This document shows positions 1 to 64,000 of a stretch of DNA of 64,000 nt, in pieces. Positions within the stretch are counted from its first letter, which is position 1. Each line of letters opens with the position of its first letter. The stretch comes from Asterias rubens. Lineage: Eukaryota. The stretch spans positions 8,494,001 to 8,558,000 of the forward strand of contig NC_047069.1 of the NCBI RefSeq assembly GCF_902459465.1, written 5' to 3'. A program made the position numbers and the translations under genes. The notes beneath the pieces are model-generated. The model was not told the DNA's origin. It saw only the letters and a program-made list of their open reading frames with translations, and did not search any database.

Positions 1-3000
1 AATTTCCGTGTCATGGTTTTGGCATTACTCGCTTGACACAATTCTGGTCATTGGTTGGTAGCGTTTAATTTCCATCCTCATTCAATAACTCGATTTGCAA
101 TTTCCCTTGCGGCTTTTGGCGCTTACTTATTTCTATACCCTGAATTTCGCGTACCTGCAAACTAGAAATCAGTCGGGAAAACTATTTTTTTTTTCTTGAA
201 CGGGTCGATCGAGATTTTGAATTTAAAAAGGGGTCAGCCTAATCCACACGTCCTACAGTCAGTTATAGTTCCCACTCTCTTTTTCATACGTCTTAAATGC
301 CAGGGCTTTACAATGATCCCTGTCTAAGATAAACAGTTTCAAATGACAGCAAAAGTCCGTTATTTCCAAGTAATTGTCTATTTGAAGAGCAAGTTTGGAG
401 GGAAATTTGCATACGAGCTGCTCATATACCATACAAGAAAACATTGTACTATTTGCAGGTTCACCTATCTTAAAATTGTCTTTCGTCAACATGTCCGCAA
501 GGGAGCTCTGCAAATAAAGCAGAATACAGTTGCTTCTTTCTCATTGGTTTATAAAAGCAAAAGAAGAAACAAACAAAAATACTCGAAGGTACAATCATCG
601 GCACTTCCCATTCCACTATCATCTGTATCTCAAGTGAGCATGCTGGATCGTTACTATCAACTGACAAAGATCTATAACATACAAGGGTTCAGCAAAAACC
701 ATCAGTGGAGAGTGATGTGGGAATATACGTGTCCCGATAACATCAGTGACGATCAGTGCTCGCCCTCGGTCCTGGAATTGACTTGTCCTTTGGTGATACG
801 AAATCGGCATCTTGTAAAGTTCACGTGTCATAAGATTATCCTTTAGGGGCCTAAGTGCAGCTTAAAATACACATGTTCGTGATAAAAGGCTGCAATTTTA
901 CCGGTTTATGTAATTATGAAGATTATGTTTTTCCTTCGCACGCTCCACTCGTCAACTCGTAAGCAAATGAAACACAAGGCCTATTATGGACTATGTTAGA
1001 AGTTTTAGCATATTGGTGTTTTGCTAAACGTGAAAAAAAAAAAATAAGTGAGGGAATTACATCATTTTAACCCAAATGACGTTTTCTCATCAGCCTTTTG
1101 TCTCTCGGGAAAGGTCAAAAAGGAGCCAGCTGAGATTGGGATTACAGACTAGAAAGTGATACCAGGCGTAAAATCTCACAACAACGATTAGAATCTGTCA
1201 CTCCAATTAAAAAGGCTCACACGGTCAATGTACTAGAAGTTGTGTAACAAAGAACAAGTTCGATGAAAACTGATTGCAATAAGATATTAAAAGAATATTA
1301 TCGCTGTAATATAGGGGCTTAAGCAGACATTTCCTTCAATAGCATAACCGCGAGATTTTAAAGGGACGTTGCGTTTGGCAATCTTCAAATTAATGGCAGT
1401 AAAGTTGCTTAGAAGCTCATCAACAGCTTTCGATAGTGTTTAGTGCTTTGAGAAACATTTGACAACGAACTAATGTGGTTGTAAAAACATATCAGTTTGT
1501 ATGCCCCAAAATTGAATCTGAGAAACTTTTTTGACCGCGATAACGCTTCTATACCCTGCTGCTATATTGGACTTAGCCGTTTTATGTGGACACGCCCTCC
1601 CCATTTCTCGCGTGGCTATACTGCGATGAATCAATACCCACGATGGCCTTAATATCAGGGGGGGGGGCTTGCTAAATTGCTCACGTGTAAAAAGGGGCTT
1701 TAGCAAACACTGTTATGCCAGTACCCATGTTTGTTTGTTTAATTGCTTTTCATGCGAAAGGAAAATGTTTTTTGCTGGAGTGGAGATGCATGTAAAAGGT
1801 GGCCATTTCAGTTTCTTTCGATGAGCTATATGACTACTCAAACTATCACAGTCGTAAAAACAGTTTGCTTAATAAACATTTAATAAAAAATATTTTGTAC
1901 GTTTTAAAGAAAAAAATAAGAATCTGTGATAGAATAGGCACGCAATTTTCACTAACTTCAGCAGAGTATTCTTCACTGTAAATGGTTATACAGATAAATA
2001 ATTTAATTGCTTGCACTTTGGGATAAACTTAAACTGTTTCATTATGTTCTGTTTGCGGTCATGCCATCGGCTTGTTTGAATCGTGCAACAATTAGGTTTC
2101 TTGAAGTCAATTACTTTGTTGTGCTCATTGGGCTTTTAAAGAGACTTTTACAATAGAGAAAACACCTTTAAAACATCTGCAATTAAAAGGACATTTTCAT
2201 ATACTGCATTTGCTCTGGCACAGAAGCGGTATCCCGTGGGAGCACTTCCAATAGCCGGAAATTTTATGTGAGATTAAGTCTCATAATTGTCATGATACAA
2301 GTATCATTTTTTTCTTTTTATTGGTTCAAGTGTGCTTTCCTTTGGCCCGTGTTATTTTTCCTCCCAGTGGCAGTCAATTGATTTAGGCCTACCTGTGTTT
2401 CACAAAACGTGCCCAAAGTTAGAAATGGCACGTCTATAAGCACTTACCGTACTTGTCCTGTTCTTACCTTTGTCCCCTTGAGATGGATTTAAAGAAGCAC
2501 ATTGATTTTCCGGTGAAAGTGAATCATCGTTATGGAAAACACATTGGTTTACTAAATTGTTAATTCTTTATTTGACCAGTTGCAGTTCAGGATATTTTCC
2601 TACAATTTTTCAATGGAAACGAGTATTTATAAGCGAAATGTTCAGTAATTGGATGTGAGAAGCATACACTTTTTATAACGTGCGTATAATACTGAGCCTC
2701 TAAGTTTAGGCAAAGGATTCAGCAGCTTGTAAAACTGATAATAAAATAAGAGAGATATTTACGCCTGTCAAACACCTGACGATTTCATCAAATAAAGTTA
2801 TTTTGTTGAAAGTGAAATCACTTGTGCATTGAAACCAACGATATTGACAGCAGCCTCAGGTACAGAAAGGTGTTTTGATTAGCCCCACTCACTACAATTA
2901 ACTACTTTTCTGTTGCTAACTTGGTGATAATGGTGACGTCTAGTCACGTTTAGATTACATGGTGTATGCAGGATAGCCTTGCCCATCCAGCGATTGATTG

Positions 3001-4415
3001 GTTCAGATTCGATTCATTCCATTAGTGGACTTCTCCTCTGGCCCTTTCATTGCATTTACTCTACTCCTGAGGAACCGGCTGTGAATGTTAGTCGCGAATA
3101 ATCGATGGACAAAAAGTAGAATGTAGCCTTCTGGAAATAATACTTTACTTAGTCCAGAAAAAAAAAAAAAATTCGTGGCTGGTGCAAATTCAGCCCCTAA
3201 AAAACACCTGCCCGTCCTCTCGAACAGAACATGACCTTTGCTTATCTGTAATACTACCATATGTTATCATTCGTATAAATATCTCTTGTTGATCAATTTG
3301 TTTGTTGCAATACGTGTGTCACTGACCATTGAAACAGTAGGCATGCGTGTCTTTCAAAATCATTAATTTGCACTCTGAAACATTTTGCTAAGTCACGAAA
3401 AGAGCGGAAAATTGGCTGATTCATTGAGACGTGCGTCTCAGAGTGTCTATAAATAGCGTTGTTGTCTTTTTAAAAAATAATTTTAAAAATAAGCGCTGGT
3501 TGAATCCTGACAAAGTAAAATAATCTTTATTTACTCTGAGCTGCTGCCCTGGTGTTTCGTGCACTATATTGTGTGGATCGAGGGCATCTGTATTTGAAAA
3601 AAATTTGTTTACATGTCGAAAACAAAAGTAATTTTATCATTGCTCGGATTATATAAGTTGTGTTTGTTAACGTAATAGTCATTATACGAACGGCTCCACA
3701 CCTTGAGGTAAGATATTGATCGTGTGCTTAGAATCAGTCAGTTGGAATCCAACCGTTACCATGGAAACTGTTTGCCTCCTTGAACACCTATAGAGCACGG
3801 ACTGGTATAAATATCCGTGCTTGCTTTAAGGCCCTGTCACACCATGGCGTATCGCCTGAACCTAAGCCAACGTATGCAAAGTATCGAAACAACGTTGGTG
3901 TACGCTGATATCAGTTTGGGGTAAGTTGGGGATACGTCGTTTACGTTAAAAGCACGCTGGGATACGCTGTTAAAATTTTGAACACGTCGAGCCCGCAAAA
4001 TATTTTTGAGCATGTTCAAAATGTATCGGCGTACTGAACGTGTGCTTCATACGTTCTGCATAAGTTCCCCGTAAGTTCATGGTATGTTAGACATACGTTG
4101 ACATACGTTGATATACGCTGGCATACGTTATAGGAACGTTACTCGTTGGTTGGTATACGTTGATGTACGTTGGCTACCGGAAAACGTACAGCCAATGTAC
4201 ATATTGTGTTCTACAGTACAGCTAGCGTATGTGCCGTACAGCCATCGAGCATTCAGCGTTTTATGAACTGATGGGGTGGGGTTCAGTTTAGTGGGTCCCT
4301 TGAGTAACCCGTCCTCATTTCTTTTTTTAAGTTTGCCCCTTTTCCGACGCAAACAAAAATGTGTTCCCCGTTCTCCCGCAGTAAAGTTTAAAAACCTAAC
4401 AACTGCAAAATTAAA

Positions 4416-4688
4416 AGCAACTATAAATATAAATATGAAAAGTAAACTTGCTGGTACAACCATGGGTTAAAACTCTTTTGAAGGAGTGGTGGCTCTGAAA
4501 AGAGCCGGTTTGGTCTCGACGTTTCGAACCGACTCTGCTCGTCTTCAGGAGAATGAAGACGTGCAGAGTATACTGTTCGAAACGTCGAGACCAAACCGGC
4601 TCAGTTCAGAGCCACCACTCCTTCAAAAGAGTTTTTACCCATGGTTGTACCTGCAAGTTTACTTTTCATATTTATATTTATAGTTGCT
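4416..4688. repeat. ~270-bp near-perfect palindrome made of two inverted copies of a Penelope-like retroelement terminal segment
   Basis: Left arm AGCAACTATAAATATAAATATGAAAAGTAAACTTGCTGGTACAACCATGGG... is the reverse complement of the right arm ...CCCATGGTTGTACCTGCAAGTTTACTTTTCATATTTATATTTATAGTTGCT. The centre is CGTCTTCA-GGAGAA-TGAAGACG. Confidence 0.9.
4514..4552 (-). ncRNA. Minimal type I hammerhead ribozyme motif (Penelope-like element type)
   Basis: Minus strand reads TCTC-CTGAAGA-C-GAGC(AGAGTCG)GTTC-GAAAC-GTC-GAGA. It has the CUGANGA and GAAA core, a 4-bp stem I (TCTC/GAGA), stem II (GAGC/GTTC) and a palindromic ACGT stem III with a GUC cleavage triplet. Confidence 0.65.
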
Positions 4689-7600
4689 CTTATTCTCCAC
4701 ACCATGCAAGCTTCAAACTGAAAAATTCTTCAATATACAAAAAATATCCTTTATAATCACCGAAGTAACGGGAAACAGTCAGGGTCACGGCAAATGTGAA
4801 GGGTTCATCAAAAAGGAGTTTTATTCATGTCACACTTTGCGAAGGTTTTTATTTAAAATGTGCATACAGTTTAACACATTTGATAACTCTTCATTTAGAA
4901 AAAACATCCTCCTTCATTTTAAGTTTTTTCGTTGAAACATTTCCCACCAAACGGAGCGGTTTACTGCGCGCGCTAATGAACACTCGCATTTTCTTGTGAA
5001 TTCTGAAAGGGTTCGAGGAGCGCTTTTCTGATCACGATATTGCAAAGAAACTCTTTATCTCGACTGCTATGTATACGTTCAATACGCTACGGATACGTTA
5101 TCATCTCGTTATCACAACGTTGGCTGTACGTTTCCCCTTTAGCAGACGTACACCAACGTATACCAACCTACGAGTAACGTTCATATAACGTATGTCAGCG
5201 TATGTCGACGTATGTCAACATATGCCTATCGTACCATAACATTACGGGGAACTTATGCAGAACGTATGAAGCATACGTTCAGTACGCCGATAAATTTTGA
5301 ACATGCTCAAAAATATTTGCGGGCTCGACGTGTTCAAAATTTTAACAGCGTATCCCAGCGTGCTCTTAACGTAAACGACGTATCCCCAACTTACCCCAAA
5401 CTTATATCAGCGTACACCAGCGTATTTTCGATATTTCGCATACGTTGGCTTACGTTCAGGCGATACGCCATGGTGTGACAGGGCCATCACTAATCCTCAT
5501 TTCTTCATGGTCGGTCGTGCTGAACGCACCAACCCATCAATACGTTACTCATACGCTTGCATACGCTGCGTTATGCTGTCATAACTTTGTTATTTAGTTA
5601 CGTGAAACGCTATCAATGCGTTAGTCACACGCTATGTATACGTTCAATACGCTATGGATACGCTATGGATACGTCCTTTCCAACACCGATGTCGACATTT
5701 TCGATGCAATTCGTTGGGAAGTTGGACGTTCTTGGACCTTGAAAACTGTTGTAACTATTTTGTGCATACGTTGGCATACGTTCAGGCGATACGCCATGGT
5801 ATGACAGGGCCTTTAGATAAGACTCCTACTCTGCAAAAGGGGGTTTCCACAATCGCTTTATGTCGAATGAAATTTGTTATTTTGCATGGGTTGGGGAATG
5901 ATAAACAACATGAGTCATAGTTCAAATCAATGATATTCCCTCTCCCTTCGACAGTTAAAAAGGCTGGGTTGCGAAACACTGCTCCATTTTCTTTTCTTTG
6001 TTTTCTTTTCTTTTTTTTGTTTTTTGTTTGGGGTGGGGGGGAGGGGGAGTTATCTGAGGCAATGATACTAAACAACACTTAAATACGAAACCTACACACG
6101 AAAACAAACACAAAGGTTTGCTTTTACATAGCACCAGCATTCTCTTTTGTTTCAAAAGGTGGTGTTAATCCATGCCCAACAAACTATTAGTGCACGAAAA
6201 TAAACGAATATCCAGATCCCGTTTATAGGATAACTGATAAAAACCGAATTAACAACAGTTCATTAAAATAACTATTTCTATCCATTTGCAAAATTGATTC
6301 AAACAATTGATATTATTCAATTATTTGTTTTGCCAAAATATAAACATCTAAACAGTTTTAGAGTAATTTATTATATTTTTCATTATATTATTATAATTTT
6401 GTAGGGTATTGTATCATTGTGATGTTGAGAAGGAGACAAATTGTGCGAACCTGAAGCTCTCAATGATCAGATATATTTTGTGGGTCAAGGTTATTCTCGT
6501 GCAACTTGCTTGGAACTGTTATAAATACAATCAACCCAGCAAAATACTTCTTGCAGTCAGCAATGTCTATAATTATCATAGAGCGAGGTTGGGGAACAAA
6601 CAGTGAATTTATTGCGATAGATGTCTCTGAGCAGGTTCTACAAATGTTAAAGTTGTCAATGCTTATGTCGGCACGCCTAAAGTGTATATCGGCGCCACGC
6701 TGATGAGTTTTTATTGGAACATATGCAGCTTCAAGCAACGGATATTTCCCTGGTCGGATGTACCAAGATGTCCTTCCTGTTAGCAACATTTCTTAAGGTG
6801 TTTTATATTGCTCATAAATCCTTTATCGGAAATGTTGTTTGTATCTCTACGGTGGATTGGTTTGTAATTTTCAAACAGCGTGCTAGGGTCTTTGAAGGAC
6901 AATAAATTACAAAACCATGATACTATTTTTATTTCAGCTTTAAAACCTTTGTGTGGGTCCCAATCTCACGAGGCACTGTCTTTTCAAAATTATCGCGGCT
7001 TAAGATACAATACGAAAGAGTAGGCGGGTGGTTCTCGAAAATAAAGTGTGCAATATACGCTTATATGAAGAGCTATAAACAAACAAGCGTTTTTCATGCG
7101 CTTTCCAGCAGCCATGGGCAGCGCTTTATTGTCAATTCTCTAGAGGACCTCGTCCATTATTTCTGTTCATCGTTTTTCCTCACATCCGTCTACAAATAAG
7201 ACCTAGTTATTCGACGTGCATGCAGGTGTGTCCCAATTAAACCACTCTTCGTTTGTCTCGACTCTTGAAAACGCAGGCATTTTGAAGCCAACCTTATGAA
7301 ACATTTCACTGACGAGCTTTTTTAATATAACTCTCAAGGTCTTAAAGCTTACTTTAGTGCAATTAGAGACGTTATGTAAGATACAACTTCTATTCTTAGT
7401 ATAACTATTTCTTTTAAATAGCTGGCCTCATCCTGAAATCAATCACTTTGCTCATTATAGTTTCGGTAAACTATCACAAACACACAACATATTTTTTTGA
7501 CAGGCTATATTAGCCTGCTTTTATCGTAAAAATAAATTCAGAGTGCATTCCGTTATCAAAATAGTTCTGAAGTTGTATCCATCCTAATGGGTCCATTTAA

Positions 7601-10550
7601 ACGGTCCACCTCTCGAATGATCGACTGAACATACGTTTTTGTTCCCTGTGCGTCATAAAAAGGAGGTCCTACATAAGTAAGGTTATTACAGCGTCTTAGG
7701 TGATACAGTGATCTATTTTCGAACGTTGTTTTAAGAAACAGTAGGCTAAAATTGTCCTCAAGGTGACCTATATAGGGCATAAAATAGCTAAGATACAAAT
7801 ATTGGCCACTGAAATGTCAAAATGAAAACCGTACTTATAACGTTTTGCTAAGCCGAGAAAAAAAGTCAATCAAAGTGTTCAAACCCTTGATCCTAAAACG
7901 TGCGTTGACTCTTTTATACTCATCTTAGAATCATACTTCCATTTAATTGTTGGAATTTTATATAACCGCACCATTTATTTTACAATTCAAACGAGTTTAA
8001 AAAAATCCTTATATTAATGCAAATGTCAGGCTATTATATAATAGGCATACATCAAAAAATGTGGTCAGAATGTACAGAAAGTAAGGTTGGGGCCACTTTG
8101 TTTATGCGTCACCGATTTATTAGATAAATGTCACACCTTAGTTATGTTCGTGTGGCAAGAGAAGTGTAAACAAATCTGACAAAGCAAGTCCATGTAATCA
8201 GTCATGAAGCACTGAGCTCTCTGGGTCGGCGCAACAAGGCGTAAGATTGAAATTGGTTGCGCTAGCCTTATCGTTGAGATATGAGGATATCGTGTTGAAA
8301 TTATGTCAAGCGTAACTATCACATTCGCAGTGTGAAGCGGATTTGCAGGCAGGTATTGTCAGGGGAAATATTTAAACGTCTTGCATGCATTGCGTCTTAA
8401 TCAAATTATCTTTGAATGGAATTTAAGTTTAAGGAGCACTGAACTAATGAAAGTTCTTAATAAATTGTTTCCAGTTAATTTTATGTCATATTATGTAAAT
8501 ATATATAAGGCATGGCCGATTATAGGCCAACAACAGTTCATGCAAAAGTTGGGTGATACAGTTCACTATCCAATTGTCACCCTTCCCTGTTACTTTATGG
8601 TTTATCTTATATCAAGTTAGTTATAGCGAAACTCAAGTGACAAAGCATCCCGTGTAATCGAACACAATTTTGGATGTTTTTCTATGCATATAGTTTCCAT
8701 ACGCTCTACCAGCCCCCTCCCCTATTGTCTATAAACACACACCTCCTCAAGCAGGTATCATTGCAATCCTAAAAATACAGAGTGCTTCCGTGTAATGAAT
8801 CCAAGCATTTTCAACAATTTTATTGATTCTCCAACGGCCATTGTCACTCAAATTGATCAGTGTCTCGAACGGTTTGCCTTTGGGTTGTAACTTCAGAACA
8901 ATTTCACCCTCAAAGGCTGCCATTTTATAAAAAGGGTCTTTGTAAAAACAAACACATTATTTTGCGCTGTGACTATAGGTTTCATGTTAAAGGCGCCCTC
9001 TTTGGTTATACAAATATTCACCCCTAAAATAAATCTCATTAGGGTATCAAGCATTTTTAGAAACATTTTACTTGAATAAATGTGTTAATGTAAGATCTGT
9101 TTTCATCATGCCCCAAAATTTGATTCTCTACAGCACCGCGTAACGCTTCTCAAGTTGTGATTTGCCATTGGGGATTAGTCTTCCTGAGTGCGGACCATTC
9201 ATTCTGGATTTTCGGCGATATCTCAAATACACGGTATTACGTGACCATTGTAATTTTGAGAAACCAGATCACCATCAAAACACGGAGTACAGAAGATCCC
9301 AAGTGCTCCCTTCGGTTGGGCAGTTTGAGTCTTGAGTGAACTCTCTGTCGCGATTGTCGTCAATCCTGATGAAGTCACTTGATTCTTTCTTTCACTGCGA
9401 TATTATGCTAACCCTTTTGCTGAACGTAAGAAACTAGCCTGTGCGCGTCCTTTTCCCCGATTTTTGAAGTACATCTTGGCCCCTTCCATTTGATCAAGAA
9501 AAACAAATTAATTCAGCCGAGGGATCAAATTTACTGAACATGTTTTACCGCCGCGTCATCCTTGTCCTCATCTCGTGAACTCGTGATTTCTTTTTTTAAC
9601 ACAACCTTGTCAGTACCCGAAAGTAATTTAAAAATTTCGGCCACCGTCTTGTGTGTGCTTCCGCATGATGTTATTCTATTACCGGTACTACTTTATCTTT
9701 ACAAGAGGCACATTTTCTATATATGGAGAGTGCACACTGCCTGTAAACTTCAATATCTTCTCAGTAATCAGTAATATGATGTAAGGGACAGAGCAACAGC
9801 AATTTCAACCCTTGGTAAGGGAACACCCCATATAAACATCTCTGAAAGTGGTGTGGATTTTGAATTTCATCGTGATCTGTGTTCCCCTTTCTTTTGTATG
9901 TTTTTTATTTATTTTTAGCGTAATCAGACTGCTTTATTGACTATCAAAGCAAGTGTGTTGGCAAGCCAATTACACACTCTCTTGGTTCAAACTTCACATC
10001 ATCCAAACTCCCATGTACTGTACTTTGAGAACGGGTGAACCGGTGAAGGTGAAAAGGAAAATCAAAGTCATATCTGTTTGCCGTTTAATTTTAACAAAGT
10101 CAGAAAGTCCCTCCAATGCATTGAATAAAAAAACCTGCACATAAAAAGTGTTGTAAACTTTAAATAAAATATGTACATGCACCATAGTCCAGTGTTCCAT
10201 TGGTGAGAAAAGTAACACGTGTGAAATTAAAAGAAAATCAAGCCGCACGTTTCATGGAGTAAGATTTAAAACACAGCCTTACCGTATCAACTGTCAAGAC
10301 GTCATATTTTGAGTGCGTTGCCTCCATTAGCTATCGATTGAAACCAAACGTTAATATATCTCTAATCAAAGCGAGCGCGACATAAAGGTGCAGCGAATGT
10401 TTGCAGTGTCCTCATCTGTGCTTCCCTTTATATCGTTGGCAACAAGAGTGCGATGACGACTTAGCTGACTGTTCGATGACCCTCTTCCGATAGTCATCTC
10501 TCCTGTTTTTGTCTTCTCGGGTCGTAAACCAGGTCTGCGTAAACATTATT

Positions 10551-10932
10551 TTGAAGGCACTGGACACCTTTGGTATAACTATCAAAGGTCATTATTTTAA
10601 CTTGTATCTCTACAAATGCATACAAAATAGAAAAACTGTACCATGAAAATTGACTCAGTTTGTACATCGAACAAGAGAATAGTGAAAGAGGAAAAACAGC
10701 TTGGTGCACAAAATGTGGGTGCTTTCAGATGCCTATACTAAAGGCTTCAGGCCAAAATTATTTTAACACTTTGAGAGACGTTACCTCTTTCTCAAAAACC
10801 ACGTTACTTCAGAGGGAGCCGTTTCTCACAATTCGTATCACTATATCAACAACTCTTTAATTGTTCATTGCCAAGTGAGTTTTTATGCTTTTGATATTTT
10901 TAGTAATTACCAATAGAGTCCAGTTCCTTTAA
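10551..10932. mobile_element. TTAA-type (Kolobok-like) MITE, family A
   Basis: TTGA|AGGCACTGGACAC ... GAGTCCAGTTCCT|TTAA. Internal sequence is shared with the other family A copies (CAGAGGGAGCCGTTTCTCACAA). Confidence 0.75.
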
Positions 10933-13921
10933 AGTTTGGTTAGAGGCCACTATATATACCAATTAATTATTATTTCAAATCTTTTACCCTAATCCTTGAT
11001 TTAGAATGCACATACATGCAGTAGCTTAAACGGGTTTGGTGAGGGTATTCTGGGGATATATCCAATGGAACTTCCCCGAAGAGCTAAAAGACAGGGATAG
11101 GGGCACTTCTTAACCTCGGTAATGCCAGTGACCTGGGGAAAATAGTTAATCACAGCAATGTGTAGTCATGAACGTGGAAATTTCTTTTTAGCTATCCGCT
11201 TGAGGCTATTGGGGTAAGGCGATGACTGTCCTGATTAAGATAACAATTATCGACGCTGGAAATTGATCATGGGGTGGTCGTTCAAGGGGTATTAGATTTG
11301 TTCAGATGTAATTTCGGACAGTCAGGCGTAACGTCGTTGATATTTCGTTTTTAGACAGCCGTTTCCTGATACACCGCTCAATCTATATCAAATTTGATTT
11401 GCCTGATTGCATTGGGGGCGCTGACATATTGTGAGTGTAATCATTCATCTGAGAGTCTGAAGAATGTTTTTTGTGTAGATACACATAACGTATGTGCATA
11501 TCAAGGCACAATTTGTACTTTGTTTCCAATTCCTAACTTGATTATAGAGAGTCGTGTTTGTTTACCTCCATAGGGTCAGATTCGACCCGGATCTGGGACC
11601 CGTCATGCCTGAGCCATTCCTGGGTAGTCTAACCCATTGTACACAATTTCCCGGACAGTTACTTACTTAGGGGGCTTATTATTTATTTAATCAACATTTT
11701 TGATCAGGATAAAAATATCAGCCGAAGCTGTTTTACAATGTGAAGCTGTAAACCTACATGTAAAAAAAAAAACAGAACAAAAACAGCAAATTAATGGAAA
11801 GGACAAGATGAATAAAAGGTACAACAGTTTTTTAAATTAACATTTTAAAAATGTCATTTGAGGAGGAATTTATAACAGAAGAAGGAATATTATTCGAGTT
11901 GAAATCCCATTTTTAAATCACATTCCGAGCCAGCTTATCCTGGGTCAAGCAGTCGCCCTTCGGATCGGGAATCGGGTTCATTTCTGACCCGGGAGCCGTG
12001 TAAAGTTCATCTGAACAGGTTTTTGGGAATTGCGTATTCACATTATTGAGCAGTGAGCCGACACATCTGTAAACGTGTCACTCCCTGTGTCTCGGAAAAG
12101 CTTTTTCTTTATTTGGGAATAACCATCCACCGGGACTGTCCTTGGCCTGATGGTTAAATCTGTATCAAATTTGGTTAGCCTAGTCGTTTTTCATCCACGA
12201 CGCGCAGTAGCAATTAGCGCCAGCCATAAATTGTGAGGTATAATGCACAAATTATACCATGCATTGGAGTGTATTACATATCAAAGAGGATTGTAATATA
12301 ACTGATCCTTCGATATAGCTTAATATCCAATGTGAATCTCTGTTTTGTTAAAATATAGGAGCTATATGTCTCTGCAAGCCCGCCGTTATATGTAAATCGG
12401 AGACTTAGGAATCTGATTATATTGTAGAACGAAAGTCACTTCTTTGACCTACACTAAGACGTGTATGCTTTGAGGGGATTGGCCCCTGTATTTAAAGTCT
12501 TCAATGGGGAGCTGAATGATTTAAGTAGATCTGCCGACTGTAAAGATAGTTTAATATTTTAGAACATTGCCTTGCTATCTTTTTAATATTTGTTTCATAT
12601 TAGTAATTATTGTATTGGTTTACATCATCGGTTTATTATTACACACTGTCGAAATCGAAGTAGGTAATTTAATAAGATTTACTTATGCATTATCACTCTA
12701 AAAGCACTAAGCACTGCGATGCGAAATATCCTATTGACAGGCCTTCGCTATCATGCGGCAATCTATTGTGGTAGAACCAAGATGCGGTCGATCGGCGCGT
12801 GTCTCCCTTAGAGAAGAGGTTTTGTCCCTATTTTTTGTCATCACCTCTAAAAACAAAAATCATATATGTGTGGTGGTTCATGTATAAAAAAAATTAAATA
12901 TTCGAAAGCATTCTCATTAGAACCTTGTGCGTCGAAATTCGTCCATAGAAAACTTCTTCCATCAAATCAGAAAACATGTACTTTTCGAAGAAGTACATCA
13001 TGTTTCCGTCTGCGTCTTAGAATGTCAAAGGCAGATAGTATTGTCACCTCGACTTCTTTAAACTAATAACAAATGTTGATATGGCGCCTGACAAGTTTGA
13101 TATCACAGTGTCTATTCTCAAATACCAGCTCACGAGTGGAGCGTTTTCTCAGTCGGTGGAGTAATGACTGCTTTACATGAAATTAGGTTACGTGCCAAGC
13201 ACTTCAAGGATTTTTGATACCGTGTCGATAGTACATTCAGTGTACATCCTCGAGCATTGCGGGATTTTCGACAGGAAACACATGCACGTCATAATGCCGG
13301 TCGTGATCTTCAAGTTACTGCGTTACTAGTCGTGTTCTATTTGGTAATGTTTGTATATGCTCTGAGATTTATGCCTCTAGCATACTTGCTCATTTTTGGT
13401 TGTGTCTGATCTATTCTGCGACACGTTTCTGTATGTTCTGAGTAGCGTCCACTTGGGCTAACCAATGGCAACGTATAAGCCCCATATAGTGATCAGAAAC
13501 AATACTTATGGAGGAGCCAACCGAACATGATGTGTGTTGATTACCCTGAGCACAGTATCTGACGATACGAGGCTGTACCATCCTGTTTTTGTTTATATTT
13601 AATAGAAAGACATTATATTTTATATTTAAGAAAGACAATTTTTTAAGAAAGTTAGTTTATGTAAAATTTAACTGAATACATACATTTATCAAATATTAAA
13701 CTAGATACTCGAAACGAGACTCAGTATAGGCTGTCTGGCGATTTGTTTTTATGAATAAAGGATGCAGCTATCTTTTTCAAGTATTGTTTTCCCAGAAAAT
13801 TAGCTAGGAGTGGGTAATGATGAAATATTTTGTTTCAACATTTTGGTGCCTCAGACGGGAAATGCCAATCCGTTGTTTCATATTCCATTCCCATATTAAA
13901 CCATTGTCATATTTGAGATGC

Positions 13922-14315
13922 TTAAAGGCAGTGGACACTGTTGGTAATTACTCAAAATAATTATCAGCATAAAACCTCACTTGGTAACAAGTAATGGGGA
14001 AAGGTTGTTAGTATAAAACATTGTGAGAAACGGCTCCCTCTGAAGTGACATAGTTTTCGAGAAAGAAGTAATTTTCCACGAATTTGATTTCGAGACCTCA
14101 AGTTTAGAATTTGACGTCTCGAAATCAATCATCTGAAAGCACACAACTTCGTGTGACAAGGGCATTTTTTTTGTTCTTACATAATAATCTCGGAACTACG
14201 ACGACCAATCAAGCTAAAAATTCACAGGTTTGTTATTTTATGCATGTGTATGTTGAGATACACCAAGTGAGAAGACTGGCCTTTGACAATTACCAATGGT
14301 GTTCAGTGTCTTTAA
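13922..14315. mobile_element. TTAA-type MITE, family A
   Basis: TTAA|AGGCAGTGGACACTGTTGGTAATT ... AATTACCAATGGTGTTCAGTGTCT|TTAA. Confidence 0.85.
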
Positions 14316-15588
14316 TACGGCTTTTGCCAAATTGATGCCATGCCAACGGAACTGTTCAGTGGTGTTTCTTTAGAATGTAAACCAAATCCATGAGTATTTT
14401 AAATGGTAAGATGAGTTGAACATACGAAACGATACATGTCGTGACACCTGTTGCACATGCAATCAATCGCTATGTATTACCCAGAGATACGTGTTCTTCT
14501 TCTTTTCCCCTTTTTTCCCAAAGTCTTTAAGGCTGTGGGATTAAAAAAAAAAAAAAATTGCGGGAAGTGGTAGCTAATTCCTAAATGTATAAATACATAT
14601 CTTAGAGTTTCAAATACATCGAACTAAATGACAGCCACTGGCAATATGCCTTGTGATCAGCATGAAGGCAATATTGAAAAGGAGGCTATTCGTCAAACGT
14701 AATGATGCGTATCGATAATAAACCTTGTTGGAAAGACCTGGCGGAATTGAGAACTTGCTTTACTTGATGGATTCAAGACATTGTCCCGCGTTTTCCAATC
14801 ATTTAGGGATGTAATTACACAATTTTTATTAAAGGTTAATTATTCTTCCTAGTATCTGCAGTCAGCACTATACGCATAAACAAATTGAATGATAACTGTG
14901 ATTTTAATTTGTTTTTGTTCGACCTTAGACGAAAGACGAAACGAAATCTATACTGGTAATGCTGCGGGTGGGTTGAAACTTGAATAAGGCTTGTTGCTCT
15001 TAATATGACATGGATCCGGGAGTAAAAAATATCGACAAAACTTGACATTGTCATTGATGTGTTACTTCATTTGTTGTACTCACATCAAATGTCTTTTAAA
15101 ATTGAGGGCTGATCTGAAGAAAATCATACAAATTAATATGATTCACATTCCCATCGATTGTAATGTTCGAACAAATGGATTGGAAAGCCTTAACCAAAAG
15201 TGGGATCAAACTGTGTATGAAAGACGACATCTCATTGTGGTTTCTTGGGAGCAGTTTTCAACTGACATTTAATGGATCTTGATTATTGGGATTCTAAAAG
15301 GTAACTAATCTGCTTTGAGTGGAACGACTGTATGTATTATTATTATTAGGGTCCTTAAAAAGAGCAGTTCGTTGGTTAATCAAACGGCTGACATCAGTTA
15401 TACCTTATATCAAACATACTTGTAAATATTGTATTGGTGATAAACATGGTCGAACAAGATGATAAGATGCGTAAACTCAATAATTGAAACCTTAATACAT
15501 TTAACATTACTTTTTACTTTATTCGTTTACAAGCAGAACAAAACCCACAACTACAGATTATGAGTTGTTGTTACACAATACACACGAA

Positions 15589-16014
15589 TACTGGACACTT
15601 CGGCAACTCGCAAACTCGGCACCTGCAAACTCGACACCTTGCAGACTTGGCACCTTGAGAACTCACTCGGCACCAAGAATTTCAGCACCATACAAACTCG
15701 GCACCGGCCTTTTATTGACTAACAAACTCGGCACCAAGCAATATCACTACGTACGTGTACTTACACAATACAACAAAAATAGTTTGATAGTTAGTAGCTT
15801 TTTAAACGCTGTTAATGGCAAAATACTAGTTATGGGAGTTTCAAGATAAGAATTCCGAACTTTTGAGAAAATTTGGGCCCCCAGGAAATTTACCGTCATG
15901 GCACTTTGGTGGGACTGAACTTATGATCAAAAATGAGGCCGGCCTACCACGTAGTTTGAAAATCGAACTTTTTCAACTGGGTGCCGAGTTTGCAAGGTGC
16001 CGAAGTGACCGGTA
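15589..16014. mobile_element. Non-autonomous DNA element with subterminal AACTCGGCACC repeats
   Basis: Terminal inverted repeat TACTGGACACTTCGGCA / TGCCGAAGTGACCGGTA. About 7 degenerate AACTCGGCACC units at the left end and 2 inverted units at the right end. Confidence 0.65.
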
Positions 16015-16502
16015 CCCATACACACATACACAGAGATACATTGTATTTGAAGAAAAAAAAACACTGGTCCCTTGTTGTAGTTTGTACTATGTTAATAAAT
16101 TGTTGTATGAGTATAGTTTCTAACCCGCAATATCTATCTTGACTAAAGACTAAGTTGGTGCATCTAAATGCAATAGTCGCTTCAGTGCTCCTTTTGTAAC
16201 AACGGACACGCGTTGTTTTAATTAGGAAATTCCTTTATTGATCATTAAACGTATAGCATAATCTTTCCCGTATATATGGTTTTATTTATACTGATACACG
16301 TATTCTACAATCAATATACAGTAATGTGAAAACCACAACAATTCAAATCTGTACAAAAATAATAATAGTATTGTTAACTATAAAGCTGGCGCGTAGTATA
16401 CTTTAATTCATTGCTAACTATCACTTTTTTTTCACTTTTGCAATTCATATTTGAAACTCAAATATTGGTTTTTAAAATTAAGTTTGGCCCTAAAACAAAC
16501 CC

Positions 16503-16832
16503 TTAAAGGCACTGGACACTGTTGGTAATTACTCAAAATAATTGGTACAAGCAATGAAGAGTTTTTGATTGTAAGAAGCTTTTATTTTTTTAAGAAAGAG
16601 GTGGTTTCTCACTCAAATATTAAAAGACTTCAGGTCTGAAGCCTTTTTAGGAATCTGAAGGCACACAAATTTGCACAACAAGGGTGTTTTTTCTTTCACT
16701 ATTCCATTGGTCATAACTTCTATGACCAATTGAATCAACATTTTCACAGATTTGTTACTTTATGTATGTTGATGGAATACACCGAGTGATAATACTGGTC
16801 TTTGACATACCAAATGTGTCCAGTGCATTCAA
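16503..16832. mobile_element. TTAA-type MITE, family A
   Basis: TTAA|AGGCACTGGACACTGTTGGTAATTACTC ... GTGTCCAGTGCATTCAA. Confidence 0.75.
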
Positions 16833-16977
16833 AGAAAGAAAACGGCTCTCCGTTGACACACCTTATTTAAAACTAATTTTAAAATCTCATTTGTCATTTG
16901 TAATCATTTTCTATGTACGAAGCCTTTGTGATTACCACGGCAAACTTGGTAAGTTACAGAAGAAAAAAGAGAGAACA

Positions 16978-17015
16978 AAAACAAACAAACAAACAAGCGA
17001 AAAACAAACAAACAA
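16978..17015. repeat. (CAAA)n simple repeat
   Basis: AAAACAAACAAACAAACAAGCGAAAAACAAACAAACAAA. Confidence 0.7.
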
Positions 17016-17972
17016 ATTAACCCAACCATAAACAAATTAATAGGGGAAAAAACAAGGATCAAACACAAAACAAAAACACCTAAAAACACTACAGTTTGTG
17101 AAACATTAACCGGTTTGTCACAAAAAGGTCCGTTTAAAAGCAAGGTCTCGGGTTTGTTAGTCTTCCTACACATGATTTAAACAAATACTATTGGAATAAT
17201 TAGCATGGTCTTAAGTAAACAATGCACCCAATTAATTGTAGAGAGTCTCTTAAGTAAATGGTGCTGTTGCATGTCAGTTTGTATAAAATATTGATACCAT
17301 GGCATGTTGATTCCCAAGATACGAAGTCTATTTAATATGGCATGCATGTAAAGGCTTCGCGTTCACCGACTTGTTATTTATTAAACTGATGAGTTTGATT
17401 TTTATTGTGCATGGGCCACTATTGAATTAGCCTTAAAAGCTTCACTTAATCCTGAATTCTTGCCCTAAGATCCACTTACCACCGAAGATAAATAACATTC
17501 AAACCCCCATAAGAGGCACCGTCCCATGGTAAGTCAGCGTCTCTCTGGCCGTCAATTCATCAGTAAGTCTATGTAAAGAGATGGGATTGTCTCGCGAATG
17601 TCAGACGTCATGTATGCAATCGTTCAGATGTAATTAGATCATGTCATATAGTTCGCATTAATCAAATATGATTGGTAGTGGTTTGTTGTCGTGTATTATA
17701 GTCGTCCTGTCGAGTCATCCTTCTAAGTGGATGGAATGCCGCCACCCAGCCCTTTCCAGCTCACTCTATACACATAATTCACTTGTCTTACTCTTAAACA
17801 TATCCACGAATTAATATATTTGCCTTTTTTTCAGTTTGTAACTGATGAAGCTTAAATTTGGTGGCATGCATCTTGTATATTTTATAAAGTGTTCAGTTCG
17901 TGTCACACTTTTTAAGCCATCACACATATTTTAAACTTTCGTGCTTAAGAAGATAAAGTGTTTCGCAAAGTA

Positions 17973-19172
17973 CTACATTCTAGATTCTTGAGTCCTTGAT
18001 GATATGCCACATTGGACAGTTACTGTACTTCCACGTACTGAGTTCTCTATCCTTTGTCTTTGGCTAGGCCGGCATTGTGCCGGAAAAAATGAAATTCTGA
18101 AAGACTCTCTGTACGTGCTACTCAACGCAGTATATATCACGGGGTTAACGATCGCATTGAAATAGGAAGTTACTCTGGCCACAGCAACCAGATATATTCT
18201 CACCTCTTGGGGTAATAAGAACTGGTCGCCCCGGAGCATTCCGACAAGATGAAATAAGGACATGATCTCGAAAGGCGCCAAAAGTGCAAATAAAGCAACC
18301 CCATTAATAACCAACATCCGGGCTATTTGGTTACGTGTGGAGGAGTCTCTTGTGTGAATGCGATGATTTGAATGATGACTGCGGTTCATGGACTTGTCAA
18401 GACCTCTTATTATTTGATGGTAAAAAATTGCATTTGTTACGAGGGAACAGAAAAATGGAATCGTTTGTACACCGTATGAGTACCTTTCGGACCATTCGTA
18501 CATAGGGTAGAACAGATATCTTACCCTGGGCCACTCGTTGTAGGGGTACCTGTCCGGCCAAATTATGCATTCGATATAGACTTTGGAAAAACTCATCAAT
18601 AGGGATGCAGATATAAGACTGGATACCAGAGTTGAAATAACAACGAGTGTGAAGACTGTAAGTTTTGTATCCCTTTTACGGTGTGGCCTGCAAACGCCAT
18701 TATAACGCTCCCATGACACCAACGTGATGAAACACAATGTTGCAAAGTATGACATGTTAATGATGAACTGGGTGAGGAGGCACCCAGACAGTCCGAGAGG
18801 GGTGTCATCAGTGTAGATTGGCGAGTAAATGTAGCACCATATTTTGCTCCCTATGGCGAAAACCAGGAACAGTATATCAGCAATAGCGAGCCCAACGAGA
18901 TAACAATTAGTAACGGTCCTCATTCGAGGTACTCGTGCCACAACGTAAATGAAAGCAGAGTTGTTCAGCACTCCAATGGCCATGACGATAGGGAGGATCA
19001 CTGTCACGAAAGCCACCTGCCCATCACTGTATGAGTTTTCCACGATGTCCTCCGGTGAAGTGAAATTGGAAGACATTAAACAACCTACGTCGGAATACTC
19101 TGATGGCTCAGTCCAGAACCAGTCTTGGTGATAGGTAGCATTTGAAAACACCTTCTCCTGTAATGAAGACAT
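17973..19172 (-). CDS. Class A (rhodopsin-type) GPCR, peptide-receptor-like (TRH/ghrelin-motilin receptor-like), intronless CDS, 399 aa
   Basis: Seven hydrophobic segments; TM1-2 MRTVTNCYLVGLAIAD; TM3 Cys and ERY; TM7 NAIVNPVIY; N-glycosylation sequons NAT and NFT in the N-terminus. The first ATG is at 19172 in a GCCATG context; the ORF-track start at 19235 is a GTG. Confidence 0.93.
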   Translation of the reverse strand: MSSLQEKVFSNATYHQDWFWTEPSEYSDVGCLMSSNFTSPEDIVENSYSDGQVAFVTVILPIVMAIGVLNNSAFIYVVARVPRMRTVTNCYLVGLAIADILFLVFAIGSKIWCYIYSPIYTDDTPLGLSGCLLTQFIINMSYFATLCFITLVSWERYNGVCRPHRKRDTKLTVFTLVVISTLVSSLISASLLMSFSKVYIECIIWPDRYPYNEWPRVRYLFYPMYEWSERYSYGVQTIPFFCSLVTNAIFYHQIIRGLDKSMNRSHHSNHRIHTRDSSTRNQIARMLVINGVALFALLAPFEIMSLFHLVGMLRGDQFLLPQEVRIYLVAVARVTSYFNAIVNPVIYTALSSTYRESFRISFFPAQCRPSQRQRIENSVRGSTVTVQCGISSRTQESRM

Positions 19173-20295
19173 GGCGACTAGGCGAGTGATGGTTCGCACA
19201 AGTTTCAGTCGTACCACACTTTTGTATATTTTCACCTCGGCTACAACTCCAACTGTTTTCTTGAGATCGGTTCAAATCAACTGTCTCAGTTGGCGTATTA
19301 AAAATTCGAATTCTGCAACGATAGCAACATAATGTTTCTCCACACACTGAGTAAATAAATATTTTTCAATTGATATAATGTTGTAGTTGTTCAGCATGGT
19401 TTAACAATTTGATAACCACAAGTTGTATTTCTGTAACGTACATAACCAAGCCTCCAAAGGCCATCTGGCTTAGTGGCTAGTTCAGGAAAGCTGATCTCCA
19501 ATTGTCAAGTCAGTTCTGAGTGACGCCACCCATAAACCGTTGTAAAAACTACTTGCCGTATTCACTCTGTCTCACTCAACCACAAACCTGTTTCGTCAGA
19601 CGGTCCACCGATCGTTTCTTCGTCCAGAATCCGACTGAACCGAAATGACAAACAGACGACTAATGGAGCATTGGATAGCTCGTCAAGGAATACGCGTGCG
19701 CACAATTGTAATCAGTTTGTACGACGTTGCCGGTGATGCGGAGACTTGCATCAAATTAAAATAGTGCATTAAAATGTAATTAATATAATAACAGTGGATA
19801 AACTTAATGGCTTTGTGAAGTCACGAAATTATTTTATGATATCCAATAAGGAAAAACAAGCATCGTGATAGTATTTTCGAAAAGGCAGGTTGATGTACAT
19901 GGTGTTTTATTTTTTGATTTATGCTACTCGTGATACTCGGAAGTCTCTGGATTTACTAATCAGGTAGTATCGGACTTAATTAGTCTGGATAAAGTATATT
20001 CATATTTATGACGCCTCCAGCTCGTACAGAAACCACCATATCAAGTGTCCTTGTTGTTGTTGTTGAAATGGTCATCTGCAAAGTTGATGAATGTCTTCAC
20101 ATTTTTTGTTTTTTCGTCTAAATGTTTTTGTAAGTAATGTCGATTTGGACAACTACTTCAACCCCATGATTTGTGACACGTAGTGCGGGATTAAGCAATT
20201 TATCGATATGTAAACTGCTCACAAAAAAGTTACGAAACTTTTTTGAATCAAGTATATCCTTAATATTTATTACTCGTTTCGTATATGTTATTTTA

Positions 20296-20764
20296 TCAAT
20301 GCAAAGCTGAAGTGTTCCTCTTAAAAATGATACCACAATTACAATGATTAGATGTTGCTGAGTTTGGCTACATGAATCACAATGAGGCAAAGTCACAAAT
20401 CAAATGTGCCAAAACTTATAGTGCTGTGCTAAACGTCAAATGATCTATAGTCAAACCGGTCAAGCTTCGGAACCTTGGATGGTTTACACAAAGATTTGCA
20501 CCAAATAGCCCCCATTTCTTGAAAAACACCTTCTTTGGATATTAAAAGCTTGTCTCAATAAAGTGGATTAACATCAGTGAGTTGTCTTGCTTGTTTGAAT
20601 TACAGTGTCAACTTGTTTGTTCACACAGTAACACAACATGGTAAATGTTTGCACATTTGATTTGTGACTTTGCATCATTGTCATTCATGTAGCCAAACTC
20701 CGCAACATGTCATCATAGCAAATGTGGTATCATTTTAACGAAGAACACGTTAGCTTTGCACTGA
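20296..20764. repeat. Inverted repeat with ~115-bp arms and ~240-bp spacer (MITE-like)
   Basis: TCAATGCAAAGCTGAAGTGTTCC...GCAAAGTCACAAATCAAATGTGC (20296-20408) matches the reverse complement of GCACATTTGATTTGTGACTTTGC...GCTTTGCACTGA (20650-20764). Confidence 0.8.
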
Positions 20765-21071
20765 TAGCAAAACAAATACAAAGAGAGTAACGCATAATAA
20801 AGATATAACTGATTTAAAAAAATTCCTAACTTTGTGTGAGCAGTTTGTTTGAGGTAACTTCAGACGTCAAATAAGATGAGGCGTAATATTCAGTTTCTAC
20901 ATTTCGATGAGGGCGCCATTTACTCGTTTTGGCTTACAGTTAGAGTGTGGCATATTCTGTAGTACGAGTTTTTTCCCCGCATATCATAGTAATGCTAGTG
21001 ATGTTTAAAGCTTTGCATGGTGTGCAATAATAAGAACAAACTGAACATAATATTGACACAAAAATGGTAGA

Positions 21072-21147
21072 CCTATGAACGAGCGGAGTATACTCTGCGA
21101 AACGTCGAGACCAAATCGGCTCTTTTCAGAGCCAACACTCCCTCAGA
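21072..21147 (+). mobile_element. Solo degenerate copy of the Penelope-like terminal segment seen at 4416-4688
   Basis: GAGCGGAGTATACTCTGCGAAACGTCGAGACCAAATCGGCTCTTTTCAGAGCCAACACTCC matches 4561-4621. The CTGAAGA box is degenerate (CTATGAA). Confidence 0.7.
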
Positions 21148-21646
21148 ATAGATAGAGTATATTCATTGTGTGTCAAAGGATTGTTATTTTTATGATGGAA
21201 GAGTTATTTTATGGTCAAAGGAAAAACGTTTATCGGGTAGTCTTTTTTGCCTGTTTAAGGGCAATTTACCTTAAGAAGAATTTGGCGATAGCAGTCATTG
21301 AATCAAGCATTATTTTTTAATACGAGTCGCCAATAGAAAATTTCATGACTTGTGGAAGAGCTCAATGTGCAAGACGTCTTGGTGCAAGACGTTTTTGTTC
21401 ATTGTCTCTCCACTGTTGCGATTCCCCGCTCCGAACCGCGCACACGATAGCGGGCGCTGTTTTGAAAATTTTCAGATCACCACTAAAAAAATCATCACCG
21501 CACACAAAATAACTCATCAAAACTTTTTGCACAAAGAATATTATGTACTCCTGCTTATAGTTCTCAGTCATCATCAAATATCTTGCAGATACACCGTGTC
21601 GGATCCCCATCATCAAAATAGTTGTTTCTTACGGGTTGCATGATAA

Positions 21647-22002
21647 GTCACACTTAGAAACACACGGAGAAAAGCAATACAGACAAGAGATTGTTTTGCG
21701 AGTAGTTAACTGTATCTTTATTTGCGACTTCATTCATGCATTTAATTCAAGGGTATATTATAACATCAACAGAACTGTTAGAGTTTGCGAAAATAATTAG
21801 CAAGTTTGCTGTATTGGCGAAATGTCACACTTAGAAACACACGGAGAAAAGCAATACAGACAAGAGATTGTTTTGCGAGTAGTTAACTGTATCTTTATTT
21901 GCGACTTCATTCATGCATTTAATTCAAGGGTATATTATAACATCAACAGAACTGTTAGAGTTTGCGAAAATAATTAGCAAGTTTGCTGTATTGGCGAAAT
22001 GT
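21647..22002. repeat. Tandem duplication, 2 x 177 bp, apparently identical
   Basis: GTCACACTTAGAAACACACGG...GTATTGGCGAAAT starts at both 21647 and 21824. Confidence 0.92.
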
Positions 22003-22558
22003 TGTGCTTTTTTGCGGAACTAAAAGTATAGTAGTTCAGAAGACCAATAAAGTATAAATCGAAATTCTTTTAAAAAGAAACACCAAACTGATATTTGTGG
22101 TTCATGCCGCTTTCATTTTAGTATTGTCACTGGCAAATTCGTTTTGATGAGCTTTCAAAAGAAACGCCCTACTCTTATGCTTTTGAAACACGTCACGCAT
22201 AAGCCTTACATGTGAGTTAAAATCACTAAGTCTTTTAAATGTGACAATTCCGTAAGGTTTATGTTGTTCAAATATAACACTTATAGCTATTTGCTCTTTA
22301 AGAATACTTAAAATTCAAACCAGTTTGTGCCTTGCAAAGTTAAAACAACACATAACCCCCCAAAATACGGTTAGCTCCAATAAAGTCATGTGGTATAGTG
22401 TTATTGACGCTCAATTTTTAGCGTTTTGTCCAGCAAGTAAACAATAATGACATTTATAACTTTTATCGTCAGATACGAAAAGGTCAAATGGAAATCAATT
22501 TTAAGAATTAATTATTGTTTGGAGGAAGAATCGAGACGAGTTATCGGTGCATTCCATT

Positions 22559-24165
22559 CTAACCAACTGCTGAAAATATCTCACACACAGCGTTACTGCC
22601 GTCTTTGGGGGTGACATTATACACACAGTCAACTGCATTGAAGTTGCTTTCGCATCCCTCTGTCCAAGTAAGTGGAGTCATGTAACTAAAAGGGACATAA
22701 CACAATTTTACTTATAATATTTTCCGTTACAGACTAGACCAATGTATTCTTGGTGGGTGGCTTATAGGCTTATTTGTATTGAAAAACGCAACATTTGTGT
22801 CACCGGTCGTTGTGTTGTTGCCGCGAGATCTATAAAACGTCACACGTTTAATTGTTATTAAAAAACCGTCTGGCCAAAACTAAGTTGATTTCCGGAAGTG
22901 TGTTTAAAACATGTTTAAAACAACTACAACCACTGAAGCAAAATGGACCAACAAAGAAACTGATGAGAACTTAAAATCTTGAATTATGATGATAAAGGTA
23001 CAAGAGAAATTCGAGTCGGAAAACATTCCATATACCAAAAAATTATGTGCTATGCCATGATTTTCGGTGCGGCAGGAGATTCTGTTCTTCCGGAGATTTG
23101 GTCTCCTATATGGCAAACTGTGTACAAATTTCTTCTTACGCCCTCTCATGAATCATCCTCCTCCAGCCCATGTTAATTTCCCGGATGGGGAACCAAATCT
23201 CCGGCGGACAGAATTCCCTGTCATACCAGCAGTTGTGTCGGTTTTGAAGACGAAATTTAAAGTACATTGAAAACAAAATAATTTTGATAACAACAATATC
23301 TGAACTTTATCGAAATGGCCGAATGTAAAAGTTGAAGTGTACAATTGGCGTGAAAGTATAAGATGTTTTTTATTTGATTATTGTTCGAAAATTATTGTGG
23401 CATGTAAAGGGGGAAATCCAAAAACACTTACCTGGTGCAGCAAGACTTCACTTGTCCATCAGCAGAACAAGAACAGCTGTTGCAACCTTCCGTGAACTGC
23501 GTGCCTGCCTCACAGGTTGTAGCTTTGAAATTAGAACAATAAATATTTTATCAACAAGACGAAGTCTGCATTTTAACACACACGATGAGCTATTAACTAT
23601 TCAAACTCTTAATCGTGTGACCTTCGTCAATGAGTCGTGATATGCACTGATGGACACTTCGGTAATCACTGTTAGCATACAAACTTTATTGTTAACGATC
23701 AATGGAGAGCTGTTGATCTTTTAAACATAGTGAGAACGGCTCCCTCTGAAGTAACGTAGTTTTCGAGAAAGAAGTTATTTTCTACTAACATAATTTGATT
23801 TCGAGACCTCAGAATTTGATTTTGAGGTCTCGAGATAAATCATCTGACAGCACACAAGTTTGTGTGACAATGTTTTTGTTTGTGTCTTCCATTATTATCT
23901 CGCAACTTCGACGACCAATTGAGTTCAAATTTTCGCAGATTAGTTATTGTATGCAATGTTGAGATACACTAAGTGAAAAGACTGGTATTTGACAATTACC
24001 GAAGGTGTCCATTTTGTCTTTAAAATATTGCTTGAAATTAAATGCAACGTTTCAAATACTGACATTGTGCTTTGATGACTTACCCTCATTTTGACACGAT
24101 GCTTCAGTATCTGCGACCAGCGCCAAAAAGCCAACAAGGGCAACAAGGAGGAATAGCTTGGCCAT
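22559..24165 (-). CDS. Beta-microseminoprotein (PSP94/MSMB family)-like secreted protein, 99 aa, 3 exons
   Basis: Exons 24165-24084, 23522-23432 and 22685-22559 join with GT-AG sites in phases 1 and 2 to give MAKLFLLVALVGFLALVADTEA-SCQNEATTCEAGTQFTEGCNSCSCSADGQVKSCCTSYMTPLTWTEGCESNFNAVDCVYNVTPKDGSNAVCEIFSAVG*. It has a signal peptide and 10 Cys in PSP94 order (SC...C...CxxCxC...CC...TP...C...F...CxYxV...C). A TATATAAAG box lies upstream. Confidence 0.85.
23073..23220. mobile_element. Small hairpin MITE (CAGG...CCTG) in intron 2 of the microseminoprotein-like gene
   Basis: CAGGAGATTCTGTTCTTCCGGAGATTTGGTCTCC vs the reverse complement of GGAACCAAATCTCCGGCGGACAGAATTCCCTG. Confidence 0.55.
23642..24023. 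mobile_element. TTAA-type MITE, family A, in intron 1 of the microseminoprotein-like gene
   Basis: Internal GAGAACGGCTCCCTCTGAAGTAACGTAGTTTTCGAGAAAGAAG. Right end GGTGTCCATTTTGTCT|TTAA; left end degenerate. Confidence 0.75.
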
Positions 24166-24255
24166 TTTTCGGAACGAGTGAAGAATTCTTTTTGAAAGTG
24201 AAGTGCGCTAACTTTTCCTGCCGTGAGAATGATATAACTCTGAGCTCGCAAGGAC

Positions 24256-24264
24256 TTTATATAG
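24256..24264 (-). promoter_or_regulatory. TATA box of the microseminoprotein-like gene
   Basis: Minus strand TATATAAAG, ~90 bp upstream of the ATG, with a TCATTC Inr-like motif ~25-30 bp downstream. Confidence 0.55.
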
Positions 24265-25792
24265 AAGATCAATTGTAAATCGAACCCGTTCACGTGGAGA
24301 GAGATTGCAATTAAGATTTTGTAAAGGAACTAAGCGTGACCAATTAATGACACATGTGTATCAAATGATCCAGCCAAACAGATGTCGATGTGTATCAAAA
24401 TTTCGGTCTATATTACAATCTTACCATCATCATTAAAAGGGGAGTTCGATTTTTACAATAATTACCTTCGTTACAACGCCATGTTCTCTTATTCTGACGA
24501 ACGATAATGTCGGCTCTTGCTATATTTAAAATTGTGACAAATTGTGACAAATTCGTTGACTTATTTCAATTAGGAAAAATACAACTCTAAGACTTTAGAA
24601 CTTTTCTCTTCTTCTTTTCGCCCTTTTTAATATAACAATTAATTAGGTTAGGAGGTTTATTGGTTCACGGTGTAGATTTCTTCTGACTTACATTCAGTAT
24701 TTCCACTAATTGAAGATTATTTTGCATAAACCTGAGATGGAACCCATGAGTAATTCATTGGAATATTTTTTTATTATTTTTTTACTTTATGACGCGCTCG
24801 TATTTGGTTTAATCATTGATACTGTCTTCCCTGCACGACACCTGTCCTCGTACATATTACTTTTCGTGTTTTTATTGTAAATCAAATTAAGTACTGTAAT
24901 ACTGTCTTGGTTCGTAAGGTATATTGTTTTTCTTCTGAACTTTTATTGAAAATCCGAGGCCATGTTATTAATTTAAAGATGATTGTTACAGAAAGATACG
25001 ATCATGTTTCTCTACTTTTTTTTTTCTTTTTTTTTGACAAATCAATGTCGACTTACAATCCTTATAATTTAATGTGGCAAAACTGCAAGGCTGAACAAAA
25101 GTTTATGAACTCAATCTATACTCTCTCTCTCTATCTGTGCTATCACGAAATATTAGGATATAAAATGCATGAAATTCTCCATGTACACACAATCATTTAT
25201 GCAAGCACTCACTCAGTCGACCCAATTTGTCGCGTTGCCGCATGTTTGAGTCGGGCTAACACACCCATATACAATATATTATGTTTGTTGATTGGTTTTC
25301 AAAATGTTTGTTATATAATATTAATCCTTGGAAGTTTCAGACTGACATAATGACTAAATTGTCTTATTTAAGCCAGTTAAACTGTAAGCATCTTGTGTTC
25401 GTCCATTTTGTTCATCTTGGATAAAGCAACAAAATTCTGCTATTGCTTCATCAATAACCAAACTTTTCAAACTGTTTATACACCTATGACACATTGCATA
25501 ATTTGCGTTCTTCCCCGTTTTGTATTTGTGTGTGTCAGTGTTTTTGTGTATGTGTTTCGATATCTACCGCTAGACGCTTGTTTATAAATATAGTACAGTT
25601 ACTTTATTATTAAATGAATATTAATTACATGTCAATGATGAACCAACATATGTGTGTATCTCGAAGTGATAAGCCTTTCTTTTTTGAAAGCGTAAACCAC
25701 CATATACGACCGTTTCACTCTGCGAACATCTCAAGGCTGATGAGTTGCCATGTACGTGTTTCAATCTTAGAGCTTTTCAACCCATGTGGGAT

Positions 25793-28700
25793 TCAGCAAC
25801 CCATGAAGTCACTGCCGAAGTATCGAGGAAACCCGGGATCTGCGTTTCGGTACTGGTTGTTGTATCGGAAATAACTCTTGCCTTGGATGAAATACGTGTA
25901 ACCTGGAAAACGATAAGTTCACGACAGAAAAAAAATCCGTTAATATAGATAGCGTACAAAGGCCTAACATTCTGACTCAAATTGGAATATGCAAATCGTG
26001 TTTATCCGCACTTACCATCTGTGTAGTCGAAGGCAGCGTCGATATAGGGAGGTATACCCTCAAAAACATCCAAAATGTGATAAGGATACCCGTATTCTAC
26101 TTGCTGGTACGCTTCGTCATACCGCCATACCTGAAACAATGGGATTTGTTTTCAGTGATTACATAATGTGTACAGAAATAAACAGACAAACCGTGTAAAG
26201 GGATGGGGTTGCTGGGCATACAGGGTGTCGTGGCCGAGTGGAGCCCCGAACTCAAGCCCCTGTTGTTTCTGCTCAGCAACCCAGTCGTGACACTTGTGTC
26301 CCTGAGCAAGACACTTAACTATAGGGTGCGTTCGTTTAGCTTCCCTGGGTCGACCCCGGTGTGTGGCGGTTTTTTTCCCCAGGACAAACGTGGGTAATTA
26401 TCTGCACACAATCGTCCTGGGAAAAAAAAACCGCCACACACCGGGGTCGACCCGGGGAAGCTCAACGAACGCACCCATAATTGCTTCTCTATTCACCCAG
26501 GACTAAATGGGTACCTCTGTGAGGGCATAGATGGTTCTTTGGGATTGGTTTAGCCAAGTAGCGCAGGTAATTGTCGCACAGGCTGTATACTCCTTCAGGG
26601 AGTTGAGATGGTTTAAGGAATGATTAAGGCCCAGTGACTAGGGGTAATGTCAGAAGCGCTTTGAGAAGCCATCGGGTGTGAAAAATGCTAATTAAAAACT
26701 GGTTATTGTTGTTATTATTATTATCAAAGTATTTTCAGCTTTAAAGGAAAACATTCTTGTTATCTTTTTGGTTGCCAATACGTATTGAAGAGTCTTATAT
26801 TTAAACGTAGCTTACCTGATGATCCTTAAAAAAGTATGTTGTATTGTATCTTCTTAACGGTACTACTGCATCTATATCTTGAGGTATCCCCATCTCATCC
26901 ACATGGCGCGGATATCCCGGCAGTGCGTGTTTACCTTTATACAACCAATAGTTAGATCCTGTGTACGAAGCAATACGGAACACTATACTTCAGATCAAGA
27001 AAGAAATTGTCTATAAAATAAAACCTTACCAGTGCACGTTAATTATCTAAATTCCGTTTTCTTTAAATAATTATTATCGGTTGTAAATTCATTTTAAACC
27101 ACAAATCATTGACAATTTATTTACCAGATTCTTGGTCAGTTTTGTCTAGTTTGTGTTCGTGTATGAACCGATTAGAGTTGTTGACAAAAAGTACATACAA
27201 GAGAGGGACATCCCGGTTGTAGGTGCGTGCTTGCTTGCGAGTCAATGTGTCAATGTTTTGCTCTTGATAAGATCACGAAAGTTATGTCAGATTTAAAATC
27301 ACCTTTGAAAAATACAACATGGCCGTCCTGGGGTCGTTGATACACTGCATCTATCATCCTCGGAAGTTTTAAGAATCTCTTGCGAATGGGGAGACCAGCA
27401 GAGGGCGCTATAAGCTTCCCATACCGGCTGATTCGCCAAAACCGACGATCCTAAAAAAAATAATTATAATAAGCCATCGAAGAAAATTGGTGGAAGATAC
27501 GAATGTTTCTGCCACTTACCCTGTTGCTGTCCATTCTGCCTTTTGACATTAACAAATAAAATTGATATGATGGAGTAGTTGTTGTAATTTGACATAGACT
27601 AATGCATAATTTTAGTCTTTGCCGTCATGATATTGTCAATATGCTATAGTTCAAACCTTAAATGCAAAGAGAATCCCGTCAATCATTGCAGTAGCGTCGT
27701 ACCCCTTATTGCAAGGAGACCGAGGGTCACCGTGATGCTGGTTTCTGTCCAAAGTACCTGCGTAAAAACACGAAGTCTGAGGGATTGCTAAGGACTTCAA
27801 GTTCAAGTAGAGCTTGATATTATAAATATTACTAACATTCCCGCCTGTTCAAATTCCCCTAAAATAGTTACTGTCCCATATACCACAGTACCCCACTCAT
27901 TGGCTTTCGTCTTAAATGGTACCTTTAAAAATACTGTAGTTTATAATATTATTGAATAAAATAAGGAACAAAGGAAAATAATATCACAACCAGGGCTCGA
28001 ACTGGGACCTTTTGTTCCCCAAAACAGCGTGTCCCACATATAAAGTAGTCTATCGAAATGTTAACAGGCTTTTACATGTGTACAGGCGGTCAAAATGTAC
28101 TTGTAATTTTTGTATAATCTGCTAAAATGATATTATACGTTGGACTTTCCAAAGATTACAATTAAAAAACAAAATTAAACCAATCTTTACCTCCCGGCTC
28201 GTCTCACGGGACATTCAAACGGTTGCAATAGTCTTGAAAACCTGTTTTTCACGACAAATTCTATTATTAAAGGCAGTGGTCACTATTGGTAATTACTCAA
28301 AAAAAATTGTGAGCATAAAAACTTATACTTGGTAACGAGTACTGGAGAGCTGTTGATAGTATAAAACATTGTGGAAACGTAGTTTTCGAGAAAGAAGTTA
28401 TTTTCCGTGAAGTTATCTTCGAGTCCTCAGAATTAGACGTTGAGGTCTCGAAATCAAGCATATAAAAGCACACAACTTCGTGTGAAAATGGTGTTTTTTA
28501 TTTCATGCATATCTTGCAACTTCGACGACCAATATTGAGCTACATTTTCACAAGTTTGTTATTTTATGCATATTATGTTGAAATACACCAAGTGAGAAGA
28601 CTGGTCTTTGACAATTACCAATAGTGTCCAGTGTTTCTTTAAAGAGAGAATCATAGAATACATCCGACCGGTCAGCTGGAAAGGGGTTAACATGCACTAT

Positions 28701-29858
28701 TTCTTTGTAGCTTTTATACTATACCATAAAGTAGTTGTGCAGCTCTAATGTCATCCTCCTGCAGCTTCAGGCCTGGCATGTAACCGGTATAGTCTGGTGC
28801 CATTATAGCGCCCTCTGTCCATGAGTGCTGCAAGCCAAGACTGTGACCAAGTTCGTGGAGAGCAACCTGAAACAAGTTGTAGCCTGTGACAGTGAAATGA
28901 ATTATGTTTCTTTTAGGTGTGAGCTAGAAACGAAACCAAATATATTGCAACCTGTTGAACTAACAACACAAAAATAATGAAAACAGTAAAACACGTCATA
29001 ATCAACGGGGAAGCGAAACCAAAGACATAGCCAAAATTATTCTATTCTAGGAAACTATTCAAGTTAATAATTTTCTAAGAAGATTGAACTTTGTAACTTG
29101 CCATCATGTCCCCGGTATGTGAAGACCTCAGAATCATCAAAATGTACGTCTCCGTCTAAATCACCGTGCAAGCCGTTCGGCACGAATGCATGGGCTATGG
29201 TCCCGTTGATACCATCAAAGTCGTAAGGGCAGTTGTGGTTCCATGTTGAGAACTTGATGTGAATATCTGCGTGCCCATTGGTTATTCTCCGAAATGACAA
29301 GGGGGTAGCCTCTTCCCATTGTTTAAAGGCTCTACCTAGTGAATCGTCCACTTGGTCCTCAGTCATCCGGTAGTGGTATGGATAATTCACAATTCTGCGT
29401 GAATGTATGGAGTTGTTTTTGTTGATTGCTTATTATAGTCTTTACTTTACTACTTAGACATATAGAGATGTTTTTAATTTTGTGTTTAGAAATTTAAATC
29501 TATATTGAATACAGCATTATAAACATAACCGAGTCTTCAAAGTAGCATTACTTTTAATTCCATAAACCCACCTGTACGTCAAATGTTTCTTGGTCCATCT
29601 CGTCCAGTCGATGGAGTACCGCTTCTGTCTTCTGTCACCAGGTCTCATTGAAGATATACCTCCCAGATCCGGCACACCGCATCGAGGTTTTCTTGCTCCA
29701 GAACGGGTGGCATTTACTTCTTGGGATAATTTCGGCACCAATGCAAACTTCCCACGCGAAGTCTTTTCGGAGCCATGAGAGCTGGCTGCAGATTTCCTTT
29801 GATCTAAGCCCGTGACGTCTTGAAGAGATGGTACTTTTCCAAGAGTGATTACATCACT
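25793..29858 (-). CDS. Secreted matrix metalloproteinase (M10A) with propeptide, catalytic and hemopexin domains; 5' end unresolved
   Basis: Exons 29858-29572, 29394-29102, 28883-28725, 27757-27657, 27450-27303, 26958-26816, 26130-26016 and 25902-25793 join in consistent phase. Motifs: cysteine switch PRCGVPD, furin site RQKR, AHAF, zinc site HELGHSLGLQH, Met-turn AIMAP, and hemopexin repeats ending FMGC*. No TM or GPI tail. Confidence 0.95.
26221..26722 (+). mobile_element. tRNA-derived SINE interrupted by a MITE, in an MMP intron
   Basis: Head GGGTGTCGTGGCCGAGTGG; CORE-like GTGTCCCTGAGCAAGACACTTAAC; CACCCAGGACTAAATGGGTACC; tail AAGCGCTTTGAG...GGTGTGAAAA...(ATT)n. Confidence 0.7.
26324..26476. 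mobile_element. 153-bp palindromic MITE with 3-bp TSD (ATA), PIF/Harbinger (Tourist)-like
   Basis: ATA|GGGTGCGTTCGTTTAGCTTCCCTGGGTCGACCCCGGTGTGTGGCGG...CCGCCACACACCGGGGTCGACCCGGGGAAGCTCAACGAACGCACCC|ATA. Confidence 0.85.
28267..28642. mobile_element. TTAA-type MITE, family A, in an MMP intron
   Basis: TTAA|AGGCAGTGGTCACTATTGGTAATTACTC ... CAATAGTGTCCAGTGTTTCT|TTAA. Confidence 0.85.
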
Positions 29859-31037
29859 CTAAATGGGAAAAAGCAAAGCACCTTGTGTGTACATATTGTT
29901 AATAATGATAATCATTGTCACAACGACTGAAACAAAATATGATTGTTTGAACCAGTATTCTAAAACGAAAGTTCTTTTATTCTAAACTTACCAAATAATA
30001 TCAGCGTGCCCTCTGAGTGAACCCGAAACCAAAGCTCTGATTGAAAGACTAAGGGAAAAGTGCATTCGAGGTCTAAAACGGTTAAGTTCATGGAATTCCC
30101 TCCCGTTGCGAAGCTTTCTGTATGTTTTTGTCTTGTTTTTTAAATGCTGCTGTGTGCGGTTGTGAATTCCCCCAGCTTTTCATAAAATTATATAATTGAA
30201 GTAAAAGACAGAAAATTTGATATTTAAAAAAAACGTCAAACCATTATGGTTAATGTTGGGCTTCACCGGTCTCTCTATGCAGTGCTGATAGTGGGTTCGA
30301 ATATCATATTTCCCAATAATTAATAAGTTTGTGCTGTCTTTGTTATTGGCACCGCTTTTATTGTATTTGGTGGTATTTTATTCCCATGTGTGAACGAGTT
30401 CGCTCATTAAGAGTATAAGACAATGATTTGTTTTTGATATGACTATTGATTGTGTGTGGTAAAAATAAAAGAAATGAATGAGTAGAATACCATCGGGCTA
30501 CATTTTATACCTTTTCATAAAAATAGTGCGACCTGCCTGATGGACAAGAATGCCATCAGGTCAGTTTTGTTCGGGTGGTCGAAGAAGCGTGCAGAGACTG
30601 TGACCTGCTAAATACAGACACCCTGGTCAGAGGAAAGATTAACTGTGTATTACAGCAATTATGTACTGAGCAGAACTCGCAAAATGTCTTCGGACCCTAG
30701 AAAGATACTAATTGTGTGTAATTCATCACGTTTTGGCAATCACCGTCAATCCATGAATGTGATTATTTTCACTTGTAATATGCGGGCAGGGGATGGTTTA
30801 CAGCACACTGGGAGCTGATACGGTTAATTCAGGTCGTCATTTCGAACAAAGTTTCTTCTGTCAATGAGTTTATAAATGATTCTCACAGGGGCGCTTCATA
30901 TATGATTTTCAAACGCAAGTTCTGAACTTATTTGTTATATTGTGGTTAGGTACGTGGTGTAGGTATATTGTGGTTAGCATTTGTACTGCACGAATTGCTT
31001 GTAAATTTGTTAAGGGGTTTTCGTGCTTTGTATCTTA

Positions 31038-31812
31038 TTATATACACTGGACACATATCGAAATTACTCCAAATATTTGTTAAAGACAGTGTACACTATT
31101 GGTAATTGTCAAAGACCAGTCTTCTCACTTGGTGTATCTCAACATATGCATAAAATAACAAACCTGTGAAAATTTGAGCTCGATCGGTCCTCGGAGTTGC
31201 AAGATAACTATGAAAGAAAAAAACACCCTTGTCACACGAAGATGTGTGCGTTTAGATGGTTGATTTCGAGACCTCAAGTTCTAAACTTGAGGTCTCGAAA
31301 TCAAATTCGTGGAAAATTACTCCTTTCTCCAAAACTAGGTCACTTCAGAGAGAGCTGTTTCTCACAATGTTTTATACAATCAACCTCTCCCCATTACTCG
31401 TTACAAAGTAAGGTTTTATGCCAATAATTATTTTGAGTAATTACCAATAGTGTCCACTGACTTTAACATAAAAACCTACTTGTTAAAGACCAATGGAGCT
31501 GTAGTGTTGATAGTATAAAACATTGCGAGAAATGGCTCCCTCTGAAGTGACGTAGTCTTCGAGGAAGAAGTAATTTTCCACTGAAATATTTGAATTTGAC
31601 TTCGAGACCTCATAGATAGATTTTGAGGTCTCGAAATCAAGCATCTGAAAGCACACAACTTGTGCGACAAGTGTGATACTTCTTCCATTATTCTCTCGCA
31701 ACTTCGACGACCAATTGAATTTTTATTATTTTTTGGCATACAAAATATGTTGAGATACACCAAGTGAGAACTCTGGTCTTTGACAATTAATCAAAGTGTC
31801 CAGTGCCTTTAA
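31038..31812. mobile_element. Outer family A MITE split by a nested copy
   Basis: Left end 31038-31083 (CACTGGACAC..AATTACTCCAAATATTTGTTAA). The element resumes at 31467 (CATAAAAACCTACTTG) and ends GTGTCCAGTGCCT|TTAA at 31812. Confidence 0.75.
31080..31466. mobile_element. Inner family A MITE, opposite orientation, with TTAA TSD
   Basis: TTAA|AGACAGTGTACACTATTGGTAATTGTC ... AATTACCAATAGTGTCCACTGACT|TTAA. Confidence 0.88.
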
Positions 31813-34119
31813 TGATTAACAATTTAACTTGACATCGACAATTTAATTTGCTTATAAAATGGCTGAAAATTAAGCCCCCTCGTCAAATTTAGAACAGGTC
31901 TTGTGAGAAGACCAACATGAACTTTTCCCCCATAAAATTTGAACCAAGACTATACAACTGTATTTTCATTTCAAATGTGTAGTTTGTTATTATTAAAATA
32001 GCAATTTGTGATGCAGAGCTTTGTAAAAGTGGACTGATGAAAACATTTCCCCCAAAATCATAAAACAAAAGTATTTAAATTCACTTCCCGATGTGAACGT
32101 AACCACAAATGATCAACTTCGCAGAAACAGAATAAAAAACATTAAACAGCATTTGTTAAAAGCAGTATAAAGTTAAATCTAACCCCTTGCATCGATATGG
32201 TTTGTAGAAATGGCAACTACTTATTCATAATTGTTTCAACTCTGTTCTACATTAGGCGTATAATTTAAGACCGTGACATTAATTTGCCAATCCTTTCAGC
32301 GCAGTGTATAATGATTTGTAATGACCTTGGTAACCAGACTGGGTTGAATTTTTGCTCCCTTGATATACCACAACACAGCCAAGTATACCACTCTTTTTTA
32401 TCACCCAATGTTTTTCTTGTGGAGAATTGGCGTTGCAATGACGACAAACGAGCGGGGTTTTGCTCGATTGGAACCATTTACAGGATCAAGGCTCTCCCAA
32501 AGGTTCTCTTAATTACCTTAAAAAACATCGAGTATACTCTCGCTACCTAACAGTGTACTCGCTGTCTCATAGTCTTTTTCGTGAAAGTTAAAATATCTTA
32601 CCAGCATACTTTCAAAGATGAGGATAAAAAATTAAGTGATGCCATACAAAAAACGTCTTTCGATTTAGCAGGTAGACAGGGTTTATATTTTACAATTCAT
32701 AAAAACATTGGTTGAAAAGTGAAATGAGCAGACCTTTCTGAAATAATTATTAAGCAATATTTTTCAGTAGGTTTGCATGCTTTTCTTTAGAAACCTACCT
32801 CAGATAAACTTTGTCCAGGCTCGGCAACACCTTTATGCACTATTGCATGAGCCGATTGACTGATGCGCCCGTTTGCAAATAAGAAGTAAATCCATACAAG
32901 CAAGACGTTACTTTGTGAAACTCGTGACTTCTTCCAACATAACGACATTATTCTTGTCGTGGTTGTATTGGTATGGGTAGCTTTTCACGACTGATGCCTC
33001 CCTGCTTTCGCTTGAGGGGTTCTCAAAGTGGTGTAGGCGTTTAACAGTTCATAGTCAGACTCAGCTTTACACAGTTTCTTGAGAGGATCTTGGAAGACCC
33101 CGGCGACTGTTGCACGATCAGCAAGTGAAAATGAATGGAACCGCCGTTGGAATCCTAGAATCTGGGACATGATGCCGAGAAACAATCATAATAGAAATGT
33201 GTATCGAATTATGAAAGTTGATTGAAAGTGGTGTCCCATAGCAATGGGTGACTCCAGACACCCGTTGGTACTAAACCAATGTGAAGATTCAGTAAAAAAA
33301 GGTTTCTACCCACTTATTTCTCCGTCGGTGCATAGGTTAACCAAACGGATGAGAATGAGTCACTAACATCTGAATAAAGTACAGAAATCCAGCCCAACGA
33401 TTTACATAATAAACGAAAGCAAGGAGAAACTTCTGTTTTACAGGCGCTTATTAATTTTGTACATAATTCCCCTTTTTCTTCCAGGACCCAGTTCTTACCG
33501 TAAATAAAGGCACAGACACTTACGGAATGAGTGATGGATGCACAATGTGTATCCTGCGAATAAGGATGTGCTACAAACAGTAAGTGGACACATTTGTGAT
33601 GTTTTTTGCTGTTTGACACCTACATAATATTTGTAACGTTTAAAACAAATTGTCGATGGGCTGTTGTTAAAGTTTGTTGGGAAAAACAATCAGGGATTTT
33701 GAGATAAGGTATTCCGCCAAAATAGTTACTGTGCGACCCATCGATTCAATACCTCTTGCTACGCTGCAGGAGTTACATACCGCCCTCACTTGTTTGTTTG
33801 ATTGTTTTGACGTTTTTTTCTTGTTTGATGTGTTATTTTTTCCTTTTGAGGTCAGTTTAGGTATAATAATAATGATAATTTAAGTAGTTATTAAACTAAA
33901 AGCGTGATTTTTGTTGAATTCAAACAATCATTTGCCATACTCGCAACAGCAACAGGCAAAGTCATTGGACTAGATAAGCTGTATAATACAAAGTGTATAC
34001 AATCATGACCATTACAGAATGACAATGTAGTATGGAGGATCTTCAATTAAGCTATCAAGTTAGTACTTGTTTCGTGTGTGAATCAAAATCGACGTACTGA
34101 AAGTTGCGGCGACGATATT

Positions 34120-35310
34120 TTTTGGAGAGTGGGGGACACGTTATCAAATGTCCCCCTCCCCCACCTTTTTGACCACCTTAATCATGAAGCCCAAGTTTTG
34201 CATTGTGTCAAACCTTGTGTCCCACCATGGGCATTAATCCTTGGGGCAAAGGATGATACAACTTTTTGAAGGGTGGGGGACACTATATCAAATGTTCCCC
34301 TCAAAGTTGGCCCCAGATTGCATCCCAGAGCATCTAAAATGCAAAATTCTCCCGGGCCCTTGAAGTCCCGCACCCTACGCCGTAGTTAAAGGAATTCTCA
34401 CAAGCATGTTCCATCGTTGACATATTTGCACACCCCCCCCCCCCCCCTTTAAAGTGTGATAGGGACGTGTCCCCCACCCCACCTCCACCCCACTTTCGAA
34501 GGGTGGGGGACACAATATCAAATGTTCCCCGTGTCTTTTAACCACCTTTATCAGCTGAACTTGATGCTGTTAACGTCAAAGGTTTTACTGCTGCTCACAC
34601 TTTAAAGCCTTATGTTCTGTTCCATTCTGTTTGCCTCTTATTTGCCTAAAATTGCATCACAGAGCATCTATAATTAAGCGGGCCCGGAACCATGCCGTAA
34701 AGGTTTCACACTCGCATGCTCACTCGATGACAGATTTGGCCCCTAAAACTTGTGTTATAGATCTGCACCTGAACTTGATGCTGTTAACTCAAAAAGTTCT
34801 ACTGCTGCTCACATTTTAAAGGCTTATGTTGTGTTCCATTCTGTTTGCGTCTTATTTGCCTAAGATTGCACCACAGAGCATCTAGAATGGACATTTTCCC
34901 GGGCCCTTATAGAGGGCCCGGGCCCATGCCTTAAAGGTTTCACACTAGTGTACTCACTCTTTGACAGATTTGCCCCCTAAAACTTGTGTCAAAGATCCGC
35001 ACCTGAAGATGCTGTTAACTCAAAAGCTGAGCATTGTATTGCAGATATTACGAAGCTATAATTGAGTTGCTATTTTTTTAGGTACAATAACCATGGAAGC
35101 AAAAATAGGTGCATCATAGCTTGAAGTAGGCATTAAATTCCAACATCTGAGAGGGCGGCACATCACTCCCTCAGACTCCCTATATTGCACCAGAGAGCAT
35201 CTACGGCCTAAACAAATTTCCGGGGGCCCTATAGCGGGCCTTGGACCCCACGCCGTAAATATTATGTGTGCCCCCCCCCCCCATCTTTCAAGACGGATTG
35301 ACGCCCCTGG
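34120..35310. repeat. Composite repeat region: 3 x GGTGGGGGACAC-N3-ATCAAATGT, a diverged ~214-234-bp tandem (34555-35025) and a CAGGGGCGTC-type terminus on the minus strand
   Basis: Motif copies near 34127, 34268 and 34498. CTGAACTTGATGCTGTTAAC at 34555 and 34769, with a variant at 35003. GACGCCCCTGG at 35300-35310. Confidence 0.7.
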
Positions 35311-35980
35311 CGGTGGCGTTTGCTTTCTTGTTGACCTTTTAAGGAACACTTTTGTGGGGTGGGGGTGTGCGACACTCTCTTCTTTCCGCCTAGCAAAAAA
35401 AAAACAAAGTCGCTACGAAGGTGTCCATCAGATTAAAGGAGACAAAGCATAACATTCATCAGAAGACGAGTTACCAATAATCACCATAGTGATTTGTATT
35501 GTGATATCACAATATGCTTAGCAGGAATGATAATAACATTTAGATCAATTTTACCAAAGCGGTGACCTCTTCTTTGGCGATGACGTTTGCTTTCTTGTTG
35601 ACGAAGTATTTTCTTTAATCTATATGTATATATTTTTTAAGGTTCGTTTCATGCTACTATAGTTAGCAAATTTTGTAATTGATCCCTAAGTAATCCAGAG
35701 AAGAAATCTTGATAGTTCCATGTACTCTCGGAATGTTGGCTCAGGCTTTTCAACCATAAGAGTCAAAGAGCAACTTAAGCCAGCTGTTTGTGTTGCTTCA
35801 CTAGTTCATCCTTGACCGATTTATGTACAACCCCTGATCCATGCAGTACACAACTTTAATACTAATATGGTAAACACTTTAGAAATATTTAGAAAAATGG
35901 AAAACCAAAATAGTATCGTGCTGTTGTTAAACTACTCCTGATTAAAATAGTAATGGCACACAGGGTAATTAAATGTATAT

Positions 35981-36030
35981 AATAATAATAATAATAATAA
36001 CCCGTTTTTATATAGCGCTTTTCACACCCA
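35981..36030 (-). mobile_element. 3' tail of the same SINE family as 26221-26722
   Basis: Minus strand GGGTGTGAAAAGCGCTATATAAAAACGGG(TTA)n. Confidence 0.65.
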
Positions 36031-37365
36031 TGGGATGTGCGAGTCAACCTTGAATCAGTATGTAACATTGATCACAAGAATGTTTGCTTCTGTATTTTCC
36101 CTCATGGCAGGCAATGCTATCAGTCCATAAATGTGTTTCCTTGATGGCTATATAGACCTTCACTCAATGTAACCAGAGTTTCAAAGCTATCGGGCTGTAT
36201 ATCTTTTGTGAGGCATTCGTGTATGTAATGAGGACCCTGTTGAACGTTGCTCTGTTGCATGCTCCAGAAAACATTCAGATTTACTGCAGTTTTAGTACCA
36301 TTGTGAATGCTTCGCGTGAATTATTAATCTGCCTTGCCCTCGTCGTTCATTCAACTACATCGCAACCGGTACAACAACTCTACATTCACAAGGAGTGCAG
36401 GCATAGTGCAGAAAGACAGGCGTATTTCCGGTTGGTTTGCTGTACATGGTAAGTTGCACGTTGCACTTTGGAGTACCTCCATGGTTGCAAATTATTTTTA
36501 AAAGATGTTAACCCCCAAAATAGGGTAATGTAACGTTGCTATCTTTACTTTTTAATGGAGCATCATAACTTATCAAGCTCATAATCAATCAATTATCTCT
36601 TAATTCTTAATGTTTTCTGGCTAAATGCACCCATATTGCCTGCATGAAAAGTGATCGGTATAGAGAGGAGGACCTCTGGCCAAATTTCAAACAGGCTGCT
36701 TAAGGACAACAAGTTGATAAGCACATCAACATTTTGCTTACCAAAATAAGATTCAGCTAGCTAAAATACCATTTAATGCGTATAATACAATTTCCATTAC
36801 AAGAGTAAATCCATTGTAAAATGTCTGTTAGAACTTATAGGCCTACAGTATGTTATTAAACTCGTACCATTCCTTATTCCTTAATAATGCATACGGTACT
36901 ACTGATGGGCGGGGCAAAGGGAATTGACCTTGCAAACTTTGCATAAATTATTTACATTATTAGGCCTGCATTTTGATAAAGTTCTCGAAACGCGATCCCT
37001 TGTTCATTTAGTTCAGTCGATTTCCGAAGTAACGAATGCTAGCCGATAATTGTTTTGGTATGTTATTTATTCAAACTGAGTGAGGCACTACCAGTACAAC
37101 CCTGCCACACCCATGTTCCATGTAGTTTCATATTGGGGACCTTTAACAATTTCTGGAAACGATGAGCTTTTATCATGAGAACTTGCTGATAGACCCATAC
37201 AACATTCATGACAGTCTTGTACCAGCTGTGCATGCTATTAACTTTGTTAGACCTCCAGACCCACAATCGAAGTTCAGGTTCAGGTTCAGTGTTTTAATGT
37301 TATGTTTAAGTTCATACATGCCTTTTGTCCATCTCTACAGATAGCGACATTAATCTAGGAATAAC

Positions 37366-40300
37366 ATGGATAATAATTGGAGAAGAGCACACAAGAGACT
37401 GATGGCATTCAGAGGAAGAGTTGGAACTTCCAAACTGCCAAAGACTGAAATAGAAGAACCATCACCCTCTGGTATATTATTTGAAACCATGCTCACATTA
37501 TCCGTCTGCTTGATAACTAAATACTTCATTCTATGATGTATTGGTCGTATAGCTGTCCTTGGTATAAAAGAATTGCAAACAAATCTTGGGTTCATACGAA
37601 GGTGAACCTGTTCAATACTTTTTGTTGTTAATTGGTAATAGGTGACCCTGGTGGGAATTGAATTTGGCTATTATGAAACTTCTGACAGGCTCAAATATTG
37701 GCAAACACCATTGTATAATATGCAACTTAAACTGCTGTACTTTCTCCCAATAAATGTTTCTCCCGCAAAATTAGTTAAACGAAGTTGTGAATACTTTATC
37801 ATTTACATCTAAGCAGATAACATTTGTTGATTAAATATTTGTACTTTAGATGGCCAGCTGAAAGTGGAGAAAGTCGACCTACTATTAGCCAAGAATCGAC
37901 AGTCTCATCGTACCGAGAATTATGAAAATACGGGTTTGGTTCTCAGACGTGGACAGAGTTTTGACATAGAGATTACTCTGGCTCAGGTGTATGATGAAGC
38001 AGCCAAACATCAGATAACGCTCGAGCTCTGGTGGGGTAAGTTAAACAATATATAGAGAAAGTAAGCCGAGCTACACGTTGAGACAATTTAAATGTGTTTT
38101 ATACATTTTGCTGATGTGCCAAATTGTATTTTTGTTGCATTTCTTGGTTTCGGAGCCTTAATCTTATTAAAAAAACGTGTGATTCAGTGGTTCGCTGAAC
38201 TAAATCTTTCGGATAAGTTCATACCAAATTATTTAACGAGCCAGTAAAAAAAACCGGAAATTATCTTTCTTATATTTTTTTTTATTATATTTTGTTATTC
38301 ACGATTTAAATCCACAGGAACCGAAGCCTTGGATTCTCATAACGCACACGTTGTAATTCCCATCCGTTCGAGCAGTGTAGCTATTGATAACCTCGGTACC
38401 TGGGCTGCTAAGTTTGTCAACATGAAAGAGAATAAGGTCACTGTCCAGATCTTGAGTCCAGCTGACGGCCTGGTTGGACGATACCAGATTGATGTCACTA
38501 CGAAGGTTGATGGCAAAAATGATTACCGTTTTATCATGGAAGGTCACGTGTACTTGCTGTTCAACCCATGGTGTGAAGGTAAAGCCAACTGACTTCCTGT
38601 TTTCAGTACGGACGTTCAAAGTTCAACAATTGTATAGACTATAATGGTTCTGCAAATAGTTTGGATTGTGTTATTCAATGCAACAAATAATCAAATTTAT
38701 GTAGAAAGGAAATGCCAAGAAGCCTACAATTTCCTTGCGCAGGTCTGATTCTATTTATTTCGAATCTATAACAAAACAATTTTCTCATTGATGTAAACCT
38801 AAAATTTAATGTTGACAAAACCTTAAAGGCTACCACTTTATAATCGGGGCAGTCTGTAAAATACAATAATAGAGAAAATAGCAATTACTTTAATAACAAA
38901 CTTAAAACGAACAGATAAGATGAATAATAAGTTTTACTTGACCGTCAATAATTTATCACAACCTCGGATGTGGATAAATGAATTTCAACTTACAGTCTAC
39001 TCATTCGAACTTGGCCATGAACAACCTTGATTTCATTACCGATTGCCAAGTTTTGCCTCATTGACAGTCCACGATAGGATATATATACCTCAGCTGGCAT
39101 TGCTATTGAAACCAGGTAATAATTGCATTCCCCATGCACTCAACTTTCTCAGATTAAGTTGACTTACGGTTGCAAGTTCAAACCAAATCTATAGCTAGTA
39201 GATGTATGAGAGGCAAGTATCTGATGGAACCACTAAGGCAATACAGCAGTCGTATGAATAAACGAAATAGTATTAATGTTGAAGGAAAAATGTTTAAGAT
39301 TTGTTTTAAAGGGTTTTTAGTGGTCGGGTAAGTCTTGATTTAGAAATGTCAAATTATTTAAGACCCAGTGGAGTCCAATAGCAGATGTATTCAATCTTCA
39401 CAAAACGGCAAAGTTTTAGGTGTTTTAAATTATAGGTTTTTTCTATACTCGGACTTTATTTCTGTTACTTATTTATTAACAGCTGACGATGTGTTTATGC
39501 ACAATGAAATCCAAAGGAAAGAATACGTGTTGAATGATATGGGAATGTACTTCTACGGCGCTGGCAACCAAGTTGGACACGCCCCTTGGTACTTCGGACA
39601 GGTACAAACGTTATAAATGATTGCATTATTACCTTTTAAAACAAAATACTTGTATTTATCTCTGAAGCTTTGAAAAATGAATGACAATAACGTTGTTCTT
39701 GTGTTTGGTGTTATGCACCTCTTTGCAAAGCAAGTGTGGAACTATTAGATGATCAACAAATGTAAGTTAAATACACCCCCCCCCCGAAAAAAAATAAATA
39801 AATAATAATCACCTAACGATTATACTGCTGTATTTTTCACCTTCCAGTTTGAGGTAGGAATTTTGGAGTGTGTGGTTACTTTAATGGAAGCTGCCAACAA
39901 GAGACCTTCTGCCTACTCCAGCCCAATCGAGATATCTCGACTTCTCTCTGCTTTGGTATGTAATTTAATTGGCTACATTGGCATTAAACTTGTAACATTT
40001 CGGATAGTGGTGGGCAACATAATCGTACTGGTAGTGGATAGAGCAAAGGGAGTTGACCTAAGGAGAAACCTAAACGTATATCATTTGCTTCTTAACTTAT
40101 GAGCCAGGTCTAGGAGGGCACATCTTTTTGATGACAGTTTTTGGCCTTTTGCCCTTCCCTGGCCTGTGCTTGTTTTATTGTTTTGCTTTTTTTTTGTCCG
40201 AAGAATTAAAATAAATAAATAAATATCTCGTATCAGGGCTCAATTTCATCTATCTGTATAAATGAACAAATTCTGCTCGACAAATTGCTTTGCCAAGCAA

Positions 40301-43300
40301 ACATTTTATGGGGCACCAGTTACAACAACGTATACTTAATGTTATTTGTGGCTCAATGGTTACCTGTTTGTGCTAAGCAAAGGGCTTAGCAAGTGTTCAT
40401 GATTACAGGCTTTTATTAAATTGGGCCCAGTTGGTTCCAATACTAGCAGCATATTGAACTCAAAATGAATATACATGTATCTCCATACAATCGAGTTGAG
40501 CAATGTCTGGGTCAGTTTATTAACCATACATTCAATTGATATGTTAACGATAATGCGGAATGCACATGAACCAGCGTGGGTTACAACTTCTCTACATGAT
40601 AGATATCCTTGGTGGTCATAGATCCGATATATCAATATTCATGCCCAGCGGTGTTCTTAATGTTTCCTAACTGGTCGACCACATAGGCAATTAAAATGCT
40701 GACACGCCTACGTCACTCAGATGTGTGACTTTAAGCAACCTTCGCTGGTAGTCTATAATGGTGCCCTCGGAAAACTTTGAAAAATGATTAAATAGCTTTA
40801 AAGTCTGAGAATTAGAGTCTGCGCCTTGAACACCCAGCAGGGTGGATATGTGCGCATTACAAGTCTTATTATTATTATTATTATTATTATTTTTATTAGA
40901 CCATGTGTATGTATGTCAGCTCTTTTTCTTGATAAATCATGCCTACTTTTTCCAAACGACCAAAAAACATGGCTGCATTACACGTATAAACATTGAACAA
41001 TTCAATGTACATGGTATTTACTCAATTTACTCAATTTACTCAATTATCAATATCACAGGTAAATGCACCGGATGACAATGGAATTCTTGTTGGTAACTGG
41101 AGCGGTAACTACGAGGGTGGAACGGAGCCTACTGCCTGGTCCGGAAGTGCATCCATCTTTGAGGAGTTCATACGAACAGGACAACCGGTGTGTTATGGCC
41201 AATGTTGGGTCTTTGGAGGCCTGCTCTCCACAGGTAATAACAGTACAATACTTATCGTAATGTAAAAGGTTGGGTTATTGAAATGGGAGGACGTTTAAAA
41301 CTGAGCAGTTGTTATTAAAACCCTCTAATGGACTACCGGTACGGGAGCCAACAGACCGATAACACATTTTAGGTAATTAAAGTTCTATGCCCAATTGACG
41401 TGTTCTTATATGACCGTTTAGACAGAATGCCTTTCATGCAGGCTCGTGTACACAAAAATATTGCTGTTCCACAGTGCAAAAACATATGAACTACAGAAAA
41501 CATTTTGCCAAACTATACAACGTCTGGTAATGTTAATAAGTGTTAGCTTTAAACAAAGTATGAGATCACTAAGCATTGCAATGTCAGAGATACTCGTTTT
41601 CCCAGCGTACTGCAGTAACCAATGACAATTATGCACTAGTCAGGGGTGGACCGTCGCATTGTTAGGTGGTAATAGGATTTGAAACTTTGCATGGTGGAAA
41701 TAAGATAATAGAAGAGTTTGCGGTATGGTGTTTACCGCAAACTCTTCTATATACTAGGTGGAAATAATCAATGGAATGATTTACCAATGAATTGGTGTTA
41801 CTTAATTCTTAAAAATTGTCATCCTTTTTATCGAACAGCTCTGCGCACAATTGGCATCCCAGGTCGCACCATCACTAATTTCAATTCAGCACATGATGCA
41901 GATGCCAACTGCCTTTTAGATTACCACTTTGATGCTGATGGAAACCCACTGGACAATGATGATAGTGTGTGGTAGGTGTTTAGCATTGAGGATGACTTCT
42001 GAAACAAAGTACTTAAAAGGAAGAAATAACAAACGAAAGAAAACCAAATTCATTTGTCCATAATATGCTTGAACGCTTCTTACAAACGGTGTATTTGATG
42101 TATTTTTGTGTTTAAAATAGTGTATAAAGTAGACATGAAAATATAGGAATATATAACTTTCACGGTTTTTTACGACTGGAACATAGTATTCAAATGTGCC
42201 TTTGCTGTATTTGTCCTCTGAACATTGTTTAGGAACTTTCATGTGTGGAATGATGCTTGGATGGCTCGTCCTGACCTGCCTAAGGGGTATGGGGGATGGC
42301 AAGCAGTTGATTCTACCCCGCAAGAATTAAGTGACTGTAAGTTGGTAGTATGTCTGTCAGTTAAAAACAATCTAGTCACAATGCTGGTTTTATTTAAGCA
42401 ATATTGGAACGTATGTATTATTTTAACACAAAACTACTCATTGTTATAGAAGATTTCAATATATGGCAAAATTTCAGAAACGTAACACAATTATATCAAG
42501 CTGATGACTCGATTTGTGAAATTTCAATCAACTTACTGTAGATGTGTTCCGGACTGGTCCTTCTTCCCTAACGGCCATCAAGAACGGTCACGTGTATCTC
42601 AACTATGACACCAAGTTTGTCTTTGCAGAGGTGAATGCTTGCAAAGTGTCTTGGAAGCTGAGTGCAGATCTTGCAGAGGTGATTTTATATCAATCCATTT
42701 GTTATTGATACCGCAGCTAAAAACTTTAAAGCAAATCAATTGTGCTTTCACTATATACCATTACAGATATAGATCAAACTAAAAGACGCTGAATTTCAGA
42801 AATATAATTGGTTTTGTTTGTATAAAAACTTCCCTTTCATTGCTATTTTCGAAGTTAAATGAATTTACAACTTTGTTTGTGTTTCTTTATTAGGCACCGA
42901 AGTTAATTCAAATTGACACAAAAGCTGTTGGAACTCGTGTTGTGACTAAAGCTGTAGGAAAGTCCGAAATGGAAGATATCACAAATCAGTACAAGCAGAA
43001 AGAAGGTGTGTATTACATGTATAGACTTGTTCTCTTGCTTTTCTAACACAAACATGGACAAACGGGCACTGTGAAGGAAAATTATGTTGTCCGCTCGTTG
43101 GTATAGTAATTATACAAATCTGTACCGAAACTGTTCAGACAATGAACCGATCATAAGATTGTCTCTTTAATATACTAGGTAGCGTGTACGAGTATCTTAG
43201 CCTATTCGCTGCCGATAAGTACGTGGATGGTCTGAAAAAGCTGCTGCCAGACGTGGTCAACGATACAGCCATAGAACTCGTCCTACCTCCAAAGACCCTG

Positions 43301-44780
43301 ATTGGTGATGACATGATAGTCAAAGCAAAGCTCAGCAAAACATGCCCTGTTGGGACAACACGCAATGCACATGTGTCTGTCACTTGTAATTCTGTGTACT
43401 ACACAGGAGTGAAAGCAAAGACCATCTTCCAAACAACGGATACCGTTGAGATCAAAGCAAAAGAGGAAGGTTTGTGTTTAAGTTTTGATGTTCAATTATT
43501 TTAAAATCAAAATCAACAATAGATGGTGTTGTACTTCAAATGTATCAAATAATAATTCACAAGGGAAACTGACTGGGTAAATTTAAAATGATTTGGGCCT
43601 CACAAAGCAATTTTTATTTTAGCTTGATCGGGAGTTGAACCGACAACCTCTGGGTTAATGTGTCGGCGCTCCACCAACTGAGCTATATACTCATTCCCTA
43701 GGCATTTTGTCGTTGTTAATTCCCTAATCATTATACTTCAAATGTGTTAAAATTGTACCACTTTTTCAGTTTTGGAATGGCAAATCAAGGCAGCAGACTA
43801 CCTTCCACTCCTAGTTGATCAAGCCAATATGAGATTTTACGTTAGCATGTATGAATCAGAAACCAACAACACTGTGACAGAAGGAATCAACTACCGCCTG
43901 ATCAAGCCTGATCTGGTAGTCCAGGTACTTTCATTTCACTGCCATTCGTCCCTTTCACTTTAAGTTTCATATAATGCCATAATTATTTTCATGACCGTAA
44001 TCATTTTTAGAAGTGTGCCTTTTTCATCACAATTTAAGTAGAGCTGAGTACCTCTTTCGCATAAACTTAAGATGTGTATCACAATCATGATTGTACCACA
44101 CGTTTCTTTAACATTTCTCAGTAAAACGTTATTTTAAAATCTCATTGTGACTTTTGGTTCATGACAGGTGCCAACATCTGCTCCGGTTGGGCAGTTTTTC
44201 AGCGCAACGGTGACATTCACCAACCCGCTTGACATAATGCTTCAGGATTGTTTCTTCCATACTGAGGGTCCAGCTGTGCTGATTCACAAGAAAGAAACAT
44301 TCAGGTAAGGCCTTACCACTAACTTACACTAAAAAATGAAGCATAAAAACCTTCATACAGATAGTCAAAGGTTTAAACAGCTACCTGAGCGGAATGTTTT
44401 CAACAGAAATGGTATTTTTACTTGTTTATAATGCACTTGTTCACCATTTTAATGTAATTTTGATATGTGTACACTTCTGAACTTTTCATATTTTCAGATT
44501 ATTTACAGACCTCCAATAATAGTATCAAAAGTTATATTTAATAATAATATTTAATTATTAATTGAAATAATTGGGTTATTTAAGCTGTTTTATTGCAATT
44601 TCTGTAACTGCATGTCGTTGTTATTATTTTTTTCTCAGAAACATCAAGCCCAAAGAAACAGTGATATACACTGTGCGAGTTATCGCTAAGAAGCCACCAG
44701 GAAAGAAGGACATCATTGTGTCCTTCTCCTCTGTGGATTTGATCGGCGTGTCGGGCAAGGCAACTGTCAATCTGGTATAA
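37366..44780 (+). CDS. Protein-glutamine gamma-glutamyltransferase (transglutaminase), 14 coding exons, 721 aa
   Basis: Exons 37366-37471, 37850-38035, 38318-38578, 39483-39601, 39848-39955, 41059-41233, 41839-41971, 42233-42336, 42542-42678, 42894-43005, 43179-43469, 43770-43924, 44168-44304 and 44639-44780 are all GT-AG and phase-consistent (2166 nt). Motifs: LRRGQ, LLFNPW, GQCWVF (Cys), NFHVWND (His), [10 protein letters not shown] (Asp), FTNPL. Exon 1 is less certain than the rest. Confidence 0.95.
40234..40430. mobile_element. MITE with CTGGGCCCAATTT-type termini in a transglutaminase intron
   Basis: CAGGGCTCAATTTCAT ... TTATTAAATTGGGCCCAG. A degenerate relative lies near 36674-36845. 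Confidence 0.55.
40865..40890. repeat. (ATT)n microsatellite
   Basis: TTATTATTATTATTATTATTATTATT. Confidence 0.85.
43621..43690 (-). mobile_element. tRNA-derived SINE head or tRNA pseudogene
   Basis: Minus strand TAGCTCAGTTGGTGG (A box) ... GGTTCAACTCCC (B box). The acceptor stem does not pair, so it is not called a tRNA. Confidence 0.6.
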
Positions 44781-46212
44781 AAACAATGAGCTAAGAAAGT
44801 TGATTAAAAACCCTCAGAACCGACGTTATTAAATTATCATGAAAGAATGACCCAAACTAACTGTAACAAGCGCCCTCAACGGTAACCGCGGTAATAAAAT
44901 ATAATCAGTTGAAGCAATAGTGGATGAGTGGCATGATACAAAACTTTTTGTTTATGTTGTTTTTTGTAAGTTTACTGAGCACGGATGAAGTTCATGCTAA
45001 ACCCATTCTTTTAGTGAAATGTTTCACTCAAAAAAAACATTTCTTTTGAATAACTGTCCTAAAACCTTAATTTTGGTTATTATAAACCTAAGGGTAACGT
45101 GTTTAAGTGCTGAAATTAACACATGTTTTTTTTGTTTTTTTTATCAGAGACTTGTTGATTAATTTGTATGATTGATCACACAAAACGTTACTGTCTGCGA
45201 TACTTATCCATTATTTATCCAAAGCAGAATAGCAGCATTTTGTGTCACTATGTACTTTGTGTTAACTTTATAAATATAAGTCTAGAACTGCCCCCTCCCC
45301 CTCCCTAAACAAAAACACACCCAGATATGGACAGACAAGTTTTAAACGAAAATTTCAGTACTTTAATTATTTGGTAAAAGAATATTTTCACACACACAAA
45401 TATTAAATTTTGTTTTTAATTTACTAAACATTTGTGCTGTGATTATGAGGTAATATTGCTTTGTCTAGCCTTATAATAGTTGTGTAAAATTCAGTATTTC
45501 TTGATTGCGAATTTGACTCTAGAAGGCATTGCGATATTGAGGAAAGAATAAGCGTTAAGTTCCTATATCAAGCATGCTGGTTTTTAAGGGTCGTCCGAGG
45601 TTTCTTTGTTTTATTGAACAAAACATGTTTTTCAAGTGCACTTGAATTTGTTAAGTTTAGTTGATATTTATTACAATTCTTTAAAACACGGCAACGGTGG
45701 AAGAAGGGTTCATTGACAAAAAGCTTATGGGTATCTGTGGGTAAACCTTCTCATTAAAAAGCTCTAAGTAACTCTTATGACGAGAGTACCTTCATAGGCC
45801 ATACAAGAACATTATTTTTGAGTTGAGTATAATTTTGTATGATATTATGATAAAACTATATGTGTCTACCCCATAATGCCGAATAAGATGATTGGTTGTT
45901 CAATACACTACAGTACGCTTGTATGTGTGTGTATGTATTTATTGCAAAGTAACCGGTAAACACTCTATAAGGAATTCCATGCAAAGCCTTCAAGGAATGT
46001 GCCCTCTGACGATGGTATGGTGTGCGGATAATGTAACGCAAATTATAAGCTGAGGCTGCATTCATATGACGGTTGCAATATCGATGAACACGAGCCGCTA
46101 CTGTGAATGCTATTTTGATTTAGGTCACGCATGCAGCGTTCCATACAAAAGATGCCGTATACTTTTTACGTTCGTGATAGTTCAAGTATCGTGTTGAACA
46201 ATCGTCAGAAAA

Positions 46213-47610
46213 ATGGAACTTTGTTCAACTACTGCTGACGAACTGGTGGAGCTGATAAATACTGACGGTAGCTCACTTCAGTTGGATAAAATTCTTGAAT
46301 CTTGTACAAATCCTAGTGAGCAGATTGGCCCTTTGCTGCTAACTGCATTGCACCACGCTGTACATAAGCGTCGCCAAGACTATGTCGAATGTTTCGTTAA
46401 ACATCACGTCGATGTTAATGTGCAAGATTACTGTGGTTATACACCAATTCATCTGGCAGCTAAACATGACCAAGTAGAAATTCTACAACAATTGCTGCGA
46501 CCAGAATGCAAGGCAGACACCCAAAAGCAAGATGCTGTTGGATATACACCGCTTTCTCATGCTTTACAGGAAGGCAACCACACATGTGCAGAAGTGTTAC
46601 TTCAAAATGGCGCCGATCCTAACTTCTACCACAAACATATAGGCAGTGAACTTCATAGGGTTCCATCTGAGTTTCCGAAATGTGTGGAGGTTTTGTTGAA
46701 ATACGGTGCCGATCCTGAGGTAACAACACCGAAAGGGTTTACAGTATTGCATTCTGCTGTGGAGGAGGGGAATCTCAACTTTGTTCAGATTCTGCTGGAA
46801 TTAGGTTGTGATATCAATGCATGGACCAGTCCACGAACAGGTAGGAATAGACGCAATGCTCTGCAGCTAGCCATTATTGGAAACGAAATTGACGTTGCAA
46901 AATGTCTGCTTTCAAACTCGGCCGATGCTAACTGCCGTGACCAACAGGGGAACACCCCACTTCATCACTCGGCTGCTCACGGTAGCGTGGACATCATCCA
47001 GCTCTTGTTAGATTATGGCGGCAACATCCATGCAAAGAATGATCGGCTATTTGAACCCTTCCATCGTGCTTGCTCTGCCGGCAGAGACCCAGCCATCCTT
47101 ACTTTTCTGATAAAGCATGGTGCAGACATGGATGCCCTCAACATCACTAATGACACGCCTCTTCACTGCCTCTTCTTACACTACCAGTATGTGCAGTGGA
47201 CGACAGATGAGGCAGCTGACTGTGAACGATACGATCGGGAGTGTCGGCAGGGAATACTCGTGTTCGTCAACAATGGAGGGCGCTTTACCATTACAACCGA
47301 GAAGGAAGACTTTCGTAGTGTACTGAAGACTCTCCCTCTTCTGATTGGGTTACCAAAAACGGCAAGTGTCATTCAAGAAAGTGCCGATCAGATCAACATA
47401 TCTGACGTAAAAGACCCAGTGTTCATTACAGTTGAGGAGCCGCTTCGTTCGCAACTATTGTACGCCTCCAATAACCCACGCTCTCTGAGACAGATAACGC
47501 GTAAGGTGATTCGAGGATTGATTGATACCAAACATTGTGAGGAAGCTGTTCGAAAGATACACATCCCTGCTTTAATGCAAAACTATCTGCTTTTCTTATG
47601 GGAAGATTGA
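46213..47610 (+). CDS. Ankyrin repeat and SOCS box protein (ASB-like), intronless CDS, 465 aa
   Basis: About 8-9 ankyrin repeats (GYTPIHLAA, GYTPLSHAL...LLQNGADPN, GNTPLHHSA...LLDYGGNI). C-terminal SOCS box PRSLRQITRKVIR...IHIPALMQNYLLF. Confidence 0.93.
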   Translation: MELCSTTADELVELINTDGSSLQLDKILESCTNPSEQIGPLLLTALHHAVHKRRQDYVECFVKHHVDVNVQDYCGYTPIHLAAKHDQVEILQQLLRPECKADTQKQDAVGYTPLSHALQEGNHTCAEVLLQNGADPNFYHKHIGSELHRVPSEFPKCVEVLLKYGADPEVTTPKGFTVLHSAVEEGNLNFVQILLELGCDINAWTSPRTGRNRRNALQLAIIGNEIDVAKCLLSNSADANCRDQQGNTPLHHSAAHGSVDIIQLLLDYGGNIHAKNDRLFEPFHRACSAGRDPAILTFLIKHGADMDALNITNDTPLHCLFLHYQYVQWTTDEAADCERYDRECRQGILVFVNNGGRFTITTEKEDFRSVLKTLPLLIGLPKTASVIQESADQINISDVKDPVFITVEEPLRSQLLYASNNPRSLRQITRKVIRGLIDTKHCEEAVRKIHIPALMQNYLLFLWED

Positions 47611-47929
47611 ACTAAATATGGACTGTAGTTTGATATAAGAATGTCCAGCTAATAATTAGTTTTCGGATATAACTGTTTGATCTAATTTATAATATTAATC
47701 CAGTGTTTTTATCGCTCATTTTAAAACCGTGACAGTCAAAGAAAAACATAATTTTTGCAACGAATGAACACAAATTACAAAAATACAGGACTTCGGACAA
47801 TATTGTATCTACTATTTAAAACGAATGCATGGAAATTTAAAAGTTTGCATGAACTTATTCCATAATGAAACTCTTTGTGTGATAATTATAAAGAAAAAGA
47901 CTTTCGATCGTCCATTTTGGCTAACAATT

Positions 47930-48400
47930 TTAAAGGAACATTACAGGATTGGTTTTCGCTGACAAAAACGTTGTTGGCAGTGAAAGTACTTTATGCCATC
48001 CACCCTATGCATACAACTGACAAACCTGTAGAAGTTTTAAATCGATCGGCTATCTGGTTCACAAGAAAAGAGTGAAAAAACGATTACACATTTTGCATGA
48101 CATCGATTTTAAAAAAGAATAAAACGCTCACTGAGCGATAAACTCCAAACTGGAATTAACTTAGCTGTTTCGACTTGGAACAGGTATTGTTTTCGTCGAG
48201 ATTTGCATAATTAAATATTACTATTTTATTAAACCTACACTCGATAGAATACCGTATTTGAGAATCATTTATATTCATATTTGAATCTGAGAAACGTTAC
48301 TGTTAGTTACGCTTCTCAGATTGTGTATCCCAATTCCTGTTTTAGTCTTCCTGCATGGACATAACTGCGGATTTTCGGCGATATTAATTTAAAAACAATA
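47930..48400. mobile_element. Partial TTAA-type element of another family; right end not identified
   Basis: Starts TTAA|AGGAACATTACAGGATTGG. Contains GAATCTGAGAA..TAACGCTTCT-like and GGATTTTCGGCGATAT motifs, also seen near 1501-1550 and 9107-9225. Confidence 0.4.
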
Positions 48401-49091
48401 CCAACTTTTATTAACAGTTGAGTGTTAAATTTTTTGTATTTTAATTTTTGTTCACTTCCTATCAAATTATGAAACTTTCAGACAGAAACATTTCAATGAT
48501 GTTTTGTGCTGTCATCATCAGACCGTTTCAGTTTAATTAGAACCTGTGATCTTCAGGATTTTTGTTCTGATCTTATTTGTTATGTACTGATGTTAAACAT
48601 TGAGCAATAGTTTATGCAAGGAAATCAATTTGAACTATACCAACATTGTGATATAGATCGAAAATGCATCTAGGCAATATTTCACTCTTTTCGCAAAAAT
48701 GAAAATCCATCAATAAAATTGGGGTCACGCCTGGCGGACACTTTCCATCTAGATGGACGTAAAAAGCTCAAATTTCCCCCGTAATGTAATCATGGGGTTT
48801 TAGAAACACAATTCAGTGCTTTGAGCCTTGTGACACGAAGACGGCACTCGATCTTCTCAGCTCGAAAACTGCGTCTGATGTTTCTTGTTTGCTAATCCTT
48901 CACAGTTGTCTGTATAAAAAAAAGTGTTTTTCCCTAGTTCCGAAAGTCTGAAAAAATCGAATTACTTCTGAATGCCTGCTATCCAGTTTCTAAGCCTCCG
49001 TACAAATGTGTGCCCTGAGTAATTCTAAATCAATTCTCCAAATGCGTGCCTTTCTGCAGTTTTTCATCAAGGCACCGACTCTTCACATCCT

Positions 49092-49481
49092 TTAAAGGAA
49101 CACGTTGCCTTGGATCGGTCGAGTTGGTCTTTGAAAAGCGTCTGTAACCGTTTGTTGTAAAATGCACATGGTTAGAAAGATGTTTAAAAAGTAGAATACA
49201 ATGATCCACACATATTTGCTTCGAAACTGCGTGGTTTTCCTTTTACTTTGCTAACTAACACGGCCGGCCATTTATGGAAGTCAAAAATTTGACTCCCATA
49301 AATGGCCGACCGTGTTTGTCGACGAGGTAAGGGGAAAACCACGCAATTTCGAATGATACTTGTGTGGATCATTATATTCTACTTTTAAAACATCTTTCTA
49401 ACCATATGCATTTTATAACAAACGGTTACATACGCTTTTCAAAGACCAACTCGACCGATCCAAGGCAACGTGTTCCTTTAA
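49092..49481. mobile_element. 390-bp fully palindromic TTAA-flanked MITE (family B)
   Basis: TTAA|AGGAACACGTTGCCTTGGATCGGTCGAGTTGGTCTTTGAAAAGCG ... CGCTTTTCAAAGACCAACTCGACCGATCCAAGGCAACGTGTTCCT|TTAA. Complementarity continues to the centre (GGAAGTCAAAAATTTGACTCCC). Confidence 0.92.
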
Positions 49482-52400
49482 GGGGAGTTCAAGAAACTTT
49501 TGTTTCGGTCATTAAAGCTCTTGCTCAACGATGTTGTGCGCATTCACTTGCCACTCTAATTAAGTGGCTGCAGTCGATGTCGGTATTTTATAAATGTAAT
49601 TTGTAAAAAGTAGCAATAAAGCTGTGTTAAATATGAAAGACAGTCTTTCACAATAATCTTGAGTGTTATTAGGTTTGGCTTGATTTTTATGAGGATTACA
49701 TTTAAATGCAAGCAATTGTGCCGGTGTTTATTCTTGGGATTTAGAGTCAAGGTCTTCCGTTTCATTCAATGTCGCATGAGATCCAAGTGTATTGATCCAA
49801 TGGCCTTGTGAGCAACTGAAAGGCTCAATGCGTGCCGGATCGGGGCTTGAGAATGGGCCGAGAAACCTCGCGATAACAGGAGTCGCCCTTTGGGAAATTT
49901 ACATTCAAGAAAGACAAAACAAGATAGGTGCACGTCCCTTCCCCTGTATGGATCCGTCAATTGAGCTAGGGGTTTCATGAAAATGAAGCAAAGCGAACAG
50001 TTGCAAATAACTAGGCGGCATATGCCTACATGAATGTTAGATTTTGACAAGCAAATTTTCAACACTATAAGACTTCAGAAGACATAAAGAAACACGTTTG
50101 CCTTAATTGTAAAGTACATGTCTCACCCATCCAACCCCCCCCCCCCCCCCCCACTCGCTGCGAGGCACCCATTTTCCGTTCAGACCTTTTGTTTTAAACC
50201 AAAGCAAAGTATCTGGTGTCATTAATGTCGCATAATGGGTTTTGTTTGATCGGTAGGGTTTTATGGATCGTCTTACTGTCAGCAATTCAGTATCAATATA
50301 TCCTTAGAATGGCATCCCTTAAAATAGATTCCTGGTTTCTCTTGCTTCGCCCCCTATTCTTTACAATCTGTAATATAGAACCTAAGTTAATACAATCATT
50401 CTTTTTCAATGAACTGTTTCTCTTAATGCAGCTATGCAATAGCATACAGAGCGAAACACTAAATATTCCAAAATGATACGAGCTTTATATATACAGTGAA
50501 TGGCAGTTTTATAGAACATACAGGATTTCAGTACAATGCACTTTTCGTTATCTGAACAATATCGACTCAAAGACCTGCTGTCACAAAAAGCACTTCAAAC
50601 CAGCAGAGTAAGGTCCACTGTTTGACTTTTTCTATATAATATCGTAAAAAGGACAAACCTTAAAATCAGTTACCGGTAACCCCCCCCCCCCCTTCCCCCA
50701 GCTACTTGTACGTCCTCTATGCATGAAAGAATCAGTAATCGCCGTTAAACTATCCCCGTTCCAGGACTCAAGTCATAAAGTATACCGTTCAAGTTGAAGT
50801 AACATTGACTGACCACAGGCTTTGTTTTAAAGGCAATTACCCTTTAGACGAATACATAAAATGTTTTAAACTAACCAGTGTTTCATGTATGAACACAAGT
50901 TAGCAACTATGTGTTTCTCCCGTTAAAGGGCAAAAGGAATGAGCATGTGGGCCTCATTTTTTCAACGTTTGAAATCATCCTTTGGCAAGATTCACTTGTT
51001 CTTCGAAGGACGTGTTGCTTGACTGTGATTCTTTCTTCTGGAACAGTACAAACAATTTGTGTGACAAACTGCAGTGTTGTAAGACAGATCCGACTGTGTT
51101 TATTGCCCATGTGCAAAATATATGTGCAATTTCAATTATTCGCTCACAGAATAATGTTATCAACTTTCTAATAAGTCTTGTATATGAAATCACGGTTGAT
51201 TTTCTATTTATTTTTATTTATGAACCAACACCACAATGATTTGTATATATGTTTTGTTGTTGTGGGGGAGGGGTTGTGTTTGTTATCTTGCTTGTTTTTG
51301 TGTTGAACTTAAAGATGCACTTTTTTCCGAAATACCAATGCTGCTTATTGTTGCATCAAGCATAAACTTGATCTAGATATCACAGGTGCAGCACCATCAT
51401 GGATCGACCATTGTGTTTCTTTCACAAATAAAACTAATCGTTGCATTCATTACCTGTTTCATTTTCTTTTCTGTAGAGCAATGATGCCCGAATTTCAGTT
51501 ACAGGAATGACTGACCCTTATGGGAGGGAAAACACAAGGTAGGTTCATTCTCGTTTTTATATTTGTTTGATTAACGGTCGATTTGATACCGTCGGTGACA
51601 CAAAGTACATTTCAATAATTCCAAATTACTTAGCCGAATATCCGAAGGGTATGAGAGAGTCTGGCATGATTAGCTACCGCATAGAAAGTCTTAAAATTGC
51701 TTGAGGAACACTTAAGCGGAAACAAAACAGTATAATGGATACAAGATTCGAGAAAACATCAACTGTGTATTGAAATTGATGTGACTTTGCTTAGAAAATG
51801 ACTATAAATTGTAAGTGGACTGTATGCAAATATCATAAGTAACAACATAGAACTTTTCCTTTAATGTAAACTGCACTTCTTCATGCAGGTCAACCGTGCA
51901 ATTTGTAGTTACTTTAGTTTGTAGATGACCCACTTAACTGGAAATGGGTGTTTGCGAAGATTGATGATATTTTCGCTTGAGTCAATTACGATTTTTATTG
52001 CTTGCTCGGGAGTACTTCTGCAAACTCAGAAAGCTAAAGTTTAAAACCAAAAGGGAATCCAGTTACTTTTAGGGAAACTAGTTTTTCGATTAGGTCAACT
52101 ACTATCGTTTAACGTAATGACTATAAGTACTGTAATGAATGAAAAAGATCACAACAAAATATTCAGTGGAAGTTGTTTTCATTAAAATCGACGGCATAAT
52201 AACTCTGTAACTCCGGGTAAATGAGGACAATTTATAATAACAAATAATTTAAAGTAAAAATACATGTCAGAAATTTAGAAAAAAAAATTCTTGTTGAAAG
52301 GTAATCAGCATGGCCGGACACGAATACGGGCTTCTTGTCACGTTTAGGTGGTGAGCCTCGTCACAGCAAACCATTAACGCTAAAAACTGCAACATGATAT

Positions 52401-53678
52401 CGAAAAGTATATGTCTACAGCACTGACGGTAATTTTGTGTAATCATCTGGCAATCGAGCTTTTCAAGAGCACACGATTAATTGCATACCTATAAATATAT
52501 GGCTGCAATTATCTGTATCAATACATTTTTTAGAAAGTTTATTACGGTCCATTTACACTTTCAACACTAATAGACGAAGGACAAATCCAAGTATAGTAGT
52601 CAATGGCTTTCACATGAACTCCAATATAAAACTGCTGATGTTTATAAGAGTTTATTTATAATATTACCACTTCACCAAAAATGTTTGAGATGTTTGTTGG
52701 ATACTGATCTTAACTTAACTTGCGATGTATGGCGAACCCTTGCCATCATTTTATGAATGTCCTACCCTTTAAACTCGTTATATTAATAGGGTGCAAAAAT
52801 ACTTTGGCTCTTGAACTTGTTTCAAAGCTTTCATCGAACAACTTCCACAAACTGTTCGTCAGAAACGGTATGGTAATTTCCCTTTTATCGAGTAGCCCCA
52901 AAATACAACATTCCCGGGTGTCGGAAATAGCACACCACCATCAAGTCGGTGGTTATCGACCGAACCTTAACTATTTCCCAAAGTGTCGAGCTTCTTCTCA
53001 CTCACACAGAAAATTACGTAAAGTATACCTGAAAATAATCATCAAAAGTGTTTGGCAGTGTAATTTACAGTCTTCTAACTAGGTTTCATATTGTCATGGG
53101 CTGAACCGAGGGTGTGTTAGTCGGGTCGGCCTCATCCCACGAGTATAAACTCTTCAGAGTGCTAAAAGCTACAGGGCTTGGTAGTTTCTTCCCCTCTTCT
53201 CTGTACATCTCACCGTCTCTTCAACTGCCCCCTTTCTACCTTCCATCTGTTGCAAACAAATAGTTCGGTAGCTCAGTTTACTTGTTCAAATATTTCAACT
53301 AGATCGAGGTGATTCTTGAGAAAAGAGTTAATGTGAAATGCGAACCCGACCGTTATATTAAACTTAATCTCAAAAACCTCAGAGGTGGTGGTAAGCCAAC
53401 AGACTTGAATTTGCCCTCAAGTCTCCTGAGATGAAGCTTTTAAGAAAGAGGGACAAACGGAATATTTCACAAAGTAAATTGGAATGGAGTTACCTGGGGT
53501 ATGACAACTGAAGTCTTTTAGGAAATGATGCAGGTAATGCGAGCATGCAACTCAATTTCGAACGGAAGGCATGGGTCAACCATTTTGTGTGATCCTTGGG
53601 ATTTTCGGCCACGAAGGAAAAACCTGTCAATCTTTGAGATATGAATAAGGTGCAAGATTCACTTTTCATCATCGATGA

Positions 53679-53722
53679 ATGTCAGTATGCAATGGTACCG
53701 ATGTCAGTATGCAATGGTACCG
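53679..53722. repeat. Exact 22-bp tandem duplication
   Basis: ATGTCAGTATGCAATGGTACCG x2. Confidence 0.85.
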
Positions 53723-54273
53723 TCATACTGTAATATGTTAACGTTTTTGTGGTGACTATGCTGATCAGTAATTGCGTTTTTATGAAATATGTCTTTAAGT
53801 TGCTGTGATCATTGTAAGCATTGGTTGTACTGCCAGTCTTTTTAATCGACATGCAACAGTCATTACAGCCATCCCTTTCTAAAAAGGGTACTCTTTATTT
53901 TAAAACATTCTTTGCTGTTGTATTTTTGGCAACCGTACTTTTACGGACTATAAAATGTATACCAGATGTATCTTTATTTGTTCGGTTTTGCAGTAACGGG
54001 TTGAATTGGTTAACGCAGTGGAATTGTCACCACGTTTACATTTCGGGTCGATTGTATGGGCTTTGTGGCACTATTTCCACTAAATGCCTGCTCCCGTCAG
54101 TACCTTTTGAATAATACAACATTGTGGCACTGCGCTGTCGGATTACAACTTGAGATGACTGGAAGAAAGAAAAATTCAGCCATGTGCTTTTTTTCTTAAA
54201 GCTCATTTTAAAAACAGTACAACATTCATTTACTGCAGTCAAATTGCTTTTCACAAGCCTATACCCATTGCCC

Positions 54274-54630
54274 TTAAAGTCACCTGGAAGTGGTATTTTT
54301 TCAAAATAAAGCTTTTGTCACTAATATATGTGTTTTGATGAGTGGAATGTGAATAAACAGTTAACTAAGGTATTAAAAAATCAGTTCTTATGTTATTTAC
54401 AAATTTAAGAGTAGACCCCGACCCGAGAGGGCGTTGTTCGTTACGTCAATCGAGGCAGACTTTGCCTGTAATGCGTAGAGTAAACACAATTGCAAAGTAC
54501 ATGTACGGACCAAGTCGTGATTTTGTACGTTTCAAAACGTTTTTTTCCGGCAATGCCGACCAGGTGTGATGCTGCTGAATGCAGAAAAACACTTTTTGAA
54601 ATGTACCACCTCATTTCCAGGTGACTTTAA
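54274..54630. mobile_element. TTAA-flanked MITE (family C)
   Basis: TTAA|AGTCACCTGGAAGTGGTA ... TACCACCTCATTTCCAGGTGACT|TTAA. Confidence 0.85.
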
Positions 54631-57600
54631 CAGTAAGCACACAGATGAGAGGTACGCTGTAAGTAACTCTCTCTAACACGGATCATCCAAACTTAAAAGG
54701 ACAGTTTTAACTGCGAAACCTGAACCGCGAAAAGATAATAAGTCAATCCATGAACATCAATCATGGATCCTGAGGAAATAACGGAACCTTTCAGACATTT
54801 TGGCTTCACATCAATCGATCATGTCCCATGAACATCAATTTGTTTGTGCGCTCGGGGAACTATTCTGTAAAAGCAGTACATACGAAACAGTCTAAAGTTT
54901 TTTAATCAGACAGGCTGTTGGAGCTAATTTTGTATTTATTTAATTTTGTGTGTGTTAATAACATCACGCATCGTGCTTCTGTGTATATATATATAGCACC
55001 CACGTCCATATTGCATCGCTGCATGGACACGCTGATTGAAAAAGTGCAGAAAAGTCACGATTCATGTTTCGCTTCTTCAAAATTAAGAATTAAGATTACG
55101 TGTCTATCTATGTTTGAAGATTTGTAATTGTTGGAGGAGTGCAGGTGAACCCATTACACTTTACTCTTCAAAGTGTATTAACTGACACATTTGTACATCG
55201 GCGGTTTTGATGGCCATGGTTTACTTTACCATTAGATATATATTCTGATAGGATAATACCTTTGCACTTTTGGCTCATTTGGCTAAAAGCTTCCGTCGGA
55301 ATGCAAGGATGTTTCATAAGCACTACCTTTAACGTACTATTAAGGTTTGCCAATCAAACTAAAACCATACGTGCTCATAATTTTATTACGCATGCAGTAT
55401 TGCACTGTTAGCCTTTGACTATACGCAAAACAACTTTCTTTAGTTTTGTTTTCATTTACTTGTTTCAGGTCATACGCAATTTTCGACGCTCTGTGTTTGG
55501 GTGCCTCTGTGTGGCCACTCAAATCAATCTTAGTTCTAATTATTACAAATATGCCGTGTTAATAATAGTATAATACCTTATAGTACAAATGATGCAAAGG
55601 GTTCTGATATCGAGATTATACGTGTCTTGCTCAAAATGGCAGGAAATTAGAAGGGCGGTGTTATTGCAAAACGTGACTGGATGACAACATAGCCATTCTT
55701 TGAGTCAATTTGTATGGAAATGAGAGAGTCGTGATGATTTACAAGGAAATACGTTTCAGGCAATTTTGAGTGACGAGTGTATTATGGCATGGACAATCAC
55801 GGATCCGTGGGGCAGTCAAGTACCAACGCTTTGCAAAGTCTTCAAATTAGCAACAACCAAGTGTACACAAGTTTTATTCGTCACCCTCTTGAATGAGCTT
55901 ATGCTGAAAGTCGTCCTTTTGGCAGTGAGCCTTGAGAGATTTTGCAAAATGAAACCAATCTTGAAGCAAAACTATACCACTTTATCGTTGTGTTTTATGG
56001 CAGCTATGAAACAATATTTTATCTTATTTAAATCCAACAAGCTTGATACTCTCTATACGAGATGTTCACGTGCTTTTTCCTAATTGTCAATTGGTGAATG
56101 ATAAACCAATCCATTTATCTTTAAGAAATAATAACAATATGACTTTATAAAGAAACATTTGTACGGCAAACCTCAACAAATTTGTCCCGTGCAGCAATAT
56201 AGAAAAAGAGTCCTATATAAATAGTTTCCTCTGGAGGAAAAACCTGAATATAAACCGTCGCGGATAACAACACATCCCAGGGCACTTTTTTGTCGAGAAA
56301 GGGGTGAACGTCCAAAACTGCTAGAAAGAACTCGCTTTGGTGTAATTTGCGAGTGACAGCGAAGAAACGAACATGCTTTTTTTACACACCAACTTTCTCC
56401 CTCTTACTCCTTCCTTTACCCGTGCCTGCCTACAGCATTTCAGTTCCCCTGGTGGTCTTGTCATTTTATCCAGTCACCTCCAGTAAACTGGGGGTGTTTT
56501 TTGCCCGATTGGGCTTTCTCTCACTCGCCGTATATATGAAAGAAACTTTTGTTCCTGTTTATCGCAACCCGTTCTATGCTCCGGGAATTGTCATTTTTTC
56601 CATGAAATTCTCCGGTTACGTCGGAAGTCTCCTCGGGGATACATCCGTCCAGAAAACGGGTTAATTGCTTTTAATACAGGAAAACGGTGGCACACGCACT
56701 TGTTGTAAAAGCAAGTTAAAAGCAAGCAAACAAACAAAATTAATATGTTCGCTGTTGTTGTTAAATGGTGTTTTCATTTCGTTAATGGAAATGACACAAT
56801 ATTTCTCTTAAATGCTTCTTTCTGCACACGAGCTTTAAGACGTTGCCAAAATTCGGCAACGAGTAAAGCAAAGAGCGGGTATTTTGAATAGGTTGTTCTT
56901 AGCATTGATGGGAAAGTGACATCGTGAACATTATGATGACAGTCATCATAAATCATGACAACAAAAATCACCTTAAATGATACTTCATTATCATGAAGGA
57001 GAAATGTGCACCGTAACGCTTATGCTGGTCAAAATTACCATTCTAAATTGGTGTTAATCGAAAAGACAGATGATACAATTACACGTAGGTTCTAGATAAC
57101 AGTTCCTAGAAACTTTAGTAACCCCGCCGGCAATTGGTTGTTTTGAGCAAGAATTTATTAGAATTCCAGTGGTTATTTGATTTTGGTGCCTCTACTCAGA
57201 ACCTTCTAAAGTTGTTTCCGAATCCGAAACAATAACTGAAGTGTTTTTGAGCATGTATATCATTACATAGGTTTCCGATTAAAAAAGCTGCCCACGTTTT
57301 TGAAAAATCGTTTTAATTTGATACATGCCGATTCTCGCAGTTACATTTGCATTCATTTTGTAACGTGTTAAAATTGTCATACATGTCTCAATGACGTTGT
57401 TCCATGCCCGGTTTCGGTTTGTGTGTGTAATGTATTATATGGATAGTTTAGTAAAAACATCATCTATCGGTTTGATCGAACGTAGTTCCTTTGAATGATT
57501 GTCTGTGTCGGATCGTGTAAAGCAAGCAAGACATCCAGTGACCTGACATTTTTCATTGCTTACCCATTCGGGCTTCTCTTGCGCTCGCTACATTGTCCCA

Positions 57601-57868
57601 TCTCAGAATATTAGCCTCCCTATAAGTTTAAATTGTTTCGTTTGACGAAGAGCCAAATAATGCATACAATGATGTCAGTAACTTGATTTGGATATCTTTT
57701 GAGCCAATATTGTTAGGGCTAGGTTCCGTCTGCATCATTTATTCAGATGGGTAAATATTCAGCCTCCGGTTCATGTTACATATATACATCTGTCAATGAA
57801 CTCTTATAGTTAAACGCAAAGAGGAAAATGGCGAAAGCCATCACCAGGAAATCAGATCCCAATAGGTA

Positions 57869-58212
57869 TTAAAGGCACTTCTGGAATTGTCAAAGACCAG
57901 TATCCTCACTTGGTGAATCCAGTACCCTCACTTGGTGTGAACGCTTTTGCTCAATTAGTCATCAATATTGAAAGAAATAATGAGAGAAAAAAATACTATC
58001 CTTGTTGCCAGGCATTTGTGCTCCATCAGATGCCTGCATGCAAAAAGCTTCATGCTTTGTCAGATTCAAATTTTGTAGTGACGATTTACCTCTTCTGCAC
58101 ACTATTTAAAAAAGGGGTTGTTTAAACAATGTTTTATAAATCAACAGCTCTCCGGTGCTCTTCAACAAAAAAGTTGTCATGGTAAAAAATTTTTTAAAGT
58201 ATACCAGCTTAA
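57869..58212. mobile_element. Degraded family A MITE
   Basis: TTAA|AGGCACTTCTGGAATTGTCAAAGACCAGTATCCTCACTTGGTG ... CAACAGCTCTCC. Confidence 0.6.
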
Positions 58213-61200
58213 AGAACCCTTCACTTTGAGTCAATAATATAAGTGTATAAATATTGAGTGATCTGTACTTTCGGTTGCAGTTAACGCCGAGTGCAATTTC
58301 ACGCTCGTGAATCCCTCTTTAAAATGTAATTTCTCGTGATTAAATACCCTCGCGATATTGATGAGTTTACACATGTATATCAAGTTGCCCCTTCACTCAG
58401 ATCCCACACATCACAGACTATATGCAAACACGACCTTCAGAAAAGAAATTGCATATCCCAAAAATTCCCGTACACGTATTCTAGCAAAGCCCTATGAATA
58501 CAAAACCTTTCCCATTACTCATATGATGGACTATTCACAAGCTGAGCTTCTTCTTTGATCAATTCCGTATTATTTGTCACACCTTCTCCCTGTTTCAGTT
58601 TCTTATATTCCCACTTTTTAAAATGTGTTAGCTATTATATTACCATGATTAGCAAATCTCATTATAAATACAGGCGTAACAAACAGTAGTTACTATTGAT
58701 TATTTATAATAATCATAACGTTAATAACGTTATTCATCATCTTTTTGACTTGTTAAGAGCTTAATGACAAATACACTCGTTACTTTGTGTCAGAGGCGTG
58801 TTTGATTGGTGTGCCACCGTGAAGGTCGCCATTTAAGATGAAACTTATGTTGAACCGTTCTGTTGTGACTTTGTTTTATACGTCTCCAGCATGGATGAGC
58901 CCATTTTGTGAAATGGCGTGGCGCGAAATGGCAGCCATTCTAAGTTATCCAACAAGGCGCCCGAAATGCAAGGACAGCACATTACAGCGCATCATATAAA
59001 GTTAGGACAATTCAAAAATTTGCAGCGAAGTTGATTTGTCCCTAGAGTGTCAATTTATTGACTTATTATCACTCAGGAATGTCCACGCACCAATATTAGT
59101 GGTACACACCTGGGCGACCATGATGAAATATTCAAAAGTGCTATGCCAAACTCAACATTTTGTCAATCCAGTATAGCGTTTTGTACCGAAGCAGATTTTA
59201 AACCGAAGCCAAGAACCTGACATTCGCCGACATGTTATAGTGATGTTCCTTCATTTCTATTTTCACATTTAACTCGTGCGGAACCAACTGAGGTTTTAAA
59301 TAACTCCTAATGAGGAACTCACTCGTTTTGTTTTCTGTAATCGTATTGAGTACAATACTTATACTACAGTCAACCACTCACCGACAACCGTTGTCACAGT
59401 AATATCAGGGATCAGCACCCGTCCCTTGATGACACCACGCAGATCGCTGTGCAAGATGACACATTTCGGAGCAGCCCTGCAATATTTAGGTTACCCTCTG
59501 GTTGCAATAAGGTGATGTTTATGTGAAAATAAATACAATACTGATGTCCTGAAAGGTGATATGTATTAAAGGGCATCTTGGGGGGCGGGGTGACGTTTGG
59601 CCAGAGTGTCAAGATAACAAAACAGAAAAGTCAAAATAAAAGTTGATATTTTAGTATTAACTTAAAATGTAAGAAAACAAGAATTTGAAACACCGCTGCT
59701 GGGTTTTAGTACATAAAAACAAATTGCATATTATTATTCCACACGTCCGCGCCCGCCACGACCAGAAATCTGTCACGAATATTGATTGTGATAAACACGA
59801 AGCTACATTGTCGTTTTCCCCAAGTCATTTGCCTCTTCAAATGGTTGTGTGTCTGAATTGTGGTTTGTTTAAAGCGTAAATCCAGTAACATTTAGTGAAC
59901 TCTCATCTGATATCATCCTCGGGGGTTGACTTTCAACTGCACTTCTCACTGCTTCCTCGTGTCACATGTGTTTGTGTATAGACAACCGTAAATCACACCA
60001 TAAAAGAATGGATTTCAAATGCAGCTTTGAAAAGATCAACAAAACTGCGCCATAATTATGATAATATCACTCTAACAGTTGAGTTTTATACTGTTCATTT
60101 GACATACAAAATAGTGTTTTTAAATATTGTCAAGTTTCGTATATTCGATCATGACAACATGAGCGGTTTACATATATAGTTACCGTGATGTACTGTGCAT
60201 CTTCATCAAAAATGGACTCATTTATCTTCATCTTGTCATGCCAAGTGAAATTTTTGTATACATTTGTCATTTGTGTTTTAGTTTTATATGTATTGCTGTT
60301 AACATTCCCATATCTAACAAGATGATATTGAAAGCTGAGATCTCCCCATGTCAAAAATAGTTTGTGAATCTCTTAAATAGTAAAAGCTGTTCACTTCAAT
60401 GCATGTATGTTGACGTGGAATGATCATTTCGCCTCGTGATGCTGACATCTCGGTTTTAGATTAATCGACCCTGTTCTGAGGAGAAAAATAGTAGCTTATA
60501 TTAGAACATTTGGTCACACCATAATCTGGATTCGTGATTTGAATTCGCTTATCCTACTTCAATGCATCGAGCTTGAACGGGATTTGACCCATAAACGCAT
60601 AGGCTGAAAATGTGCATTACATCAAGGCAGGGCGAAATTACTTGCTGTATGATCAACCACCCACCCCCCCTCCCCTAAAAAAAGAGGGGAACAAATAATG
60701 CCCTTAGTAAAGAAGCCACCTGCATGATGTACCAGTCTTTGACGGCTATAACAAGAAGACATCAAAAATTGAATATTGCACACTTGTGGCCATCTGCCCA
60801 TTTTTGCCACTTCTCATCAATGTGGGTTATAATACAATTATAAGTGCATAGTCACGACCGGACTGCAGTGTGTCATTCTGTTTGGATTATGGTGCTGTTG
60901 GAACGCAAACATTTGATAAGCGGTAAAATTAATGCCGGTACACAGCTGCAAGGAACTTGTACTGTTGCAACCAGCTATAAATTCAGAAGACCAAATATGA
61001 TTTATATGTTAATTTGGGCTCACATATCTTCTCGTTTCTTTGAATTGGAATTTTCAAGTTTATAAAAACGCACAGGGGCTTATCTATCTTCCATCAAACG
61101 AAACATGTTTATGGAAAAAAAATTTCAAAACCATGAATAAGAAGTACATATTAAGTGCAGAAATACATACAGGTAAAATTCATTGAAAGCAATCTAGACT

Positions 61201-62544
61201 AACTTGATTGTGGTGTTTCTCCTTGAAAAAAAATAGGTGGGTGAAGTAGATTCGCGGCATTTGAAATGTGTTATTTTATTCATTCAAGTTAAGATTTCCA
61301 TCTATAAGCTGTAAACTTTGCAAAGTTAATGCAATAATCTGTACAAAACTTGAAAAACATATTTTGGATGTAAATTCTGATATTTTCTATATCCCCGTAA
61401 GTATAGTGAAAATACATTTATCTCATTTGGGACTGCTTGTATTTATCAGCAATACATAAAGATGTGTCTAGCATTAGTGATTACCTCCGATTTACTTGTA
61501 GATACATGATCTTGAATTCAACTGTCAACGTTTCACCACGAAACTGTAAATCCGTGGGCTGTGTTTACAATGTGTGGCAGTAACACTATCGTTTTGGATG
61601 GCAATGTATATCAATGTAGTGTGCGGCGAGTGCAGAGTTCTCCTTGAACGAGAAAGCACACCGGCACTGGAGAGCACTCCAGTGAGTATTGTCTAGAAAT
61701 TGAAGCCATTTTAATGGAGACAACCAAAGTGTAGATGCTGAAAATGTACTGCATGAAACGTCGAGGCTTTACCTTAAATAAAATGACCTTTCCCCTGAAC
61801 ATCATATTTTACCCCTCATATAGAATTAATGGCATTACCAAGGTGACACTGCAACATCTGCTGAGATAAATCTTCCATTCAGAGTGGCCGATGAAATATT
61901 CATCTGGAAGACCATCGTTGCATGTTGTAAGGTCCGAAGGCGTTTGGTGTATCTTACCTTTAATACATAATGGGACTTGACCGATTTTCTTGCAACATGG
62001 AAGTGAACTATATGCCTTTTAAGTTATCATCAACCCGTAAAAAAAAGTGCAATGACGGACATGATATCATATTAAGGTCTACTTAACGGTTTGATCGGCA
62101 CTGATGATTTTCTTTTCAACAAACAGTCTTGCTTGATCAGAAAGTCCTCAAATCCTCCCATGTACTCAGGTTACGTGTCATGAAATAGCAACCTTACTCC
62201 CTAAAGCACGGGACCACTCAACTATATATATAAAACAGTGAATTTTCACGTACACATCATGAGTGCATTGTGTGAAACGTTTTTGAAATATTATACAAAT
62301 TTGTTTGTTTCGAGAAGTTTGCAAAATAGAGTTAATGTTTAAAACAAATTGCTTTCATGCACACAAATATGTAAATGGCAATTAACCTGCCTTAATCAAC
62401 AACCGCAAAGTATAGCCTTTTCAAATCGATTGTTGATAAATAATATGGAGCGAAGATGAGCAAGTAATATATATTGTTTGTCTGTGAAATCGAGAACGAT
62501 AATAATGTTTCTATTCGAACAATATTAACCCATTATTAGTTGAT

Positions 62545-62583
62545 GTTGGTGGTTGTTGTTTATGGTTGTTGTTGTTGTTGTTT
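62545..62583. repeat. (GTT)n-like simple repeat
   Basis: GTTGGTGGTTGTTGTTTATGGTTGTTGTTGTTGTTGTT. Confidence 0.6.
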
Positions 62584-64000
62584 TGTGTATCGTACGCAAG
62601 ATTTGACTGGGTAAAATGGAATTAAATTTCTCCCTCTTGGTGAAAAAATAGTGCCTACTAAAGGTGACGTGTTAACATGCACATTTTAAACTGGAAGGTT
62701 TCGCCTTCTTCAGTTCGTATAAAATTGACTCAACAGCGTTATCTCAGTTATCATACCTGAGGCGCGGCACGAGCGTGTAGACACGTTGCACCATTGCCCC
62801 GAGTAGGTAGTGGACGATGAAAGGTACTCACACCATTAAAATTGTAACCTGTTTATTATTCAAAATTATGGGGACCTAAGAATGAAAGTGAGGTTGATTA
62901 AAGGTAATACTTTTCGGATACTTAGTTCCCCGCAGGCATCAGATCTAGGCATTGATTGTACGTTTTTCTATACACAACAAAAGTTTGTTTGACGTTCTAA
63001 AACTAAAAGCTTTTTGATAAAGTAAATTTATAAGAAAGAAAGAAAAAACAATATTAGCTCTCGGGTTTTGGAAATATTTTGTACTGAAGCCACAAAGACA
63101 ATTAGGGTGAACTCAAGGTGAACTAAGAAGTAGAAGTATCTCAACGTATGGATAATTTAACTCCATGTCATTGTCATTTTCAAACAAAAGTACTACTGTT
63201 TTGGGTTTTTTTTTTTCAATTGTTTTGAATACACCTACTCATTTACGTTGTTAGCTTTAGTTCAACACAATATTAAAACACTCCTGAAATGAATTCTAAA
63301 GCGTGAAATTAAACATGAGTTTGGTACACGAGTAGGCCTCTGGGATCTGAAAGCACTGCCTTGGGTCACATTGGCCAACTTGTGTCCTCCTAATGGCGTC
63401 TTCTCCCTACAGGTTATTTTTTTTATCTGAACTACAAAATGTCTTTTTGAAATATATCTTAGCTCGCACAATGATCGAGGTTGGTGCCGGGGGCTAAACA
63501 CAATATGATCCACACGTTGTTTGTCATTTCCGTTGTAGTTAAATGAGAGAACGGGTGTTTCTTTGTACACAGTGACTGGTCGAGACATTTTCTTGGCACG
63601 ACATGATACATGATCTAATATAAAGCTAATCATCTTCGCGTAAGATATTATTATACCTTTAAGTGTAAACCACACCTATCGTTGATTGACACAATAAAGC
63701 ATTTACCTCAGCAACCCTTTCTCAAATGTTACTCCTGTGAACAATTTTGAGAGACAATTATTGTCACTCAGGCTGAGCGTATATTTAAATGAAACACATG
63801 TCTATATGCTGTTCTACAATATCACTTTTTACACTAATGCTTCAACGCTGAATTTTACCCGTTATGGGATTGCCAAATAATTATATTAACATCTTGTACA
63901 CCTGATGCTTTTAAGCATTATTATTATCCAGCAAAGCCTATTAAAAGATACTCGTTCGACAATATCGTAGCAACCACTAATTCCCAGTGAACGCCCTCAA

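What the first reader, a model, noticed from the sequence alone, without database searches (positions are those of the whole stretch)
22559..24264. Hidden 3-exon gene for a compact 10-Cys beta-microseminoprotein-like secreted peptide
No ORF-track entry shows this protein. A TATA box, a clean signal peptide, phase-matched GT-AG introns and 10 cysteines in PSP94/MSMB order together give a 99-aa precursor. The first two inter-cysteine loops (C-X6-C and C-X9-C) are much shorter than in human MSMB (about 15 and 18 residues), suggesting a miniaturised N-terminal domain. Exon 2 alone resembles a pacifastin/VWC-like motif. Vertebrate PSP94 proteins bind CRISPs and have candidacidal activity; an echinoderm role is an open question (inference).
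Basis: partly seen in the sequence, partly recalled or inferred. Interest (0 to 1): 0.72.

Follow-up and report, generated by a model that had tools for sequence, protein, structure and literature searches.

The report
Compact starfish beta-microseminoprotein gene
This is a real, spliced and transcribed three-exon starfish gene, already in RefSeq as an uncharacterised protein, that encodes a small secreted 10-cysteine protein of the known beta-microseminoprotein (MSMB/PSP94) family; its front half is unusually short and reads like an insect pacifastin protease-inhibitor module.

Summary
Transcript contigs from three public runs join 24084|23522 and 23432|22685 on the minus strand at GT..AG. 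The 99-aa product is identical to RefSeq XP_033631324.1, "uncharacterized protein LOC117293209" of Asterias rubens. So the gene is unnamed, not hidden. Its 96%-identical A. amurensis orthologue is already labelled "beta-microseminoprotein-like".

- **MSMB membership is well supported.** Pfam PSP94 falls just short (20.0 bits against a cut-off of 22). A vertebrate-only MSMB profile matches 75 of 77 mature residues (hhalign probability 98.6%, E 6.6e-15). It scores 51 bits, against at most 23.5 bits for 500 cysteine-preserving shuffles. The C-terminal cysteine spacing is identical. The AlphaFold model (pLDDT 92) and the ESM Atlas model are both nearest to MSMB structures.
- **The N-terminal loops really are short.** They are C-x6-C and C-x9-C, against 12-18 and 16-18 in most vertebrate sequences compared.
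- **The N-domain looks like pacifastin.** The short second loop makes it score as pacifastin-like. Vertebrate MSMBs and a canonical A. rubens paralogue do not.
- **The pacifastin reactive-site loop is absent.**

Echinoderm PSP94-like genes are already published, so this is a new, divergent member of a known family. Its function is inferred only, as a secreted binding or defence protein.

The parts
24255..24263 (-). TATA box (TATATAAAG)
   Evidence: Read directly. It lies about 28 nt upstream of the furthest 5' end of a transcript contig (24235). Promoter function is inferred.
24084..24235 (-). Exon 1: 5'UTR (24235..24166) plus CDS 24165..24084. It encodes the signal peptide, then Ser-Cys-Gln-Asn-Glu and the first base of codon 28.
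   Evidence: Translation. Contig 5' ends lie at 24207, 24211 and 24235, and the joint at 24084 is.
23523..24083 (-). Intron 1 (561 nt, GT..AG, phase 1). It carries a dispersed repeat of about 280 bp at 23715-24005.
   Evidence: Joint 23522|24084 'skips 561, CT..AC' in runs X1, X2 and X12.
23432..23522 (-). Exon 2 (91 nt). It encodes the compact N-terminal domain core with six Cys (C31, C41, C44, C46, C55, C56) and is pacifastin-like.
   Evidence: Translation. Pfam Pacifastin_I 24.9 bits, E 1.7e-5, for this exon alone. PDB pacifastin inhibitors at E 5.6e-4.
22686..23431 (-). Intron 2 (746 nt, GT..AG, phase 2)
   Evidence: Joint 22685|23432 'skips 746, CT..AC' in runs X2, X3 and X12.
22559..22685 (-). 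Exon 3 coding part. It encodes the linker plus the MSMB C-terminal domain (C69, C78, C92), one N-x-T sequon at N81, and ends ...CEIFSAVG then TAG.
   Evidence: Translation. The spacing after CC is 12, 8, 13 with a 7-residue tail, identical to vertebrate MSMBs.
21894..22558 (-). 3'UTR, running to an AATAAA at 21899..21894
   Evidence: Contigs cover 22300-22558 and run a further 329 nt (X12) and 393 nt (X3) beyond 22300. AATAAA was read. The exact poly(A) site is inferred.

Best explanation
An expressed three-exon gene of Asterias rubens (RefSeq LOC117293209) encodes a 99-aa precursor. It consists of a 22-residue signal peptide and a 77-residue mature protein that is acidic (about 8.1 kDa, pI about 4.1) and has 10 cysteines. 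The protein is a divergent member of the beta-microseminoprotein (MSMB/PSP94) family.

Structure. It has a four-stranded N-terminal sheet and a small C-terminal beta domain. By homology these would be held by five disulfides: C24-C56, C31-C46, C44-C55, C41-C78 (interdomain) and C69-C92. This pairing is inferred by mapping cysteine order onto chicken MSMB3 and was not measured.

What is unusual. The beta-hairpin between the 2nd and 3rd cysteines is cut to 9 residues, against 15 in the A. rubens paralogue and 16-18 in most vertebrates. This leaves an N-domain whose sequence and predicted backbone closely match the 'conventional' pacifastin module. The pacifastin reactive-site loop is replaced by the MSMB interdomain linker.

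Likely mode of action (inferred from family knowledge, not shown here). It is a secreted, protease-resistant extracellular binding protein. It would act by edge-strand or surface contacts with a partner such as a CAP/CRISP-type protein, or in mucosal or body-fluid defence. It is unlikely to be a canonical serine-protease inhibitor.
For: The gene is real:
- Spliced contigs with both exact junctions occur in three runs, including a sister species.
- The product is identical to the RefSeq protein.
- The gene is single-copy in its own genome.

Family membership:
- An exhaustive phmmer search finds Pfam-verified vertebrate MSMBs (50-90 bits to PF05825) aligned over residues 21-99, at E 8e-6 to 7e-4 in 1.8 billion proteins.
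- hhalign against a vertebrate-only MSMB profile gives probability 98.6%, E 6.6e-15, over 75 of 77 columns.
- A vertebrate-only HMM gives 51.1 bits. Five hundred cysteine-preserving shuffles give a mean of 5.4 and a maximum of 23.5.
- The spacing after the CC pair (12, 8, 13, tail 7) and the ...C-E-x-x-x-x-V-G end are the same as in vertebrate MSMBs.

Fold:
- The AlphaFold2 model has pLDDT 92.4.
- The top Foldseek PDB hits are human PSP94 3IX0 (TM 0.76), 2IZ3, chicken MSMB3 6RWC and snake SSP-2 6IMF_B.
- The Foldseek-independent search is topped by 6RWC (Z 6.7) and 6IMF_B (Z 5.3).
- AFDB clusters are topped by beta-microseminoproteins.
- The ESM Atlas's own alignment-free model matches an MSMB cluster at TM 0.79.

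Other support:
- The canonical A. rubens paralogue has the same three-exon layout, the same intron phases (1, 2) and the same SC-x6-C start.
- The orthologue is named beta-microseminoprotein-like by NCBI.
Against: - Pfam PF05825 scores 20.0 bits, 2 bits under its gathering cut-off.
- The six-frame PF05825 scan of the genome did not list this locus at all.
- The N-domain scores higher against pacifastin than any other MSMB tested.
- The AlphaFold model was built from an MSMB alignment, so it is not fully independent. The ESM Atlas model partly offsets this.
- No function, partner, tissue or disulfide map was tested.
Confidence: 0.9

Rival explanations
1. It is functionally a pacifastin-type serine-protease inhibitor. 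On this reading a conventional pacifastin-like domain carries an MSMB-like C-terminal extension and blocks a protease through a canonical binding loop.
For: - Exon 2 alone gives Pacifastin_I 24.9 bits, E 1.7e-5.
- Locust SGPI/PMP inhibitors hit at E 5.6e-4 with about 45% identity.
- hhalign against a pacifastin-domain profile gives probability 94.4%, E 1.7e-8.
- It scores 30.3 bits on my pacifastin HMM. Other MSMBs score 8-14 and cysteine-kept shuffles at most 19.
- Pacifastin inhibitor structures superpose on 27-28 residues at 0.9-1.4 A.
- The motif C-x9-C-N-x-C-x-C-x3-G is present. It includes the Cys2-Asn and Gly features listed in PMC13388995.
Against: - The score is below the Pfam gathering cut-off (27.9).
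- The defining Cys5-x-P1-P1'-x-Cys6 reactive loop is absent. After C55-C56-T57 the next Cys comes 12 residues later, inside the MSMB C-domain, and an intron splits the site.
- The would-be P1 residue is Ser.
- My pacifastin HMM was built from proteins retrieved with this very query, which biases it in the query's favour.
- The whole-protein matches are to MSMB.
Confidence: 0.06
2. It is a generic single-VWC-type (SVWC/VWC/CirpT-like) secreted cysteine-rich protein, and its likeness to MSMB reflects only the shared superfold.
For: - CirpT1 (Z 4.2) and vWC domains of CCN3 and collagen IIA (Z 3.0-3.1) follow the MSMB hits.
- SVWC and VWC clusters appear in the ESM Atlas structure list at TM 0.4-0.5.
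- The MSMB-CirpT-VWC fold relation is published (PMC6955305).
Against: - There is no Pfam VWC or SVWC hit for this protein.
- MSMB-specific features are all present: the C-terminal domain spacing and the conserved terminal V-G. Profile scores lie far above cysteine-kept shuffles.
- MSMB hits outrank VWC hits in every search.
Confidence: 0.03
3. It is a non-functional or chance reading frame in a transcribed non-coding locus.
For: None beyond the short length of the exons.
Against: - Both introns have exact GT..AG splicing in phase.
- All ten Cys and the reading frame are conserved in the sister species (95/99 identical).
- The family and fold matches are significant.
Confidence: 0.01

Closest known systems
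Vertebrate beta-microseminoprotein / PSP94 (Pfam PF05825; structures 3IX0, 2IZ3, 6RWC) and snake small serum protein SSP-2 (6IMF_B)
   Same: - A secreted protein of about 8-10 kDa with ten Cys in the same order.
- The CxxCxC...CC motif and the conserved Pro in the linker.
- Identical spacing in the C-terminal domain (12-13, 8, 13, tail 7) and the ...V-G C-terminus.
- A two-domain all-beta fold.
- About 30-40% identity.
   Different: - The first loop is 6 residues, against 12-18 here and 9 in chicken MSMB3 (PMC8167871).
- The second loop is 9 residues against 16-18, so the small inserted hairpin is largely gone.
- The CxC-to-CC loop is 8 residues against 6-7.
- The mature chain is 77 aa against about 86-94.
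- It scores 2 bits below the Pfam cut-off.
- It carries an N-x-T sequon, whereas MSMBs are described as non-glycosylated (PMC8167871).
Canonical A. rubens MSMB paralogue on G000:C7 (L016, about 5688-7484, minus strand)
   Same: - The same three-exon layout with intron phases 1 and 2 at equivalent positions.
- Cys distributed 1 + 6 + 3 over the exons.
- A mature start S-C-x6-C.
- A 'CE[AP]G' start of exon 2.
   Different: - Only 22 identical residues in the pairwise alignment.
- The second loop is 15 residues, not 9.
- It scores 65 bits on the MSMB HMM and only 8 bits on the pacifastin HMM, against 51 and 30 for this gene.
- Its splice model is my own reading and has not been checked with reads.
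Pacifastin-like domains (Pfam PF05375; SGPI-1/2, PMP-C; 'conventional' class of PMC13388995)
   Same: - The motif C-x9-C-N-x-C-x-C-x3-G-x4-C-(C)-T.
- About 43-48% identity over 27-28 residues at about 1 A rmsd.
- The MSMB disulfides C12-C35, C33-C42 and C30-C66 of chicken MSMB3 (PMC8167871) correspond by order to pacifastin Cys1-Cys4, Cys3-Cys5 and Cys2-Cys6 (PMC13388995). The mapping is my inference.
   Different: - There is no Cys5-x-P1-P1'-x-Cys6 reactive loop.
- The partner of Cys2 sits in a separate C-terminal domain.
- There is an extra N-terminal strand and a CC pair.
- The score is below the Pfam cut-off.
- Echinoderms and chordates are not mentioned in the 2026 pacifastin survey (terms searched).
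Echinoderm PSP94-like genes already published: an 11-gene tandem cluster in the sea cucumber Apostichopus japonicus induced in gut regeneration (PMC5638244), and a testis-enriched beta-microseminoprotein in crown-of-thorns starfish (PMC9759900)
   Same: Secreted MSMB/PSP94-like proteins in echinoderms.
   Different: This gene is single-copy and not in a tandem array. Its sequence was not compared with those genes because they were not retrievable with the tools used.

Membership tests
Beta-microseminoprotein / PSP94 (PF05825) | Match to the curated Pfam model above its gathering score | tested here: inconclusive
   20.0 bits against a cut-off of 22, E 0.0011, profile positions 31-89 of 94. This is a detection threshold and not a biological feature. 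The six-frame genome scan missed the locus.
Beta-microseminoprotein / PSP94 (PF05825) | Significant full-length similarity to bona fide members, beyond the cysteine framework | tested here: met
   hhalign against a vertebrate-only profile gives probability 98.6%, E 6.6e-15, over 75 of 77 columns. The HMM gives 51.1 bits against at most 23.5 for 500 Cys-preserving shuffles. phmmer hits to Pfam-verified MSMBs are.
Beta-microseminoprotein / PSP94 (PF05825) | Ten conserved cysteines in family order, with CxxCxC...CC and the C-terminal spacing | tested here: met
   Cys at 24, 31, 41, 44, 46, 55, 56, 69, 78 and 92. The spacing after CC is 12, 8, 13 with a 7-residue tail, the same as in 20 of the 21 vertebrate members compared. 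All ten Cys are said to be conserved in the family (PMC8167871).
Beta-microseminoprotein / PSP94 (PF05825) | Two-domain all-beta fold: an N-terminal Greek-key sheet plus a small C-terminal sheet | tested here: met
   The model has pLDDT 92.4 and 8 strands. The best PDB matches are 3IX0, 2IZ3, 6RWC and 6IMF_B. The alignment-free ESM Atlas model matches an MSMB cluster at TM 0.79. All of these are predictions, not solved structures.
Beta-microseminoprotein / PSP94 (PF05825) | Five specific disulfides, including the interdomain bridge | not testable with these tools
The pairing is inferred by order from chicken MSMB3 (PMC8167871).
Beta-microseminoprotein / PSP94 (PF05825) | Secreted: a cleavable signal peptide, with the mature chain starting at or near the first Cys | tested here: inconclusive
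   By inspection only. The sequence reads MAK, then a 15-residue hydrophobic core, then D-T-E-A|S-C, so the mature start is S-C. No signal-peptide predictor was available.
Beta-microseminoprotein / PSP94 (PF05825) | Binding of CAP/CRISP-type partners, or antifungal activity of the C-domain loop | not tested
   No complex prediction was run and no assay was possible. The human calcium-coordinating E71 (PMC3320615) aligns, by counting back from the conserved Cys, with V76 here and with D76 in A. amurensis. That is not informative.
Pacifastin (PF05375) | Match to the curated Pfam model above its gathering score | tested here: not met
   24.9 bits for exon 2 alone and 22.0 bits for the whole protein, against a cut-off of 27.9.
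Pacifastin (PF05375) | Cys1-x(9-12)-Cys2-Asn-x-Cys3-x-Cys4 with a Gly in the Cys4-Cys5 loop | tested here: met
   The sequence reads C31-x9-C41-N42-S-C44-S-C46-SAD-G50-QVKS-C55. The features are as listed in PMC13388995.
Pacifastin (PF05375) | Six-Cys domain closed by the reactive loop Cys5-x-P1-P1'-x-Cys6 | tested here: not met
   After C55-C56-T57 the next Cys (C69) is 12 residues on, in the next exon and domain. The protein is therefore not filed as a pacifastin.
VWC / SVWC (PF00093, PF15430) | Pfam match or best structural match | tested here: not met
   No VWC or SVWC hit at E<=10. vWC structures reach only Z 3.0-3.1, below the MSMB hits.

The most novel reading that the evidence does not exclude
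This Asterias protein may be a sequence-level bridge between two families treated as unrelated. It matches a vertebrate MSMB profile (probability 98.6%) and a pacifastin-domain profile (probability 94.4%). The two profiles barely see each other directly (probability 9.6%). The three N-domain and interdomain disulfides of MSMB map one-to-one onto pacifastin Cys1-4, 3-5 and 2-6.

If this is homology and not convergence after loop shortening, the MSMB N-domain is a pacifastin-like or VWC-subdomain-1 module whose sixth cysteine moved into an added C-terminal domain. The 'conventional' short-loop pacifastin architecture, described as arthropod-restricted (PMC13388995), would then also exist in a deuterostome. 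No paper in the searched library mentions both families.
Probability: 0.3. Interest if true: 0.55.

Novelty: new member of a known kind. Interest (0 to 1): 0.3.

Why it matters
The practical result is an annotation fix. LOC117293209 can be named beta-microseminoprotein-like, in line with its A. amurensis orthologue. It also shows why Pfam misses it: the loops are shortened. Beyond that it is the shortest MSMB I saw (77 mature residues), which makes it a handy minimal scaffold for structural work on the family. Its dual similarity is a concrete, testable lead on whether MSMB, pacifastin and VWC modules share an origin. It does not open a new kind of biology. MSMB-like genes are already known in echinoderms, and nothing about its function was shown here.

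Tried and rejected
1. The six-frame PF05825 scan of the whole genome did not list this locus. Exon-by-exon scores are too weak. It did reveal a canonical paralogue on C7.
2. The single-sequence word-indexed protein search found only the protein itself. The exhaustive search was needed.
3. A protein search of the own genome found no paralogue close enough to detect. So there is no tandem array, unlike in the sea cucumber.
4. The alternative third exon (acceptor at 23219, 'CTREFC') is rejected. No joint to it appears in any of four runs. The depth at 23081-23222 comes from contigs that are not joined to the exons.
5. Rfam found nothing in 21500-25000.
6. A literature search for the accession and locus name returned nothing. 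'Pacifastin' plus 'microseminoprotein' also returned nothing.
7. MAFFT and hhalign place C24 opposite the vertebrate second Cys. I reject that register for three reasons: the structural alignments start at residue 1 of both proteins, both mature chains begin S-C, and the paralogue has the same exon distribution of Cys. Without coordinates this remains an inference.
8. The first call for sequencing runs failed because the machine was busy, and the repeat succeeded.
9. Complex prediction was not used, because I do not claim a specific partner.
10. Tissue of expression could not be read because run labels are coded, and contig depth cannot rank expression.
Full report

Yes. On the minus strand an ATG at 24165 opens an 82-nt coding exon that ends at 24084 before GTAAGT. 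A 91-nt exon runs 23522..23432, with AG before it and GTAAGT after it. A third exon starts at 22685 after a pyrimidine tract and AG, and ends with TAG at 22561..22559.

- Joined, the exons give a 300-nt frame (phases 1 and 2) and a 99-aa protein.
- The cysteines are at 24, 31, 41, 44, 46, 55, 56, 69, 78 and 92.
- TATATAAAG sits at 24263..24255.

**2. Is it transcribed and spliced that way?**

Yes. Logan contigs of public runs were laid on 22300-24400.

- Joint 22685|23432 skips 746 nt and reads CT..AC on the + strand, which is GT..AG on the - strand. It appears in X2, X3 and X12.
- Joint 23522|24084 skips 561 nt and also reads CT..AC. It appears in X1, X2 and X12. X3 shows the same junction with one substituted base.
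- Single contigs (X12 record 9, 958 nt; X2 record 15, 805 nt) cover all three exons with no mismatch.
- The 5' ends lie at 24207-24235, about 28 nt below the TATA box.
- The contigs run 329-393 nt beyond 22300. That implies a 3'UTR of about 650 nt ending near an AATAAA at 21899..21894 (inferred).
- No joint uses the alternative acceptor at 23219.
- The runs are only guessed to be RNA. However, contigs that lack both introns cannot be genomic DNA of this locus.

**3. Is it 'hidden'?**

No. The 99-aa product is 100% identical to XP_033631324.1, "uncharacterized protein LOC117293209 [Asterias rubens]". Its 90% cluster also holds XP_071787227.1 of Asterias amurensis, which NCBI already names "beta-microseminoprotein-like". 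The two are 95/99 identical.

- The substitutions seen in run X3 (organism B) at 22576, 22632 and 23522 reproduce three of the four amino-acid differences of that orthologue: F95L, V76D and A28V.
- Organism B is therefore probably A. amurensis, and the splicing is conserved there (inference).
- All four coding differences are non-synonymous and I saw no synonymous one. That is too few to test, but it fits the fast evolution known for MSMBs.

**4. What family?**

Pfam alone is ambiguous. PSP94 (PF05825) gives 20.0 bits against a cut-off of 22. Pacifastin_I (PF05375) gives 22.0 bits for the whole protein and 24.9 bits for exon 2 alone, against a cut-off of 27.9. The six-frame PF05825 scan of the genome missed the locus. 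Stronger tests settle it.

- **Exhaustive search.** phmmer over 1.8 billion representatives finds two kinds of hit. The first kind is long multi-repeat arthropod pacifastin proteins that match only residues about 20-60, many times over. The second kind is proteins of 86-185 aa that match residues 21-99 or 38-99 once. Every one of the second kind that I checked is a bona fide vertebrate MSMB (50-90 bits to PF05825; named).
- **Profile comparison.** A profile of 21 vertebrate MSMBs, built without the starfish sequences, aligns to 75 of the 77 mature residues with hhalign probability 98.6% and E 6.6e-15.
- **Shuffle control.** As an HMM, that profile gives 51.1 bits. Five hundred shuffles that keep every cysteine in place give 5.4 ± 4.6 bits, with a maximum of 23.5.
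- **Spacing.** The cysteine spacing of the C-terminal half (12, 8, 13, then a 7-residue tail ending V-G) is the same as in the vertebrate family.

**5. Fold**

AlphaFold2 with a 23-sequence MSMB alignment gives pLDDT 92.4 and eight strands.

- Foldseek against the PDB ranks human PSP94 3IX0 first (TM 0.76, probability 1.00). It is followed by 2IZ3, chicken MSMB3 6RWC and snake SSP-2 6IMF_B.
- The Foldseek-independent search ranks 6RWC (Z 6.7) and 6IMF_B (Z 5.3) first. The tick C5 inhibitor CirpT1 (Z 4.2) and vWC domains (Z 3.0-3.1) come next. These Z values are modest in absolute terms, but the MSMB hits stand above all unrelated rows.
- AFDB clusters are topped by beta-microseminoproteins and the related PAMP/MSMP.
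- The AlphaFold model leaned on an MSMB alignment, so I also looked at the ESM Atlas's own alignment-free model. It matches an MSMB cluster at TM 0.79.
- The MSMB-CirpT-VWC fold kinship is already published (PMC6955305).

**6. The 'miniaturised N-domain'**

This is confirmed, with one refinement.

| Protein | Loop 1 | Loop 2 |
|---|---|---|
| This gene (and its A. amurensis orthologue) | 6 | 9 |
| Most vertebrate MSMBs retrieved | 12-18 | 16-18 |
| Chicken MSMB3 (PMC8167871) | 9 | 17 |
| A. rubens paralogue on C7 | 6 | 15 |

- The genome holds a canonical MSMB paralogue on contig C7. Its C-terminal exon alone scores 43.6 bits to PF05825.
- My splice reading of that paralogue has the same three exons, the same phases (1, 2) and the same 1 + 6 + 3 distribution of cysteines.
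- So the short first loop is a starfish-lineage trait. Only the 9-residue second loop is special to this gene and its A. amurensis orthologue.
- In chicken MSMB3 that second loop forms a small two-stranded sheet inserted in the Greek key (PMC8167871). Here it is largely deleted.

**7. The pacifastin likeness**

With the loop cut to 9 residues, exon 2 reads C-E-A-G-T-x-F-x3-C-N-x-C-x-C-x2-D-G-x4-C.

- This is 43-48% identical to locust SGPI/PMP inhibitors. It superposes on them at 0.9-1.4 A over 27-28 residues.
- hhalign against a profile of 150 pacifastin domains gives probability 94.4% and E 1.7e-8.
- The vertebrate MSMB profile against the same pacifastin profile gives only 9.6%.
- On my pacifastin HMM this protein scores 30.3 bits. 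The C7 paralogue scores 8.2, six vertebrate MSMBs score 9-14, and cysteine-kept shuffles reach at most 19.0.
- A caveat: that HMM was built from domains of proteins retrieved with this very query, so it is biased towards it. The independent Pfam model shows the same trend (about 25 bits here against about 15 bits for vertebrate MSMBs).
- A 2026 survey defines 'conventional' pacifastin domains by a Cys1-Cys2 loop of 9-12 residues and calls them arthropod-restricted. 'Ancestral' domains have 13-20 residues. The features it lists are the Cys2-Asn-x-Cys3 motif, a Gly in the Cys4-Cys5 loop, the Cys5-x-P1-P1'-x-Cys6 reactive loop and the pairing 1-4, 2-6, 3-5 (PMC13388995).
- This protein has the first two sequence features but not the reactive loop. 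After C55-C56-T57 the next Cys is 12 residues away, in the C-terminal domain, and an intron interrupts the site. I therefore do not file it as a pacifastin and consider canonical protease inhibition unlikely.
- By cysteine order, the MSMB3 disulfides C12-C35, C33-C42 and C30-C66 (PMC8167871) correspond to pacifastin 1-4, 3-5 and 2-6. The mapping is my inference. It suggests, but does not prove, a common origin. No paper in the library mentions both families.

**8. How it most likely works**

Shown:
- It is a spliced transcript seen in several runs.
- It encodes a small 10-Cys protein with a signal-peptide-like N-terminus, an MSMB fold and one N-x-T sequon.
- The mature chain is about 8.1 kDa with pI about 4.1.

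Inferred from family knowledge:
- MSMBs are secretion and mucus proteins that bind CRISP3 and related CAP proteins, and some have antifungal or antibacterial activity (PMC8167871, PMC3320615).
- In echinoderms, PSP94-like genes are induced during sea-cucumber gut regeneration (PMC5638244). A beta-microseminoprotein is testis-enriched in crown-of-thorns starfish (PMC9759900).
- I therefore take this to be an extracellular binding or defence protein. Nothing here tests a partner, a tissue or an activity.

**9. Context**

- The gene is single-copy.
- It lies between a rhodopsin-type GPCR ORF (17973-19235, minus strand; 7tm_1 98 bits) and a matrixin exon (29064-29390, minus strand; 83 bits). I see no functional link to either.
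- Intron 1 carries a dispersed repeat of about 280 bp with thousands of genomic copies. This repeat explains the huge contig depth at 23720-24003.

**10. Verdict**

- The gene is already modelled in RefSeq but unnamed, and its orthologue is already called MSMB-like. Echinoderm MSMB-like genes are published.
- It is a new, unusually compact member of a known family.
- The one lead that goes beyond routine annotation is its dual MSMB/pacifastin similarity.

Noticed in passing
window 23715-24005 (intron 1 of the gene): A dispersed repeat of about 280 bp. The first look found 7,436 candidate copies in the genome, and the 40 that were scored are about 85% identical over nearly the full length. An internal segment (query 81-125) also matches on the opposite strand, so the element holds an inverted repeat. 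It is massively represented in the transcriptome contigs. Similar translated strings appear near window 31476-31763 and in L001. There is no Rfam match. It is probably a MITE- or SINE-like element.
   Followed up: partly
G000:C7, L016 about 5688-7484 (minus strand): A canonical beta-microseminoprotein paralogue of A. rubens. Its C-terminal exon scores 43.6 bits to PF05825. My splice reading gives a 104-aa precursor with the same 3-exon layout and phases, SC-x6-C and a 15-residue second loop. The splice sites were not checked with reads.
   Followed up: partly
G000:C4 3.91-3.94 Mb and G000:C21 4.18-4.24 Mb (L004, L005, L008, L009, L011, L012): Clusters of weak PF05825 hits (15-22 bits) that cover only profile positions about 11-60, the CxxCxC...CC N-domain region. 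They may be tandem arrays of other cysteine-rich (VWC-, pacifastin- or MSMB-N-like) exons. I did not examine them.
   Followed up: no
window 17973-19235 (minus strand): An intronless 420-aa ORF for a rhodopsin-family GPCR (7tm_1 98 bits, E 8e-28; weak Srw chemoreceptor hit) about 3 kb downstream of the gene's 3' end.
   Followed up: partly
window 29064-29390 (minus strand): An exon-sized ORF encoding part of a matrixin (Peptidase_M10, 83 bits, E 2.8e-23). This suggests a matrix metalloproteinase gene upstream.
   Followed up: partly
window 22559-24165 compared with run X3 (organism B): All four coding differences from the sister-species transcript or orthologue are non-synonymous (A28V, M60I, V76D, F95L) and none is synonymous. 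The 259 nt of 3'UTR that were laid carry 4 substitutions and 1 indel. This is too few to test selection, but it fits rapid evolution with all Cys kept.
   Followed up: partly
window 23081-23222: Moderate contig depth inside intron 2 in all four runs, from contigs that are not joined to the exons. It is probably another repeat or an unrelated transcript.
   Followed up: no
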